DNA of 63,967 nucleotides, filler included, from Reclinomonas americana ATCC 50394 (lineage: Eukaryota): assembly GCA_048213135.1 (NCBI GenBank). It is 7 parts of 4 records of this genome, joined end to end, with 100 filler letters (N's around TTAATTAATTAA, not from the genome) between each part and the next. Parts side by side here need not be neighbours in the genome. Positions count along the whole stretch, not along the records: positions 1 to 15,594 come from PS015522.1; 6 more parts are not named here. One strand, written 5' to 3'. Every line of letters starts with the position of its first letter. Position 1 is the stretch's first letter. The translations under genes were made by a program, and so were the position numbers. The notes beneath the pieces are model-generated. The model was not told where the DNA came from. It ran no database searches and saw nothing but the letters and a program-made list of their open reading frames with translations. This document shows, piece after piece, positions 1-63,967 of the stretch.

Positions 1-21
1 AAGACACAACTAGCAACACAC

Positions 22-64
<43 letters not shown>

Positions 65-117
65 ATGCAAAGCGGAACGAACAACACTGCTCTGCAGTCT
101 TTCTGAGTTGCCGCAGC

Positions 118-486
118 TCAACCACTCGATGCAACGCACTTCTTCTTCTTCTTCTCCTCCTCCCCCTCACCCACCGGAAAGCACTTGACCCACGCCTCAT
201 ACGCCGCCTCCACATTCGTCTCGCCAGGCGCCCACGTGCCAGCATAGTACTGCATCACCACCTGCCTGCGGAATCCCAAGTCCAGCGCCTCATACGCCTC
301 CTGCAACGAGTGCGGCAGACTCTCGACCGCACCCGGCGCAGAGAGGAACTTGTCGAACTGGCAGAACGCCTCCTCCAAGTACACAGGGTCCACAGTGTGC
401 GATCGATTGTGTGAGAAGGGCTCCGCGTTGTGCAGCGAAGCGTTGAGAAGGATGGGGAGAGCGCGGAGGCGGGTGGATGGAGGTGG
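118..486 (-). CDS. 3' terminal exon of an unknown protein
   Basis: Open frame PPPSTRLRALPILL...AYEAWVKCFPVGEGEEEKKKKKCVASSG* preceded by a pyrimidine tract and CAG acceptor (ctctctcacacag); upstream exons not identified. Confidence 0.45.
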   Translation of the reverse strand, partial: PPPSTRLRALPILLNASLHNAEPFSHNRSHTVDPVYLEEAFCQFDKFLSAPGAVESLPHSLQEAYEALDLGFRRQVVMQYYAGTWAPGETNVEAAYEAWVKCFPVGEGEEEKKKKKCVASSG

Positions 487-573
487 CTGTGTGAGAGAGG
501 AGAAGGAAAGGAGTGTGAGAGAGAGTGTCTTTGCGTCATTCACATTCGTCTGTCTTCCTCTCTCCCTCTTCTC

Positions 574-660
<87 letters not shown>

Positions 661-729
661 GNNNNNNNNNNNNNNNNNNNNNNNNNNNNNNNNNNNNNNN
701 NNNNNNNNNNNACCGTGCAAGCGAAAGCA

Positions 730-1075
730 CTGGAGTGAAAGAGATTCAGAAAACAAGACCGAGTGCATGCGTGTGAGAGAGAGCAACAACGGCGACCAGA
801 AGAGCGTGTGCCGCAGCACAGTCTTGTGCACACGCGTGTGAAAGTGATCATGGAGGTCCACGGCGAGAAGTGCGGGTGGAGGCGGATGAAACTGGAGTGA
901 ACAAGATTCAGAAAACAAGACCGTGTGTGAAAGAGAATGACAACGACGACCAGAAGAGCGTGCACCGCAGCGCAGTGTTGTGCACACGCGTATGAAAGTG
1001 ATCATGGAGGCCCACGGCGAGCAGTGCAAGTGCAAGCGGACGAAACCAAATATTCAGAAACCAAGACCTGAGAGA
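730..1075. repeat. Degenerate tandem repeat, about 160 bp unit, 2+ copies
   Basis: ctggagtga..agattcagaaaacaagacc...gaccagaagagcgtg...ttgtgcacacgcgt.tgaaagtgatcatggagg recurs at about 730 and 892, with a partial third copy at about 1052. Confidence 0.8.
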
Positions 1076-1263
1076 GAATGGATTGACAGAACGGCACGAA
1101 AGGGCAGGATGAACGTGAGCGATTGTGTGCATACAACAGCCGAAAAAAGCCGGCGGGCGTTGAGCGAGAAAGCAGATATATATGGTGCAAGACAGCTTGC
1201 CTTTCTCTTTCTGAGTTGCTGCACCTCTCCCAACTCACTTACAAAGCACAACTTGCAACACAC

Positions 1264-1298
<35 letters not shown>

Positions 1299-1609
1299 NN
1301 NNNNNNNNNNNNNNNNNNNNNNNNNNNNNNNNNNNNNNNNNNNNNNNNNNNNNNNNNNNNNNNNNNNNNNNNNNNNNNNNNNNNNNNNNNNNNNNNNNNN
1401 NNNNNNNNNNNNNNNNNNNNNNNNNNNNNNNNNNNNNNNNNNNNNNNNNNNNNNNNNNNNNNNNNNNNNNNNNNNNNNNNNNNNNNNNNNNNNNNNNNNN
1501 NNNNAGAGAGAGAGAGAGACGGAGGCAACGATTGCATCACCAAAGGCCACATCCATCCATCCACTGACGTCCTAATCTACCAGAGGCAGCGAATCCCTTG
1601 ACACACGTC

Positions 1610-4008
<2,399 letters not shown>

Positions 4009-4643
4009 TGTGAGGCTATTGTGGCATCGATGTGGGGTGGGACACGCGCTTGTCCTCGCGCGACAACTCCGCTTGCCCGGTGGTTTCTGCTCGAGTTCCG
4101 GCTGCGGACCATCATGGCCAGCCTGCGTACAGTGTCGCCTGGTGATCTGCGTTCGCGTGCAGGTTGTGCAGCAGCGAAGAGATCGAAAACCGTGTCCGAC
4201 GTCGCAGAACGACAGCAAAAAGCAGCTGCGCCGGCCAGCCTAACCCGTCAAAGAGTAGCGTAATAGCGCGGAAGTTGCTGATCCTAGCTGCACGGCCTCT
4301 CCTTGCGTCCGCGTCGGAGAAACTGAGCTCGACGTCGCGATTTCGTCGTCGTCGAGCTCGGGGCCAAGGCCAGGCACAATTCGACAAAAAGAAGCAACAG
4401 CAAGGTTCTCTCATAAAAAGCCCTCTGTACTGCAGCCACTGCGTCCCGGAAATCGCTCCACTGGCCCTGCAATGCACGCGGTATCACAACTTCGCAACCT
4501 TCCGATCCTCCGCAACACGCGCAACACCTCACATAACAATCCCAGCGAACACGTACAGCCGCACCAGAAGCGCGAAACCCCCTCCACACGCAACCTGTCC
4601 TGACGCCTGTTTTCCCGCCAATCACGACTGCTGCACGCCCCTC

Positions 4644-7547
4644 ATGAGCGCACCTCCCATCACCTTTGTGAGCAGCGCCGACCGCACTCACACCTCCACA
4701 TGCTTTGACGCGATTCTCGAAGGCGTGCCCAGTGATGGCGGTCTGTGGATGCCCTCACACATTCCGCGTCTGTTTGGCGCCGACGAAGGCTGCATTGCGC
4801 TCTCTGAGCTCCCGCGCTTGAGCATGGGAGACATTGGAGCGCACATTCTGCGGCCGTTCTTGGCCGAGGAGTTGCCGCGCAAGGAGCAAGTGGAGCAGTT
4901 GGCGCGCGATGCACTCAATTTCGATGCACCGCTCGTGTCGGTGATGGGAGACTACGCGCGAGTGTTGGAGCTGTTCCGCGGGCCTACGGAGGCGTTTAAG
5001 GATTTTGGCGCGCGTACCATGTCGCGGGTGTTTGCTGCGCTGTTGGAGAAGCGCGGGGAGCTGGGCAGGCGGCGAGTTGAGTGTGCGAGGAGAGATGGGA
5101 GGGAGAGGGAGGGAGAGAGAGAGAGAGAGCGAGAGAGAGAGAGAGAGAGAGACGGAGACACAGAGCAAGAGAAGGGACAAGAGACATGCCACGACAGGGA
5201 TCCATGCAGGGAGGAACGTGAGCATCAGAGAGCATTAGAGAGAAACAACATGTCGTGTCGTTTGTTGGAGAAGTACGTAGCGTCTTTAGTGTGAGGACTG
5301 AGTGTGCAGGCGGCGAGAGAACAAAGACAACTCGACAGGGATTGAGTCAGGGAGGTAGGTGAGCGTGAACAATACCTTTGACGAAGGAACCATGTCGTTT
5401 GTGTTTGCCGCCTTAGAGACGTGTGAGGATTGAGTGTACAGGAGGCGAGAGAACAAGAGAGACATGTTGCGACAGGGATCGAGTCAGTGAAGGAACGTGA
5501 GCATAGGAGAGTATAAGAGAGAAACAACATGGCCCTCGTTCATGTTTGCCTGTTGGAGAAGCACGAGGCGTCTTTCGTGTGAGGATTGAGTGTGCTGCCA
5601 GCGAGGGAGAGACACGCAATGACAGGGATCGAGACAGTGAAGAAACGTGATGATGATGAAGCATGAGGCATGTCATTTGTGTTTGCCCCCTTCTTGGAGA
5701 AGCGTCGTATGAGGATTGAGTGTGCGGCCAGCGAGGGAGAGACACGCAATGGTCAGAATGAGAAAGAGAGCCAGATTTGATTCCATGGCTTCCTCGCCTC
5801 TCCTCACGCTTTGCCTCTCCTCACCCTTTGCCTTTCATGCAGGTGGTGGTGGCCACCTCTGGCGACACTGGCGGTGCCGTGGCGGCGGCGTTTGCTGGCA
5901 CTGGCGTGCCTGTGACTGTGCTGTATCCACGCAACCGCGTGTCACCCTACCAGGAGGCGCAGATTGCCGCACACGGTGGCTGCGTCACGGCCTTGGAGGT
6001 GGATGGGTCCTTTGACGACTGCCAGACACTGGCCAAGCAGGTGTGTGTGTATGTATGTGTGCACAATGCACGGGGAAGAGTTGCTGACGGCCAGCGATCA
6101 GGCGCTGTCGGATCCAGAACTGCGCGGCACGGTGTGCTCGGCCAACTCGATCAACATTGCGCGTCTGCTCCCGCAGACCGTGTACTATGTGTGGGCGTAC
6201 GCGCGTCTGCTGGAGAGTGGCGCCGTGGTGCCGGGCGATGGCAAGAAAGTTGTCTTTTGCGTGCCGTCAGGTGCGCGTTCTCAACATCAACACCAACAAC
6301 TTGCATATCTCCCCTGCTCCTTCTCACCCTTTCCCCATATCCCGCTCAGGCAACCTCGGCAACGCCACCGCCGGCCTGCTGGCCATCTTTATGGGCCTTC
6401 CCATCGACCGCCTGGTGATTGCCACCAACGAGAACGACACGTTCCCCAAGTTTATGGAGACGGGCGAGTACAAGGCGGTGCCGTCGACGCCGACAGCGTC
6501 GTCGGCCATGGATGTGGGCGATCCGAGCAACTTCCGCCGCGTGTGGGCGCTCTTCGACCGCGATATGCAGGCGCTGCGTGAGCGTGTGCAGTCGATTGCG
6601 ATTCCCGAGGATGAGGTGCGGAGTATTCTTTTCACGCCTCCTGCCATCCTGCACGCAGCTCATTGTCCGTGCAGGCTGCCGACAGTATGCGCCGCGTGTA
6701 CGCCGAGGGAGACTATTTGATGGATCCGCACACGGCTGTGGGGTACCGAGCGTTGGAGCGTCTGTACCCGGCGTCGGCCGACGATGCGCACAACATTGTG
6801 CGCGTCACGTTGTCCACGGCCAGCCCTCTCAAATTCTCCGAGGTCATCAAGCGCGTGATTCCCGAGTATGAGCCACCAGCATACTCGCCACCGCTGTTGT
6901 ACAAGGCCCGCATTCCCTACAGTCCCTCGGTGTGGAGGTGCGTGTGTGCTTGTGCTTGATGCGCTTCCGTGGTGTTTGCTCACCGGCCTCTCCGCAGCCG
7001 CGTGTTGCGTCCGCATCGTTTTGTGTTGATTGGCATGCCTGGGTCTGGCAAGTCGACGCTGTCGGAGCTGCTGGAGCAACGCGGCTGGAACCCAGTGGAC
7101 ACGGACAAGTTGTTGCCGGCGGGCTACGAGGGCGCCGGTGCCGATTTCCTCGAAATGGAGGGACGCGTGCTGCTTGAGTGGGCGCAAAATGGTGTGTGTC
7201 TCTCGATCACAGTGAGTTGTGTTCATGAACCTCCGTACTCACCCCTCGGAGCAGACGGCGCATCGCTGCCGCAAAAGTCCGTCATCGCCACCGGCGGCTC
7301 GGTGGTCTACAACGAACCGCTGATGGCTGCGCTGCGCGAGCTCGGTGTGCTGGTGTACACGTGGGTCCCCTTCATTCGGCTCACCATGGAGCAGGCGATT
7401 GCACGGCGCGTCGCTTTCAACGCCAAGGGCGGTTTTGAGGCGCTGTACGAGGAGCGTGCGCCGCTGTACGAGAAGTGGGCGGAGGTGACGGTCGACTGCT
7501 TCAACGCGTCGCCGGAGCAGTGCGCCGAGGTGCTCGCCAACTTGTGA
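4644..7547 (+). CDS. thrC: Threonine synthase with C-terminal shikimate-kinase-family kinase domain (single spliced ORF)
   Basis: Motifs PSDGGLWMP, ELFRGPTEAFKDFG (PLP lysine), ATSGDTGGAV, SANSINIARLLPQ, VPSGNLGN, ATNEND, SAMDVGDPSNF, DPHTAV. Intron 6938-6998 (gtgcgt...ccgcag) joins in frame to LIGMPGSGKST, DTD, VIATGGSVVY, LYEERAPLYEKWA; stop 7545-7547. Confidence 0.92.
5075..5760. repeat. Degenerate tandem repeats filling threonine synthase intron 1
   Basis: Units such as ttggagaag....gaggattgagtgtgc...gcgag.gaga...gacagggatcgag...gaa.cgtga recur near 5265, 5425, 5553 and 5694. Confidence 0.75.
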
Positions 7548-7706
7548 TCACCACTCGCCACTCCTTCCCTTTCTTTTTATCACAGCAGCACGAGTAGAAC
7601 AGTCTCAACAGTCGTCGCCTTATTTTTTCATTGGTAAAAACGCGACAATCGTAATGTCTATCGACAGACCGCACAAAGGGGGGAGGAAGAGAGAGAATCC
7701 TCATGT

Positions 7707-10700
7707 CTAAGGGATGGCAGTCGCGCCTCCGGCCACATGCGATCCCGAAAGGTTGCGCGAGTGGAAATCAAAGTAGTACAGCAAAATGCACAGCGGTTGA
7801 CCTGCGAGACGCGTGGTGAGCACACGGAACACTGCGATTAACAAAGACAGAGACATACCGAGGAGAATGCTCAGCCAGAAAATAATATTGCCGTGCGGCT
7901 GCGACTTGGTAAACTTGGCGGTGAAGATCACCAGTGGCACCTGCGTGCACACGCACACGTTGATGATGAGACGAGATGGCAGGGGGGATGCGGGCCCGTG
8001 ATACAGTCGACTCACCTGGGCGAGCATGCCCGCAAAGGCCCACAGCTTCAGCGTGCGGAACGGCACCGAGACCATGTACTGCGTGTCGACGAGGCAGTTG
8101 AGTGACAACGACGACGCAACGACGAACGGTGGTGGTCGACACATCGAACTTCACCTCATGGAACGCAGCGGAAATGAAGAAGATGACCAAGCCGAGCACG
8201 ATCTTGTTGACACCACGCTGCGTGCGACACACGAGCCGCGTGAGTCACTTGTAGTCATCGTCATCAATAGCATGCCGACTCACCTTGCGCAGTGGGAAGT
8301 ACATGTGCTTGAGGAACCAGCGGTGCACGGGGATGTTCCTGCGTGGACGTTAGCACATGAAAAGTCAGCAGAGTGGCGGACTCCATCTCTTACCAGTTGC
8401 GCCAAAAGTAATCGATGGAGTGTGCATTCCACTGAGCACAACAGGAGGGTGAGTAACAAGACGTCTTCTGCCTCACTAACGAGCGGATACGCACCCAGTC
8501 GCGATAGAATTCACGATCGGCAAAGCGCAAAAGCTCCGCCAGAATGTTCAGCCACACGTGGAAGAACGCGTAGAATCCGAGCAGCCATGTGTACAGATTG
8601 GGCACCTGCCGATAAAAGATGTGTGAGTGAGGGGAAGGAAGCTGCGCTGATGACGACAAGCGCACAGACCGCCAGTTTAAGCGTGCGCTCAATCATGCCA
8701 GCACGGTCGCCCTCCGAGAACGGAATCAGGGCGTTACGCAGCAGCGGCATCTGGGAAGAGGCGACGGGTGAGAAACAGGCTCGCGTGCACACACAGAGGC
8801 ACACGAAAAACAACAAACCGTGTATTGTTCGATTACGATGATCTGCAGTGTGAGCACGAGGCACTGCACATTGCCGCGTTGTTGCGTGTTAGTGGGAGAA
8901 CTTGCACGACGACATTGACTACTTGTGCAGGGACGCACCAGCTCCAGCACACGGCGCAGCAGGAAGAGCTTGCGAATGCTCGGGTTGCGCGGATAGTTCA
9001 ACTCGTAGACCAGCGTCGGCGCCACCAAAAAGTAGGCATAGTCACCGACTCGGATGTTGGCCGGGTACTCCTGGTGATTGCCCGAGTGGAAGTGCGCTGT
9101 GTGGATCGTCAGCCGACAACAACCGAGACGCGACAACATCGGGGGAGCTAGCCAGGGAGACGCAACAGTGGTGTCCGCGCTTCAGCCGTTGGTGCTGATT
9201 CGTCAGGGCGTAGCTCAACAACTGCTCGTGCGTGGTGAGTGAGCGAGAGAGAGAGAGAGCGAATCGGAACGGAGGCAGGTAGGGCACACGTACCTTGAAG
9301 AAGTAAATGCAAATGTACATGATGTTGATGGCAGCGTACAGCGGCGACGGTCGTGTGTGCAGAATCACAAACACGGGCACAATCAGCAGGCCGGCCAGAT
9401 TCAGCGTGTGGCACAGCATGATGAGGACTGTCGCACACAAATGCGTGTTGAGCGTCGGGCAACCTATGTCAAACACAGAAACACACATAAAACAGCGAAC
9501 CTTCATAAGGCAACACGGACGGCTGGCGGCTGGCGGCAGGCGGAGCAGCCGGCGCAGGAATCGGCGAGGCAGTCGGTGCACCTGGGCGCGTGGCATTCGG
9601 CGCGCGATTGCGTCGTCGGAGAGAGGACGAAGTCGGCGGCACCTCGGCCGTGTTTCTGTAGCACAACGAGTGAGTGAGTCGGTGCGCGAATACCCACAGC
9701 GCGCACAGGCCGCAACGTTTCCGTGTCCGTCTCCATGTCGGAGAGTGGCGGCGGCACCGAATCCGACTCGGAAATGTCGGGTTCCTCGGCCACCGAGTCC
9801 GCATCGGCAGCATCCGAGGCCGTCACGACAGCCTTGGCAGCAGCAGCGGCAGCGGTACCCGGGAGCACGTAGATGTTGTTGTGCAACGCCTTGGCCAGCC
9901 ACTCGATGAGGAATGTCACTAGCACGAACACATGCAGCACTACACGAGGGGGAGAAAGAAAGGTGAGGAAGGGGACGGAGAAAGAAAGGAGGGTGGTGCA
10001 CGCAACGCAGAAACAGCTCGACAGACGGCCACCGGTGGGGCTCGTGCAGGAGCTCCGTGACAAAGTTTCCGGGTGACACCAGCACGCCGTACTTTTGGAA
10101 GTTGCGCACAATCTCCTGGAAGTTGGCGATTACCTGGGGGGAGGTAGAGGGGAAGGGAGGGGCGAAGGGTGAGAGAGGGAGGGAGGGAGGCACGCAGAAA
10201 ATCAGTCAACACACACTGAAACACACACACAGCGAGAGAGAGAGAGTGTGTGTGAGAGAGAGAAGACGCAACAAGCACGACAATGCCGAGATTGAGCAGG
10301 CCACGGAAGCTGTGACCCTTGGCCTCGCTGGAGAGTGGCGATGGTCGCGGAATGTGTCGCGTGCGGCTGTCGGCGAATTGCGTTGTTCTGTGTAGGCGGG
10401 GAGAGGGGGGGCGGAGAGTGAGTGGGGAGGAAGGGAGAGGAGAGAGAGAAGAGGGAGTGAAGGGAGAGGAGGGAGAGGAGAGAGGAGAAAGACAAGATGA
10501 AGGAATACGGAGAATCACAACTCTCGCAGAGAGAAGAGGAAGATGAAGAGAGAGGTCTGCAAGCAAGGTGCAGAAACACCAATCGCAACCGCTGTTCAGC
10601 AACACACTCTCACACAGAGTGCGTAAGTGAGAGAAAGTGCTACAGAATACAGAATGAGTTAACTCTGCGAGTCACAGAGTTATCAATCTGTGCATCACTA

Positions 10701-11046
10701 ACATAGAGAGATAGAGAGAGAGTGAGAGATAGAGAGAGAAGGTTAGAAGCACTTATAGGAATACAAAGGTCAGCGCTTGTGTTAGTCTCTCCTCTCTCTC
10801 TCTCTCTCTTGTGCACGCAACAAGTGTTTGGAACCTCAGCAACTCACAGAAAGAGAACAGAAGCAGTGACAAGTGTGCAACTCACTGACATGCAAGAGAG
10901 ACACAGAAGAAGGTGAGCAACTCACTAACACTACACAAGTGAGAGAGAGAGAGAGCAAGAATAGAGTTGCAACTCAAATTCGTCAATGCACACATGCACA
11001 CTCTCTCCACACACAAACTCTCTCTCTCTCACACACACACACTCAC

Positions 11047-11087
<41 letters not shown>

Positions 11088-11216
11088 CTCTCACCTCGAC
11101 ACCTCATCATCCTGTCGCACTCGCGGCACTGCAGCAGTCACCGACGGAGTCGACATCGACGCCGATCCAACAGAAGCTGAGAGAGCAGCTGCGTTGTTGC
11201 CACCTCGACTTGTCAT
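7707..11216 (-). CDS. DGAT1: Diacylglycerol O-acyltransferase 1 (MBOAT family), multi-exon
   Basis: Exons encode [114 protein letters not shown]. Start exon [11 protein letters not shown].. at 11216 is tentative. Confidence 0.92.
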
Positions 11217-11374
11217 TGCTCTCTTGAACAGAGAGAAAATACAGTGATCGGAGATGGGTTTTGGTTTCATCTCCGCGTGCAGGACGTCCGCGGAACTTCC
11301 TCCCATGAGCGGTTGCTGAGCGCTGAGCGGTGAAAGATGTATGCGAATGTCAGTGCTCTTCTCTGCTGTGGTTA

Positions 11375-11565
11375 CAGAAGTCGGAAGTGCAGAGGAAGTT
11401 GTCTGTGACTTCGAATTCGAAGTTGATCATCAGCGGTCTCAGTTGCAACTGAGCACTGAGCTGTGGGAGGATCATGCAACCATCAACGCTCTTCTCTTGT
11501 TGCAATCGCAGAAGTCGTAAGCGCAGAGGAAGTTGACTGCGACTTCGTGTCGCGTCGAAGTTGAG
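11375..11565. repeat. Imperfect direct repeat (about 135 bp period) upstream of DGAT1
   Basis: cagaagtcg.aag.gcagaggaagttg.ctg.gacttcg....cgaagttga at about 11375 and 11509. Confidence 0.65.
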
Positions 11566-11773
11566 CCCAGTCGCTGAGCACGAAGCTTCAGCCTTTCGTG
11601 GCTTCGTAGTTGACTGATCTCACCGGTACCTCGACATGTTTCCTACAACCTCTGAACCTTGCTCTCCGTCACACTCCCCACAGTTTTCCTTTTCTTTTCA
11701 CTGTTGCTTTCCACTGTTTTTCTTCTCCCTTACCACAGCGCTCACCAATATCCTCATCTCTTGTTTGCCGCAC

Positions 11774-14700
11774 TCAATCGCCAACCAGCGTATCGGAATT
11801 GGTCTCGCGACGGTGGAAGCGCGGCGGCGACGAGTTGCTGCTGCCACTCTCGGCGTCGTCGTCGCGGCCACCGGCTGCGGCTTGCATCATCTGACGGCGC
11901 TTCTCCAGGTTCCCCATGCGCACCTTTTCTCTCTGCGACACGCACCAGAATCAGCACAAACTCGACACAAACAAACAACCACCATCCCTACAAACCCGTG
12001 CCGCCAACGCCGCCGCCTTCTTCTTGCGCTGCTCCTCCAGCTCGGGATCGCCCGGAGCAGCGGGTGTGGGCGGAATCAGTTGCAACGGCGGAGCTGAGGC
12101 GGCGAGGCTCTCGCTCAGTTCGTCAACGGAGCGTGGGCTCTCGTCGACCGCCACCTTCAAGTCAATGTTGCGCGGCGAGGCCTGGATGGGCGACAGTGGT
12201 GGCGGCGCCAGCGAGCGCTCCACCGACTCGTCCTCCTCCACCGGCTTCTCCTCAAATCGCGACGCCGCCACCGCCGCCGACACGGGCTCGTCTGCCCACT
12301 GCGGCTGGCGCGGAGGTGGCTTGATCACGGCTGCGTCGTCGTCGTCGTCGTCGTAGTCGGCATCGCCGCGACCCACTTCGGGGGCCGATGAGCGCACTTG
12401 TGCCCGAGCGTCCTCGGCGGCGGCTCGTGCAGTCGCGTGCGTGCGCATGGCAGCTGCGCGAGCCTTCATGCGCTCCTTGGCCAGCTCCTGTTGGTGACGC
12501 AGCGCTTCGGACTTGAACGGCACCGGATCGTCGATGCTGACGGCGGTGACCTCGGAGATGGTGACCGAGTCGGCGGAATTCGAGTTGCGGAACGGCTTCA
12601 CCAGGTCCGTGTCGGCATCGTCAAAGGCGTGACGCAGCGGTCGCGCTGGCGGCTGCTCGTCGACAAACGCCAACCGAACCGGCGGCACAGGCGCCGGCGG
12701 TGAACCGGCATCGTCCACTGGTGAATCCAGGTACGCCGAGCCCGTGGACGACTTTGGGGCCACCACGCTGACAACGGCTGGCGCGAGGGCACTCTGTGGC
12801 ATGGGCGGCGATCCAGCGTCGTGCTCCGGCACTGGCAAGTAGGCTGGTGGGCCGGCCGCCGAACGCGGGCCACTCGGCGGCACCACGACAGTGGTGGCAC
12901 CACCCGACAGGAAGGTGCCGCCGTTGAGTGTCGTCTGTGGTGTCTTGTACAGCGCGGCCGAGGCTGGCGGACTGTTGCCCGGGGTGACGCCGCCAGCGAT
13001 CGTCGGCGAGCGATCTGCGTCGAATGTCACGGCCGACACGCGGTCACCGCGGCCGGGGCTGTCGCGGGTCACGGCGGAATCGAACGGTGGCTGCCGACTG
13101 GTGGGCGACGAGGGCGACGGAGGGAACGGTCGAGCATTTCCGGTGGGTGACGATGGGCTGCGACCGCCACCAAATGGCGAGCGGGCAAACGGCGACGGCT
13201 GGTTGGGCGGGAAGTAAATGTTCCACACTTCACGCGCGCGCTTGGTGAACTCCGGGAACATGCCGTCGTCCAAGCCGCCCTCCTTGGTGTTCGGCTCGAT
13301 GCACGCCCACAGGGAGTGCGCGAGTCCACTCTCCGTGATGCGGTGGAAGTGCTCGGCGTGCACTGCGGCATCAACTCGTGAGCAATTCGCGATGGGAAGT
13401 CAACAAACCAAGACAGTCGTTGACGCAACAGTGCTCGTACACGAATGCCTCGAGCAACTCGAGACAGGCGGTCATGGAGGATGGGGCGGCAGTCGGCCGG
13501 TACGGTGGATAGCGCGCCGTGAACTGACGCATGTCGGTGAGGTAGTCGGCCACGAGGTGGATACCCTCGCAAGTACCGAAAAACTTGTGCTCGTTCTCTG
13601 CGCGTCACGTGAGTCGCAAATGGGGGGAGTGACGGGGTTGTCACTGTTGCACGCAACTGACAATGTTGCAGAGGCTCTGTGCAATGCTGGTGACCAGTGC
13701 GTCGAACTTGGCCGGATGGTGCGCCATGCTGGCGCCGGGTTGCCACGCATCGCGCCACGCCTGCAACAGCATGCGCACCGTGCGCGGGGAGCGGAAGTGT
13801 GTGGCCAGTGCAGTGTTTTCCGGTTTGGCTGTGCGCGTGTGCGTGAGTGCCGAGGCACGTGGAATCGAGAGAAACAATATGGCTGCGTACCAAGCAGAGA
13901 AATGTGACCCACGGCCTCTTGCGAGAACATGGCCAGGCCAAAGTGGCCGGCGTTGCTCGGCACGGCAAGCGTGGAGAGAACGGGAAGGCCGCCCTTGTCG
14001 CACACCAGCTGGGCGTTGGTGTTATTGTCTGGGAGAGGAGAGGTGAGAAGGAGGGAGGGAGAGAGAGAGAGGAGGGAAGGGTGTCACACTCAAACTCACC
14101 CTCCACGGCGGCGCGCAGCAACAGTGCCGCCGCTTGCACCAGCCACTGCGGGTGCGACGGCGACTCGGAACGGAAGAGGCGCGACAACGCCACGCGGTGC
14201 AAGTGATGCGGCAGCTTCCTGGCGTGCACAGATTCGGTGCACTCGGGCTCGTCAACAACCGCCTTTTGATGGTTGCGACCGTAGAATTTCTGGTGCGCGG
14301 AGTTGAGGGCGCGCGAGTCAGCCGACTGCGCGACAATGAAGGACTTGCTGGAGCCTTCGGGAATCGAGCCGGCCAGCCGCCGCGGGTCCTCTGGCTCGGT
14401 CAGCTCGCGGCGACGACTGCGGGGAGGAGGCCATGCTGTCAGGCAGGCGTGGGGGAAATGGAAGAAGAAGAGGTCACATACGCAACGCTGACTCAAAGGC
14501 GTGCGAGGCGAAGAGCTGTTGGAGGCACCAGTCAATGCCGCCAATCGAGCGGAAAATGTTCTGGTTGTTGGTGCCGGGGCGCGGGGCTGTGTGGCACAGG
14601 GCGAGAATGGGGGTGTGTGAGAGGGCACACTCGCTCTCAACGACATCTCTCCTTACCCGTCATCGCCAAGAACAGCACGGCCACCGACAGACTGCGCTTC

Positions 14701-15224
14701 TCTTGCGACTCGAACCCGTGTTCACCGTTGATGTGGCTGAACAGAATGGGGAACAATCCGTGCTGGCCGACAGCCGCTTGCGCGTGTTCCGCTGCACCAC
14801 AGTCAGAGGCAAACAATGAAGGGAGAAGACGGCGGGCGTTGCACGCACCAGTGCTGGCGCGATGCAGAAGGAACTGGTACGTGAGCAGCGCCTCCACGTA
14901 CGCCACCGGATGCTTCAGCTTCTTGACCACGCCCGACAGAGTGCGGTAGCCGTTGATGTCGTACATGATGTCGGGCGCCACAGCATTCCGCGCGCGCTCG
15001 GCCGCCACCTCGCGATCCGTCTCCTGCTCCGCCAGCTCTGCAGGGCGAGGTAGAATATGAGTATGCGCGTGGTAGAGAGAATGAGCATGAGAGAGGGGCA
15101 CGCAACGCTGCAAGTTCTGCTGATGCCAACTGCGCTCGTACTCGCGCAGACACTGCCGCAGCACGCTGAGCTTGACCGACACCTTTTTCGGCGTCTCCGC
15201 GTCCGATCGACCCCAAAATCCCAT
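11774..15224 (-). CDS. Unknown multi-exon protein: helical N-terminal region, long Pro/Ser/Ala-rich C-terminal region
   Basis: Starts MGFWGRSDAETPKKV; successive exons with GT-AG introns; large exon about 11998-13365; last exon EKVRMGNLEKRRQ...LVGD*. No family recognised. Confidence 0.65.
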
Positions 15225-15513
15225 GCATCGCTGCGCGCAACAGAGAGACGAAAGAAAGAAAATCGGAATTCCCGTGAGCGACTGAATGACAAATGAGAAA
15301 GAAAGAGAGAGGAAAGGAAGGAAAATGCCAAAATAATGCGCGTGACCTCGCGGCTCTCGAATCACACATGTTTGTGGTGAAATTAATGTGCGGCATCATT
15401 GTGCGAGTGTGTGTGTGTGAGTGTGTGTGTGTTGTGTGTGTGTGTGTGTGTGTGTGAGTGTGTGAGAGAGAGAGTGAATGTGCGTTCTCATCAGTGAGTG
15501 AATGTGTGACAGA

Positions 15514-15567
<54 letters not shown>

Positions 15568-15638
15568 TAGTAGAGAGAGAGACGACGACGACTANNNNNN
15601 NNNNNNNNNNNNNNNNNNNNNNNNNNNNNNNNNNNNNN

Positions 15639-15650
15639 TTAATTAATTAA
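15639..15650. other. Artificial contig linker TTAATTAATTAA between 44-N runs (also 22982-22993, 41052-41063, 51547-51558, 56562-56573, 60979-60990)
   Basis: Identical palindromic 12-mer with stops in all six frames, always centred in a 100-nt block of Ns. Confidence 0.95.
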
Positions 15651-15694
15651 NNNNNNNNNNNNNNNNNNNNNNNNNNNNNNNNNNNNNNNNNNNN

Positions 15695-16482
15695 AACAGC
15701 AACGCAGCTGCATGATGATCACCATCTTGAGTGAGCACCAGAAACTCAGACATCACGGGAACACTGAGAGAAAGTCGAGATGGCTAATGCTGGCGTTTCT
15801 GCAAGAGAAACTACGGCTCATGACAAGCATGGATTTGACGCCGAATTCCAAAAAGGAAGCAAGAAAGATAGCAAAGTGTTGGTATCAGAACACATAGGGA
15901 AACCCAACAAAGCCAGGCAACGTGCAAGCAAGTCCGGGAAGGAACTGAGATGCACTTGAGAGGTTGTTGTTGGTGATGGTGTTGTTGTTGTTGCTCACGG
16001 AAGTTGTCACTGCCGTCTGTTGATTCTGGCAACGGCACCGGTACCGCAATGCGCCGACCAGATGTAATGGTCGTGGCGAGCGGCACAGCTGCACAGTTTC
16101 GACAGCAAGCGATCCGTGTCGTCACTGCTTCGACGCTCCTGAGGTGAACGGCCATACACCAAGTCGGCCACGTTGTCACCAGTCCGTTTCGGGACGATGC
16201 CACCGGAGCCAAACACCAGTGTATAGAAGACAACGCGTTTCTGCGTGTGTTGCTCGACAGCACGCAAACAACAACTGAACAGCAACACAGCTGCATGATG
16301 ATCGCCGCCTTGAGTGAGCACCAGAAACTCAGACATCACGAAAAAAACGAGAAAAACTCGAGATGGCAAATGCTGGCGTTTCTGCAAGAGAAACCACGGC
16401 CCGTACGTGACAAGCATGGATTTGACGCCGAATTCCAAAAAGGAATGCAGAAAGATAGCAAGAGGTGTGGTGTCAGAACACA
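15695..16482. repeat. About 200 bp direct repeat, two copies (15695-15893 and 16278-16482)
   Basis: aacagcaac.cagctgcatgatgatc.cc...ttgagtgagcaccagaaactcagacatcacg...gctggcgtttctgcaagagaaac...catggatttgacgccgaattccaaaaagga occurs in both. Confidence 0.85.
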
Positions 16483-16772
16483 TTGGAGCAACTGTGCGGA
16501 TGTCCATCATCAGTCTATCCAGAAATCAAATGACGACACCTCCGAGCTTGAATGGCAGCCCCTTGACCCTTGATCTCTGAGCTTCGGCAATTGCACAACG
16601 ATGCAACGACAACAAACAGCGGCCGGCACAGCTTCGTTCTTCGTTCAAATCATGATAATCACCAACTGAGTGAGCACCAGAGACGACGACGTCCCAGAAT
16701 CTACGAACTGAAAAGCTCACTGCCGCGAGAGAAGCCGTCGAGAGCTGCAACTAGCGCACATATCGCCTTCAA

Positions 16773-18461
16773 TCACCTTTCATCATCGTCGTCATCGTCC
16801 TCGTCCACCTCCGCCACCGCCTCCACCATCACGCCCTCACCCAGCCAAAACTCAGCGCGCTTTGCCTTTGTGTACTGCAGCTGGTCGTTAGCATCTGATT
16901 TGTTTACACATACACAGTAGATCTTCACCACTCACCTGCGGATGCTCGGCGAGGAAATTCACTTGCATAGTGTAAAGCAGCCTTCGGTCCTCCCAGTCAT
17001 CACTACCAGCTGCATGCAACCGTACCAGCTGCTGCAGCCATGCTCGCTCAATGTCTGCGTGCCACATGTCGTGCTCCTCCACTGCCCGATACAGCCTGTC
17101 CAGCGCAAACGGTTCCTCGCACAGCGGCGGCTCGTACATCACCAGACTCGCTCGAGCACGTGGCAGTACCACCATCTCCGCCTCTTCCTTCAGGAAGCAC
17201 CGCAACACCATGAGTGGCAGCGGCTCAGTGCCCACTGAGCTCACCAACATCTCTGCAGCTGCGCCAGCGGACACCTCCGCCGTGTCGTCAGCCATCTGTT
17301 GGAGAACGGCGATGGCGTGTCGAATGCAGAGCACCTCCCACACGAGGTACGAGTAATCTGCGGATCATCAGCAGCGCAGTGAGTGGAGATCGCTCCACTT
17401 GTATATACAGCTCTCAACAACTGAGTAAAAGGGCATCGCTGCCACCATCTTTAAACTCCATTTCTCACACTTTCCTCAACAAACAACAGCAAGAAGTTCG
17501 CCTGCTGACGGACAGTGACCCGTAATATCCCACTTCGCAACTCTCCTGCTCCGGCATCTCCTCGTCGGGCTCCCATGACTGGGCGCTCCACAGCGACGGA
17601 TACTTGCCCAACAGCTCCGCATCGTCAACATCTACGGCGAAATCACCAATATGCGTCGGATCTGTACAAGCCACAGACCGTGTCGATCAGCAAACATGTA
17701 CAACACATCTGCCTCGCCGCAACCAAGATGACACGCAACATCCATCCGCCACTGCCATCTCGACCAGCTCCTCGCACGTGAACTCTTCACCGGCAAGCTC
17801 TTCATCATCATCATCACCCTCTCGCACTTTGGCGTCCAAATACTCTTGCCAGACGTTCCACAGGCGACGACACAACAACCCGTTCCGTCGGCAGTACGCC
17901 ACGCGGTACTCCTCCACCTGTCGCGCGCGGAAGTCGTCCCAATCAATCAGATTAACGTCGACGTCTCGTGGCTCAGGGTAGTCGACGTCAGCGAGGTCTT
18001 CGTAGTGGTCGTCTCTTGGCCACTTGTTCTCCCACACTGTCGCACAGTATGCCGAGCCAGCCTCGTAGCTGTCGGGTTGGACGACGATGCGACCGCTGAC
18101 CAAGCGACCTAGTGGGGCAAAGAAGAAGCGAATGTAGTTGACCAGTGGACTGAAGCGCGACGGACACGGTTTGCGCATCCTGACGTTGCCGGGCCAGAAG
18201 AGACGCGTTCCGGAGCGGTCCACCAACCACTCGTCGAGTTCCCAATAAGGCTGGTCCGACAGCGCGGTGCGAATCCATCCTGCCTGCAAGAGATGGAGTG
18301 AAAGAGAGAGTCACGACGTGTGAGGGAGACAGAGGGAGGGGGGAGAGAGAAGATGACAGATCACGTGAGCACTCAACTCGAGCGTTGAATAGTGCCACCA
18401 AGTCTGGTGGAAGTGGTGGGCTGATGGTCAGCGCACCAAACACATCCGCATCGACACCCAT
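16773..18461 (-). CDS. Tandem unknown family, copy A (5 exons, apparently intact)
   Basis: MGVDADVFGALTISPPLPPDLVALFNAR / AGWIRT..WLVDRSGTRLFWPG..YIRFFFAPLGRLVSGRI..AVADG / YPTHIGDF..EMPEQE / NYSYLVWEVLCIRH..AEHPQ / YTKAKRAEFWLG..DEDDDDDDER*. Splice phases are consistent when GTTGCG donors are used. Confidence 0.75.
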
Positions 18462-18769
18462 GCTCTCTCTCCCTCTCTCTGAGATGAAGAAAAGTGTGCG
18501 TGATCTCATGATCAGACGCGGACGGACACGTGAAGTCCGTCGTCAGACCGATATCAGTGGCGGACGACATGGGAGCGGACTTAACTAGCTTTCTTGCGAT
18601 GAAGTCAACGCCACGACATAGCGTACAACCACCAGCAGATGCAGCAAAGAGAACGTCGAAGTGCTTTCAGTCTGTCAGTGTTCAATACAGTTCAGCCATA
18701 TGCATAGACCGCAGTCGAGAGAGGACCCAGCTCAGCCGCGCACCGATCGCTTCATTCATCATTATCAAA

Positions 18770-19246
18770 GTCATCGTCGGTGTCATCTTCCACTACCACA
18801 ATCGCGGCCACCGCTGCCGCGTGCTGATGAACCGGGCGTTATCGATTTACAATCAGCAGCCGCCCTTCAAGCACAACAAGCCGCATTGCTCACCACTCAC
18901 CTGCGGATACTCTTCAAGAAAATTCTCCTGCATCGCTTCAAGCAGCCTTCGGTCCTCCCAATCATCACTACCAGCTGCAGGCAACCGTTCCAGCTGCATC
19001 AACCACGCTCGCTTAATGTCCGCGTGCCACATGTCGTGCTCCTCCACTGCCCGATACAACCTGTCCAGTGCAAACAGTTCCTCGCACAGCGGCGGCTCGT
19101 ACATCACCAGACTCGCCCGAGCACGTGGCAGCACCACCACTTCCGCCTCTTCCTTCAGGAAGCACCGCAACACCATGAGTGGCAGCGGCTCAATTCCCAC
19201 TGAGCTTGCGGGCATCTCTGCAGCTGCGCCAGCAGACACCTCCGCA
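18770..19246 (-). pseudogene. Tandem family copy B, 5'-truncated (part of exon 4 onward)
   Basis: AEVSAGAAAEMP..EEYPQ matches exon 4 of copy A, but is fused at about 19246 to the 3' flank of copy C; exons 1-3 are absent. Confidence 0.65.
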
Positions 19247-19350
19247 TCTGGAGCGTGAAGCGGAGACCCAGAGAAGTGGAGACAACTGAAAAGCTCAATG
19301 CCGCGAGAGAAGCCGTCGAGAGCTGCAACTAGCGCACATGTCGCCTTCAA

Positions 19351-20726
19351 TCACCTTTCATCATCGTCATCATCGTCCTCGTCCACCTCCGCCACCGCCT
19401 CCACCATCACGCCTTCACCCAACCAAAACGCAGCGCGCTTTGCCTTCGTGTACTGCATGCAACTGGTCGTTAGCATCTGATTTGTTTACACACACAGTAG
19501 ATCTACACCACTCACCTGCGGATGCTCGGCGAGGAAATTCACTTGCATCGTATCAAGCAGCGCTGAATCCACACCACCACCATCACGCAGCCGTTCCAGT
19601 TGCAGCAACCACGCTCGCTCAATGTCAGCGTGCCACATGTCGTGCTGCTCCACTGCCCGATACAGCCTGTCCAGTGCAAATGGCTCCTCGCACAGCGGCG
19701 GTTCGTACCTCACCAGACTCGCCCGAGCACGTGGCAGCACCACCATCTCCGCCTCCTCCTTCAGGAAACACCGCAACACCATGAGCGGCAGCGGCTCAGT
19801 GCCCACTGAGCTTGCGGGCATCTCTGCAGCTGCGCCCGCCGACACCTCCGCCAGGTCGTCAGCCATATGTTGGAGAACGGCAATGGCGTATCGAATGCAA
19901 AGCACCTCCCACACGAGGTACGAGTAATCTGCGCATCATCAGCAGCGCAGTGAGTATCTCTGATCAGTATCGGACTCGACAAGTGAGTACAGGGCGTCGT
20001 TTCCATCATCTTCCCTCCCCGTCACTCACTCTCCTCAACATGCAACAGCGAGAAGATCGGCTGCTCACGGACAGTCACCGGTGATATCCCACTTCGCAAC
20101 TCTCCTGCTCCGGCATCTCATCCTCAGGCCCCCATAACTGGGCGCTCCACAGCGACGGATACTTACCCAACAGCTCCGCATCGTCAACATCTACGGCAAA
20201 ATCATAAACATGCGTCGGATCTGTGCAAGCCACAGACCGTGTCGATCAGCAAACATGTACAACACATCTGCCTCGCCACAACCAACTTGACACGCAACAT
20301 CCATCCTCCTCTGCCATCTTGACCAGCTCCTCGCACGTGAACTCTTCACCGGGAAGCTCTTCATCATCATCATCACCCTCTCGCACTTTGGCGTCCAAAT
20401 ACTCATGCCAGACGTTCCACAAGCGACGACACAACAACCCATTCCGTCGGCAGTACGCCACGCGATACTCCTCCATTTGCCGTGCACGGAAGTCGTCCCA
20501 ATCAATCAGATCAAGCTCGTCGTCTCGGGGCTCAGGGTAGTCGACGTCAGCGAGGTCTTCGTAGCGGTCGTCTCTTGGCCACTTGTTCTCCCACACTGTC
20601 GCACAGTATGCCGAGCCAGACTCGTAGCTGTCGGGTTGGACGACGATGCGACCGCTGACCAAGCGACCTAGTGGGGCAAAGAAGAAGCGAATGTAGTTGA
20701 CCAGTGGTCTGAAGCGCCACGGACAC
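19351..20726 (-). CDS. Tandem family copy C (5' part lost in N gap)
   Basis: Exons 2-5 nearly identical to copy A, with the same acidic C-terminus. Confidence 0.7.
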
Positions 20727-21599
20727 NNNNNNNNNNNNNNNNNNNNNNNNNNNNNNNNNNNNNNNNNNNNNNNNNNNNNNNNNNNNNNNNNNNNNNNNNN
20801 NNNNNNNNNNNNNNNNNNNNNNNNNNNNNNNNNNNNNNNNNNNNNNNNNNNNNNNNNNNNNNNNNNNNNNNNNNNNNNNNNNNNNNNNNNNNNNNNNNNN
20901 NNNNNNNNNNNNNNNNNNNNNNNNNNNNNNNNNNNNNNNNNNNNNNNNNNNNNNNNNNNNNNNNNNNNNNNNNNNNNNNNNNNNNNNNNNNNNNNNNNNN
21001 NNNNNNNNNNNNNNNNNNNNNNNNNNNNNNNNNNNNNNNNNNNNNNNNNNNNNNNNNNNNNNNNNNNNNNNNNNNNNNNNNNNNNNNNNNNNNNNNNNNN
21101 NNNNNNNNNNNNNNNNNNNNNNNNNNNNNNNNNNNNNNNNNNNNNNNNNNNNNNNNNNNNNNNNNNNNNNNNNNNNNNNNNNNNNNNNNNNNNNNNNNNN
21201 NNNNNNNNNNNNNNNNNNNNNNNNNNNNNNNNNNNNNNNNNNNNNNNNNNNNNNNNNNNNNNNNNNNNNNNNNNNNNNNNNNNNNNNNNNNNNNNNNNNN
21301 NNNNNNNNNNNNNNNNNNNNNNNNNNNNNNNNNNNNNNNNNNNNNNNNNNNNNNNNNNNNNNNNNNNNNNNNNNNNNNNNNNNNNNNNNNNNNNNNNNNN
21401 NNNNNNNNNNNNNNNNNNNNNNNNNNNNNNNNNNNNNNNNNNNNNNNNNNNNNNNNNNNNNNNNNNNNCTACAAGCTGATGAGGAAAACGTCGACGTCGA
21501 AGTTATCAATATTAATAATCCATTCTTGCATGGAAAGCCTTGATCGCAGTCGAGAGAGGACCAGTTTAACCGCGAACCAGTTGCTTCAATCATCTTTCA

Positions 21600-23123
21600 T
21601 CATCATCATCGTCGTCGTCATCATTGCCCACAAGAACCATCGCCGCCACCGCTGCCGCGTGCTGAACCAGGCGACAGATTATTAGCAGCCTTCTCCTTTA
21701 AAAAATGGCACATCGCTCACCACTCACCTGCGGATACTCTTCAAGAAACTTCCTCTGTATCGTATCAAGGACTTCCCAGTCATCGTAACCACTCGCATGC
21801 AGCTTTTCCAGCTGCTGCAGCCATGCTCGCTCAATGTCCGCGTGCCACATGCCGTGCTCCTCCACTGCCCGATACAGTCTGTCCAGTGCAAACGGTTCCT
21901 CGCACAGCGGCGGCTCGTACATCACCAAACTCGCCCGAGCACGTGGCAGCACCACCACTTCCGCCTCTTCCTTCAGGAAGCACCGCAACACCATGAGTGG
22001 CAGCGGCTCAGTTCTCACTTAGCTCAACAACATCTCTGCAGCTGCGCAAGCGGACACCTCCGCCATGTCGTCAGCCATCTGCTGAAGAACGGCGATGGCG
22101 TGTCGAATGCAGAGCACCTCCCACACGAGGTACGAGTAATCTGTGGATCACCCAAAGCGCGGTGAGTGTGGAGATCATTTCCAGTATCAGACTCAACAAC
22201 TGAGTAGCAGGACATCGAGGTCATCATACTTCCTCTCCATCTCTCACACTCTCCTCAACAAACAATAGCAACAAGTTCGCCTGCTGACGGACAGTGACCC
22301 GTGATAACCCACTTCGCAACTCTCCTGCTCCGGCATCTCATCTTCAGGATACCATGACGTGGCGCTCCACATCGACGGATACTTCTCCAGACATGCATCA
22401 CAGAACCCATATCCGGAAACGTCCAACGGATCTGCACCAAGCCACACACGCTGTGCCGGTCAGCATCGCCTCCTGGATTTGCTTTGCTACGTTCAAGACA
22501 ATGCCACGCAACATCCATCCTCCTCCGCCGTCTTGGCCAGTTCCTCGCACGTGAACTCCTCACCTGCGAGCTCTCCATTACCATCCTCTCGCACCTTGAC
22601 GTCCAGATACTCATACCAGACGTTCCACAGGCGATGGCACAACAACCCGTTCCGACGGCAGTACGCCACGCGGAACTCCTCCACCTGTCGTGCACGGAAG
22701 TCGTCCGGCTCAATCAGGTCAAACAACTCGTCTTTGGGGTCGTCACTGAAGCCTTTGTAGTGGCAGTCACTTGGCCACTTGTTCTCCCACACCTCCGCGC
22801 AACACGCCATGCCAGACCCATGGGGTTGGGCGACGATGCGGCCACTGAGCAAGCGTCCCAGCGGGGCAAAGAAGAAGCGAATGTAATCAACCAGTGGCTG
22901 GAAGCGACTGGATCCCGCCTTGCGCATTCCATATCCGNNNNNNNNNNNNNNNNNNNNNNNNNNNNNNNNNNNNNNNNNNNNTTAATTAATTAANNNNNNN
23001 NNNNNNNNNNNNNNNNNNNNNNNNNNNNNNNNNNNNNTACGTACGTACGTACGTACGTACGTACGTACGTACGTACGTACGTACGTACGTACGTACGTAC
23101 GTACGTACGTACGTACGTACGAC

Positions 23124-23179
<56 letters not shown>

Positions 23180-23328
23180 GGAGAGAGGGAGAGATGGAGG
23201 GAGAGTGAGGGAGACGAAGAATTGGGACCAAGCGCGCACTTCACCTGGTCATTGAACAGTGCCACCAAGGCGGGCGGGAGAGGCGGACTGATGGTCAGTG
23301 CTCCAGAAACATCTCCATCCATGCCCAT
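21600..23328 (-). pseudogene. Tandem family copy D with premature stop
   Basis: Starts MGMDGDVSGALTISPPLPP at 23328. In exon 4 the codon that is TCA in copies A, B, C and E is TAA (22019-22021): EMLLS*VRTEPL. Confidence 0.65.
23038..23120. repeat. (TACG)n microsatellite
   Basis: About 20 perfect TACG units beside a gap, within intron 1 of copy D. Confidence 0.8.
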
Positions 23329-23619
23329 GTTTTCTTTCCCTCTTTCTCCCTCTCTCTGACAATGGTGTGTGTACGTGAGTCGGTGTACGAAGAGGACATT
23401 CCAACTCGGACAACTCGCAGTTCATGGTGGACATGGGAGGTCACGCTCTCTTACGGTAAAGTGATCGCCGGACCGACAACTGCGACGACATAGTGTACAA
23501 CCACCAGCAAAGAGAACGTCGAAGTGATTTCAGTATTCAATACTACAATCCGCGGAAGCCTTCGATCGAATGCGACGTCGAGAGAGGACCAGCTCAGCCG
23601 CGCACCGATCGCTTCAGTC

Positions 23620-25668
23620 ATCAATCATCGCCATCGTCGTCGTCGTCGTCGTCGTCATCGCCGCCACCGCTGCCGCGTGCTGAACCAGGCGGTGAATGAG
23701 ACAGCCGCTCCTCGTGCCACATTGCTCTCACCACTCACCTGCGGATACTTCTCAAGAAAATAGTCTTGCGCCTTACTAAGCAGTCTCTGGTCGTCCCACT
23801 TCCAATCATCCTGCCATACATCATGATCAGCAGCTGCATGCATATGCATTCTCTCCAGCTGCTGCAGCCATGCTCGCTCAATGTCCGCGTGCCACATGCC
23901 GTGCTCCTCCACTGCCCGACACAACCTGTCCAGTGCAAACGGTTCCTCGCACAGCGGCGGCTCGTACATCACCAGACTCGCCCGAGCACGTGGCAGCACC
24001 ACCACTTCCGCCTCCTCCTTCAGGCAGCACCGCAACACCATGAGTGGCAGCGGCTCAGTGCCCACTGAGCTTGCAGGCATTTCAGCAGCTCCGCCAGCAG
24101 ACACCTCCGCCAAATCGTCCGCCATCTGTTGGAGAACGGCGATGGCGTGTCGAATACAGAGCACCTCCCACACTAGGTACGAGTAGTCTGTGGATCACCA
24201 CCCGCAGCGCAGTGAGTGTATACANNNNNNNNNNNNNNNNNNNNNNNNNNNNNNNNNNNNNNNNNNNNNNNNNNNNNNNNNNNNNNNNNNNNNNNNNNNN
24301 NNNNNNNNNNNNNNNNNNNNNNNNNNNNNNNNNNNNNNNNNNNNNNNNNNNNNNNNNNNNNNNNNNNNNNNNNNNNNNNNNNNNNNNNNNNNNNNNNNNN
24401 NNNNNNNNNNNNNNNNNNNNNNNNNNNNNNNNNNNNNNNNNNNNNNNNNNNNNNNNNNNNNNNNNNNNNNNNNNNNNNNNNNNNNNNNNNNNNNNNNNNN
24501 NNNNNNNNNNNNNNNNNNNNNNNNNNNNNNNNNNNNNNNNNNNNNNNNNNNNNNNNNNNNNNNNNNNNNNNNNNNNNNNNNNNNNNNNNNNNNNNNNNNN
24601 NNNNNNNNNNNNNNNNNNNNNNNNNNNNNNNNNNNNNNNNNNNNNNNNNNNNNNNNNNNNNNNNNNNNNNNNNNNNNNNNNNNNNNNNNNNNNNNNNNNN
24701 NNNNNNNNNNNNNNNNNNNNTCAGGCTCCCATGGCTTGCTGCTCCACAGCGACGGATACTTCTTCAACAGATCAGGATCGCGCCCCACCCTGTAGTCAGC
24801 GTCGTAACAGCCGAAGTCATCAATGCTCGTCGGATCTGCACAAAGCAACGCACGCTGTGCCGATCAGCAGCAGCGACTGCACACGTGCGTCAACTCAGCG
24901 CAGCGGCATTACCACACGCAACACCCATCCTCCTCCGCCATCTTGGCCAGCTCCTGGCGCGTGAACTCCTCACCGGCAAGCTTTCCATCGCCACCCTCTC
25001 GCACCTCCGCGTCCAGATACTCTTGCCAGACGTTCCACAGGCGATGACACAGCAACCCGTTCCGACGGCAGTACGCCACGCGGAACTCCTCCACCTGTCG
25101 TGCACGGAAGTCGTCCGGATCCGGCTCAGAATCGACACTGCTCCACTCAGAATCGACACTGCTCCCCTCGTCTTCGAGGTCCCCCCCGAAACAGGGAAAC
25201 AACTCGTGGGGGTCAGCGTGGAGGCAACCGTAGTTGGCGTCACTTGTCCACTTGTTCTCCCACACTGTCGTACAGAGCACACATTCATGGTCGCAGATGA
25301 TGACGATGCGACCGCTGACCAGACGTCCCAAAGGGGCGAAGAAGAAGCGAATGTAGTTGGCTAGTGTGTTGACGCGATCATTACGTTGCGGATTGCGAAA
25401 CTCGATCCCCGGCCAGAACAGCCGCGTTCCGGAGCGATCCACCAACCAAAAGTCGACCCTATCGGTATTCGTCAGCGTGTTGCGGATCCATCCATTCTGC
25501 AAGAGAGAGACACGAGGTGTGTGTGTGTGTGTGTGAGAGAGAGAACGAGAGAGCGAGGAAAAGAGGTGCCAGCGTGCACTAAACATAGTCATTGAACAGT
25601 GCCACCAAGTCGGGTGGAAGAGGCGGGCTGATGGTCAGCGCACCAAACACGTAGCCATCAACACCCAT
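23620..25668 (-). CDS. Tandem family copy E (most divergent; internal gap)
   Basis: MGVDGYVFGALTISPPLPPDLVALFNDY; exon 2 NGWIRNT..FWLVDRSGTRLFWPG..; internal 21-nt duplication giving SSVDSEWSSVDSEP; exon 4 at 23741-24185. Confidence 0.7.
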
Positions 25669-25905
25669 GATTGATCTCTCTGAGAAAGAACGTGACGGAG
25701 CTTGTTGGCGGACACGTGAAGTCCGTCGTCCGACGACAATTGTGGCGGCTCGATTCGGCAGCGCGTGGCCACACCCTGACAGCCTGAATACTACCCGCGT
25801 TTCGATAACCTGCTTTCTGCAGCTCACTTTCGCAATTGCTTTTGACTTCGCGTGCCAAGGCATGCAATAATACGTACCACCAGCACCTTGTTCAATCGTC
25901 GACCT

Positions 25906-28900
25906 TCACAAGGCAGCCGGCAGAAATGCCCTGGCCGGCTCTGGGAACATCGACCGCGAGTCCTGCACAATCGTCGTGTGCAGCGCCTTGGCATTATCCA
26001 GTCCCAAGCGCGCCAGCACCTTCTCCAGTGTCGATACTCGGGAGAGGGCATCCAACGTCCGCCGGTGTGCGTCGGCGGGCACCATGGGCAGCAAGCGCGA
26101 GATGACACCCGTTCCTTTCCCGTGTACCGCTGCTCCCGCTCGTTCGCGCTCTACGCTCGCCAAGTTGTCCGTGCCGAGCTGTCGACACGTATCCACCAGC
26201 AGCGCATCGTCTGCCATCAAGGCATCTTCGTAGTGGGCACCGAGGTGTTCGCGCAGCAGGCGCATTCGTGTGTCGCGTGCGAGAGCCGCGTGGTTAATGG
26301 TCGCCAGCAGCTCGGTGGAGCGGTACGAACTCATGTTGTCCATGTTGGCTGAGCCCGTGAGCATGACGCGATCGTCGACGATGCACAACTTGGAGTGCAC
26401 ATAGATGGAGGTCACTGCGGCGCGAAAGTCAACAATAAAGGAGACGAGTGTCTCCGAAAAGGAGTCGGAGCAACCCGCAACAATGAGACTGTTGCGATGC
26501 TTGTTGGGCCAGACAGCAGACAACGACACGACTCGGAGCCACATCGTGCAGTGACCACAGATGCGCGTTGACTGTGTGCATGCGGACGGTGGTGTGCGGT
26601 CAACACATCAACGAGTGCCAACCACCTGATACGACATGCAACACGCAACTATGATCCTGATTCATGTCGAGCAGTGTACCCAGCACGCCGCTTGGAAGAT
26701 CGGTGGCAACATTGGTGATGACGAGCAGGCGCAACTCGGGCACTCGCTGCAGCGCCTCTCGCATACAGTGCGTCATGGCTGCGTTGTGAAACTGCGCCAA
26801 AGTCAGATACACACAAGGCGACAAATATACATCGGCCGCGCAGCAACGCACAGGATACTGATGCTCGATGTACACCAACCGCTCAGCCGCCGACAGCACA
26901 CGACAAAACTCGCTCACCAGCACATCACTGTGCGAGACCAGTGAGTGAGGCAGCGGAGCAACGGCTTCGTGCCCGACAACAGCGCCACCTGTTGAATACT
27001 CGCTGCCACGATCGACGCACTTGAATTCGACACTGCTCGGCAACCACACCAACCGAGTCGAACCAGCCGGCAGTGGGCTCCGGTGGTGTTTGAGGTGCGC
27101 ATGCAACATCAGCGATAGGCGGCAGGGTAATTCTTCGCGAGTGCACAGCATTGCATGTGAACGCGTGTGACCACCGCTGCGCAAAGTGCAACCACAGGTG
27201 ACGGACAATGTCGCCCGTGAAACACAGCTGCGCACGCACAGCCGCCATGAGTGGCCGACGGAAAAAACAGGACTGCGAGCAAAGGAGCATGCCTGCAAGT
27301 CGTGCCACAGGAACCGCGAAGGAGGCAGGCTAGCTCGCCCCGCCGCGTGACGTGCTCTGTCGTGCCCCGTGTCGTTGCTGCTGCCACTTGAACTTCCTTT
27401 CAAGACGTCCAACAGTTCCGCCTGCAATCCCCACGGTGGCTGATGCAGCGGCAAGTCGAAACGTGCACGGGCCATGTCAAATCCCTGCCCCGTACCACGT
27501 CAGTGTCTTTCCGCAACGCAGGCACGCACTCCAGCCACATCATCATGACACAACTCCCATGAATGCCACACTCGCCGTGGCGTCGTCGGCATCCACCAAC
27601 ACCAGCTTTTCGTGATGACAACTCACCAAGCCTGCCGAAAGTGCAGTCAGCGGCTCGCAACACCGAGAGAGAAGAGGGAGGTACAAACCCCCCGGATTGC
27701 TGGCCATCACAATGACAATGTGCGCACCATCCGCCCAGTCCGTTGCGAACGGATCGGCGTGGGCACTACTGGCGTCTGGCTGTGAGAGAATGAGAGAGTG
27801 AGCACAAGAACTCGGAAAATCGGTCGAGCCAGCGAAGACGCACAAGGTTGGATTGTGCGTGGTAAACTCGAACAATGATGCCTCGCGCGGAAGCACGCCG
27901 TCGCAAACTCTGCAGACTCCAAGATGAGCATCCTCACTCTCTTTCTGCTGGCTTCGTATTCCTTGCTCACCTCCACCTCCGCCTCCAGCGACACAGCTCC
28001 TAAATGCGTAAAGCGCTGCGTGAAAGAAAACCACTCGTGCCTCCACACCACCACTCGTATCCTGACTCCACGACTCGCACACTCCAGCAATACGTCCTGT
28101 CGCCGACGCTCAGCTAGAGCACACAAAGCGTGCTCCAGACAAAGATTCTCACCTCAAGGGTAATCCACAGCCAATCACCACGTTCACCAACAAAGGCCGA
28201 AAACTGCGCTGTAGTCAACATGGTCGTCGCCGTGCTCGACTCTGTCTCCCCTCGTTCCCTTTGTGGTTGTGGCTGGTAATGATGGTGGTGCGGCTGACGC
28301 AGGTGAGGTCGGTGGTGTGGAAGGGGCGCGTACACGAGGCCAAACTTGAACGACAGTTCCCAGCCCAGAATGGACACACTGCGTTTGGCACGAGACAGCG
28401 CCTGCACACCGAATCAGGTCATACCACTGACACGAATCCCAACAACAACACCCCGACTTGCAACGCACCTCATAGTATGTGCCAAACACCTGGTGCCCAT
28501 CGATCAGCACCCGACAGTTGTTGTTCGTCGTCTCGGCGCCCCACTCCTTACCGCCAGTACTCGCCGCCTCCTCGGCCGTCGGCAACGCTGTGCATCCCAG
28601 AGAGTACGCCACAATGTACTGCGATCCGCCACCTGCGCTAATGCGCAGTGTCTCGCTGGCCACCTCCAAGTGCCTGTCTGGCGATCCGAGTCGCACAAAT
28701 GTCCACGGGTGATCATCGGGCACGTGGTCGCCGGCTGCATTGCGCTGGTACACACCCACTTGCAGGGGGGCAAGAATAACGTGTGGGTGGCGGGAGACCA
28801 ATTCCAACAGATGCACGTAAACACACACACACCATTCCCGTGCTCATCGCGATCGCGTGGCACAAACTCAAACGTGCGCAGGCACTTGCGAATGCCAAAG

Positions 28901-30006
28901 TTGCGCACAGCCAGTTGCACAACAAACGGATTGACACTGTGAAGTGAGACTGTGCGTGTGGAGTGACAGCGTTCAGCACTCGCAGAGACCGTCAGCTTGC
29001 CGAGCCCGNNNNNNNNNNNNNNNNNNNNNNNNNNNNNNNNNNNNNNNNNNNNNNNNNNNNNNNNNNNNNNNNNNNNNNNNNNNNNNNNNNNNNNNNNNNN
29101 NNNNNNNNNNNNNNNNNNNNNNNNNNNNNNNNNNNNNNNNNNNNNNNNNNNNNNNNNNNNNNNNNNNNNNNNNNNNNNNNNNNNNNNNNNNNNNNNNNNN
29201 NNNNNNNNNNNNNNNNNNNNNNNNNNNNNNNNNNNNNNNNNNNNNNNNNNNNNNNNNNNNNNNNNNNNNNNNNNNNNNNNNNNNNNNNNNNNNNNNNNNN
29301 NNNNNNNNNNNNNNNNNNNNNNNNNNNNNNNNNNNNNNNNNNNNNNNNNNNNNNNNNNNNNNNNNNNNNNNNNNNNNNNNNNNNNNNNNNNNNNNNNNNN
29401 NNNNNNNNNNNNNNNNNNNNNNNNNNNNNNNNNNNNNNNNNNNNNNNNNNNNNNNNNNNNNNNNNNNNNNNNNNNNNNNNNNNNNNNNNNNNNNNNNNNN
29501 NNNNNNNNNNNNNNNNNNNNNNNNNNNNNNNNNNNNNNNNNNNNNNNNNNNNNNNNNNNNNNNNNNNNNNNNNNNNNNNNNGTCGATTGTCTGCGGCAAC
29601 TGCACGCACTTGATGGAGAGTAATCTGCGCAAAACAGTGAGGCAGTGAGAAAGAGCGAGCGCATACATGCGTGTCTGCGCGATCGCACCTCCCCAGCAAC
29701 CCTGCGCACGCACATGCACATGTGAGTCGCGATCACACTCTTCTCTTGTGCTCAATGAGACCGACCTTCTCCTGCGATCTCCACTTGCACTCGCTTGCGC
29801 TCCACCACTGTCAACTGTGGTGTTTGTCGTGGTGGCGACTGTGTGCGCTTGGTTGATGCAGAAGAAGAAGAGGAAGAAGAGGAGGAGGAAGTGTCTGATG
29901 TTTTTGAGGAGGCGGGAACTGCAAAGGCCGCGCTCACTCGAACGCGGACAAGTGCAGGCTTTGCGTTGGACTGCCCACTGCCACTCGCCCCTCCTCCATC
30001 GCTCAT
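25906..30006 (-). CDS. Phospholipase D family protein (two HKD motifs), multi-exon
   Basis: CRVLIDGHQVF..YYE, ALSRAKRSVSILGWEL, SCHHEKLVLVD (HKD1), AAERLVYIEHQY, IYVHSKLCIVDDRVMLTGSANMD (HKD2). 5' start (MSDGGGASG at 30006) is tentative and across a gap. Confidence 0.85.
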
Positions 30007-30074
30007 TCAAACACACAACGACAAACAAATGAACAGGACTTCTGTTGGTCGGTGTTGTCACCACAAGTGTCTCT

Positions 30075-33000
30075 TCAATCCTTATCCACAGACATGTTGC
30101 CACCATCGGCGTCCCTCTCATTGCCGAGGTCGATTGCGATTGGGACCAGAGGAATGGAAGGGTCGTCGGCGGTGACAAAGTGGATGGCGGAGGGTGCAGC
30201 GGCCCAGTCGAGCCAGTCTGTGTGCGCGTACAACTGTGAGTGACGACGACAACGACGGGTGTGGTGTTTTGGCGGAGGCGACCACGTACCGTAGAAGCGT
30301 CGAGTGTCAAAGATCGAGTTCTCCGTGCAGAATACGCGCCAGTGCTTGGACTGTGTAATTGTCGATGAGCACAGTGGCGGAGAGCAAGCAAAGCGATACG
30401 CGGACTGCGCAACATGCGAGTGGAAGAGTCGGCCGTTGACCTTGTCCTCCAGAGTCTGTGTCGCACGCGCGGGTGAGACAGGGGAACGATGAGCACGAAA
30501 ACACGCATGCGTGCACGCATCCGTACCGGCGGCTTGCCGAGTCGCAGCGTCAGCAGCTTCTCCACATACTCATTCAACATCCTCAGCAGTAGCCGCTTCG
30601 GCACCTTGTTCTTCAGCTTGAACTTTTTCGGCTCCGACACCACGTACGCCTGGGTGACTGGAGTGAGTAACGCATGCGTTCAGAGAAAAAANNNNNNNNN
30701 NNNNNNNNNNNNNNNNNNNNNNNNNNNNNNNNNNNNNNNNNNNNNNNNNNNNNNNNNNNNNNNNNNNNNNNNNNNNNNNNNNNNNNNNNNNNNNNNNNNN
30801 NNNNNNNNNNNNNNNNNNNNNNNNNNNNNNNNNNNNNNNNNNNNNNNNNNNNNNNNNNNNNNNNNNNNNNNNNNNNNNNNNNNNNNNNNNNNNNNNNNNN
30901 NNNNNNNNNNNNNNNNNNNNNNNNNNNNNNNNNNNNNNNNNNNNNNNNNNNNNNNNNNNNNNNNNNNNNNNNNNNNNNNNNNNNNNNNNNNNNNNNNNNN
31001 NNNNNNNNNNNNNNNNNNNNNNNNNNNNNNNNNNNNNNNNNNNNNNNNNNNNNNNNNNNNNNNNNNNNNNNNNNNNNNNNNNNNNNNNNNNNNNNNNNNN
31101 NNNNNNNNNGAGATATACGGAACAGACCTCCAGCGCCATGGCTCCCTCGTCACGAATCGGACTTGCACCTTCGACGCCGATTGCCGACAAGTCGAGCACC
31201 ATCATTTGACTCATGACGCCAACTCGCAGCAGATCGGCTGGCGAGGGCGCCGGTCGCGCACTGCGGTCGACCACCAGGATGCTGTTCTCCAGCATGCGCG
31301 CCCAGTCCGAGGAAACTCGCCACAATGTCGACATGTCGGCGAGCGAAAAGTAGGTGGCGATCAGACGCCATATGCTGCGCGGCACGTGCGTCCAGTGTTT
31401 GGAGACGGCCGGCGAACTCAAACACTCGAATTGCAGCTGCATTGCCGCCGCTGCGTGTGCCACGTGTTTGAGGGCAAGGATTGGGGGGAGACAACAATTA
31501 TGCAAAAATAATGTACCTTGCGGTGTCGGGCATCGCCGTCGTTGGGAGCGCTTGGTACCACCACGCTGAGGTGGCACAGGTACGGCGTTGGCATACGCCG
31601 CATCTGAAGCAATCAACTGTTGCACCTCCGACCGCAGTTGCTGGTACGGCACCAGCGCCACGTACATGACGGAGGATTGTGCAAACTGGACAAGTTCGCG
31701 GGAGGGCACGTGGCGGGAGGGTGGCATCTCGCGGGCCAGCGCCTCGAAGCGTTGTTGAATGGTCGGGACTGGGGAGGGGGTGAGAAGGGGGAAAGGGGGG
31801 AAGGGAGGGGAAAGAGGGGGAGAGAAAGGGAAAGAGAAGGGGGAAGAGAAGGGGGAAAGAGGGGGGCGGAGAAGGGGAAGGAGGGGGAAAGAGGGGGGAG
31901 GAGAACAGGAAGGAGGGAAGAAGGGGGAAGAGAGGGAGAGAAAGGGGAAGAGAAAGGGGAAGAGAAAGGGGATGAAAAAGGGGAAAAAGGGGAGGGGGAA
32001 GAGAGGGGGAAGAGAAAGGGGAAAGAGGGAGGAGAGAAGACCACAAAATCACATGCACGGAAAACAAGACCACAACTACTGGACGCAACAATTCTCACGA
32101 ATATGCATCAGCACTTTGCTGCAGCGTTGCCGGCGCTCCGCAAACATGACGCCGCAGAATTCGTCGGCTCGCGCCATCAATTCCTCCTCCAAGAAGGCCA
32201 AGGCTGCACTGTCGGGCGATTTCAAATTGTGTGCCAAGCACAAAAGGAGCGCAGTGTTGGCGTAGTTGCGGTGACCGTACGCCTCCAGTAAACATTCGTA
32301 GAGACGCTGAGATAACGAGAGAGAGAACATGTGAATCAGGCTGAAGCACACTCACAGCGCAACATTTCCTCGCCAGCACGCAACAGCAGGGGAGAGCGCG
32401 ACCGAGGTGCCGATCTCACTGTCGACCGACATGATGAGTTGCAGCGAGTCGCGGAACGACTCGAAAGGTAGGCGGGCGGAGGCGACTGCCAGCGGCGTGA
32501 GGCCAAGGTCATTCTCGGCTGTCAAGAGCCGCACAAGGCCATCACGATCGCACTCGTCGGAGAACTGCACACAACAAGTGAGTTGCGGGGAGAGAAACTC
32601 ACATGGACAACACATCCCACTCTACGTTACGCACGGTGCACAACAACAGTCGCACGGCCTCCAGCTCACATCCGCGCGGGTCGGAGAGAAGTGAGTGGAG
32701 CAGATTATTGCCGGCCGAGTCGCTCACCGAGGCCAACTGAGAGGCCGAGAGGAGAGTAGCGATACCGCCGGGTCGCAAGAGTTGCACAAACACCGCAGGT
32801 ACGTACACGGCTGCCAGCGTCAGCGGGCAGAAGCCGAGGCCGGAGACACGCGAATCGAGCAGCGCCTCGGAGAACGAGAAACCGTGCGTGGGGTGCTCGT
32901 CGTGGTCATACATCATTTCGAGCACGTCGTAGTCGCGCGCCGTGATGCTGAGGTGGAGGAGATGCGTGGCGGCCAATTGCGGCACACTCGGCACGTCGAA

Positions 33001-33178
33001 AAACGAGCACACGGCCAGGAGCCGCTCAAAGAGCACGCGCAGCAGCGGCGGCGCCTGCTGCATCGTGTCGGGACCGGCTGGCTCCGCACGCCGCATCGCC
33101 GAGGGGGAGGTGAGCAGGACGGCGTTCGGCGAGGTCTTGTCGGCACTCGCGGTGGCTGTGGAGGGAGGAGGGGCCATG
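30075..33178 (-). CDS. Ankyrin-like repeat + F-box + LRR-like protein, multi-exon; boundaries uncertain
   Basis: DSAGNNLLHSL and NDLGLTPLAVA (ankyrin-like); WTHVPRSIWRLIATYFSLADMSTLWRVSSDWARM (F-box); VLDLSAIG..IRDEGAMAL (LRR-like). May extend 5' to about 34850. Confidence 0.55.
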
Positions 33179-33779
33179 AGAGAGCAGGAGGGCAGATCGA
33201 GATTCGAGATGGCGCGCAACTCGAATTTCGTGGTGTTCCCGGCGACTGCATCGGCTCCACGGGCATCACGGAGGGCGCCACTGGTAGTGGTTTGTGGTTG
33301 GTCACTGCGGCGACAAGGAGCAGAAAAAATGAGCGAGAATGTCAAAGAGCAACAAGTATAATTACAGAAACGCAACAAACGACGCGGACAAAGCGGCGAG
33401 ACCGCCATATGACGCCACTGATCTCCTGACAAAGCAGACAGCAGAGGCAGCTGGCGGCGGCATCTCCAAGGCCTTGCAGCATCACTTGCAGCTTCGAGTC
33501 CGTCAGGTGTGGACGACCCACGGGGCGAATGGAACTCTGTGGCACGGGTCGGGACAAAAGCATATATTGAACAAGGCAACCAGGCAGACGAAAGACGAAA
33601 AGGAAAAGGGAGGGAGGGCATGGGAAAGAGAGAAGGACGAGGGAGGAATAGAGAGAGAGAAAAAGGGAAGGCATGAGAAATGGAGAGGAGAGAAAACATG
33701 GTGGAATATGATAAAATCGACGATACGGAGAGGCCGCGCACGGAACAATATTATGAGAAGCCAACTGCAACAAACGCTT

Positions 33780-34365
33780 CCTCCAGAGAGCAGCAGGCAC
33801 GAGATTGAAAGCAATGAAAAGACACACCTCGACCATCGACACGCACGACAAACCAAGACAGACCAAGAAGATAAAGAGATGCGGAACAATATATCACAAA
33901 ACAGCCAACTGCAACCTCAGGACTCCACGCACAGACACACGCACGCGGGTACGCAAGGCAGAGAAGACAGATGCACGCATGCTGAGAGCACGACAAACAT
34001 GCCAGAACACGAGGATACAGAGAGGGAATGCGCTTGGAACAATAACCACAAAAAAAGAGCCAACTGCAACCGCACTACTCCACGCACATGCGTGCAACCA
34101 GCCTGGCAAGCAGCTGGCACGCAACCAAGGGAAAGAAGATAGACGCACGCACGCATGCAGAGAGCACGACAAACATGACACACAAAGATGATACAGAGAG
34201 GGACCGCACGCGGAACAATAAAACCACAAAAAAGAGTCAACTGCAACCTCGCGACTCCACACACAAGCGCGCAACCAGCCTGACAAGCAGCTGGCACTCA
34301 AACGAGACACATCAGACAGACAGACGTGCATGCGTACAGAGCACGACAAACATGACAGACAAGGA
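33780..34365. repeat. Degenerate tandem repeat, about 180 bp unit, 3+ copies
   Basis: gagagcacgacaaacatg..a...gatacagagaggga..gc.c..ggaacaata..cacaaaa...gccaactgcaacc.c..actccac recurs near 33885, 33985-34080, 34160-34260 and 34338. Confidence 0.75.
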
Positions 34366-34411
34366 GGGCTCTCCTGACAAACCAACCATTTCGACTGAAC
34401 CACGCGTGCGT

Positions 34412-34442
<31 letters not shown>

Positions 34443-35299
34443 ACACACACACAAAAGAGAGAAACGAAACACATGCCTCGGAAAGTACAAGACAATCAGT
34501 TTGCCTGAAATGCACGGAATTTCTCACACTCTCCCCCTCACACAACTCACCGACACAGCATGCATACACTCTGTGGAATCCGCACAGACGACTCCCAGTG
34601 TGGCCCAGTGTGACTCAGCACCAAAGCGGAACTCGATTGGGTGCGACTCCCGCGCGCGCACATACAACAACGCAGGCACACATTCCGCGACTTTTCGCGC
34701 CGACACGAGCGTCTCCACTGAGGTTCCCGGACGCAGCACTGCTGCAGTCGGCGCATGCGTGGTCCCAATTGAAGTCCCCTGCTGCAGCAGTGGAGAGACG
34801 AGAAGCCAGGCGCGCTCAGGTGCGCTTTGCATGCTGATGACGTCCATTCACGCTCGTGCGCGCGCGCTCTCTCTCTCTCTCTGTGTATGTGTGTCAGTGT
34901 GTGAGTGAGAGTGTCACGCATAAAATGTGCGGGGTGAATCATGCATTGTGAGCGCGCGAAGAGTTCGGTCAAGTGTCACGTGAGCAAGAGTGAGAGTGGA
35001 GAGAGTGTGTGTGAGAGAGAGAGAAAGAGAGAGAGACGCAACTTGTGTGTAAGAGAGATGGACTTGTCGCAGAAAACAAAACAAAAAATCGCGCGGAAAT
35101 TTGGGTGCGAAATTTCGTTTCTTCTCGAGAAGCTGGATCCGTCGCTGATAGCACACACAGCTGCAATAGCGATTGCCGACTCCTCCGTGAGCCACGCACC
35201 AGACACGGAGAAATCTCAGCGGCAAGGGACAGAAGGCCGACGTTTGCGCCGTGGACAGTCCCGGCGTCCCGTGCGGCGAGGTCGATATCGACTCACACC

Positions 35300-37975
35300 A
35301 TGAAACCCGCGCACAAGGATGGTGGCGGCTTCTTGCGCAAGTTGCCACTGGTGGGCGACATTGTAAACATGCCAGTGCGCGAGGTCTGGTTGCAGAAGAG
35401 AGAGTGCGTTTGTGTTGTCACATGGCCATCTCCTCTCGTGAAAGTGACACTTGTCACTCGTCTTGTGTGAGTTGCATTGCAGCAGTCATGAGAGAGACTT
35501 GTGAAGCTGCACTTGTCACTTGTGCACTCTGCAATGTGTGCGTGTGTGTGTGAGAGAGAGAGGCTGCAAAGTGCAAGGGACTATGAGGCGAAAGCGTATT
35601 CTCTCTCACTCGCGCACACACACTCTCTCCCTCCCTCCCTCCCTCCCTCCCTCCCTCCCTCTCTTTCTCTCCCTCTCTCTTCTTGCTCTCACCCCTCCTT
35701 CTTCTTCTTCATCTCCGTCCACCCAGGTTCTTCTCCAAGTGCTTCAACTGGCCATGGTTGTGTGCTCTGCGCTGGCCGTGTGGAAGGCTCTGGTGGTCGT
35801 CAGTGGGAGTGACTCACCCGTGGTGGTTGTGCTCTCGGGATCAATGGAACCGGCGTTTCAGCGCGGTGACTTGCTGCTTCTGACGCATGCCAAGGCGCGA
35901 CGGGCGACGCACTCGAGCGAGTACTTGAAGGACGGGGAGGCGAATGGGTATCAGGTCGGCGATATCATTGTGTTCAAGTTGGATGGGAGGGATATACCGA
36001 TTGTGCATCGTATTATTCGCGTGCATACGAGGTGAGAAGGAGGAGAAGGATGAGGTGCTCCTGTGTGTATGGAGGGGCTTGAGTGAGGGAGGGAGAGAGA
36101 CAGAGAGAGCGTGTTTGGGCTTGAGATGCAGGCGCATGACGATGGTGATACGCTGCTAAGGGTGTACACCGGTGTTGAGCAGAAAGAGAGGCTGGAGCAA
36201 TGCGAGATGAGGCAAACACTATGACGAACGCAAGCGCAAAACGAGAGGGAGACAAACTGAGAGCGAGAAGTCGAGTTTGCAGGCACTGGACAATGTTGGC
36301 GTGTTGCTGAGGGTGCACAGAAGACAGAGGCAGAGTGAGGAATATAGACTGTGGCAACCGAAGGCGTACTGCGAGAGAGGGGGATAGAAATGTGTTTGTG
36401 ATTCCAGACACAAGGCGGTGTTGGAGTTTGGGCACGGACACGGAGAGAGTGAGGCGCAGAGTATGGCGAACACAAATACAGAGTGGGGAAGAAACGACGT
36501 GTTTGTGTTGAAGGTGCACCGAGTTAGGATACGGACATGGAGAGGGAGACGCAAGCAGACTGTGGCAAACGCAACTGCATTGCGAGAGGGGGAGAGGCGA
36601 GACACATAGCTTGACAGGAACACGCTGCGAGGGGGAGAAAACGTGTTTGGATTCCATGCACGAAGAGTTGAAGGGGGAGTCCGTGTGAGCGACAAGATAG
36701 AGGACAAACCAAGTGAGGGACAGAGTGTTGTTGTAGTTCTGCATTGGAGTGCTGCGTATTCTCATGCGAGAGAGAAAGTTGAGATTGCAGGCACGGGAAT
36801 GTATGAGTGACTGGCGACTGGGCACAGCGAGAGAGGGAAGAAAGGGATGGCAACTCTGGATTGTACATCCCCCAGGGGCGCGTCATTGAAGACATCAATC
36901 TCTTGCCTNNNNNNNNNNNNNNNNNNNNNNNNNNNNNNNNNNNNNNNNNNNNNNNNNNNNNNNNNNNNNNNNNNNNNNNNNNNNNNNNNNNNNNNNNNNN
37001 NNNNNNNNNNNNNNNNNNNNNNNNNNNNNNNNNNNNNNNNNNNNNNNNNNNNNNNNNNNNNNNNNNNNNNNNNNNNNNNNNNNNNNNNNNNNNNNNNNNN
37101 NNNNNNNNNNNNNNNNNNNNNNNNNNNNNNNNNNNNNNNNNNNNNNNNNNNNNNNNNNNNNNNNNNNNNNNNNNNNNNNNNNNNNNNNNNNNNNNNNNNN
37201 NNNNNNNNNNNNNNNNNNNNNNNNNNNNNNNNNNNNNNNNNNNNNNNNNNNNNNNNNNNNNNNNNNNNNNNNNNNNNNNNNNNNNNNNNNNNNNNNNNNN
37301 NNNNNNNNNNNNNNNNNNNNNNNNNNNNNNNNNNNNNNNNNNNNNNNNNNNNNNNNNNNNNNNNNNNNNNNNNNNNNNNNNNNNNNNTCTCACCTTCTCT
37401 CTCTCTCTCTCCCTCTCTCTCTCTCTGTGCCCCTCTCCTCTTCCTCTCACTTCTCCCTGTCACGCCGTCGTAATTCCTCGCTGGTAGTTGCCCGATCCTT
37501 CACTCGCTGCGTTCTTCCCTTTCAGTCTCTCTCTCCATTCTCCCTCTCCCTCTCCCTCTCCCTCTTCCCTCTTCCCTCTTCTCTCTCTCCCTCTCGCTCT
37601 CCCTCTCCCTCTCGCTCTCCCTCTCTTCTGTCTCCCTTCATCTCCCTTGCCCTCAATTCCCTCTCTCCCCCACCAGCGCCGACGGCAATGTCAAGCTGCT
37701 GACCAAGGGCGACTGGAACAAGTTCGACGACCGCGAGTTGTACGGTCGCAACCAGCTGTGGCTGGACGACTCGAACGTCATCGGCACTGTGCGAGCGTTG
37801 CGTCTCTCCACCCGAGTCGCCTCACTCTTCTTCTTTATCCTCACTCACTCACTCGCCTTGCAGCTACGTACCCTTCATCGGCAAGCTGACGATCCTGCTG
37901 AACGAGAACCCCAAGATCAAATTCGTGGTCCTCGGTCTCATCGCCGCCATTGTCCTCCTCACACAAGAACGCTGA
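35300..37975 (+). CDS. SEC11: Signal peptidase complex catalytic subunit SEC11 (4 exons)
   Basis: SDSPVVVVLSGSMEPAFQRGDLL, GDIIVFKLDGRDIPIVHRI, LLTKGDWNKFDDRELY, YVPFIGKLTILLNENP; stop 37973-37975. Confidence 0.95.
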
Positions 37976-38627
37976 GTAATGAAGCGCGCGCGCGTCGCCG
38001 CCCGGTAGAAAACGTCGACGTCGGAATCTCCGCATCTTTGCATATTCTCACTCGCACACTGAAGGAAAAGAGAAGGAGCTCACATGCGTGTTGGAGGAGG
38101 GAAGCCGAGGTGCGCTTTCTCGACGCATCACGCGCACACGAGCAGTTGCAAGCAAGAAGTGACCGTTTCAAGAAAGTGCATCTGACAAAAAAACTCGCGC
38201 GCGCGGATAGTGTGGACGTAAAGAGGAGGAACGCGTTGTCTTGTTTGCTTGACCGGCGTTGGGCGTGCTTCATTCCGCAACAAAACAAACAAATGCTCAC
38301 AGGACGGGTTTGTCCGCCAGTTACTTTTTGGCAAAGTGCCACAAACGCCATGCTTCTCCGTCCAGTCGTTCAACTGGTAAGCCCAGCTCTCTGTTTCACA
38401 CAGAACAAACGCAGTGTTGAACAAAAAAGTATGTGTGAGTGAGCGAGAGAAACAAAAAACACAGTGCGAAATGTCCATGTGCGCACCTTTTCCGCATACC
38501 AGCTCTCTCTCTCTCTCGCACACACACTCTCTCTCTGTTAATCATTATATGCACTCTCTCTTTTCCACACGCGCACACACACGTTCTTTGTTGCACATAG
38601 TTGAAAAAATGATTCGTTACAAAAAAG

Positions 38628-41565
<2,938 letters not shown>

Positions 41566-41818
41566 TCAGCCGGTTGCGCTTTTTTTTGTGGGGTCACGTC
41601 TGTTGGTCGCCGCCGGCCCTCGTCAAGCACGTTTTCCAGTCTCTTTTATCCTGCGAGGGCGGTGGTGGTGGTGGTGGTGATGGTGGTGGTGGTGTTTTTC
41701 TGTCTCTATTATTGGGTCGCGTCCCTCCTCGTGATGGGATGCAGCAGCTGCAGTCACATGTGGCACAACCTCCTTTTTTTGTTTCCTCGGATGTAAGCAA
41801 AGGAACATTATTGTGTGT

Positions 41819-43346
41819 TTACCTAGCCACGTCTTCGTCGTCCTCTTCCCTTCCCTCCTCTTCTTCCGGTACGCGGTCACCGTAAATGTGACACAGCAGC
41901 ACCGTCTCCTCCATGGACGGCAGCGACGGTTCCGGCAGCAACTCAGCGGCACCGGTGCCCGTCCACACCGCTGTACATGTGTACGGCGCGCACACTTGCC
42001 CGTGCTTGCGGCACTTTACGGAACCCGGCAGCAGCACACCATTCGCTCCCGACAAAATCACATCCACCGTCCGCCGCCACACATCCACGCCACGACGCGC
42101 GACCACTGCCGCGGAACCCGCAGTCGGTGATGATGATGACGATTCACCTGCAGATGCCGACCGTGGCCGTTGTTGGTGCTTCTGCTTCTTGCCGCCACTC
42201 GTCCACAGCGGAATGTCACTCCAAAAATCGCGCACCTCCGCATGCAGCCGGTGCACGAGACGTTCCTCGAACGCGCCCTGCGCCTCCTTGCTCATGTACA
42301 CGTGCGGAAACACCAAGTGGAACCCATCGCGGCCCATGCGCGGTGGGAAATGCTGCGCGCGCAGCATGAGGTACGGATCCGGTCGTGACAGGCACAACAC
42401 CTGCGAGGTGTCTACAACGCTGCCCTCCTCCTGCAACAGCGCCACGCACTCCTGCGCCAGCTGATGCGCGTGCTCCAGCGTCCAGTGCCTCGTCGGTGAC
42501 TCGTCCGAGCTCAGCTCAAAGTACAGATCGACTGTCGAAGACAACATGAGGCGGGAGGATGTCAGAAACTGTGACTCGCAGCGACTCACCATCGACCACC
42601 AAGCGATACAGCGCACTGCGAGTCAACAACAAGGCCAGTCGCACAAGTCAGCGACAGAAGGGGGAAAGCAAGGAGAGGGCAGCAGAGAAACGCCTTCTCA
42701 GTTTCTCCCCTGATCTCCAAAGGCAATGTTTGTCTCTGCCTGCCTCCCTTCTCCTCCCCTTCTCCCTTCCTTCTCCCTCTCTTCTCCCTCCCTTGCCCCT
42801 TTCACTTCTCCTCCTTTTCTCTGTCTCTTCTCCCTCTCTTCTCCCTCCGTTCTCCCTCCCTTGCCCCTTTTCCTTCTCCTTCTCCCTCCCGTCTCCTCCT
42901 CTTCTCCTCCTTTCTCCTTCACCTTCTCCTCCTTTTCTCCTTCCCTTCTCCCTTCTCCCTCCCTTCTCCATCCCCCACGCAACCGATGATGCACAGTCAT
43001 CTCCACCACATCCAGCGGATTGCTCTCGACATCACACAACAGTTGTCTCTCTTGCAGCGCCTGCGCGATTGCCGCGTAATCACGCACAAACTTGTCATGC
43101 TGCGACCAGGGAATGTGCAGACGACCTCCTCCCATACGCAGATGCGTGATCACTGGGAGGGATGAAGAAGAAAGTTGTGAGTCACATCGACCTTGTGAGG
43201 GGGTGGGAGATGCAGAAAGTGGACTTTGTGCAACTTCTGCCCTCGTGGTTGAATCTGCGCAGCCATGAGTTGATCACAGCGCGCACCTCCTCGCCCGCAC
43301 TCACTTGCCGCACTTGCTCGGCCACTTCGCTCTCCACCGATGACAT
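41819..43346 (-). CDS. Stand-alone archaeo-eukaryotic primase (AEP/PrimPol) domain of NCLDV primase type, 4 exons
   Basis: Spliced product ITHLRMGGGRLHIP..HDKFVRDY..RALYRLVVD|VDLYF (DxD)..RDGFHLVFPHV (His motif)..TVDVILSGANGVLLPGSVK..PY. These motifs resemble the N-terminal AEP domain of giant-virus D5-like primase-helicases. Confidence 0.7.
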
Positions 43347-43423
43347 GAAAAGAAAAACAAGCCAAGGAAGGACAGGACAGCATTTGTCGCTTCGTTGCCT
43401 TTGCTTCATTGTTGTGATTGGAG

Positions 43424-46400
43424 TCACTGGCGGCCTCCAATGTGGCGGACCTTGGACGGGGGTGCCAGCGTCGCATCGACGGTCAGTGGGAACGCAGCGG
43501 AGAAGAGACGAACGGGCGGGGGTCCGGTGCTGCTGTGTGGCGTTGCGTTCAGATGCGGACTGAGAAGGCGGTACAGGGAGTGGGCGGCAAACCGTTCGGG
43601 ATCGGAGGCTGTAAACTGAGTGGTTCCGGCGGTGGTGACAGTGTGCTGGTCGACGAGGGGAATGCTGGTGGGAATGCGCTGCAGCATCTCCGACAGGTTG
43701 TTGCGCAGGAGTGGCTGCATGTGGTGTGGTGGTGGTGGTGGTGATAAGCGGACCTTGCCAGACGAAGCAGCAGCGAAAGGGGCGTGAGAGTACGCAACAC
43801 GACGCGGCTGCATGGTCACTCGTTCACGGTCAGCAGCAGGAGGTGCATGTGCGACAGGAGTGGTCGTTGTCGTTGTGGTGCTTGCCGAGGATCTCTGGCG
43901 ACTGGGAGTGGCAGCGACGGGCATCCTGCGAGTACTGGAGAGCAGGATCGAGTCAGTGCCTTGGGTATTGCTTGTTGACTCAGTCGCCACTGCCCGCACG
44001 CAACGGCAGCGGAACACTGGCCAGCAGCGCGTCCATACTGTCGTCGAAATCGTCGTGGTATCCGACGGAAGACGGCGGCGGCGGTGGCCGGGGTGGCGGC
44101 AGAGGAGGAGCCGGTGCACGTTGTGTGCGAGGTACTCTGTTCGCCACATGCACTCGTGAGTGTGTGAGACTGTGGACTGACTCGCAAAAGAAAAGTGCGA
44201 CGCAACGGCATTGGGAGAGTCGCCAGCTCCTGGTCGAACGAGTCGTCAATGTCGAACTCGTTGTCTGACTTGCGCAGTGGCAACGTAGCAGTCGACGCGT
44301 ACGCACCCCAAGCATGCACAGGCAATGCCGGCGGTGGTGGTGGAGGGGGCGGAGGAATCGGGAAACTGGAGAGGAACGAGTCCAAGTCGCTGTCCAGTTC
44401 ACTGCTCCCACAAGAGTCAACTCAGTGAGGTATAGCGTGCCGCAGAAAATGTAAGAAGGCCACGCAACAGCTCAGTGGCAAGCGGTGCAACAGTCCTCTC
44501 GCGGAGCATCTGCAGCATGTCACGCTCCTGGCGAGCAGGAATGAGCACAGAATATGCCAAAAGGGAAGGCAGAGACGGAGCACCTTCTTGCTGCTGGAGG
44601 AAGCTGCGGAAGACGATGGTGTCGCCGGCGATGCGGCCTTGGACAGATCCGTTGCACTGCTTGCCGCAGCAGCTGTTGCTGCCTTTTTGCCTGCTCGCGT
44701 CACATGGATTGTGAGATACAATCCTGCTTCGCTTCCCGCCGTTGTCGCTCACAAACCCTTCTTGGCAGCAGCACCCTTGCCCTTGCTCGGCTTTCCCTGC
44801 TCGTCAGTGGAACGCTCCGACAGAGGCAGCGGAACGCGCGGCAGACCCTTGTACACCGAGTCGGCGTCCATACCGACTGCGCAGCAAGCAAGCAAGATTT
44901 TTGTCAACTGACACACCACAGCAGTCTTCACAGTGAGGAGTCACCGACCGTAATCCTCGCTGAGCAGATACGCCGTCACATCTCCGTGCATGCCAAGTGG
45001 AATGTCAATGTTGATGGACACTGGTGAGCTCGACAACGTGCACCTGCAGTCAAAGAATGAGACCACTATTACATCGTCAACAGGGTTGTGAGAGATCACC
45101 GCACCGAAATCGTTCCTCATAAAACAGCTCGCCCAGCTCATCACCAATCAGCAGCACCAGGTTGTGCGTCTGTGCCGGGCCGCTGCTACTGCCACCGCCT
45201 TCACCAGCACCAGCACCGCCAAAGGCACGTGGTGTGAGGCGGGCCACAAACGACAGTTTCTTGGTCGCCGTTGTCGACACGCCGGCACGGTGAAACTGTG
45301 AGCTCGAGCAGCGTGAGTGGGAATGGAGGAGCACTGACATTCATGAATCGACGCAACATCAAGATCGTACACTGGAATGGACGCCACCGTGGCTCGCAGT
45401 TGCGCACCGAACGGCGGGTGGCGATTGCAGACCTGCACGCGCATCAATGAAAACTATACTGCCTCTCTTGATGGAAGCACCTCCACTCACCAATTCAATC
45501 TTGCCAGCCTCCATGTCCAGCAGCTTGTGGAAGGAGGTGACACCGGCGGTCACCAAATTGTTGCCGAGGACGGGACCGATCTTGTCGAGCTGGCGCATGA
45601 CATGCGGACTGTTCTCCCACATACGGGCGGCGACTGCTTTGGATCTGCAACACCCACCAACGCGACACATGAGCCACGGTCGTGCGGCGAAGGATCAACG
45701 GGGGTAATCCACGCAACAGCAGCACGGCGTTGCGAATGTCGAGAAAGCGGCGCTTCGACGACATTACCGCCGCCAGCAGTCGGCAAATGCGAGGAGCTGA
45801 CGCAAAGAACAATGAGAAACAAGACGTGAGCACATGGACACGCGCACGCATAGATGACAACGCACCCCCGGTGAAAATGTACGTCACATCCTGCCGCAGA
45901 GACCAGTCGTCGACCGCCAAGCCTGCCAGCGTGGCCTTGTGGACGTAGATGATAAGGCTTTTCTTCACCGAGGAAGACAAGCACTGACACATAACAAACC
46001 TGCACGAGCACGCTGACCTTGTCCTCGGTGGTCTTGATGCGACCATCGACAGGGAAGCGCAGCTTGTGCTCCTTGGAGGAGTTCAGCGCATTCAGGTGCT
46101 TCTTGTCACCAGTGCGGATCTTGCACGTCTCGCTAAACTCCTCTGCGCGGGCGAGAACCGAGAGAAGGGCATCCAACTGGCCGCCGGGATCGCTTTCTAC
46201 CATGTGCTTGACGGTGCCGAAGCGCACATAGTAGCGCGCCATGGCTCGCCCAATGTCTGCGATCGCGAGTGAGGACTCCGAGACATGCACAACATCACGC
46301 AGCGACATACCAAGTGCCGACACAGTACCCGTATCGGGGTCGATGCGAATGAGGGAATGCGAGGCCAGGTCGTCGAGCACGGTGGTGCACAAGCCTGCAT

Positions 46401-48846
46401 CGGGGGAGAATGAGCTTCGCATGCGCCAGCGACAGAAAAAATTCACCACGAAAACGCACCGCGCAGATACTCGTCCAGCTCTTCGGCGGTGATGGTGGCC
46501 TTCAGCCCGTAATGTACTGGATTGCGACGCATGCGCACGTACAGAAAGGTGGACTTGAGCCAGTCGACGGCCACCCGCGTGGAGGTGATGGTGCCCAGCA
46601 CGATTTCCGAGTTGAGGTGCTCCGGAATCGAGGTGGCCAAGCTGTATAGGCCAGTGAGCAGCGGTGTGGAATGAGCACTGCAACTCCAAGTGCGACGCAA
46701 CTGACTCTCCACTGGATCGGAGCCATGCAGTGCCATTTCCCAGCGCGACTGCTGCGACGATTTGGTCATGATGACTGCCACTCCACGGTCGTCAAACTGC
46801 GGTCGTCCAGCTCTTCCAATCATCTGCAACACCGACATGGGCGACGCCTCCTCGTAGTGGTTGTCCTTGCTGCATGCCGATTCAGGTGACGTCGCAGAAA
46901 TGGAGGAGGAGACGGGGAGCAACTCAACTACACCAGCGTGCCGCGCACAACCACGAGACGGGCTGGCAGATTGACACCCTGGGCACTGCAACGGTGTGAG
47001 GCATTTGAGAGGTTGACAATTCACAAGGAGGGAGGTAGAACGCAACAGTGTGGACGTGGTGCACACAACGCGCACGTCACCACTCATAAAGAGCTCCTCG
47101 ACCAGTCGGCGATCCGGTGGTTCCAATCCGGCGTGATGAAAGGCCACAGCATTCGGCACCGTGTCTGTCGACACTCGCGCTGTCAGCAACAGAAGTGAAG
47201 GAGGATAGTGACATCTCCAACCTTTCAGGACCTTGTCGGAGAGCCGACGACTGGCGGCCATTAGCCTGTCGCACATGCGTGTGAGAAGAAAGTGAACCAC
47301 AGAGATAATACAGGCCGCCACACATACCGCTGCGCTTGCGCCGAGTCGCTGATGAATGGCGACACACGTGAGCGCTCAGCCGCCTGTGCCACGATGCGCT
47401 TCGCGGCATCGCTGGTGCCTCGGCGAGTGCTACAAAACTGCACGCTGTCTTCCTTCAGAGACTGTGACCAGGGACGAGTTCGCGACTACCCAGCAACACG
47501 CAACGACCAGAGTCGGCTTGCCGTCCGAGTACCGCAGAATGCTGTCAAGCAGCTTGTAGTTGAGGTTGCTTTCGAACAAGAAGTCAGTGCGACCCTTCTG
47601 CTCGGCGTAGCCGACAACGTGTGTCTCCAGCTTGCAAGGACGGTAGTCATCACCGAATCTGCGATGCTGGCGAGTGAGTGCACCTGGTCGTCACGAGCCA
47701 GTGCCTTGCACAACACGTACATTTTCACGCCGAGTTGACCAACGCCAAGCCACACGGCCAGATCCTCAATGTTGGGAATGGTGGCAGACACGCTGACAAA
47801 GCGGACACGACAGTCGGCCTCCAGTCGCTGCATCGTTTTCAGTCGGCTAACCACGGCCTCCAGCGTTGCTCCACGATCCTCGTTCAGCAAGTGCACCTTG
47901 CAGCACGACGGTGAGATGCGCACAATGGAAACCCCCACCCAGCGATCCTGCAGACCTCGTCGATCATCACGAGTGCCACACGCTGCAGCAGGCCACGGTT
48001 GTCACGCCAGCGGCGAGTAACGCTATCCCACTTTTCCGGGGTCGTCACAATAATGTCAGCCTCGCGGATCACCGAAAAGTCGCCCTCGGTCGAGTCGCCA
48101 GTCAGCTCACGGCCTGCTCATATCCCCGCCGAGTGAGATACACTTCCTCTCTCTCATGCACACAGAGGCGCAAACCAACGACGCAACAGCACACATCCAG
48201 CGGGGCAAACTTCTCGGTCCAGTCGCGGGCCTTCTCCTGGCACAGCGCCTTGAGCGGCGAAATGTACACCATCTTGCGCTGCGAGTGGGCGCCGCCGCCG
48301 CCGCCGCCACTGCCGCCACCGCAGCCGTTGCCGTGGGCCGCCGCGGCCACCTTTTCCACCTCGCGGACCATGGCCAGCTCAAAGAGCACGGTTTTGCCGC
48401 TGCCTGTTGGTGCACTGATGACCATGTTCTCGTCGCTGTTGTAGACGGTCTGGAAGCACGCGGTCTGCACTCGATTGAAGGTACCGTACGGAAACAGTCG
48501 ACGATAGGGCGCCGTGACGGCCGACGTGGACAGGCAGCCGTGGGTCGGCGGAGCTGCTGCCGCAGGAGGAGGAGGAGGAGGAGCTGGAGGAAGTGCTGGT
48601 GGAGGTGGAGGCGGAAGAACAGCTCGCGGTACCATCGGTCGCTCTGCAGTCCTGGACACGTGCACGGCTGCCTTATCGGCCGCTCCGATGCCATCGGAAA
48701 CTGCGAAAAACAATCATATCACCACCACCCATACAGAGTGTGAGTGCAAGCAAGCAAACAGCTCAGCGCAACTGGCATGCGAGGGCGGTGTTGCCCGAGC
48801 CGGACTCTCGAAACGGGACGACACTGTACATCGCGACATGTTCATG
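43424..48846 (-). CDS. MER3: Meiotic Ski2-like helicase MER3/HFM1, multi-exon; start uncertain
   Basis: FNRVQTACF, VISAPTGSGKTVLFELAM, YISPLKALCQEK, VTTPEKWDSVTRRW, IDEVHLLNEDRGATLEAVVSRLK, VSATIPN, AFHHAGL, QMIGRAGRPQFDDRG, EHLNSEI, Sec63-like region with WENSPHVMRQLDKIG. Single helicase cassette. Confidence 0.85.
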
Positions 48847-50033
48847 TTCGAATTGAAGCACAACACGGTTTCACGCAACCAATGGATCTCTACTGACCAC
48901 TCCAGTCATCCGCGCTGGTCAATGTCGGCCTTTTCACACACACAATGTGAGCAGCGGAGTGCAGACACGCAGTGGAGAGAACGCACTTGACAGGAGGGAC
49001 AACTCGTGATCTGTTTTTTTCACATATGCAGTCAGACAAGCAGACAAGCACATGANNNNNNNNNNNNNNNNNNNNNNNNNNNNNNNNNNNNNNNNNNNNN
49101 NNNNNNNNNNNNNNNNNNNNNNNNNNNNNNNNNNNNNNNNNNNNNNNNNNNNNNNNNNNNNNNNNNNNNNNNNNNNNNNNNNNNNNNNNNNNNNNNNNNN
49201 NNNNNNNNNNNNNNNNNNNNNNNNNNNNNNNNNNNNNNNNNNNNNNNNNNNNNNNNNNNNNNNNNNNNNNNNNNNNNNNNNNNNNNNNNNNNNNNNNNNN
49301 NNNNNNNNNNNNNNNNNNNNNNNNNNNNNNNNNNNNNNNNNNNNNNNNNNNNNNNNNNNNNNNNNNNNNNNNNNNNNNNNNNNNNNNNNNNNNNNNNNNN
49401 NNNNNNNNNNNNNNNNNNNNNNNNNNNNNNNNNNNNNNNNNNNNNNNNNNNNNNNNNNNNNNNNNNNNNNNNNNNNNNNNNNNNNNNNNNNNNNNNNNNN
49501 NNNNNNNNNNNNNNNNNNNNNNNNNNNNNNNNNNNNNNNNNNNNNNNNNNNNNNNNNNNNNNNNNNNNNNNNNNNNNNNNNNNNNNNNNNNNNNNNNNNN
49601 NNNNNNNNNNNNNNNNNNNNNNNNNNNNNNNNNNNNNNNNNNNNNNNNNNNNNNNNNNNNNNNNNNNNNNNNNNNNNNNNNNNNNNNNNNNNNNNNNNNN
49701 NNNNNNNNNNNNNNNNNNNNNNNNNNNNNNNNNNNNNNNNNNNNNNNNNNNNNNNNNNNNNNNNNNNNNNNNNNNNNNNNNNNNNNNNNNNNNNNNNNNN
49801 NNNNNNNNNNNNNNNNNNNNNNNNNGAGAGAGTGAGATAGACACACTCACGGGTTGCTTCCAGTCACCGACCGGCCTTGCAGCATATCCCGAAACGACTT
49901 CATCGACTCCCCTTCTCTCACTCCCACGTTCAAACAATGTAAATCAAGCTACCGTACACCCACGAAACGAGTCTACATAATAACTTGCTTGGTGGCGTTT
50001 TTTACCGCTTAACGAGAGACACAGCAGGGGTGC

Positions 50034-51933
50034 TTAGACCACTGATTGTGCCTTCCAGATCTTCAGCGTACCGTCGCCACTGACACTGGCCATCAGGTTT
50101 CGATGCGGGTGATGAACGACAGCAATCACATCGCGGTCGTGCAACTACATGCAGTATGTGTGTGAGGACATCAACACAGCCTCCCACTTTTGCGGCATAG
50201 CGGGCCTCACCTTCAAGATATGCTCCAACTTGCCCGTGGCAGTGGCGAAGCAGTACAGGATCGAATCCTCGCCGACGCAGTAGATAAAGTCGCCGCGCGG
50301 TGACACCAAACTCTGCGTGAAATCGCCGCCCGACGAACGACCCGAGCTCATGCTCTTCACCACCTTGCCTCTCATGTTCGTCACGTACACGGTACTTGAC
50401 TTGGCGCCCACCAACTGGCACGCAGCGCACAAGTCAGGCAATGCAGAGCGGAGCAGAGATGTGAGCACAAAAAGCAACGAACCAACTGATCAACTTGTTT
50501 CGGCAACGGTAGCACCGAGTGCACCGAGGTCTCCAGTGAACCGGTGACGGGCGAGAACGTGTGCACACAGTCTGCTGTCCGATAGTCCCACACCTTGCAG
50601 GTGCCGTCGCTGCTGGCCGTCACCACGTACTGCCCGTCGACACTGAACACGGCCGAGTTGACGTACGACTTGTGACCGCGGAACTCCTTCAACACCTTGC
50701 CACTCTTCAACCCGTGCAGTCGCACCAGACCGTCGAAACTGGCCGACAGCACGTGCGTGCCGGTGCGATCGAACTTGAGCGAGGTGATGCCTTCGTCGTG
50801 TGCGTGGTCGAATCGTCGCAGACACTGGCCGGTGCGCACCTTCCACACCTGCGGAAAAAGGGAGTGCATTCATCAACATCCAAAGTCTGTATCATCGCCA
50901 AATACGTGCGTGCTCTACGGAATGAAACAGAATTGCGAGGAGAACGAGAATGAGAGAGGAAAGGGAGCGAGAAAACGAAGAGAAGCGAGAGGGGGAGTCC
51001 ACATCCAAGGTCTGTATACTCTTGCGAGCATCTTGACACACGGTCGTGTTCTTCGCTCTTCACACCACGACGACGAAGCGTTGAGTGGAGAGAGATAAAA
51101 AGAGAGAAGAGAAGAGAAGAGAGAGCCCAGAGGAGGAGCACAGTCATCACGTCAAGACGACCACACTCAAGGTCTGTATCTCTGCCGAAAATGTCTCCAG
51201 ACAGGTGCGTGCTCTTCGCTCTTCACACCATGACGACGCAGCGTTGAGGGGACAGAGAGAGAGAGAGAAGAGAAGAGAGAGAGAGAGAACGAAGAGAAGA
51301 CAGAGGAGGAGTGCACAGTCATCACGTGGTGTATTCTCTCGCGAGCATCTTGACACACGCGCGTGCTCTTCGCTCGTCCGACAAGGCCAAACACAGTGAA
51401 CTCAGAGCGAGGACGAAAGAGGAGGACTCACAAATCAAGCAACACAACGACGAGAGGAAAAGAGTCCAATACGAAGTATTCCAGGCCAGATGCAACTGTC
51501 ATNNNNNNNNNNNNNNNNNNNNNNNNNNNNNNNNNNNNNNNNNNNNTTAATTAATTAANNNNNNNNNNNNNNNNNNNNNNNNNNNNNNNNNNNNNNNNNN
51601 NNGAGAGAGGGGAGAGAGAGAAGAAGTGAGTGTGAGTGTGTGTGCAGTGTGTGTGTGTGAGTGAGTGTGTGTGAGTGTGTGAGGGTTAGTTGTCGCCTTA
51701 TCCGTCACCTAACGCGCCTCTTTCTCTCTCTCTTTCTCTTCTCATGTGAGTGTGTGTTACCTGGAGAGTGGCCAGTGTGCGTGCAAGGTTGTTCTCCTTG
51801 CAGAACTGCAGAATGAGGCGGATGACGCTGCACACAGAGAGAGAGAGACAAGGACATGTCACACACTCACACTCACTCACACACACACATGAGACTGCAA
51901 TCGCAACTCTTGCGACTCGACTTCGAGTTCCAT
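50034..51933 (-). CDS. SMU1: WD40 splicing factor SMU1, multi-exon; middle missing at linker
   Basis: [31 protein letters not shown] (LisH start); VWKVRTGQCLRRFDHAH, LHGLKSGKVLKEFRGHKSYVN, SPRGDFIYCVGEDSILYCF, HHPHRNLMAS..DGTLKIWK. Confidence 0.93.
50870..51375. repeat. Degenerate tandem repeats in an SMU1 intron
   Basis: caaggtctgtat...gcgagcatcttgacacacg...cttcgctcttcacacca.gacgacg..gcgttgag recurs near 51006, 51168 and 51340. Confidence 0.7.
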
Positions 51934-52323
51934 CTCTCTTTGGTCTCTCTTTGTGGCCGCGCTTCTGATCAGGGGGGTGGAGGACAAAGTATTATTTCTT
52001 TTGGGACCGGCATTTTTTCTTTTGGCCTGGCATTATAACTTTTCGGCCCCTGCTGCCCAAGCGACCCCAACGCTCGTCCGCATGCGTCTACCACCAGCGC
52101 AGCCTTTGCGACACTTGAAATTTCACATCGTCGACGTCGAAGCCGTATAAATAATTCTAAGGTCGAGTTCCACGCGCGCGCCGCCCCTCTCTATCTAAAA
52201 AGACTAGCACTTCTATGAAAAGTACTAATACTTCTGATCTGTTTGTGTGACTCACGTCATCGTAGACAATAGTAATTGCATTGATTGAAATCAGTTTCTC
52301 GATTGATAACGGTTTTCCAGAGA

Positions 52324-55300
52324 ATGGACGAGTCGAGTGCCGGCGGTAGTGCGATGTTTGTACGCGCACAGACACTGCCGGCGTTGATGAGCAACGCAGG
52401 GAGTGCTGGTGCACACAAGCACGTGACAGCACGTGCACCGCAGCGAGCGATGGTGTCGGTGAGAGCGTTCGCGTCGCAGCTCTTCACGCATGACATGGTT
52501 CGGCGGACAAGTGCACGCAGACCCGTGGCGACTGTGAGTGCGGGTGGGTCGCCGACCAGAGCGCGTGGGCTGCCGCAACCATCGGGGCACTATCGCAGCG
52601 GCAGCGGTGGTGCAGTGGTCGAGTTGAGCCGGGGTGATGGGCGATCGTTGCTGCGAACGGTCGTCCCACCGATGGCGGTGGTCGCATCGACTGGTGCAGC
52701 ACCGACCGAGTTGTTGCAGTCGGCACTCACGGTGTCGCCCATGTACACGGCGACGGTGGATGTGGACGCGGTGTCGAAGAAAATGACGCCGTCGTCTCGA
52801 CCGCCGACAGTGGGAACGATGGAGGTGAGTGCGTGATCGATCGTGAGTGAATGCGAGAGACAGAGAACAACTGATGAGCGACACGTACAACAACAACAGG
52901 GATCACTGAACGCCGCCATCAGCGGTCACACCGAGCCGCCGACATCCGACGAGTGGCGCCAGTGGGCCGACGATCTGATCGGACCACCACTCGTGTTCAG
53001 TCGCGTGCTCCCCGTCGAATCAGACGCCGCCGCAGCGACTCACGCAGTGCGTCGGTCGTCCACGTGCTTGCGTTCGTACGCTTGTCGTTCTTACTCGCTC
53101 TCTCTCGATTGCAGGACGAGGAGGCCGACACGCCGTCGTCGGCAGCGTGCACTCCAATGTCGAGCAGTGCGCCACCAGTCAGCGACACTGCTGATGCTGC
53201 TGCTGCTTCTGATGCTGCTGGTGCTGCTTCCGATACCACCGCCGAGCCGACGCCACGGAGGCAAGCAGCGGCCGCGGTACCGTCGCCTGGCTATGTCACC
53301 AGTCGTCAGCGTTTCCTCATCACAAGGCATCGGCTGGCGTTCAAGTTTGTGCGCTCCGATTGCAGGCTGGTGCGCTCCACACTGGAGGAGCACGGCTTCC
53401 GGGAGACCGACACGGAAAACTGGAACGTGCTGTGGACCACCTCACCCGTGACACCACACATGCTGCTGGGTCTCAACAAGCACCAGCGTGTGAACCACTT
53501 TCCGCGCTCGCAAGAGATCACGCGCAAGGACAAGCTCGTGGAGAACATTCGTCGCATGCAGGAGATTCACGGCAGCCGAGTTGCGTGGCACACCAGCATC
53601 ATCACCGACGCCGACCCGCCACTCACCGTTTGCACGCGTTACAGCACTTTAGCTTCCTGCCCGAGACGTATGTGCTGCCGACCGAGTTCGCCACGTTCAC
53701 TGCCGCCTGCCGAGCACACGGCCGTGGCTTGTGGATCGTCAAGCCGGCTGCGCTGTCACGAGGACGTGGCATTTCACTCATCACAGCCGCGTCGCAAGCA
53801 CCACACGATGAGCCGCATGTCGTGTCGCGCTACATTCACAACCCGCTGCTGATCGATGGCTACAAGTTGCGTGATCAGGAGTCACCCCATTGGAGACCGG
53901 CGCAGCTCACCGTGTGGCACACCAGATTCGATATTCGGATTTATGTGTGTGTCACCTCGTTTCATCCGCTGCGCGTGTACATGTATAGCGACGGCCTGGC
54001 GCGACTAGCCACGGAAAAGTACTCACCCGAAGCCACCACCTCGCACCGCCTGCTGATGCACCTGACCAACTACAGGTTCCTTGACAACTGCAGTCTTTGT
54101 TTGCACTTGTATGCAGCTCACTTCGCAAGCATCTCCCGCACGCGTGCAGTGTGAACAAGAACAGCGTGCACTACCAGCACAACATGGACGGCAGCATCGA
54201 CGACGAAGGCCACAAATGGAGTCTGTCGGCTCTGCGTCGGCATCTGCGACGAGCCTCAATCGACGACGAGAAGCTGATGAGCGGCATCAAGGACATTGTG
54301 CTGAAGACGCTCATCTCGATCGAGTCGTCGGTGTCGGTGGCGCAGGAGATGGGCCAGAGCAAGTCGTCGAGGGACGCGAACAACTGTTTCGAGTTGTTCG
54401 GCTTTGATATTCTGGTCGACGAAACACTGCAGCCGTGGCTCATCGAGGTCAACCTCAGTCCCAGCCTGTCGTGCGACACTCCGCTCGACCAGAAGATCAA
54501 GTCGGCGCTGGTGGCCGGTGAGTCGTGACAGCTGGCAGAAGGAGAAGACAACTGCACTTACACTCAATCTCTCTCTCTCTCTTTGCGCATGCAGACACGC
54601 TGTCGCTCGCCGGCATCAGACCGTTCGACTGGAGGCGAATGAAAGAGGGCACGCTGCACAGTGGGGCCGGCAATCGTGCAGTACCCGTGTCGTCGTACAT
54701 GGCCCGCAAGATGGCGGAAATCAATCGCCTGCTGCAGGCGAGAGGTGTGGACTTAATGCAGCTGGCCGCCGAGGAGCGTGCCGTGCTGCGCGACACCATT
54801 CTGGAGAGCTGGAGGCGCGGAGGCTACGAACGCTTGTACCCGGCAGCCAATGGCCGCTCCTACGACATGTACTTTGAGGCCATTCGCCCGTTGCGTTCAT
54901 TATTCCCGCAAGAGTGTGAGTGTTGATGTGGTCGCTCACTCACTCTTGGAGATGCAGGCTGAATGTGTTGTGCCACACGGTGTTGTTCGAGGCGCGCGAG
55001 ATTCCTGTGCGTCGGCGGTTGCCTAGCGCCGATGGTGGTGCGCCGCGGTTGCGACCATTGTCGTTGTCGGCGCAAGTCAGATCGCTCTCGAGCACGCGAT
55101 CGCTCCAGCAGCACCAGCAGCAACAGCACCAGCACCAACACCAGCAGTATTCACACCTCGAAGGCGACGACGAGGGGGAGGATCGCGAACTGCAGGACGA
55201 TGACATGAGGGACAGCCAGCAGGAGGCCACCGACGACTACTGCGTCGATGTGTCGCGGCAAGCCGTCCTGCACCTGCGACCGCACACGTGCCACGAGGGT

Positions 55301-55714
55301 GGAGCGGGTGCAGTCGCGCGTCGCCGAGCAGCCGCTGCCGCCAACAAGGACGCTTCTGACGACGGAGCACCAACACACCACGCACCACCTCGTGTCACGC
55401 GATCCGCCGGTGGCTCCAAGGAAAACTCACCTCCACGGTCACGAACACCATCACCACCAGCGCCCTCAACAGACACGCCACGCGAGCGTCGCGCAGCACG
55501 TTTCCACTTGCGTCTGAGCGAGCTCGGATCAACCGGCGCCGGCACAACCGCTGTCGACAACCTCGTTCGCCGCCCAGGCACCACCGACACATGCCTGTCC
55601 GCTCGAGAGCGCGCCCGTGCAGCACGACACCATCGCTTATGGGAGCCCACAGCACCTCCTCTGCCACAGATACTGCAAGCGGGCGGAGGAGAAGAAGAAG
55701 GGGAAGTCGAGTGA
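52324..55714 (+). CDS. Tubulin polyglutamylase, TTLL5/TTLL4-like, multi-exon
   Basis: QRVNHFPRSQEITRKDKL, WIVKPAALSRGRGI, SRYIHNPLLIDGYKFDIRIYV, GLARLATEKY, MHLTNYSVNK, CFELFGFDILVDETLQPWLIEVNLSPSLSCDTPLD. Confidence 0.92.
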
Positions 55715-56261
55715 ACTCAAAATCCACTTGTGCTCGCGAAATCAGGTAGTGGCGGGAAGACCGTTGCACCCCCCCCCAAAGAAGCTCTGCGTGAGTGAGA
55801 AGAAAGCGTACACAGCAGAGAGTGTTAGAGTGAGTGTGTTAGAGTGTGTGTGTGTGTGTGTGAAGAAGGAGAAGAATGGAGGAGGAGAGACTGCGTGAGG
55901 AGTGGCGCGCTCGCACAGCAGTGATTACGCGAAAGCAGAGTCAAGAGTACTTGGTTTGGTCGTCGGTGAGTGACACACACACACACACATACACACACTA
56001 ACAGAGAGTGAGCGTGTGAGTGTGTGTGAGAGTCAGCGAGTTGTACATGTCCTCGATCGCTCTCGTTAAGTGAGCGCGCGCGTGTGTGAGACTGTGTGAG
56101 ACAACACTGATCGAAACTTGTGTGTCACAGGCGCTCATTGGAGAGATTCTGGATGGGTTTCTCGGGCCTTCCTCGTCCTCATCACCACCATCAACAGTCA
56201 CATCAACAGTGGTACGCGCAATGACTGACTGACTGACTGAGTGAGTGTGAGAGAGCAACTC

Positions 56262-56363
56262 ATGTCACGTACTCAGCACGACGAGGACGATGACGTGGCA
56301 ACGCCTGTCAAGACTGTGCGATCGGTGAACAAGGAGAACTGTGCCACTCCGGCATCTGCGCAG
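56262..56363 (+). CDS. Possible first exon of an unknown gene
   Basis: ATG..MSRTQHDEDDDVATPVKTVRSVNKENCATPASAQ followed by a gtgcgg donor; the rest would lie beyond the linker. Confidence 0.3.
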
Positions 56364-56413
56364 GTGCGGACTCTGTGTGGGGCTCTGTGCGAGGGAGACA
56401 AGTGGTGCTGAGT

Positions 56414-56517
<104 letters not shown>

Positions 56518-57015
56518 NNNNNNNNNNNNNNNNNNNNNNNNNNNNNNNNNNNNNNNNNNNNTTAATTAATTAANNNNNNNNNNNNNNNNNNNNNNNNNNN
56601 NNNNNNNNNNNNNNNNNAAGGGAAGGGAAGGGAAGGGAAGGGAAGGGAAGGGAAGGGAAGGGAAGGAGAGAGAGGAAGAGATAGGAGGGAAAAGAAGAAA
56701 AGAGGGGAGGAGACAAGACGAGAGGAGAGAAGGGAAGGGAAGGGAACAGAAGAGAAGAGGGAAGGAGAGGAGAGAATACGAGAGGAGAATCGAGGAGGAA
56801 AAGAGAGTGGCAGCAGGAGACAGGGAGAAAAGGCAGGCAAAGTGTGACAGAACAAGAGGGGGGACCAGGGCGAGGCCAGAGGCTGAATCTCTTCTCATTA
56901 GAGAAGGTGAGTGATTTTTCCATGTTTCCAAGTGTGACAGAGATGGTGGGCGAGGGAAAGTGTGACAGAAATTGAAAACGAGAAACAGAGATAAAAGGAC
57001 AGTGTCTGGACTCAC

Positions 57016-59557
57016 CGGTGCGGCAATGGTGACTGTGTTGGCGGCACGACCGATAGTCACTGCCGGTGTCGATGCGGCAGTGCCAATGGACACGCTCGTG
57101 GTGGCATCAATCTGCGTGTTGACGGCTGAGGTGACGACGAGCGCAGTTTGCGAGGAGCCGAGTGACAGCGTGCCCGAGACCGCCTGCGTGCCCGTGCCGG
57201 GCGACGGAGCAATGCGAATGTTGCCGGCGGGCGCGTTCGCGCCAGTGGGTGTGGGACGCGTGAGCACATAATCCGCTGCGTCTCCAATTCCAAACAGCAG
57301 CGTGTTGATCGGCGAGACCACTCGCGACGTCGCCGCAATGGTCAGATCACCGCCGTTGAGGGAGAGACCATTGTTGGCCGTCATGGCACCCACAAACGTG
57401 CTCGCCGGCGTCACCGTCACCGACACGGTGTTGGCGAGACCAATCTGAACCGTGCCGTGCGTGGGATTGCCGGCGCCGCCATTCAGCACCCTGAGCGCGC
57501 GCACACAAAAAGGTGAGAGAAAGGAAGCGGGTGCTGCAATACAAAGGGGGGGACGCNNNNNNNNNNNNNNNNNNNNNNNNNNNNNNNNNNNNNNNNNNNN
57601 NNNNNNNNNNNNNNNNNNNNNNNNNNNNNNNNNNNNNNNNNNNNNNNNNNNNNNNNNNNNNNNNNNNNNNNNNNNNNNNNNNNNNNNNNNNNNNNNNNNN
57701 NNNNNNNNNNNNNNNNNNNNNNNNNNNNNNNNNNNNNNNNNNNNNNNNNNNNNNNNNNNNNNNNNNNNNNNNNNNNNNNNNNNNNNNNNNNNNNNNNNNN
57801 NNNNNNNNNNNNNNNNNNNNNNNNNNNNNNNNNNNNNNNNNNNNNNNNNNNNNNNNNNNNNNGCCATGCCGGGCCTCAATGTGGTGCTCCGCGCCGGCAG
57901 TGGCACTGGCGGCACCGGTGGCACGGTGGCGGTGGGCGACACCGCCAACACTTCGGCCACCACCGTCACCTCGGCGACCACCACAGTCGTTGATTCGCTC
58001 GCCACTGTTAATGTGGGCCCAGTTGCCACGGCGGTGAATCTCGGCAAGGCCGGCGGCACTGTGGCGGCTCTTGGCACGGTGTGTATCTCTTATTCTTCTT
58101 GTATTTCATGCTTCATTGTCCTCACTCAAATTGTGCACGCAGTTGACGGTGGCCACTCGCGTGTCCACGCCGCTCATTGGCGATCTGGCCGGAGGCGGTC
58201 TGACTGTGGCGCCCTCCACCGACATTCTGCTTCTCGGCACCACCGCCAACGCATTCACAGTCACCCGACCGAGCTACTCGGGCGGCGGCACCGCGCCGGC
58301 TACCACGATTGCCGGTGCACCGTCGACCACCACTGGCGGCAACTTGTTNNNNNNNNNNNNNNNNNNNNNNNNNNNNNNNNNNNNNNNNNNNNNNNNNNNN
58401 NNNNNNNNNNNNNNNNNNNNNNNNNNNNNNNNNNNNNNNNNNNNNNNNNNNNNNNNNNNNNNNNNNNNNNNNNNNNNNNNNNNNNNNNNNNNNNNNNNNN
58501 NNNNNNNNNAGCAGCATCCGGTCGACGAATGACCAGGGTGGCGACGCTGGTCTGGCCGACCACCAAGTCGGTACCGCTGACGGCCACTGGCGCGGCATTA
58601 TTCAAGGTCAGCGATCCGTTCAGGGTGGTGTTGCCGGTGACCGAGAGACTGCCGGTGACCGCAAGAGCGCCGCCGACTGCCACGGGGACTGCCACGGCGC
58701 CGAGATCGACCTGTTGGGAGGAGAAGTGTGAGATACACACGAGGGAAGACATTGTGTGCACAAGACTCACTCCTGCAGTGGTGCCGCCACCAATGACCAC
58801 GCGACCGTTCGGCGTGCCAGCGCCGCCATCCAGAACGCTGCAAGGGGGTGCGACGTACATAAGCACACTAGAAGGCGCGCGCAGTACAGTACAAAATAAA
58901 CGCAACACATTGCCACCGGTGTGCGCGGTGCTACTCGACTGGCCAGTAATGGACAGCGCTGCGCCCGGCGAGCCGTCGTTGCGGGTCGGACGGGTGACGG
59001 TGAACGCATTCAGCGTGCCCAGCACCAGCGTGTCCGTGGCGGGAGTCAGCGTCAGGGCTTTGGAGCTCGGCGAGGAGATGGTGGTGACGGTGGTTGGGCC
59101 GTCCAACTGCGGGGAAGGGGAAGGGGGTGAGGGGGAAGGGGGGAAGGGGGAGAGAGGGGGAAAGAGGAAGAGGGGGAAAGAGGGGGAAAGAGGGGGAAAG
59201 AGGGGGAGAAGAGAGGAAAGAAGTCGAGAAGTGAGAAAGGGGAAAGACAGAGACAGAGAGAAGACAGGGACGAGAGAGGAAGGAAGGAAGGAGGGGGAAG
59301 GAAGGAGGGGGGAGGCGCAAAGGGGAAAGGGGGTAAGGTAGAACGAGAGAACAAGGAAAAAGGTACAGAGATATGAAGAGAGAAAGTAAGCCTTGTGAAG
59401 CTGCTCATACAGACGAGAGGGGATAAATCGATGGACGGAGGAAGCAAGGAGACAAAGACCACGGAGGAGACACAGAAGGAATGGAGAGAAGGCATAACGG
59501 TGGACAGAGAGGAAGAGGCAAAGGAGATGGAAGGAGATGAAGGACACAGGAGAGGGA

Positions 59558-59644
<87 letters not shown>

Positions 59645-59705
59645 GACGAACGAACGAACGAACGTACGACGTACGAACTAACGTANNNNNNNNNNNNNNN
59701 NNNNN

Positions 59706-59738
<33 letters not shown>

Positions 59739-60605
59739 ACAAGTAGAGAGGAGCGCGAAAGCAAGTGGATTCCGCCGTCTCCGGCTCTTCTCCTTTTCTA
59801 TCTCCCGTACGCAACAAGTGGCATTGCCGCCGGCACCAGCACGCACTCGGACCTCACCACCAGGGCTACCAGCGCCAGCAGCCAGCAGCACGGCACCACC
59901 AGTTCCCGTTGATCCCTGCACGCATACATCTCCCCGTCAGCTACATGCTGGCTCCACAGCAAAAACGACTATCCCGCCCTCCAAAAACACAACTGCGTCC
60001 TGTCCACGAATGCTGGTCAGTCCACCATCGGCCGATGCCGCAATACGAGTCAATTGAATCTCGTCGGTAATGGTGGAGTCGCCGAGCATGATCTTGCGCG
60101 AGATGACGCCGACGGCCGTGTCGTTCGATGACGCGTCAAAGAGACGGCGACGTGCAGACGCGGTGGTAATGGGCTCAAATGTCAACACGGGGATGTTGTC
60201 GCGCGTGATGGATAATGTTGTTGGCGTGCTGGAGGTAATGGTGAATCCAGTGCCACTTGTCGACGCTGAACCGGCAGGCTGGAAATTGAGAACGGCCGTC
60301 GATTGGGACTGAATAGACATGCTGTTGGTGGCGGTGACTTGTGGCGCTGTTACAGAGGTGGTGGCGGAGACCGAGGCAGCACTCGTGTTGCCTGAAAAAA
60401 ATGGTGTGAGCAAACGAGTCCATGAAAAATACGCGTCACAGCACCACAATTTGCCCGCACCGGTAATGGTCAAGGTCGTCAGCGACGAGCTGCCGCGGAA
60501 GACAATGGGCGACAGCTTGAACACCATGCCGGCCACCAGCCAAAACACCACCACGTGGAATGCGACGAGAACAATCAGAGCCACTTTCTGCTGTTGTGGC
60601 GTCAT
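57016..60605 (-). CDS. Membrane-anchored Gly/Thr/Val-rich beta-repeat (fibre/adhesin-like) protein, multi-exon, 3' incomplete; segment 57862-58348 shown inverted
   Basis: MTPQQQKVALIVLVAFHVVVFWLVAGMVF (hydrophobic anchor), ARRRLF site, then repeats LT..P.TD.L.LGT..AFTVTRP...G...GGN(V/L)VL(D/N)GGAG...G.V.IG. Confidence 0.65.
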
Positions 60606-61034
60606 GTTGCATGTGCGGCGTTGTGCGAGTGAGTTGTTGGCCACGCGCTTCTGTAGACCGGTGACGGCCGCCGGCGGGGGCGATTGAGGCGCCAGCGAGG
60701 ATATAGGTTCGCTGGGGCCAGGTGGTAGGGGGAGGGGTGGCACGGGCGAGAAGGTGCCACCGCGGCGGGCGGCAATGTCGCGGGGGGAGGGTCCTGCATA
60801 GAAGGGAAGGGTGGGTGAGATGCGGCGGAAGAGGGGGAAGGGGGGAGGGAAAGGGGGGAAGGCGAAAGGGGGGAAGGGAAAGGGGGAAGGGAAAGGGGGA
60901 GGGAAAGGGGGAAGGGAAAGGGGGAAGGGAAGGGNNNNNNNNNNNNNNNNNNNNNNNNNNNNNNNNNNNNNNNNNNNNTTAATTAATTAANNNNNNNNNN
61001 NNNNNNNNNNNNNNNNNNNNNNNNNNNNNNNNNN

Positions 61035-61207
61035 AAGAGCTCTTCTTTTGCTATGTGTAATTGTGATCGTTTATGTTCCGATAAACCTGACTTCCTGACT
61101 TGTTTATTGCAACATTCACATAACACTCTTTCACCTTGCTTTAACTTTAGTTTTTCTTTATTATTGATCCAGTATTGTTTATTATACTCTTGATTAGTTT
61201 TTGACAT
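61035..61207 (-). CDS. Small C2H2-like zinc finger protein (3' end in gap)
   Basis: YNKQYWINNKEKLK..VLCECCNKQVRKSGLSEHKRSQLH, a pattern I associate with large-DNA-virus and PLV small proteins. Confidence 0.7.
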
Positions 61208-61218
61208 TTATTTTATAC

Positions 61219-61286
61219 TATATAGTCGTGACAATTCTTTAAATGGTTTTTAATGAAAAGGGATTTAAAGGATTGACACGTATATA
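61219..61286. promoter_or_regulatory. Inverted-repeat bidirectional promoter candidate
   Basis: 61227-61244 cgtgacaattctttaaat and 61263-61280 atttaaaggattgacacg are 16/18 inverted matches; each is followed outward by TATATA and the ATG of a divergent ORF. Confidence 0.6.
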
Positions 61287-61300
61287 ACCTATCAAGCAAA

Positions 61301-61612
61301 ATGGAATCAACTAAAAAGACTTTAACCAAACGATTACAATGTGTCAATGAAATCACAAAAGCATTTGAGGGTAACAAGAAGAACACTGTTTGTGCAAAGT
61401 GTAATGAATCATTACGAAGAATAGAAAATGATTGGAAATACAGACACTTACATAAGAAATGTTATCTTGAATTAAGAAGAGAATTAGATTGTTTAGAAAA
61501 TGTAATGAAATATGACATAGCAAGAATGTTAGACATGAAATGTCATATCGAAATAGCAGAAGATATAATCGATGATGTCAAATATCTATTGGATTATAGA
61601 AACCATGTTTAA
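61301..61612 (+). CDS. Hypothetical protein with CxxC...HKKC putative Zn-binding motif
   Basis: 103-aa ORF containing CAKCNESLRRIENDWKYRHLHKKC; TATATA upstream. Confidence 0.7.
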   Translation: MESTKKTLTKRLQCVNEITKAFEGNKKNTVCAKCNESLRRIENDWKYRHLHKKCYLELRRELDCLENVMKYDIARMLDMKCHIEIAEDIIDDVKYLLDYRNHV

Positions 61613-61650
61613 TTAATCATATTATTATGTCGGTTTAGGATATAATAATA

Positions 61651-61854
61651 ATGTTCTTTTGTAAATTTTGTAAAGAAAAGATTAAATATCCTCTTGATCA
61701 ATATATTTGTTGCTTACATGATAAATGTACAATGCGAATAGTGACACGAGTATATGCTATGCAAAGTATTAAAACATTGGAAATTTTAACAGTCTTAGAT
61801 GATGAAACCTATAATACAATCATTAATGAATTGATGTCTTATAGTGCAAAATAA
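61651..61854 (+). CDS. Hypothetical protein with CxxC...HxxC motif
   Basis: 67-aa ORF CKFCKEKIKYPLDQYICCLHDKC; tataataata directly before the ATG. Confidence 0.55.
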   Translation: MFFCKFCKEKIKYPLDQYICCLHDKCTMRIVTRVYAMQSIKTLEILTVLDDETYNTIINELMSYSAK

Positions 61855-61949
61855 TGATGATCATGTATGTTGATTATACTTAAATGATCGAGAACTGGGA
61901 AATTCAAAATATATGTGGCTTTGATATTCCAACCACAAGATATATAATG

Positions 61950-62111
61950 CTACTTCTTTTTAAGTGGTTTCTTTAAATGTAAATAATCTTTTATACTTGA
62001 TAGTTTCATATTCTTTGCAACCTGTTTTACTATCTTATTACCGATACCATTTTTCTTTGCATTTAAAACAGCTCTAAAGAACTTCATTTGTTTAATAGAT
62101 TTAGATGGCAT
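61950..62111 (-). CDS. 53-aa basic protein (below ORF-track cutoff)
   Basis: Manual translation MPSKSIKQMKFFRAVLNAKKNGIGNKIVKQVAKNMKLSSIKDYLHLKKPLKKK*; ttatataat immediately before the ATG. Confidence 0.65.
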   Translation of the reverse strand: MPSKSIKQMKFFRAVLNAKKNGIGNKIVKQVAKNMKLSSIKDYLHLKKPLKKK

Positions 62112-62133
62112 ATTATATAATTTGCTTATATAT

Positions 62134-63186
62134 TTATTTTCTAAATCCTTGACTTCTTAATGCATCGGCAACCTTGGCAATGGAAGTGTTTTTACCAATT
62201 GCTGATCTAAAACGTTGTTCTGCTGTTGGTGCTGGTTTATACTGTTTTGACTTATTCTTTACTGGTATGATTATACCCATTTGGATTGCTTGGGCTATGA
62301 TTTGTGTGTTTTCTGCTTCTCTTATAGCGTCCTCTTTTTCTATTTCCTTTCGCGCTATCTGTCTTTGCAATATCATTCTTGTGTCATATGCCTGTCGTTC
62401 TTCATCGGTTTCAGGAATAGGTGATCCTATTACTGGTGATACTGTTGGTGATCTATTCGATGGTACATTTGACATACCCGTCACCGCGCTTGCAATTCTT
62501 TGTGTCGTTAACGGAGATCGTGATGTAGGTGGAATTGGTGTCAATGGTCTTGATGGTTGTTGTGGTTGTGGTAATGCTAATGTTGAACTAGACACAGTTG
62601 GTTGTGGTGGTCTAAATGATGGTCTTGGTATTTGTGACGGTATAGTAGTTGTTGTTGTAGTTACTGGAGATACTTGAGAAGTGTATATTGCTGGTACAGG
62701 TGATGGTGGTAATGGGGGAAGAGGAGATCTCAATCTTTGTTGTTGTTGCATAAGTATTTCTCTATCTCTCTCAGCTTGTTGTTTTTCTAACATTGCTAAT
62801 TGTTGATCAGATATAAGTTGTCTTAAATTAGCATTAATCTCCTGCAATCCAAGATCTGCCATTGTAGCGTTTTTTGCCTGTGTATTTAATTTACCCTCTA
62901 CTAATTTCATAATATCAGCACCGACATATTCTTCTTTTAACAATCCAGATGCAAGTTGATCTTTGTAGTATTTCTTTAATGCTTTCTCATTTTGCTGTTT
63001 GATTTTAAGATCATTTATCTCTGACAAAGCCTTGGCCCGAGATGCTCTGTTTTGTAATGTTATGTTACGCAAATAAGTTGGTGAAGGGATATCATCAGCT
63101 TTAGACTTCTTTGGTTTTGATCTAACCACTTTAGGTTTAGCTGATTTAGGTTTTTTCATTTTTGTTTTCTTGGCACTTTTTGGCAT
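62134..63186 (-). CDS. Hypothetical protein: Lys-rich N-terminus, coiled coil, Pro/Thr/Ser-rich middle
   Basis: 350-aa uninterrupted ORF in AT-rich DNA; ttatataactc before the ATG. Confidence 0.85.
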   Translation of the reverse strand: MPKSAKKTKMKKPKSAKPKVVRSKPKKSKADDIPSPTYLRNITLQNRASRAKALSEINDLKIKQQNEKALKKYYKDQLASGLLKEEYVGADIMKLVEGKLNTQAKNATMADLGLQEINANLRQLISDQQLAMLEKQQAERDREILMQQQQRLRSPLPPLPPSPVPAIYTSQVSPVTTTTTTIPSQIPRPSFRPPQPTVSSSTLALPQPQQPSRPLTPIPPTSRSPLTTQRIASAVTGMSNVPSNRSPTVSPVIGSPIPETDEERQAYDTRMILQRQIARKEIEKEDAIREAENTQIIAQAIQMGIIIPVKNKSKQYKPAPTAEQRFRSAIGKNTSIAKVADALRSQGFRK

Positions 63187-63212
63187 GAGTTATATAACAT
63201 GACAAAAGAAAA

Positions 63213-63722
63213 TTAAAAGTATATTCCATATAATGATCGTCTTTCTGGTTGTGGTGCTGATTGCGATGTAGGAATATTAATTGGTTGGGTAACTGGTTGT
63301 TGTTGAATAACTGGTTGTTGTTGAATAACTGGTTGTTGTGGCATCAGTTTAGACATCATTTCACGCATGTATGTCAAGTCTTTTTGTACTTCTTCAAATT
63401 GTTTTTCTTTCTTGGATTCCTTTTCAACTTTAACAGGTCGCTTTATATGTATTTCATCATCTTTTACTATATCCTTATTTTGTATTTCATTCAATCTAGA
63501 TGTTAGTTGTGTGATTTGTGATTTCAATTCTTCTGTTGTGGTTTCTGCTTTTGATTTCTTATCTTCTAATGATTTCTTGCGTGCTTCTTTCATCTTTTCA
63601 ACTGCTTTCTTTCGCGCATCTGTCATTACATATTTTCTTTTTGGTTTCGCATATGCCGTGAAATTTTCAGAGTTTTCAACCTTAACAGTATCGGTAGTAT
63701 TGCTAGTAGCCATATCGCTCAT
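63213..63722 (-). CDS. Hypothetical basic coiled-coil protein
   Basis: 169-aa ORF with KPKRKYVMTDARKKAVEKMKEARKK and an 18-nt tandem repeat encoding QQPVIQ; tatatag upstream. Confidence 0.8.
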   Translation of the reverse strand: MSDMATSNTTDTVKVENSENFTAYAKPKRKYVMTDARKKAVEKMKEARKKSLEDKKSKAETTTEELKSQITQLTSRLNEIQNKDIVKDDEIHIKRPVKVEKESKKEKQFEEVQKDLTYMREMMSKLMPQQPVIQQQPVIQQQPVTQPINIPTSQSAPQPERRSLYGIYF

Positions 63723-63753
63723 TTCGCTAACTATATATTAAGACTTGAAAAAT

Positions 63754-63966
63754 TTAAATGAACTCAATTAACATGGTCCAATCGTGTTCATTTAAATCAA
63801 TTAGTCTATTATACTTGTCTGTTAATCTAACGTGCATTGTGGAGAAAGATGATGTCTTTATTTGCATTGGTCTGAGATACTCATAATCTATGTTTTCATA
63901 TGCAGTCACTTTAATTGGGACCACTGCAACAATATCTGTAAACTGATCAAGTCTATCAGAGTATAC
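63754..63966 (-). CDS. C-terminus of a putative minor capsid (penton, single jelly-roll) protein; 5' beyond window
   Basis: Manual translation VYSDRLDQFTDIVAVVPIKVTAYENIDYEYLRPMQIKTSSFSTMHVRLTDKYNRLIDLNEHDWTMLIEFI*, matching the recalled penton C-terminal pattern I(L/V)AxxP...IxY...xLTDxxxxxIDLNxxDW. Confidence 0.65.
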   Translation of the reverse strand, partial: VYSDRLDQFTDIVAVVPIKVTAYENIDYEYLRPMQIKTSSFSTMHVRLTDKYNRLIDLNEHDWTMLIEFI

Positions 63967-63967
63967 A

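Follow-up and report, generated by a model that had tools for sequence, protein, structure and literature searches.

Reclinomonas americana ATCC 50394 carries a gene in which a threonine synthase (ThrC) of the E. coli type runs into a shikimate-kinase-fold kinase, and the product is probably, if by no means certainly, a bifunctional homoserine kinase/threonine synthase. The fusion gene lies on the + strand at positions 4644-7547 of the window (the whole stretch of DNA analysed, 63,967 nucleotides including filler) and has 7 exons and 6 introns, giving a product of 604 aa. The threonine synthase part, of the E. coli type, spans residues 1-442, and a complete P-loop kinase of the shikimate kinase fold occupies residues 443-604.

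In the proposed scheme a single nuclear eukaryotic gene, once its six introns are excised, would yield a two-domain enzyme of 604 aa, with a C-terminal shikimate-kinase-fold domain that would belong to the paralogue clade of the Desulfovibrio homoserine kinase. The predicted kinase domain would phosphorylate L-homoserine with ATP, and the predicted N-terminal PLP-dependent threonine synthase would turn the resulting O-phosphohomoserine into threonine. One polypeptide would thus carry both closing steps of the threonine pathway. Homoserine is here the presumed substrate of the kinase.

Gene structure and splicing

The start codon (ATG, 4644-4646) and stop codon (TGA, 7545-7547) enclose the following features.

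Exon 1, 4644..5075, + strand: start codon, ThrC N-terminal domain and PLP-lysine motif AFKDFG; Pfam Thr_synth_N 9.7e-9, TIGR00260 26.6 bits; collinear with nine bacterial ThrCs.
Intron 1, 5076..5842, + strand: 767 nt, GTTGAG..CAG; degenerate tandem copies of the end of exon 1 and the donor region (repeat families D2-D8).
Exon 2, 5843..6040, + strand: ThrC PALP core with VVATSGDTG; PALP 4.8e-9, TIGR00260 59.3 bits; top PDB match 1vb3.
Exon 3, 6102..6270, + strand: ThrC, SANSINIARLLPQ; TIGR00260 18.6 bits and ThrC alignment.
Exon 4, 6350..6615, + strand: ThrC, GNLGN and SSAMDVGDPSNF; TIGR00260 51.2 bits, 1vb3 3.6e-16; 2021 homologues, the best 120 all ThrC.
Exon 5, 6675..6937, + strand: ThrC C-terminal domain, ending ..SPSVW; Pfam THR4_C 2.9e-8, TIGR00260 26.4 bits.
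Intron 5, 6938..6997, + strand: 60 nt, GTGCGT..CAG; CTCAC lies 16 nt ahead of the acceptor, and the intron falls precisely on the domain boundary.
Exon 6, 6998..7191, + strand: N-terminal half of the kinase, with Walker A GMPGSGKST and DTD; best family NF040667, 35.0 bits; Pfam matches are to generic P-loop kinases.
Intron 6, 7192..7254, + strand: 63 nt, open in frame, GTGTGT..CAG; CTCAC lies 14 nt ahead of the acceptor.
Exon 7, 7255..7547, + strand: C-terminal half of the kinase, with VIATGGSVVY, LYEERAPLY and the stop at 7545-7547; Pfam SKI 4.6e-8, 33.8 bits (cut-off 22.1), NF040667 70.3 bits.

All six introns have the form GT..CAG and carry a CTSAY motif 13-24 nt ahead of the 3' splice site, and five of the six are 59-79 nt long. 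The junction of exons 1 and 2 aligns without gaps to bacterial ThrCs, and excision of intron 6 brings the loop before VIATGGS near to the family length. No N runs were found in the region of the fusion gene. A helicase gene is its neighbour, for which the ESM Atlas yielded no informative lineage.

The threonine synthase half

Judged by its domains and motifs, the N-terminal half is an E. coli-type (class II) threonine synthase. The domain set Thr_synth_N/PALP/THR4_C is complete (PF14821 in exon 1, PF00291 in exons 2 and 4, PF24857 in exon 5), as in ThrCs of the 1vb3 type, whose motifs FKD, SGDTG, GNLGN and DPSNF are kept, FKD lying within the PLP-lysine motif AFKDFG. The TIGR00260 total, which is a sum of the five single-exon scores above and not a whole-protein score, is 182.1 bits, the curated equivalog cut-off being 167.1. 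Identity to nine bacterial ThrCs is 39-45%, and the alignment is collinear and gap-free over four exon junctions.

The best match among solved structures is 1vb3 (E. coli ThrC) for all three exons tested, and the named matches among the best 120 relatives are all bacterial, in agreement with the sequence-only reading, which had described this half as bacterial-looking. Unlike a bacterial ThrC, it is split by four introns, and the kinase domain stands in place of its last ~12 residues.

The kinase half

The signatures of the kinase half are those of a clade of shikimate-kinase-fold paralogues, among them the Desulfovibrio homoserine kinase, and not those of canonical shikimate kinase. Using profiles built without the domain of the fusion (the canonical profile from 11 shikimate kinases), the domain scores 120.4 bits with the clade and 49.9 bits with the canonical enzymes. 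Nine alignment columns distinguish the two groups; the domain agrees with the clade in six of them and with the canonical enzymes in none. In the shikimate-binding loop the fusion kinase has GGS where 8/8 canonical kinases compared have GGG. After the conserved Phe it has Leu where the same number (8/8) have Arg (R58 in M. tuberculosis numbering); this Leu also occurs in both proteins that score above the NF040667 cut-off.

NF040667 (homoserine kinase) is the top family for both kinase exons, the sum of their single-exon scores, which again is not a whole-protein score, being 105.3 bits, below the curated cut-off of 197. The NCBIfam shikimate kinase models reach at most 18.6 bits with exon 6 and 29.9 bits with exon 7, below their cut-offs of 142-204. 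ESM Atlas matches for the kinase are to generic SKI clusters only.

In the kinase tree the canonical enzymes and the clade are split at 100/100 with the fusion domain on the clade side, where a group of 11 rows (support 94/88) unites it with the two proteins that pass the NF040667 cut-off. The fusion domain sits on a long branch (1.6), and in the AU test its grouping with canonical shikimate kinases is not rejected (p 0.318, delta lnL 7.9). In pairwise phmmer comparison the two over-cut-off homoserine kinases, at 71 bits (rank 146 of 383) and 58 bits (rank 302), are no closer to the domain than Clostridial members, which reach 99 bits.

Conservation and codon usage indicate that the kinase exon is native and under selection. 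A protein from another source, P0001, aligns to exon 7 without a gap and shares its C-terminus, identity being 82% and similarity 94%. The ThrC half has a GC3 of 0.77, the kinase half one of 0.82.

A passage of PMC5764234 reports that DvMF_0971 rescues E. coli thrB-, an activity which would feed ThrC. Together with NF040667 being the best family here, this bears out the statement in the sequence-only reading that shikimate-kinase-family proteins have been proposed as alternative homoserine kinases in some bacteria. The fusion domain shares with DvMF_0971 and NF040667 (hom_kin_desulfo) the shikimate kinase fold, the GGS and Leu signatures and, probably, the paralogue clade. It differs in its long branch, in being eukaryotic and intron-bearing, and in its fusion to ThrC, the Desulfovibrio homoserine kinase genes being free-standing and not adjoining thrC. 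Of the bifunctional enzyme first proposed, the two domains in one frame stand, whereas the homoserine substrate stays a presumption at 105 bits against a cut-off of 197.

Genomes and neighbourhoods of the bacterial clade

ThrB or HomK was found above cut-off in 11 of 15 bacterial and archaeal genomes with a clade member (ThrB in one, HomK, TIGR02535, in ten, neither in four), so that the clade does not as a rule provide the only homoserine kinase. Gene neighbourhoods favour aroA over thrC for the clade. The gene directly downstream of the clade kinase is aroA at 10 of 80 genome loci and 9 of 80 metagenome loci (19/160), all of them related and Lachnospiraceae-like, and thrC adjoins the kinase at only one of 160 bacterial loci and in none of five Desulfobacterota genomes checked. 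A canonical shikimate kinase is present inside aro operons in 3/3 examined genomes with an aroA-adjacent clade member; one of these, G002, holds such a member plus a canonical shikimate kinase beside aroD/aroE. A phmmer search with five seed ORFs found no class I ThrC near clade kinases in loci L001-L185 (two of the seeds, L189 and L190, may be read on the wrong strand).

The one adjacent pair is at metagenome locus L110, where thrC is followed by a 45 nt spacer and then by a clade kinase. The order matches that of the fusion gene, in which 38 nt separate the in-frame TGA (6957-6959) from the start of exon 6 (6998), but L110 has two separate genes, and its proteins are not especially close to the fusion (kinase 56 bits, rank 314 of 383; ThrC rank 90 of 134).

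These genomes bear on the possibility that the fusion is real and that its kinase does something other than supply O-phosphohomoserine, either by acting on another small hydroxy compound or by serving as a nucleotide-sensing regulatory module on ThrC. With ThrB or HomK in most of the genomes, most clade members would be redundant or otherwise employed, and the fusion domain itself misses the NF040667 cut-off and has its own insertions and deletions in the substrate-binding sub-domain (~9 residues shorter before FLEME, 5 longer before VIATGGS). Even so this alternative appears unlikely. A link to an enzyme that uses O-phosphohomoserine would be the simplest reason for the fusion; the domain keeps an intact Walker A, DTD, GGS and ER..PLY arginine; and at L110 the same two genes form an operon. 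Homology alone does not justify extending the label 'homoserine kinase' across the clade, because the genomes of most members already have ThrB or HomK.

The domain junction

We infer from its sequence that intron 5 is removed by splicing, since it resembles the other introns of the gene in donor type, branch motif, acceptor and length. Exons 5 and 6 share one genomic frame, split by the single TGA at 6957-6959 within the intron, and retention would end a ThrC-only protein there. An in-frame fusion results from 6 of the 12 GT/AG pairs tried. It is robust because several alternative donors (6932, 6938 and 6944, each with acceptor 6997) all keep the frame, and the ThrC/kinase junction is placed to within about 2 residues. 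The kinase domain begins at most 10 residues from its P-loop, as in free-standing bacterial members.

No start codon is available for separate translation of the kinase part. Between the TGA and the P-loop the sole in-frame ATG encodes the Met within GMPGSGKS (7035), and the one at 6959 belongs to another frame. For the latter reason the TGATG at 6957-6961 was rejected as a possible bacterial-style stop/start overlap. The sequence-only reading had placed the bridging intron at 6938-6998 (61 nt); this is corrected to 6938-6997 (60 nt), the only version that gives tgg agc cgc gtg, with the splice after ag. The W-S-R-V junction and the kinase strings that it quoted (LIGMPGSGKST, DTD, VIATGGSVVY and LYEERAPLY) are all present in the spliced product, and the lack of a separate kinase ATG is confirmed.

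Were intron 5 instead retained, always or partly, translation would mainly yield a ThrC-only protein that stops at 6957-6959, and the kinase would be an untranslated remnant or a product of read-through or alternative splicing. The intron is 60 nt, a multiple of three, with one in-frame stop, and the resulting ThrC would end ~10 residues past the aligned SP as compared with ~12 in bacterial ThrCs, a natural length. Retention is nevertheless improbable. All splice features of the other introns are present, the kinase exon is conserved and gap-free in P0001, its GC3 is of coding type, and the full set of catalytic motifs would not have survived in a relic.

Fused relatives and animal THNSL1

No fused form was seen among the relatives listed for either half in the search for a ThrC-then-SKI architecture. 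None of the best 150 of 649 kinase matches exceeds 431 aa, and in the five of these that are 319-431 aa long the extra domains are unrelated (sce7726, GNAT, 2-thiouracil desulfurase) or there are none. None of the best 120 ThrC relatives carries PF01202. The search for longer relatives gave 11 matches for exon 7, all merely 170-186 aa, and only two for exon 1. The architecture is nowhere described in the literature found on ThrC-kinase fusions and on THNSL1 with shikimate kinase.

In animal THNSL1 a shikimate-kinase-like domain and a ThrC-family domain likewise share one polypeptide, the kinase coming first and the ThrC-like domain second, whereas the fusion gene has ThrC N-terminal and the kinase C-terminal. 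By its predicted domain order the ThrC-kinase gene is an unusual reversed relative of the THNSL1 fusion. Animals do not synthesise threonine, and THNSL2 has phospho-lyase activity. No report on the function of THNSL1 was found in the titles and abstract openings of the THNSL1 papers listed.

These proteins raise the alternative of a catabolic pair, in which the kinase and a ThrC-like phospho-lyase would degrade homoserine or a related hydroxy-amino acid. THNSL1 joins the same two folds in organisms that do not make threonine. THNS1_HUMAN is listed with one split microbial homologue in a passage of PMC12547972. A catabolic role is quite improbable here, however: all five ThrC exons match the thrC equivalog TIGR00260, with an exon sum above its cut-off, and the ThrC half is closest to bacterial biosynthetic ThrCs, with 1vb3 as the top PDB match.

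That the C-terminal half is a true shikimate kinase fused to ThrC by chance, as its Pfam SKI matches and the prokaryotic clade loci with aroA immediately downstream might suggest, is very improbable in view of the GGS and Leu substitutions, the profile scores, the canonical enzyme present in the aro operons of the three aroA-adjacent genomes examined, and the lack of metabolic logic in joining such an enzyme to ThrC.

Possible origin of the fusion

For the putative bifunctional homoserine kinase/threonine synthase, a conceivable though doubtful origin is the transfer of a thrC-kinase operon from a bacterium to a eukaryote. The old ThrC stop and a spacer of ~40 nt would then have become intron 5, creating the fusion and with it the first eukaryotic homoserine kinase of the shikimate kinase fold. 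Such an origin fits with the position of intron 5 at the domain border and with its in-frame TGA, which gives ThrC its natural length. The distance from this TGA to the kinase resembles the 45-nt spacer of L110, and the relatives of both halves, among those listed, are only bacterial-looking. If this were so, the gene would be a 'Rosetta stone' for homoserine-type substrates of a large clade labelled 'shikimate kinase', and the argument would extend to the kinase half of THNSL1.

Significance

Homoserine kinase is among the steps that are most frequently reported as 'missing' when pathways are reconstructed from genomes; passages of two sources give it as low-confidence in 29 of 148 prototrophs (PMC7311316) and as still missing in 16 genomes (2026 GapMind preprint). 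If the bifunctional reading is true, a eukaryotic fusion of ThrC with a Desulfovibrio-type kinase would be independent evidence for the supply of O-phosphohomoserine by this fold. Testing would also be simple, as a single cDNA should rescue thrB and thrC mutants alike, and the fusion may provide a lead on the function of animal THNSL1.

Gene structure and the fusion junction

From a reading of positions 4200-8100 together with splice-site modelling, a single plus-strand gene of seven exons and six introns is predicted, with a 604-aa product in which every motif quoted in the sequence-only reading is found. Exons 1-5 carry the threonine synthase (ThrC) half, exons 6 and 7 the kinase half.

Exons and introns of the fusion gene (splice-site model; all introns GT..CAG)
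4644-5075, plus strand, exon 1; then intron 1 of 767 nt
5843-6040, plus strand, exon 2; then intron 2 of 61 nt
6102-6270, plus strand, exon 3; then intron 3 of 79 nt
6350-6615, plus strand, exon 4; then intron 4 of 59 nt
6675-6937, plus strand, exon 5; then intron 5 of 60 nt
6998-7191, plus strand, exon 6; then intron 6 of 63 nt
7255-7547, plus strand, exon 7

Each of the six introns begins with GT, ends in CAG and has a CTSAY motif placed 13-24 nt ahead of its acceptor; in four of them the donor is of the GTGCG/GTGTG types. Intron 5, bridging the two halves, has a GTGCGT donor and CTCAC at -16. It had been proposed at 6938-6998 (61 nt); the intron stands, but its extent becomes 6938-6997. A single TGA (6957-6959) inside it parts exons 5 and 6, which lie in the same genomic frame, and in-frame fusion follows from any of the donors 6932, 6938 and 6944. 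The kinase part indeed has no start of its own, as first proposed, its first in-frame Met being that inside the P-loop. The four ThrC exon junctions are validated by alignment, since they are gap-free and collinear with nine bacterial ThrCs; the kinase-internal junction is backed by alignment to the kinase family. GC3 is 0.77 in the ThrC half and 0.82 in the kinase half, with a codon bias common to both. From such features we infer that intron 5 is spliced, and the structural observation, a ThrC-kinase fusion gene, appears sound at the sequence level.

Genomic setting

No run of N crosses the gene. Eukaryotic genes occur elsewhere in the window, while most other long ORFs there have no Pfam match.

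Eukaryotic coding pieces in the window (Pfam)
45553-47375, minus strand, helicase fragments with Sec63 Brl and SNRNP200 winged-helix domains
53213-54151, plus strand, tubulin-tyrosine-ligase family gene
25909-26607, minus strand, PLD-like gene

Bacterial contamination as the source of the gene is ruled out by these surroundings. The window holds 5214 N across 24 gaps (e.g. 3161-3625, 20727-21468, 49056-49825), read as draft scaffold; paired 44-N blocks, 12 nt apart, occur at several gaps, and gap 3161-3625 is flanked by long (GA)n/(CT)n tracts. Intron 1 (5076-5842) is built of roughly 4-5 degenerate tandem units, 130-156 nt long, in which the final ~36 nt of exon 1 recur together with the donor-site region (5006-5098; families D4 and D8, plus D2, D3 and D5-D7). 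A (GA)n tract lies at 5087-5158. The extra donor-like copies could serve as decoy or alternative splice sites.

The ThrC half

Thr_synth_N, PALP and THR4_C are the Pfam domains of this half. The thrC equivalog model TIGR00260 matches all five exons; added together, the single-exon scores reach 182 bits (cut-off 167). The description of this half as bacterial-looking is borne out: for each of three exons tested, the best match among solved structures is E. coli ThrC (1vb3), above yeast 1kl7, and among the best 120 of 2021 exon 4 homologues all named ones are bacterial (Gammaproteobacteria, Vicinamibacteria, Steroidobacteraceae). None of these 120 carries a kinase domain. Overall, this half is 39-45% identical to its best bacterial counterparts.

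The kinase half and its clade

Pfam assigns the kinase half to SKI. The top NCBIfam match for both exons is NF040667, the model for the shikimate-kinase-related homoserine kinase of Desulfovibrio (35.0 + 70.3 bits, far under its cut-off of 197); shikimate kinase models score at most 29.9 bits. DvMF_0971, the basis of that family, rescues an E. coli thrB- strain (PMC5764234). Exon 7, searched with HMMER against 1.84 billion representatives, gave 649 relatives, the best 150 being nearly all free-standing and of 90-240 aa. NF040667 was matched by 35 of 36 scanned from these 150 and was the top family overall in 34; in the chimeric tRNA-ligase ORF P0075 it ranked under tRNA-ligase models and over shikimate kinase models, and P0145 matched no family. 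None of the 36 reached the cut-off (maximum 188 bits). This would place the domain in a large paralogue group, most of whose members are unnamed. In metagenomic P0048, P0054 and P0062, clade kinases are joined to unrelated partners (GNAT acetyltransferase, 2-thiouracil desulfurase domain, sce7726-family domain); gene calling or assembly may have created some of these chimeras.

All five genomes examined have a pair of paralogues, a high scorer on NF040667 (166-192 bits) and a low scorer (35-104 bits); the low scorer lies inside aro operons in 3/3 genomes inspected (beside aroD/aroE, or between aroA and aroC). The split between clade and canonical kinases received 99 SH-aLRT in an 83-row tree and 100/100 in a careful 56-row tree. 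In the trees the window's domain falls inside the clade, paired with the relative P0042 (90/72) in an 11-row group (94/88) that includes L081 and L082, both over the NF040667 cut-off. Its signature columns agree, with M-P in the P-loop and Tyr at two positions specific to the clade. It sits on a long branch, however; the AU test does not reject a placement with the canonical group (p 0.318), and by pairwise scores L081 and L082 are no nearer to it than Clostridial members.

Clade kinases in bacteria

Homoserine kinases were scored against cut-offs in 15 genomes with a clade member. ThrB is over cut-off in one and HomK (TIGR02535) in ten; four have neither, including both genomes with over-cut-off NF040667. 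By gene content, the clade would not be uniformly homoserine kinase. In genome G028 (contig C67, 6439-8638), HomK (536 bits) lies directly beside thrC, the NF040667-like kinase being elsewhere.

Neighbourhoods were surveyed at 160 loci (80 genome, 80 metagenome), with flanks of at least 1.4 kb upstream in 75/80 genome and 57/80 metagenome loci, and downstream in 70/80 and 58/80. Of 85 candidate neighbouring ORFs, 65 were scanned; the L110 pair and the 18 shortest were not among them. Only at L110 does thrC adjoin the kinase (thrC, then 45 nt, then kinase); the pair lies at 2155-7046 between genes for an AmmeMemoRadiSam radical SAM enzyme and AmmeMemoRadiSam protein A. Class I ThrC was not found near clade kinases in the loci searched. 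A Cys/Met-metabolism PLP enzyme adjoins the kinase at one locus (L141) and an EamA transporter at eight. Directly downstream, aroA (EPSP synthase) occurs at 10 genome and 9 metagenome loci.

Loci with aroA directly downstream of the clade kinase
Genome: L018, L029, L031, L034, L047, L056, L062, L067, L071, L077
Metagenome: L145, L160, L161, L162, L167, L169, L175, L180, L184

These share a conserved order, flavin reductase-like, NF040667-type shikimate-kinase-like, aroA, and represent few independent events because they come from one Lachnospiraceae-type lineage with the same layout. In at least one of these genomes, G002, HomK is present too, as is a canonical shikimate kinase next to aroD/aroE.

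Function and origin

The most economical reading, and from sequence a somewhat favoured one, is a bifunctional homoserine kinase/threonine synthase; it draws mainly on the fusion itself, clade membership and the one matching bacterial operon. Homology alone is insufficient to fix the kinase substrate, and the bacterial survey is real counter-evidence. Action of the kinase half on another substrate, or a regulatory role, is unlikely. Retention of intron 5, leaving a ThrC of natural length and no kinase, is quite improbable: this intron is typical of the gene's introns, and exon 7 is conserved in P0001, from a second source (82% identical, 94% similar, no gaps, same C-terminus). THNSL1 has the same two folds in the opposite order, its kinase-like domain being N-terminal to a ThrC-like domain. 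A THNSL-like catabolic pair is still less probable here, since the window's ThrC appears bona fide. Least probable is a true shikimate kinase fused to ThrC, given GGS and Leu where 8/8 canonical kinases have GGG and Arg, and 49.9 bits on a canonical against 120.4 on a clade profile, both built without the window.

The order ThrC then kinase was found neither described in the literature searched nor among the relatives listed for either half. On the boldest reading still allowed for this bifunctional candidate, a bacterial thrC-kinase operon would have been acquired, and its stop codon and spacer would have become intron 5.

Follow-up and report, generated by a model that had tools for sequence, protein, structure and literature searches.

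Polinton-like viruses (PLVs) and virophages are abundant, and most of their lineages are known only from metagenomes, without a host. Viruses of this type combine a double jelly-roll major capsid protein (MCP), a single jelly-roll penton and an A32-type packaging ATPase. One proposal is that protists use them as inducible defences against giant viruses, and elements of Tetraselmis and Cafeteria have been described in these terms. One account gives PLV genomes as about 14-40 kb long, often with terminal repeats (PMC12220804), and the Tetraselmis PLVs are described as sharing a module in which the genes for MCP, minor capsid protein, packaging ATPase and tail-fibre protein are clustered (10.1101/2025.10.09.676808). 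The locus described here, positions 61035-63967 of the analysed DNA, is with a probability of roughly 0.8 the first 2.9 kb of a scaffold of a small icosahedral dsDNA virus of this PLV/virophage type. The lineage is of a known class of protist-associated virus and is otherwise seen only in environmental DNA.

The window, by which we mean the whole analysed stretch of 63,967 nucleotides, contains the artificial linker N44-TTAATTAATTAA-N44 six times and is therefore an artificial joining of seven scaffolds, of which the locus is the last piece and the start of a separate scaffold. The original prediction had described an abrupt switch to AT-rich sequence with intronless, tightly packed ORFs at this point, and both features were borne out: the GC content is 0.321, against 0.553-0.596 in the six other scaffolds, and seven uninterrupted ORFs occupy 89.5% of the piece, separated by gaps of 22-95 nt (Table 1). 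The frame that had been quoted as entering from the window edge reads exactly as quoted and is open to the window end, the clusters of the three small Cys/His ORFs are present on direct reading, and the ORFs that had been called basic coiled-coil proteins are indeed basic, while their Pfam matches to coiled-coil families are all sub-threshold.

Table 1. Features of the AT-rich terminal scaffold and its adjoining linker (positions counted from the first letter of the window)
Feature	Position	Strand	Remark
Artificial scaffold linker	60935..61034	.	Not a biological junction
Partial ORF, 57 codons, basic (pI 9.5)	61036..61207	-	CxxC...H-x5-H, C2H2-like cluster
ATATA[AG] motif	61218-61223	-	Candidate promoter element
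ATATA[AG] motif	61282-61287	+	Candidate promoter element
103-aa ORF	61301..61612	+	6 Cys, 4 His; CxxC and HxHxxC clusters
ATATA[AG] motif	61640-61645	+	Candidate promoter element
67-aa ORF	61651..61854	+	CxxC...CCxHxxC
53-aa very basic ORF (pI 10.8)	61950..62111	-	Fourth gene of the block kept in L002
ATATA[AG] motif	62113-62118	-	Candidate promoter element
350-aa basic protein (pI 10.3)	62134..63186	-	Same position as the L002 442-aa ORF
ATATA[AG] motif	63190-63195	-	Candidate promoter element
169-aa basic protein (pI 9.4)	63213..63722	-	Kept beside the penton gene
ATATA[AG] motif	63731-63736	-	Candidate promoter element
Predicted penton (single jelly-roll vertex) protein gene, C-terminal 70 codons and stop	63754..63966	-	Homologues, profile, fold of a relative

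The 5' part of the edge gene falls beyond the window end, which places the N-terminal ~180 residues of its product outside the window. Searched against 1.84 billion representatives, the 70-aa fragment recovered 11 proteins at E <= 0.001. Ten of these are 241-261 aa long, were matched at their C-termini and aligned with the fragment free of gaps; the best of them, P0001, is 61% identical (E 3.8e-19, residues 177-245 of 246). The remaining hit, P0009 (695 aa, repetitive), was excluded from alignment A1 as a probable chance match via short repeated stretches. Searched by itself against viral_contigs, the fragment gave 15 pattern matches, none of which was confirmed. A profile combining the ten homologues with the window fragment matched P1v1 of PBCV-1 (8h2i_bG) at E 2e-10; a second stretch of that match spans the window-encoded C-terminal region, with an i-E of 0.082 on its own. 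The family also gave weak matches to DUF5901, for which no mention was found in the literature searched.

The fold was tested not on the window protein but on P0001, the closest full-length relative, with 61% identity to the fragment. Its AF2 model (pLDDT 79.8) aligned in VIA with PBCV-1 P1 (6ncl_a6) at a Z of 14.4 and an rmsd of 2.8 over 131 residues, followed by EhV-201 (8rbs_K, Z 12.4), 8h2i_bG (Z 12.1), Sputnik (3j26_N, Z 9.4), the mavirus penton (6g41_B, Z 9.3) and adenovirus penton bases (Z 7.2-8.9). Foldseek against the PDB ranked the mavirus penton first (E 1.5e-8). In BFVD a predicted minor capsid protein of Tetraselmis viridis virus S1 (TVS1) came top (E 2.2e-15, 15% identity), ahead of proteins from mimivirids, mavirus and virophages that are labelled 'putative minor capsid', and of predicted minor capsid proteins of adomaviruses. 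Outside the jelly-roll core, the VIA and Foldseek matches to solved pentons have a large global rmsd and low TM-scores (0.3-0.5). In the P0001 model, a single jelly-roll core is assembled from the N- and C-terminal parts around an inserted domain at residues 46-150, and the last 69 residues, onto which the window fragment aligns, form strands of the jelly roll. This core is common to the pentons of PBCV-1, EhV-201, Sputnik, mavirus and adenovirus, whereas the identity of P0001 to all solved pentons is only 6-19%, and the family is shorter, at ~250 aa, than P1v1 (504-530 residues), the EhV-201 penton (663) and the adenovirus penton base (403-472). The penton resemblance that had been noted for the edge frame, with structure prediction proposed as its check, thus holds both in the profile match to P1v1 and in the penton-like fold of the nearest full-length homologue. 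On the homologue profile and this modelled fold, the edge frame is the C-terminal part of a predicted capsid vertex (penton) protein.

None of the seven ORFs reached a curated Pfam cut-off or gave a convincing match in Pfam and PHROGs; Rfam returned no match at E <= 0.1 in 61035-63967 and none at gathering score in the whole window, and blastn of the 2.9-kb piece against phage records found no match. The ORF and Rfam results would suit a non-viral origin, with ORFs arising by chance in ordinary AT-rich DNA of a eukaryote, an organelle or a bacterium, a reading that is barely credible, as two of the ORFs have significant homologues, the family has the penton fold, and a block of four genes is kept together with an A32-type ATPase on another contig. 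The penton homologues, the P1v1 profile match and the VIA fold match all contradict it.

That contig, L002, is a metagenomic sequence of 9054 nt. Its penton is 52% identical to that of the window (E 7e-26), and the order and orientation of four genes (penton, 169/172 aa, 350/442 aa and 53/52 aa) are alike in the two; a 28-aa basic ORF of L002 has no counterpart in the window. Directly beside the L002 penton lie a Pox_A32 packaging ATPase (PF04665, E 8.8e-15, 55.3 bits against a cut-off of 22.8), a likely double jelly-roll MCP and a fibre-like ORF of 955 aa; the window stops short of the position at which its own ATPase would be expected. The MCP assignment concerns a 513-aa ORF, whose low-confidence model (pLDDT 49.2) had double jelly-roll capsid proteins as its best matches: the top six of 48,161 chains were PBCV-1, African swine fever virus (ASFV) p72, faustovirus, EhV-201, PBCV-1 again and an orf virus D13-like protein, at Z 9.1-10.7 over residues 28-502, where a best Z of 7-8 is common for models without a true match. 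The named BFVD rows for this model were mostly MCPs of giant viruses, virophages and others, at TM-scores of 0.2-0.3. In sequence searches the putative MCP had no Pfam match at E <= 0.1, no PDB sequence match and no IMG/VR relative, and it recovered three relatives besides itself in a search of 5.8 billion proteins.

Together, these L002 genes would make up the capsid module known from Polinton-like viruses and virophages. The presence, by the penton of this syntenic relative, of an A32-type ATPase, of a probable double jelly-roll MCP and of a fibre gene leads us to favour a PLV/virophage-like virus for the window piece as well, and the original prediction of such an element is supported to that extent. 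On the minus strand of the window, the terminal part of the penton gene would then precede the co-oriented genes for the 169-, 350- and 53-aa basic proteins. Just beyond position 63967, the gene order of L002 would lead one to expect the remaining ~180 codons of the penton gene and then, divergently oriented, an ATPase, a ~280-aa gene, an MCP of ~500 aa and a fibre gene. Penton pentamers would close the twelve vertices of a capsid made of MCP trimers, and the ATPase would package the DNA.

The three basic proteins are probably virion-internal, scaffold or minor capsid proteins. The 169-aa protein is 44% identical to the 172-aa ORF of L002 over 112 aa (E 3e-25), and tblastn with the L002 protein locates its gene at 63345-63707; in the Atlas it matched viral clusters only, at 0.91-0.92 with a recognition under the guide value, which makes these matches a lead at most. 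We consider it a candidate scaffold or minor virion protein. The 350-aa protein has a Lys-rich N-terminus (17 K/R in 50 residues) and a Pro/Ser/Thr/Gln-rich centre at about residues 150-250. Its similarity to the L002 442-aa ORF is weak and local (32% over 41 aa, E 2e-5), and searches gave no homologue of near length, no Pfam match and no usable Atlas match; it may be a core or minor virion protein. The 53-aa ORF is 36% identical to the 52-aa ORF at L002:8747-8905 (E 5e-6, pairwise) and matched PHROG 16759 at E 0.0012.

L002 and the contigs behind P0001-P0004 and P0013-P0015 are the nearest known relatives of the locus, with four collinear genes, three of which are 36-52% identical to those of the window. 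L002 also has a similar GC content (0.355 vs 0.321) and the same upstream motif; these contigs are environmental and carry no host information, whereas the window copy sits in an assembly with eukaryotic scaffolds. Contigs of equal size underlie P0001 and the MCP homologue P0015 (6065/8488 nt), and likewise P0003 and P0013 (12807 nt), which suggests that the linkage of penton and MCP is kept in other relatives. Besides the 70 penton residues, the window shows no MCP, ATPase, replication gene, integrase or terminal repeat; the viral type is therefore read from a single syntenic relative, L002, and the window genes by themselves do not separate a PLV from a virophage.

A further consideration is size, since the same family reaches into large genomes. 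No close relative of the lineage was found in IMG/VR, where narrower alignments yielded distant giant-virus contigs only: L001, a viral contig of 405 kb (26% identity), and L012, a contig of a giant-virus MAG (32% over 105 residues). Other distant members lie on contigs of up to 153 kb. The domain scan of L003-L012 took in 30 of their 34 ORFs that reach 90 aa, the other four being short overlapping or edge ORFs. The penton family is therefore not specific to small viruses, and the fragment could stem from the genome of a giant virus (Nucleocytoviricota), or from a giant endogenous viral element. The PBCV-1 vertex protein as best PDB sequence match of the family profile and the weak DUF5901 matches would accord with such an origin, as would the distant homologues on the 405-kb contig, on the GVMAG contig, which carries TBP and an A32-like gene, and on contigs of 100-150 kb, and likewise the segment itself, which resembles giant viruses in being AT-rich and densely packed and in having short promoters near the ATG. 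We nevertheless judge a giant-virus origin very unlikely. The giant-virus relatives are only 21-32% identical, whereas the close relatives (49-61% identity) of the closest clade, P0001-P0004 with their cluster members, lie on contigs of 13 kb at most in their longest recorded form; the L002 MCP, moreover, had no Pfam match at E <= 0.1, and the L002 fibre gene, MCP, ATPase and penton all lie within 7 kb. Clustering of these four genes is a typical feature of PLVs and virophages, which giant viruses do not typically show. No gene for PolB, RNA polymerase, VLTF3 or D5 occurs in the 2.9-kb piece or in the 9-kb L002, but in stretches as short as these an absence says little.

Within the favoured class of small capsid viruses, a virophage in the strict sense (Maveriviricetes) would be an alternative to a PLV. 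Virophages (mavirus, Sputnik and Qinghai Lake virophage) and endogenous mavirus-like elements have the penton fold and a small capsid module in common with this lineage, and, like the window, they have short promoter-like motifs just upstream of start codons, which would suit transcription by a helper virus according to one source (PMC11502894). Among the fold matches, the pentons of mavirus and Sputnik rank with the best, and in the distant family member L004 (24% identity) the penton directly follows an ORF with an Ulp1-type protease domain (Peptidase_C48, E 2.8e-5). Against this, virophages have an Ulp1-like cysteine maturation protease beside their capsid genes and none was seen in L002, where none of the seven ORFs matched a cysteine protease family at E <= 0.1, although L002 is incomplete; none of the seven ORFs of the likewise incomplete window sequence matched one at the thresholds used. 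Giant-virus pentons also outscored virophage pentons in VIA, and the best BFVD penton match belongs to TVS1, described as a PLV needing no giant virus (PMC11502894). We judge a strict virophage unlikely. The L002 capsid module is of the same kind as that described for Tetraselmis PLVs (10.1101/2025.10.09.676808), among which TVS1 and the Tsv-S2/S3 elements are counted. TVS1 is not a close relative, because the structure-based match reaches only 15% identity, and the closest sequence relatives of the window penton are environmental proteins and not Tetraselmis PLVs.

A short motif, ATATA[AG], precedes the start codons of the locus by 7-19 nt in six of six cases; within 30 nt upstream it was found at 6/6 starts in the window and at 7/9 in L002. 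It takes the form ATATAG 16 nt before the ATG of the 57-codon ORF and 14 nt before that of the 169-aa ORF, and ATATAA 19, 11 and 7 nt before those of the 103-, 67- and 53-aa ORFs, respectively. Control hexamers of the same composition were mostly not enriched upstream, but the statistic is partly inflated, because the AT content is higher in intergenic than in coding DNA and because TATATA reads the same on both strands. The motif differs from the early motif of PgVV, which is described as AAAATTGA-type (10.1101/2022.07.28.501842). Transcription of the locus may start from short promoters in which this motif stands before each ATG.

Whether the element is integrated bears on its state and not on its identity. 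The scaffold may not be integrated in the neighbouring eukaryote at all, being instead free or episomal virus DNA, or DNA of another organism, that was co-assembled or co-binned, and we hold the chances of this to be even. The caution of the original prediction on integration stands: the sole junction is the artificial linker, and the scaffold starts inside an ORF, without host flank. Non-integration would further accord with the GC content of 0.32 against 0.55-0.60 in the other scaffolds, and with tblastn of seven L002 proteins against the six other scaffolds, where nothing was significant and the only other match had an E of 0.21. On the other side, endogenous PLVs and virophages are reported as common in protist genomes (PMC10120064, PMC12220804, 10.1101/2025.10.09.676808), and the GC content of such elements can, by the accounts available, vary from clade to clade; a break inside a repeated element would also be expected from short-read assembly of integrated multi-copy elements. 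As the evidence stands, the locus adds another PLV-like fragment to those commonly found in eukaryotic assemblies.

A more far-reaching reading is that an uncharacterised lineage of small capsid viruses is endogenous in a GC-rich eukaryote, acts as a virophage and is read by the machinery of a giant virus, so that it would amount to an inducible anti-giant-virus defence. In that reading, a canonical nuclear TATA box would have to lie farther from the ATG than the 7-19 nt seen for ATATA[AG], whose position would point to giant-virus transcription machinery. We regard this as doubtful. Were the element integrated or reproducibly host-associated, it would provide a host for a lineage of environmental DNA in which neither the penton and capsid genes nor their neighbours are annotated anywhere, and ATATA[AG] would become a testable promoter motif for finding the helper virus.

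The three small Cys/His ORFs near the scaffold start are probably accessory DNA-binding or regulatory proteins. The 57-codon ORF begins at 61207 and runs off the scaffold start, with a sub-threshold Pfam match to TDBD (E 0.014). The 103-aa ORF had no match in Pfam or PHROG and is possibly a zinc-binding regulator. The 67-aa ORF, a possible small zinc finger, matched SLX1_C (E 0.0048) and DUF7557 (E 0.0014) in Pfam, both below threshold.

The open frame at the window edge, in the AT-rich last part of the window (61035-63967, hereafter the segment), comprises the last 70 codons of a penton gene, whose remaining N-terminal ~180 codons lie past the window end. A phmmer search with this 70-residue fragment against 1.84 billion representative proteins recovered 11 matches at E <= 0.001, 10 of which are proteins of 241-261 aa that align without gaps to the fragment at their extreme C-termini, led by P0001 (61% identity, E 3.8e-19, residues 177-245 of 246). 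The eleventh, the 695-aa repeat protein P0009, was matched via short repeated stretches and was left out. The profile of the fragment and its ten homologues matches 'P1v1' of the PBCV-1 capsid (8h2i_bG, E 2e-10) over two stretches, the second covering the part encoded in the window; the five rows obtained in all include PBCV-1 'P1' (E 0.57) and the adenovirus 'penton protein' (E 1.2), both non-significant. We take PBCV-1 P1 to be the penton of that virus; the entry titles name only the capsid.

Fold comparisons were based on an AlphaFold model of the homologue P0001, built with the alignment of the fragment and its homologues (mean pLDDT 79.8). Foldseek against the PDB returned 30 matches at E <= 0.001, headed by the mavirus penton (E 1.5e-8) and followed by PBCV-1 P1v1, adenovirus penton bases and the Sputnik penton, while structure comparison with VIA placed the model closest to PBCV-1 P1 (Z 14.4, rmsd 2.8, 131 residues), with Z-scores of 12.4 for EhV-201, 12.1 for P1v1, 9.4 for Sputnik, 9.3 for mavirus and 7.2-8.9 for adenovirus. 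Among the predicted viral structures of BFVD, a Tetraselmis viridis virus S1 protein was the top Foldseek match (E 2.2e-15), with 'putative minor capsid' proteins of klosneu- and mimivirids and a DUF5901 protein of Pyramimonas orientalis virus next, and adomavirus LO5 and the minor capsid proteins of mavirus and Qinghai Lake virophage further down. Over the whole structure, TM-scores are low (0.3-0.5) and rmsd values large, because the jelly-roll core, formed by the N- and C-terminal parts, and an inserted domain (residues 46-150) match separately. Together, the sequence-profile and fold matches therefore establish the family of the fragment and P0001 as a penton family, and the penton/jelly-roll resemblance proposed in the original prediction is borne out by the P1v1 profile match and by the matches of P0001 to solved pentons. 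Compared alone, the inserted domain of P0001 resembles domains from the contractile sheath protein of a phage, from flagellin and from FliD cap proteins (VIA Z 6.8-8.7, rmsd 2.3-2.9, 84-97 residues), and it probably faces outwards at the vertex.

A single metagenome scan with the three closest homologues and the fragment yielded 10 loci, of which only one, the contig L002 (9054 nt, GC 0.355), is close. Its penton is 49% identical to P0001 over the whole length, and the segment is collinear with the second half of the contig.

ORFs of the segment, listed from the window end towards the scaffold start, and of the syntenic contig L002, listed in gene order; L002 ORFs from the penton onwards are divergent from the first four
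Segment ORF	Window position	Strand	L002 ORF	Identity	Pair E
			955 aa, Ser/Thr-rich, fibre-like, open at contig end		
			513 aa		
			279 aa		
			241 aa		
Penton fragment, 70 aa, open to window end	63754-63966	minus	251 aa, penton	52%	7e-26
169 aa		minus	172 aa	44%	3e-25
350 aa		minus	442 aa	32% over 41 residues, same position	2e-5
53 aa	61950-62111	minus	52 aa (L002:8747-8905)	36%	5e-6
			28 aa, very basic (L002:8933-9019)		
67 aa		plus			
103 aa		plus			
Partial, off scaffold start	61036-61207	minus			

The 241-aa ORF of L002 encodes a packaging ATPase of the Pox_A32 family (E 8.8e-15; 55.3 bits, Pfam cut-off 22.8); the six remaining L002 ORFs all stayed below the Pfam cut-offs. For the 513-aa ORF, there was no sequence match in the PDB, and a word-indexed search of 5.8 billion proteins gave only three relatives besides itself; its model, built from this shallow alignment, is poor (pLDDT 49.2). 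When this model was compared with 48,161 solved chains, the six best matches were without exception capsid or scaffold proteins of the double jelly-roll type (PBCV-1, ASFV p72, faustovirus, EhV-201, PBCV-1 Vp54-type and orf virus Orfv075; Z 9.1-10.7, residues 28-502). In BFVD, most rows that carry a name are major capsid proteins (MCPs), from giant viruses, from virophages, from MELD virus and from Tetraselmis viridis virus S1; a few rows are unrelated. We thus assign this ORF as the MCP with moderate confidence. The longest contig is 6065 nt for both the penton P0001 and the MCP homologue P0015, with cluster mates of both at 8488 nt, and 12807 nt for both the penton P0003 and the MCP P0013; these equal lengths suggest, but do not establish, that penton and MCP homologues lie on the same contigs. 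Across the closest penton clade, the longest recorded contigs are <= 13 kb.

The fibre gene, MCP, ATPase and penton of L002 all lie within 7 kb, a grouping that corresponds to the morphogenetic module described for Polinton-like viruses (PLVs): for Tetraselmis PLVs, a conserved cluster of MCP, minor capsid protein, ATPase and tail-fibre protein is reported (10.1101/2025.10.09.676808). The earlier PLV/virophage-like call is supported through the close relatives only, with the ATPase, probable MCP and fibre gene next to the penton in syntenic L002. Free and endogenous PLVs and virophages are well documented in protists (PMC10120064, PMC12220804, 10.64898/2026.06.19.733378, 10.1101/2025.10.09.676808), and the segment is a further member of this kind, its lineage having no named relative in the protein databases searched and no close relative in IMG/VR by pattern-based scans.

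The penton family itself reaches further. Of 2799 candidates in a profile search, 162 proteins reached E <= 0.001; of the 120 listed, no protein has a name beyond 'hypothetical protein', and three carry PF19254 (DUF5901). Distant relatives (21-32% identity) include one on a 405-kb IMG/VR contig (L001), one on the contig L012 and others on contigs of up to 153 kb. On L012, an 8-kb contig labelled as a giant-virus MAG (GC 0.23), a 644-aa protein (L012:1492-3423) combines a DUF5901/penton-like region with an F5/8 type C (discoidin) domain, near an A32-like gene, DnaJ, SNase and a TBP-like gene; in Tetraselmis PLVs, the F5/8C gene is described as separate, within the capsid module (10.1101/2025.10.09.676808). 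On another contig, the gene directly before the distant penton homologue L004:1565-2359 (24% identity) is an ORF whose product contains a cysteine protease domain of the Ulp1 type (L004:3-1535, E 2.8e-5), a virophage- or Polinton-like arrangement. The family thus spans giant viruses, virophage-/polinton-like elements and PLV-like contigs, and the small-virus assignment of the segment derives from its close relatives only.

ORFs take up 89.5% of the segment and are separated by 22-95 nt. Reading them recovered the features originally noted: the quoted edge peptide in the penton frame, three small Cys/His ORFs, and basic larger ORFs (pI 9.4-10.8). None of the seven ORFs reached a curated Pfam cut-off or gave a convincing PHROG match, and no relatives of the three Cys/His ORFs were detected in these searches. 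The 169-, 350- and 53-aa proteins are all basic; the 350-aa protein begins with a Lys-rich stretch (17 K/R in residues 1-50) and is rich in Pro/Ser/Thr/Gln at its centre. Because their genes keep their place after the penton gene, we infer that virion-internal, scaffold or minor capsid roles are suggested for all three. The 53-aa protein and its L002 counterpart both start with MPS, with a conserved FFR a few residues further, and the former weakly matches phrog_16759 (E 0.0012), a functionally uncharacterised phage family. The 28-aa ORF that follows in L002, very rich in Arg/Lys and preceded by ATATAG, could encode a protamine-like core peptide; the corresponding segment gap (61855-61949) holds no counterpart.

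The seven scaffolds of the window are joined by the artificial linker N44-TTAATTAATTAA-N44, one copy of which (60935-61034) precedes the segment. GC content is 0.321 in the segment and 0.553-0.596 in the six other scaffolds, which, judged from sequence, resemble the nuclear DNA of a eukaryote that is GC-rich and has split genes, because 3 of their 12 long stop-to-stop frames carry eukaryotic domain fragments (Sec63 Brl, tubulin-tyrosine ligase and threonine synthase N-terminus). A tblastn search with the L002 proteins found no further PLV-like coding sequence in these six scaffolds. Since endogenous virophage clades are described as varying in GC content, the large GC gap is no argument against integration; the segment starts inside an ORF directly after the linker, and we place integration in the host at about even odds. 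In the GC-rich scaffold before this linker, degenerate repeats of the GGGAA/GGGGAAAGG type form a stretch consisting only of purines (60811-60934) that extends up to the linker; it may be a satellite or the cause of the assembly break.

The motif ATATA[AG] stands 7-19 nt before all six start codons in the segment, and within 30 nt upstream of 7 of 9 starts in L002. Its enrichment relative to the whole segment is strong (7 of 16 sites in 3.1% of positions), to be read with the caveats that AT content is higher between genes than within them and that TATATA is self-complementary; control hexamers of the same composition were mostly not enriched, the exception being TAATAT, which overlaps the motif. 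This distance from the ATG fits the spacing of a canonical nuclear TATA box poorly, and the placement appears more like that in the short promoters known from giant viruses and virophages, a lead rather than a finding. Virophages and PgVV-type PLVs are reported to share promoter motifs with their helpers (PMC11502894; 10.1101/2022.07.28.501842); the AAAATTGA-type motif given there differs from ATATA[AG]. Between the partial minus-strand ORF and the 103-aa ORF (61195-61300), two opposite ATATA[AG] elements are each preceded by a similar word, TTGTCAC/TTGACAC, which also precedes the motif of the segment 350-aa gene and of the L002 442-aa gene; word and motif may form a bipartite promoter, and 61195-61300 may be a divergent promoter region.
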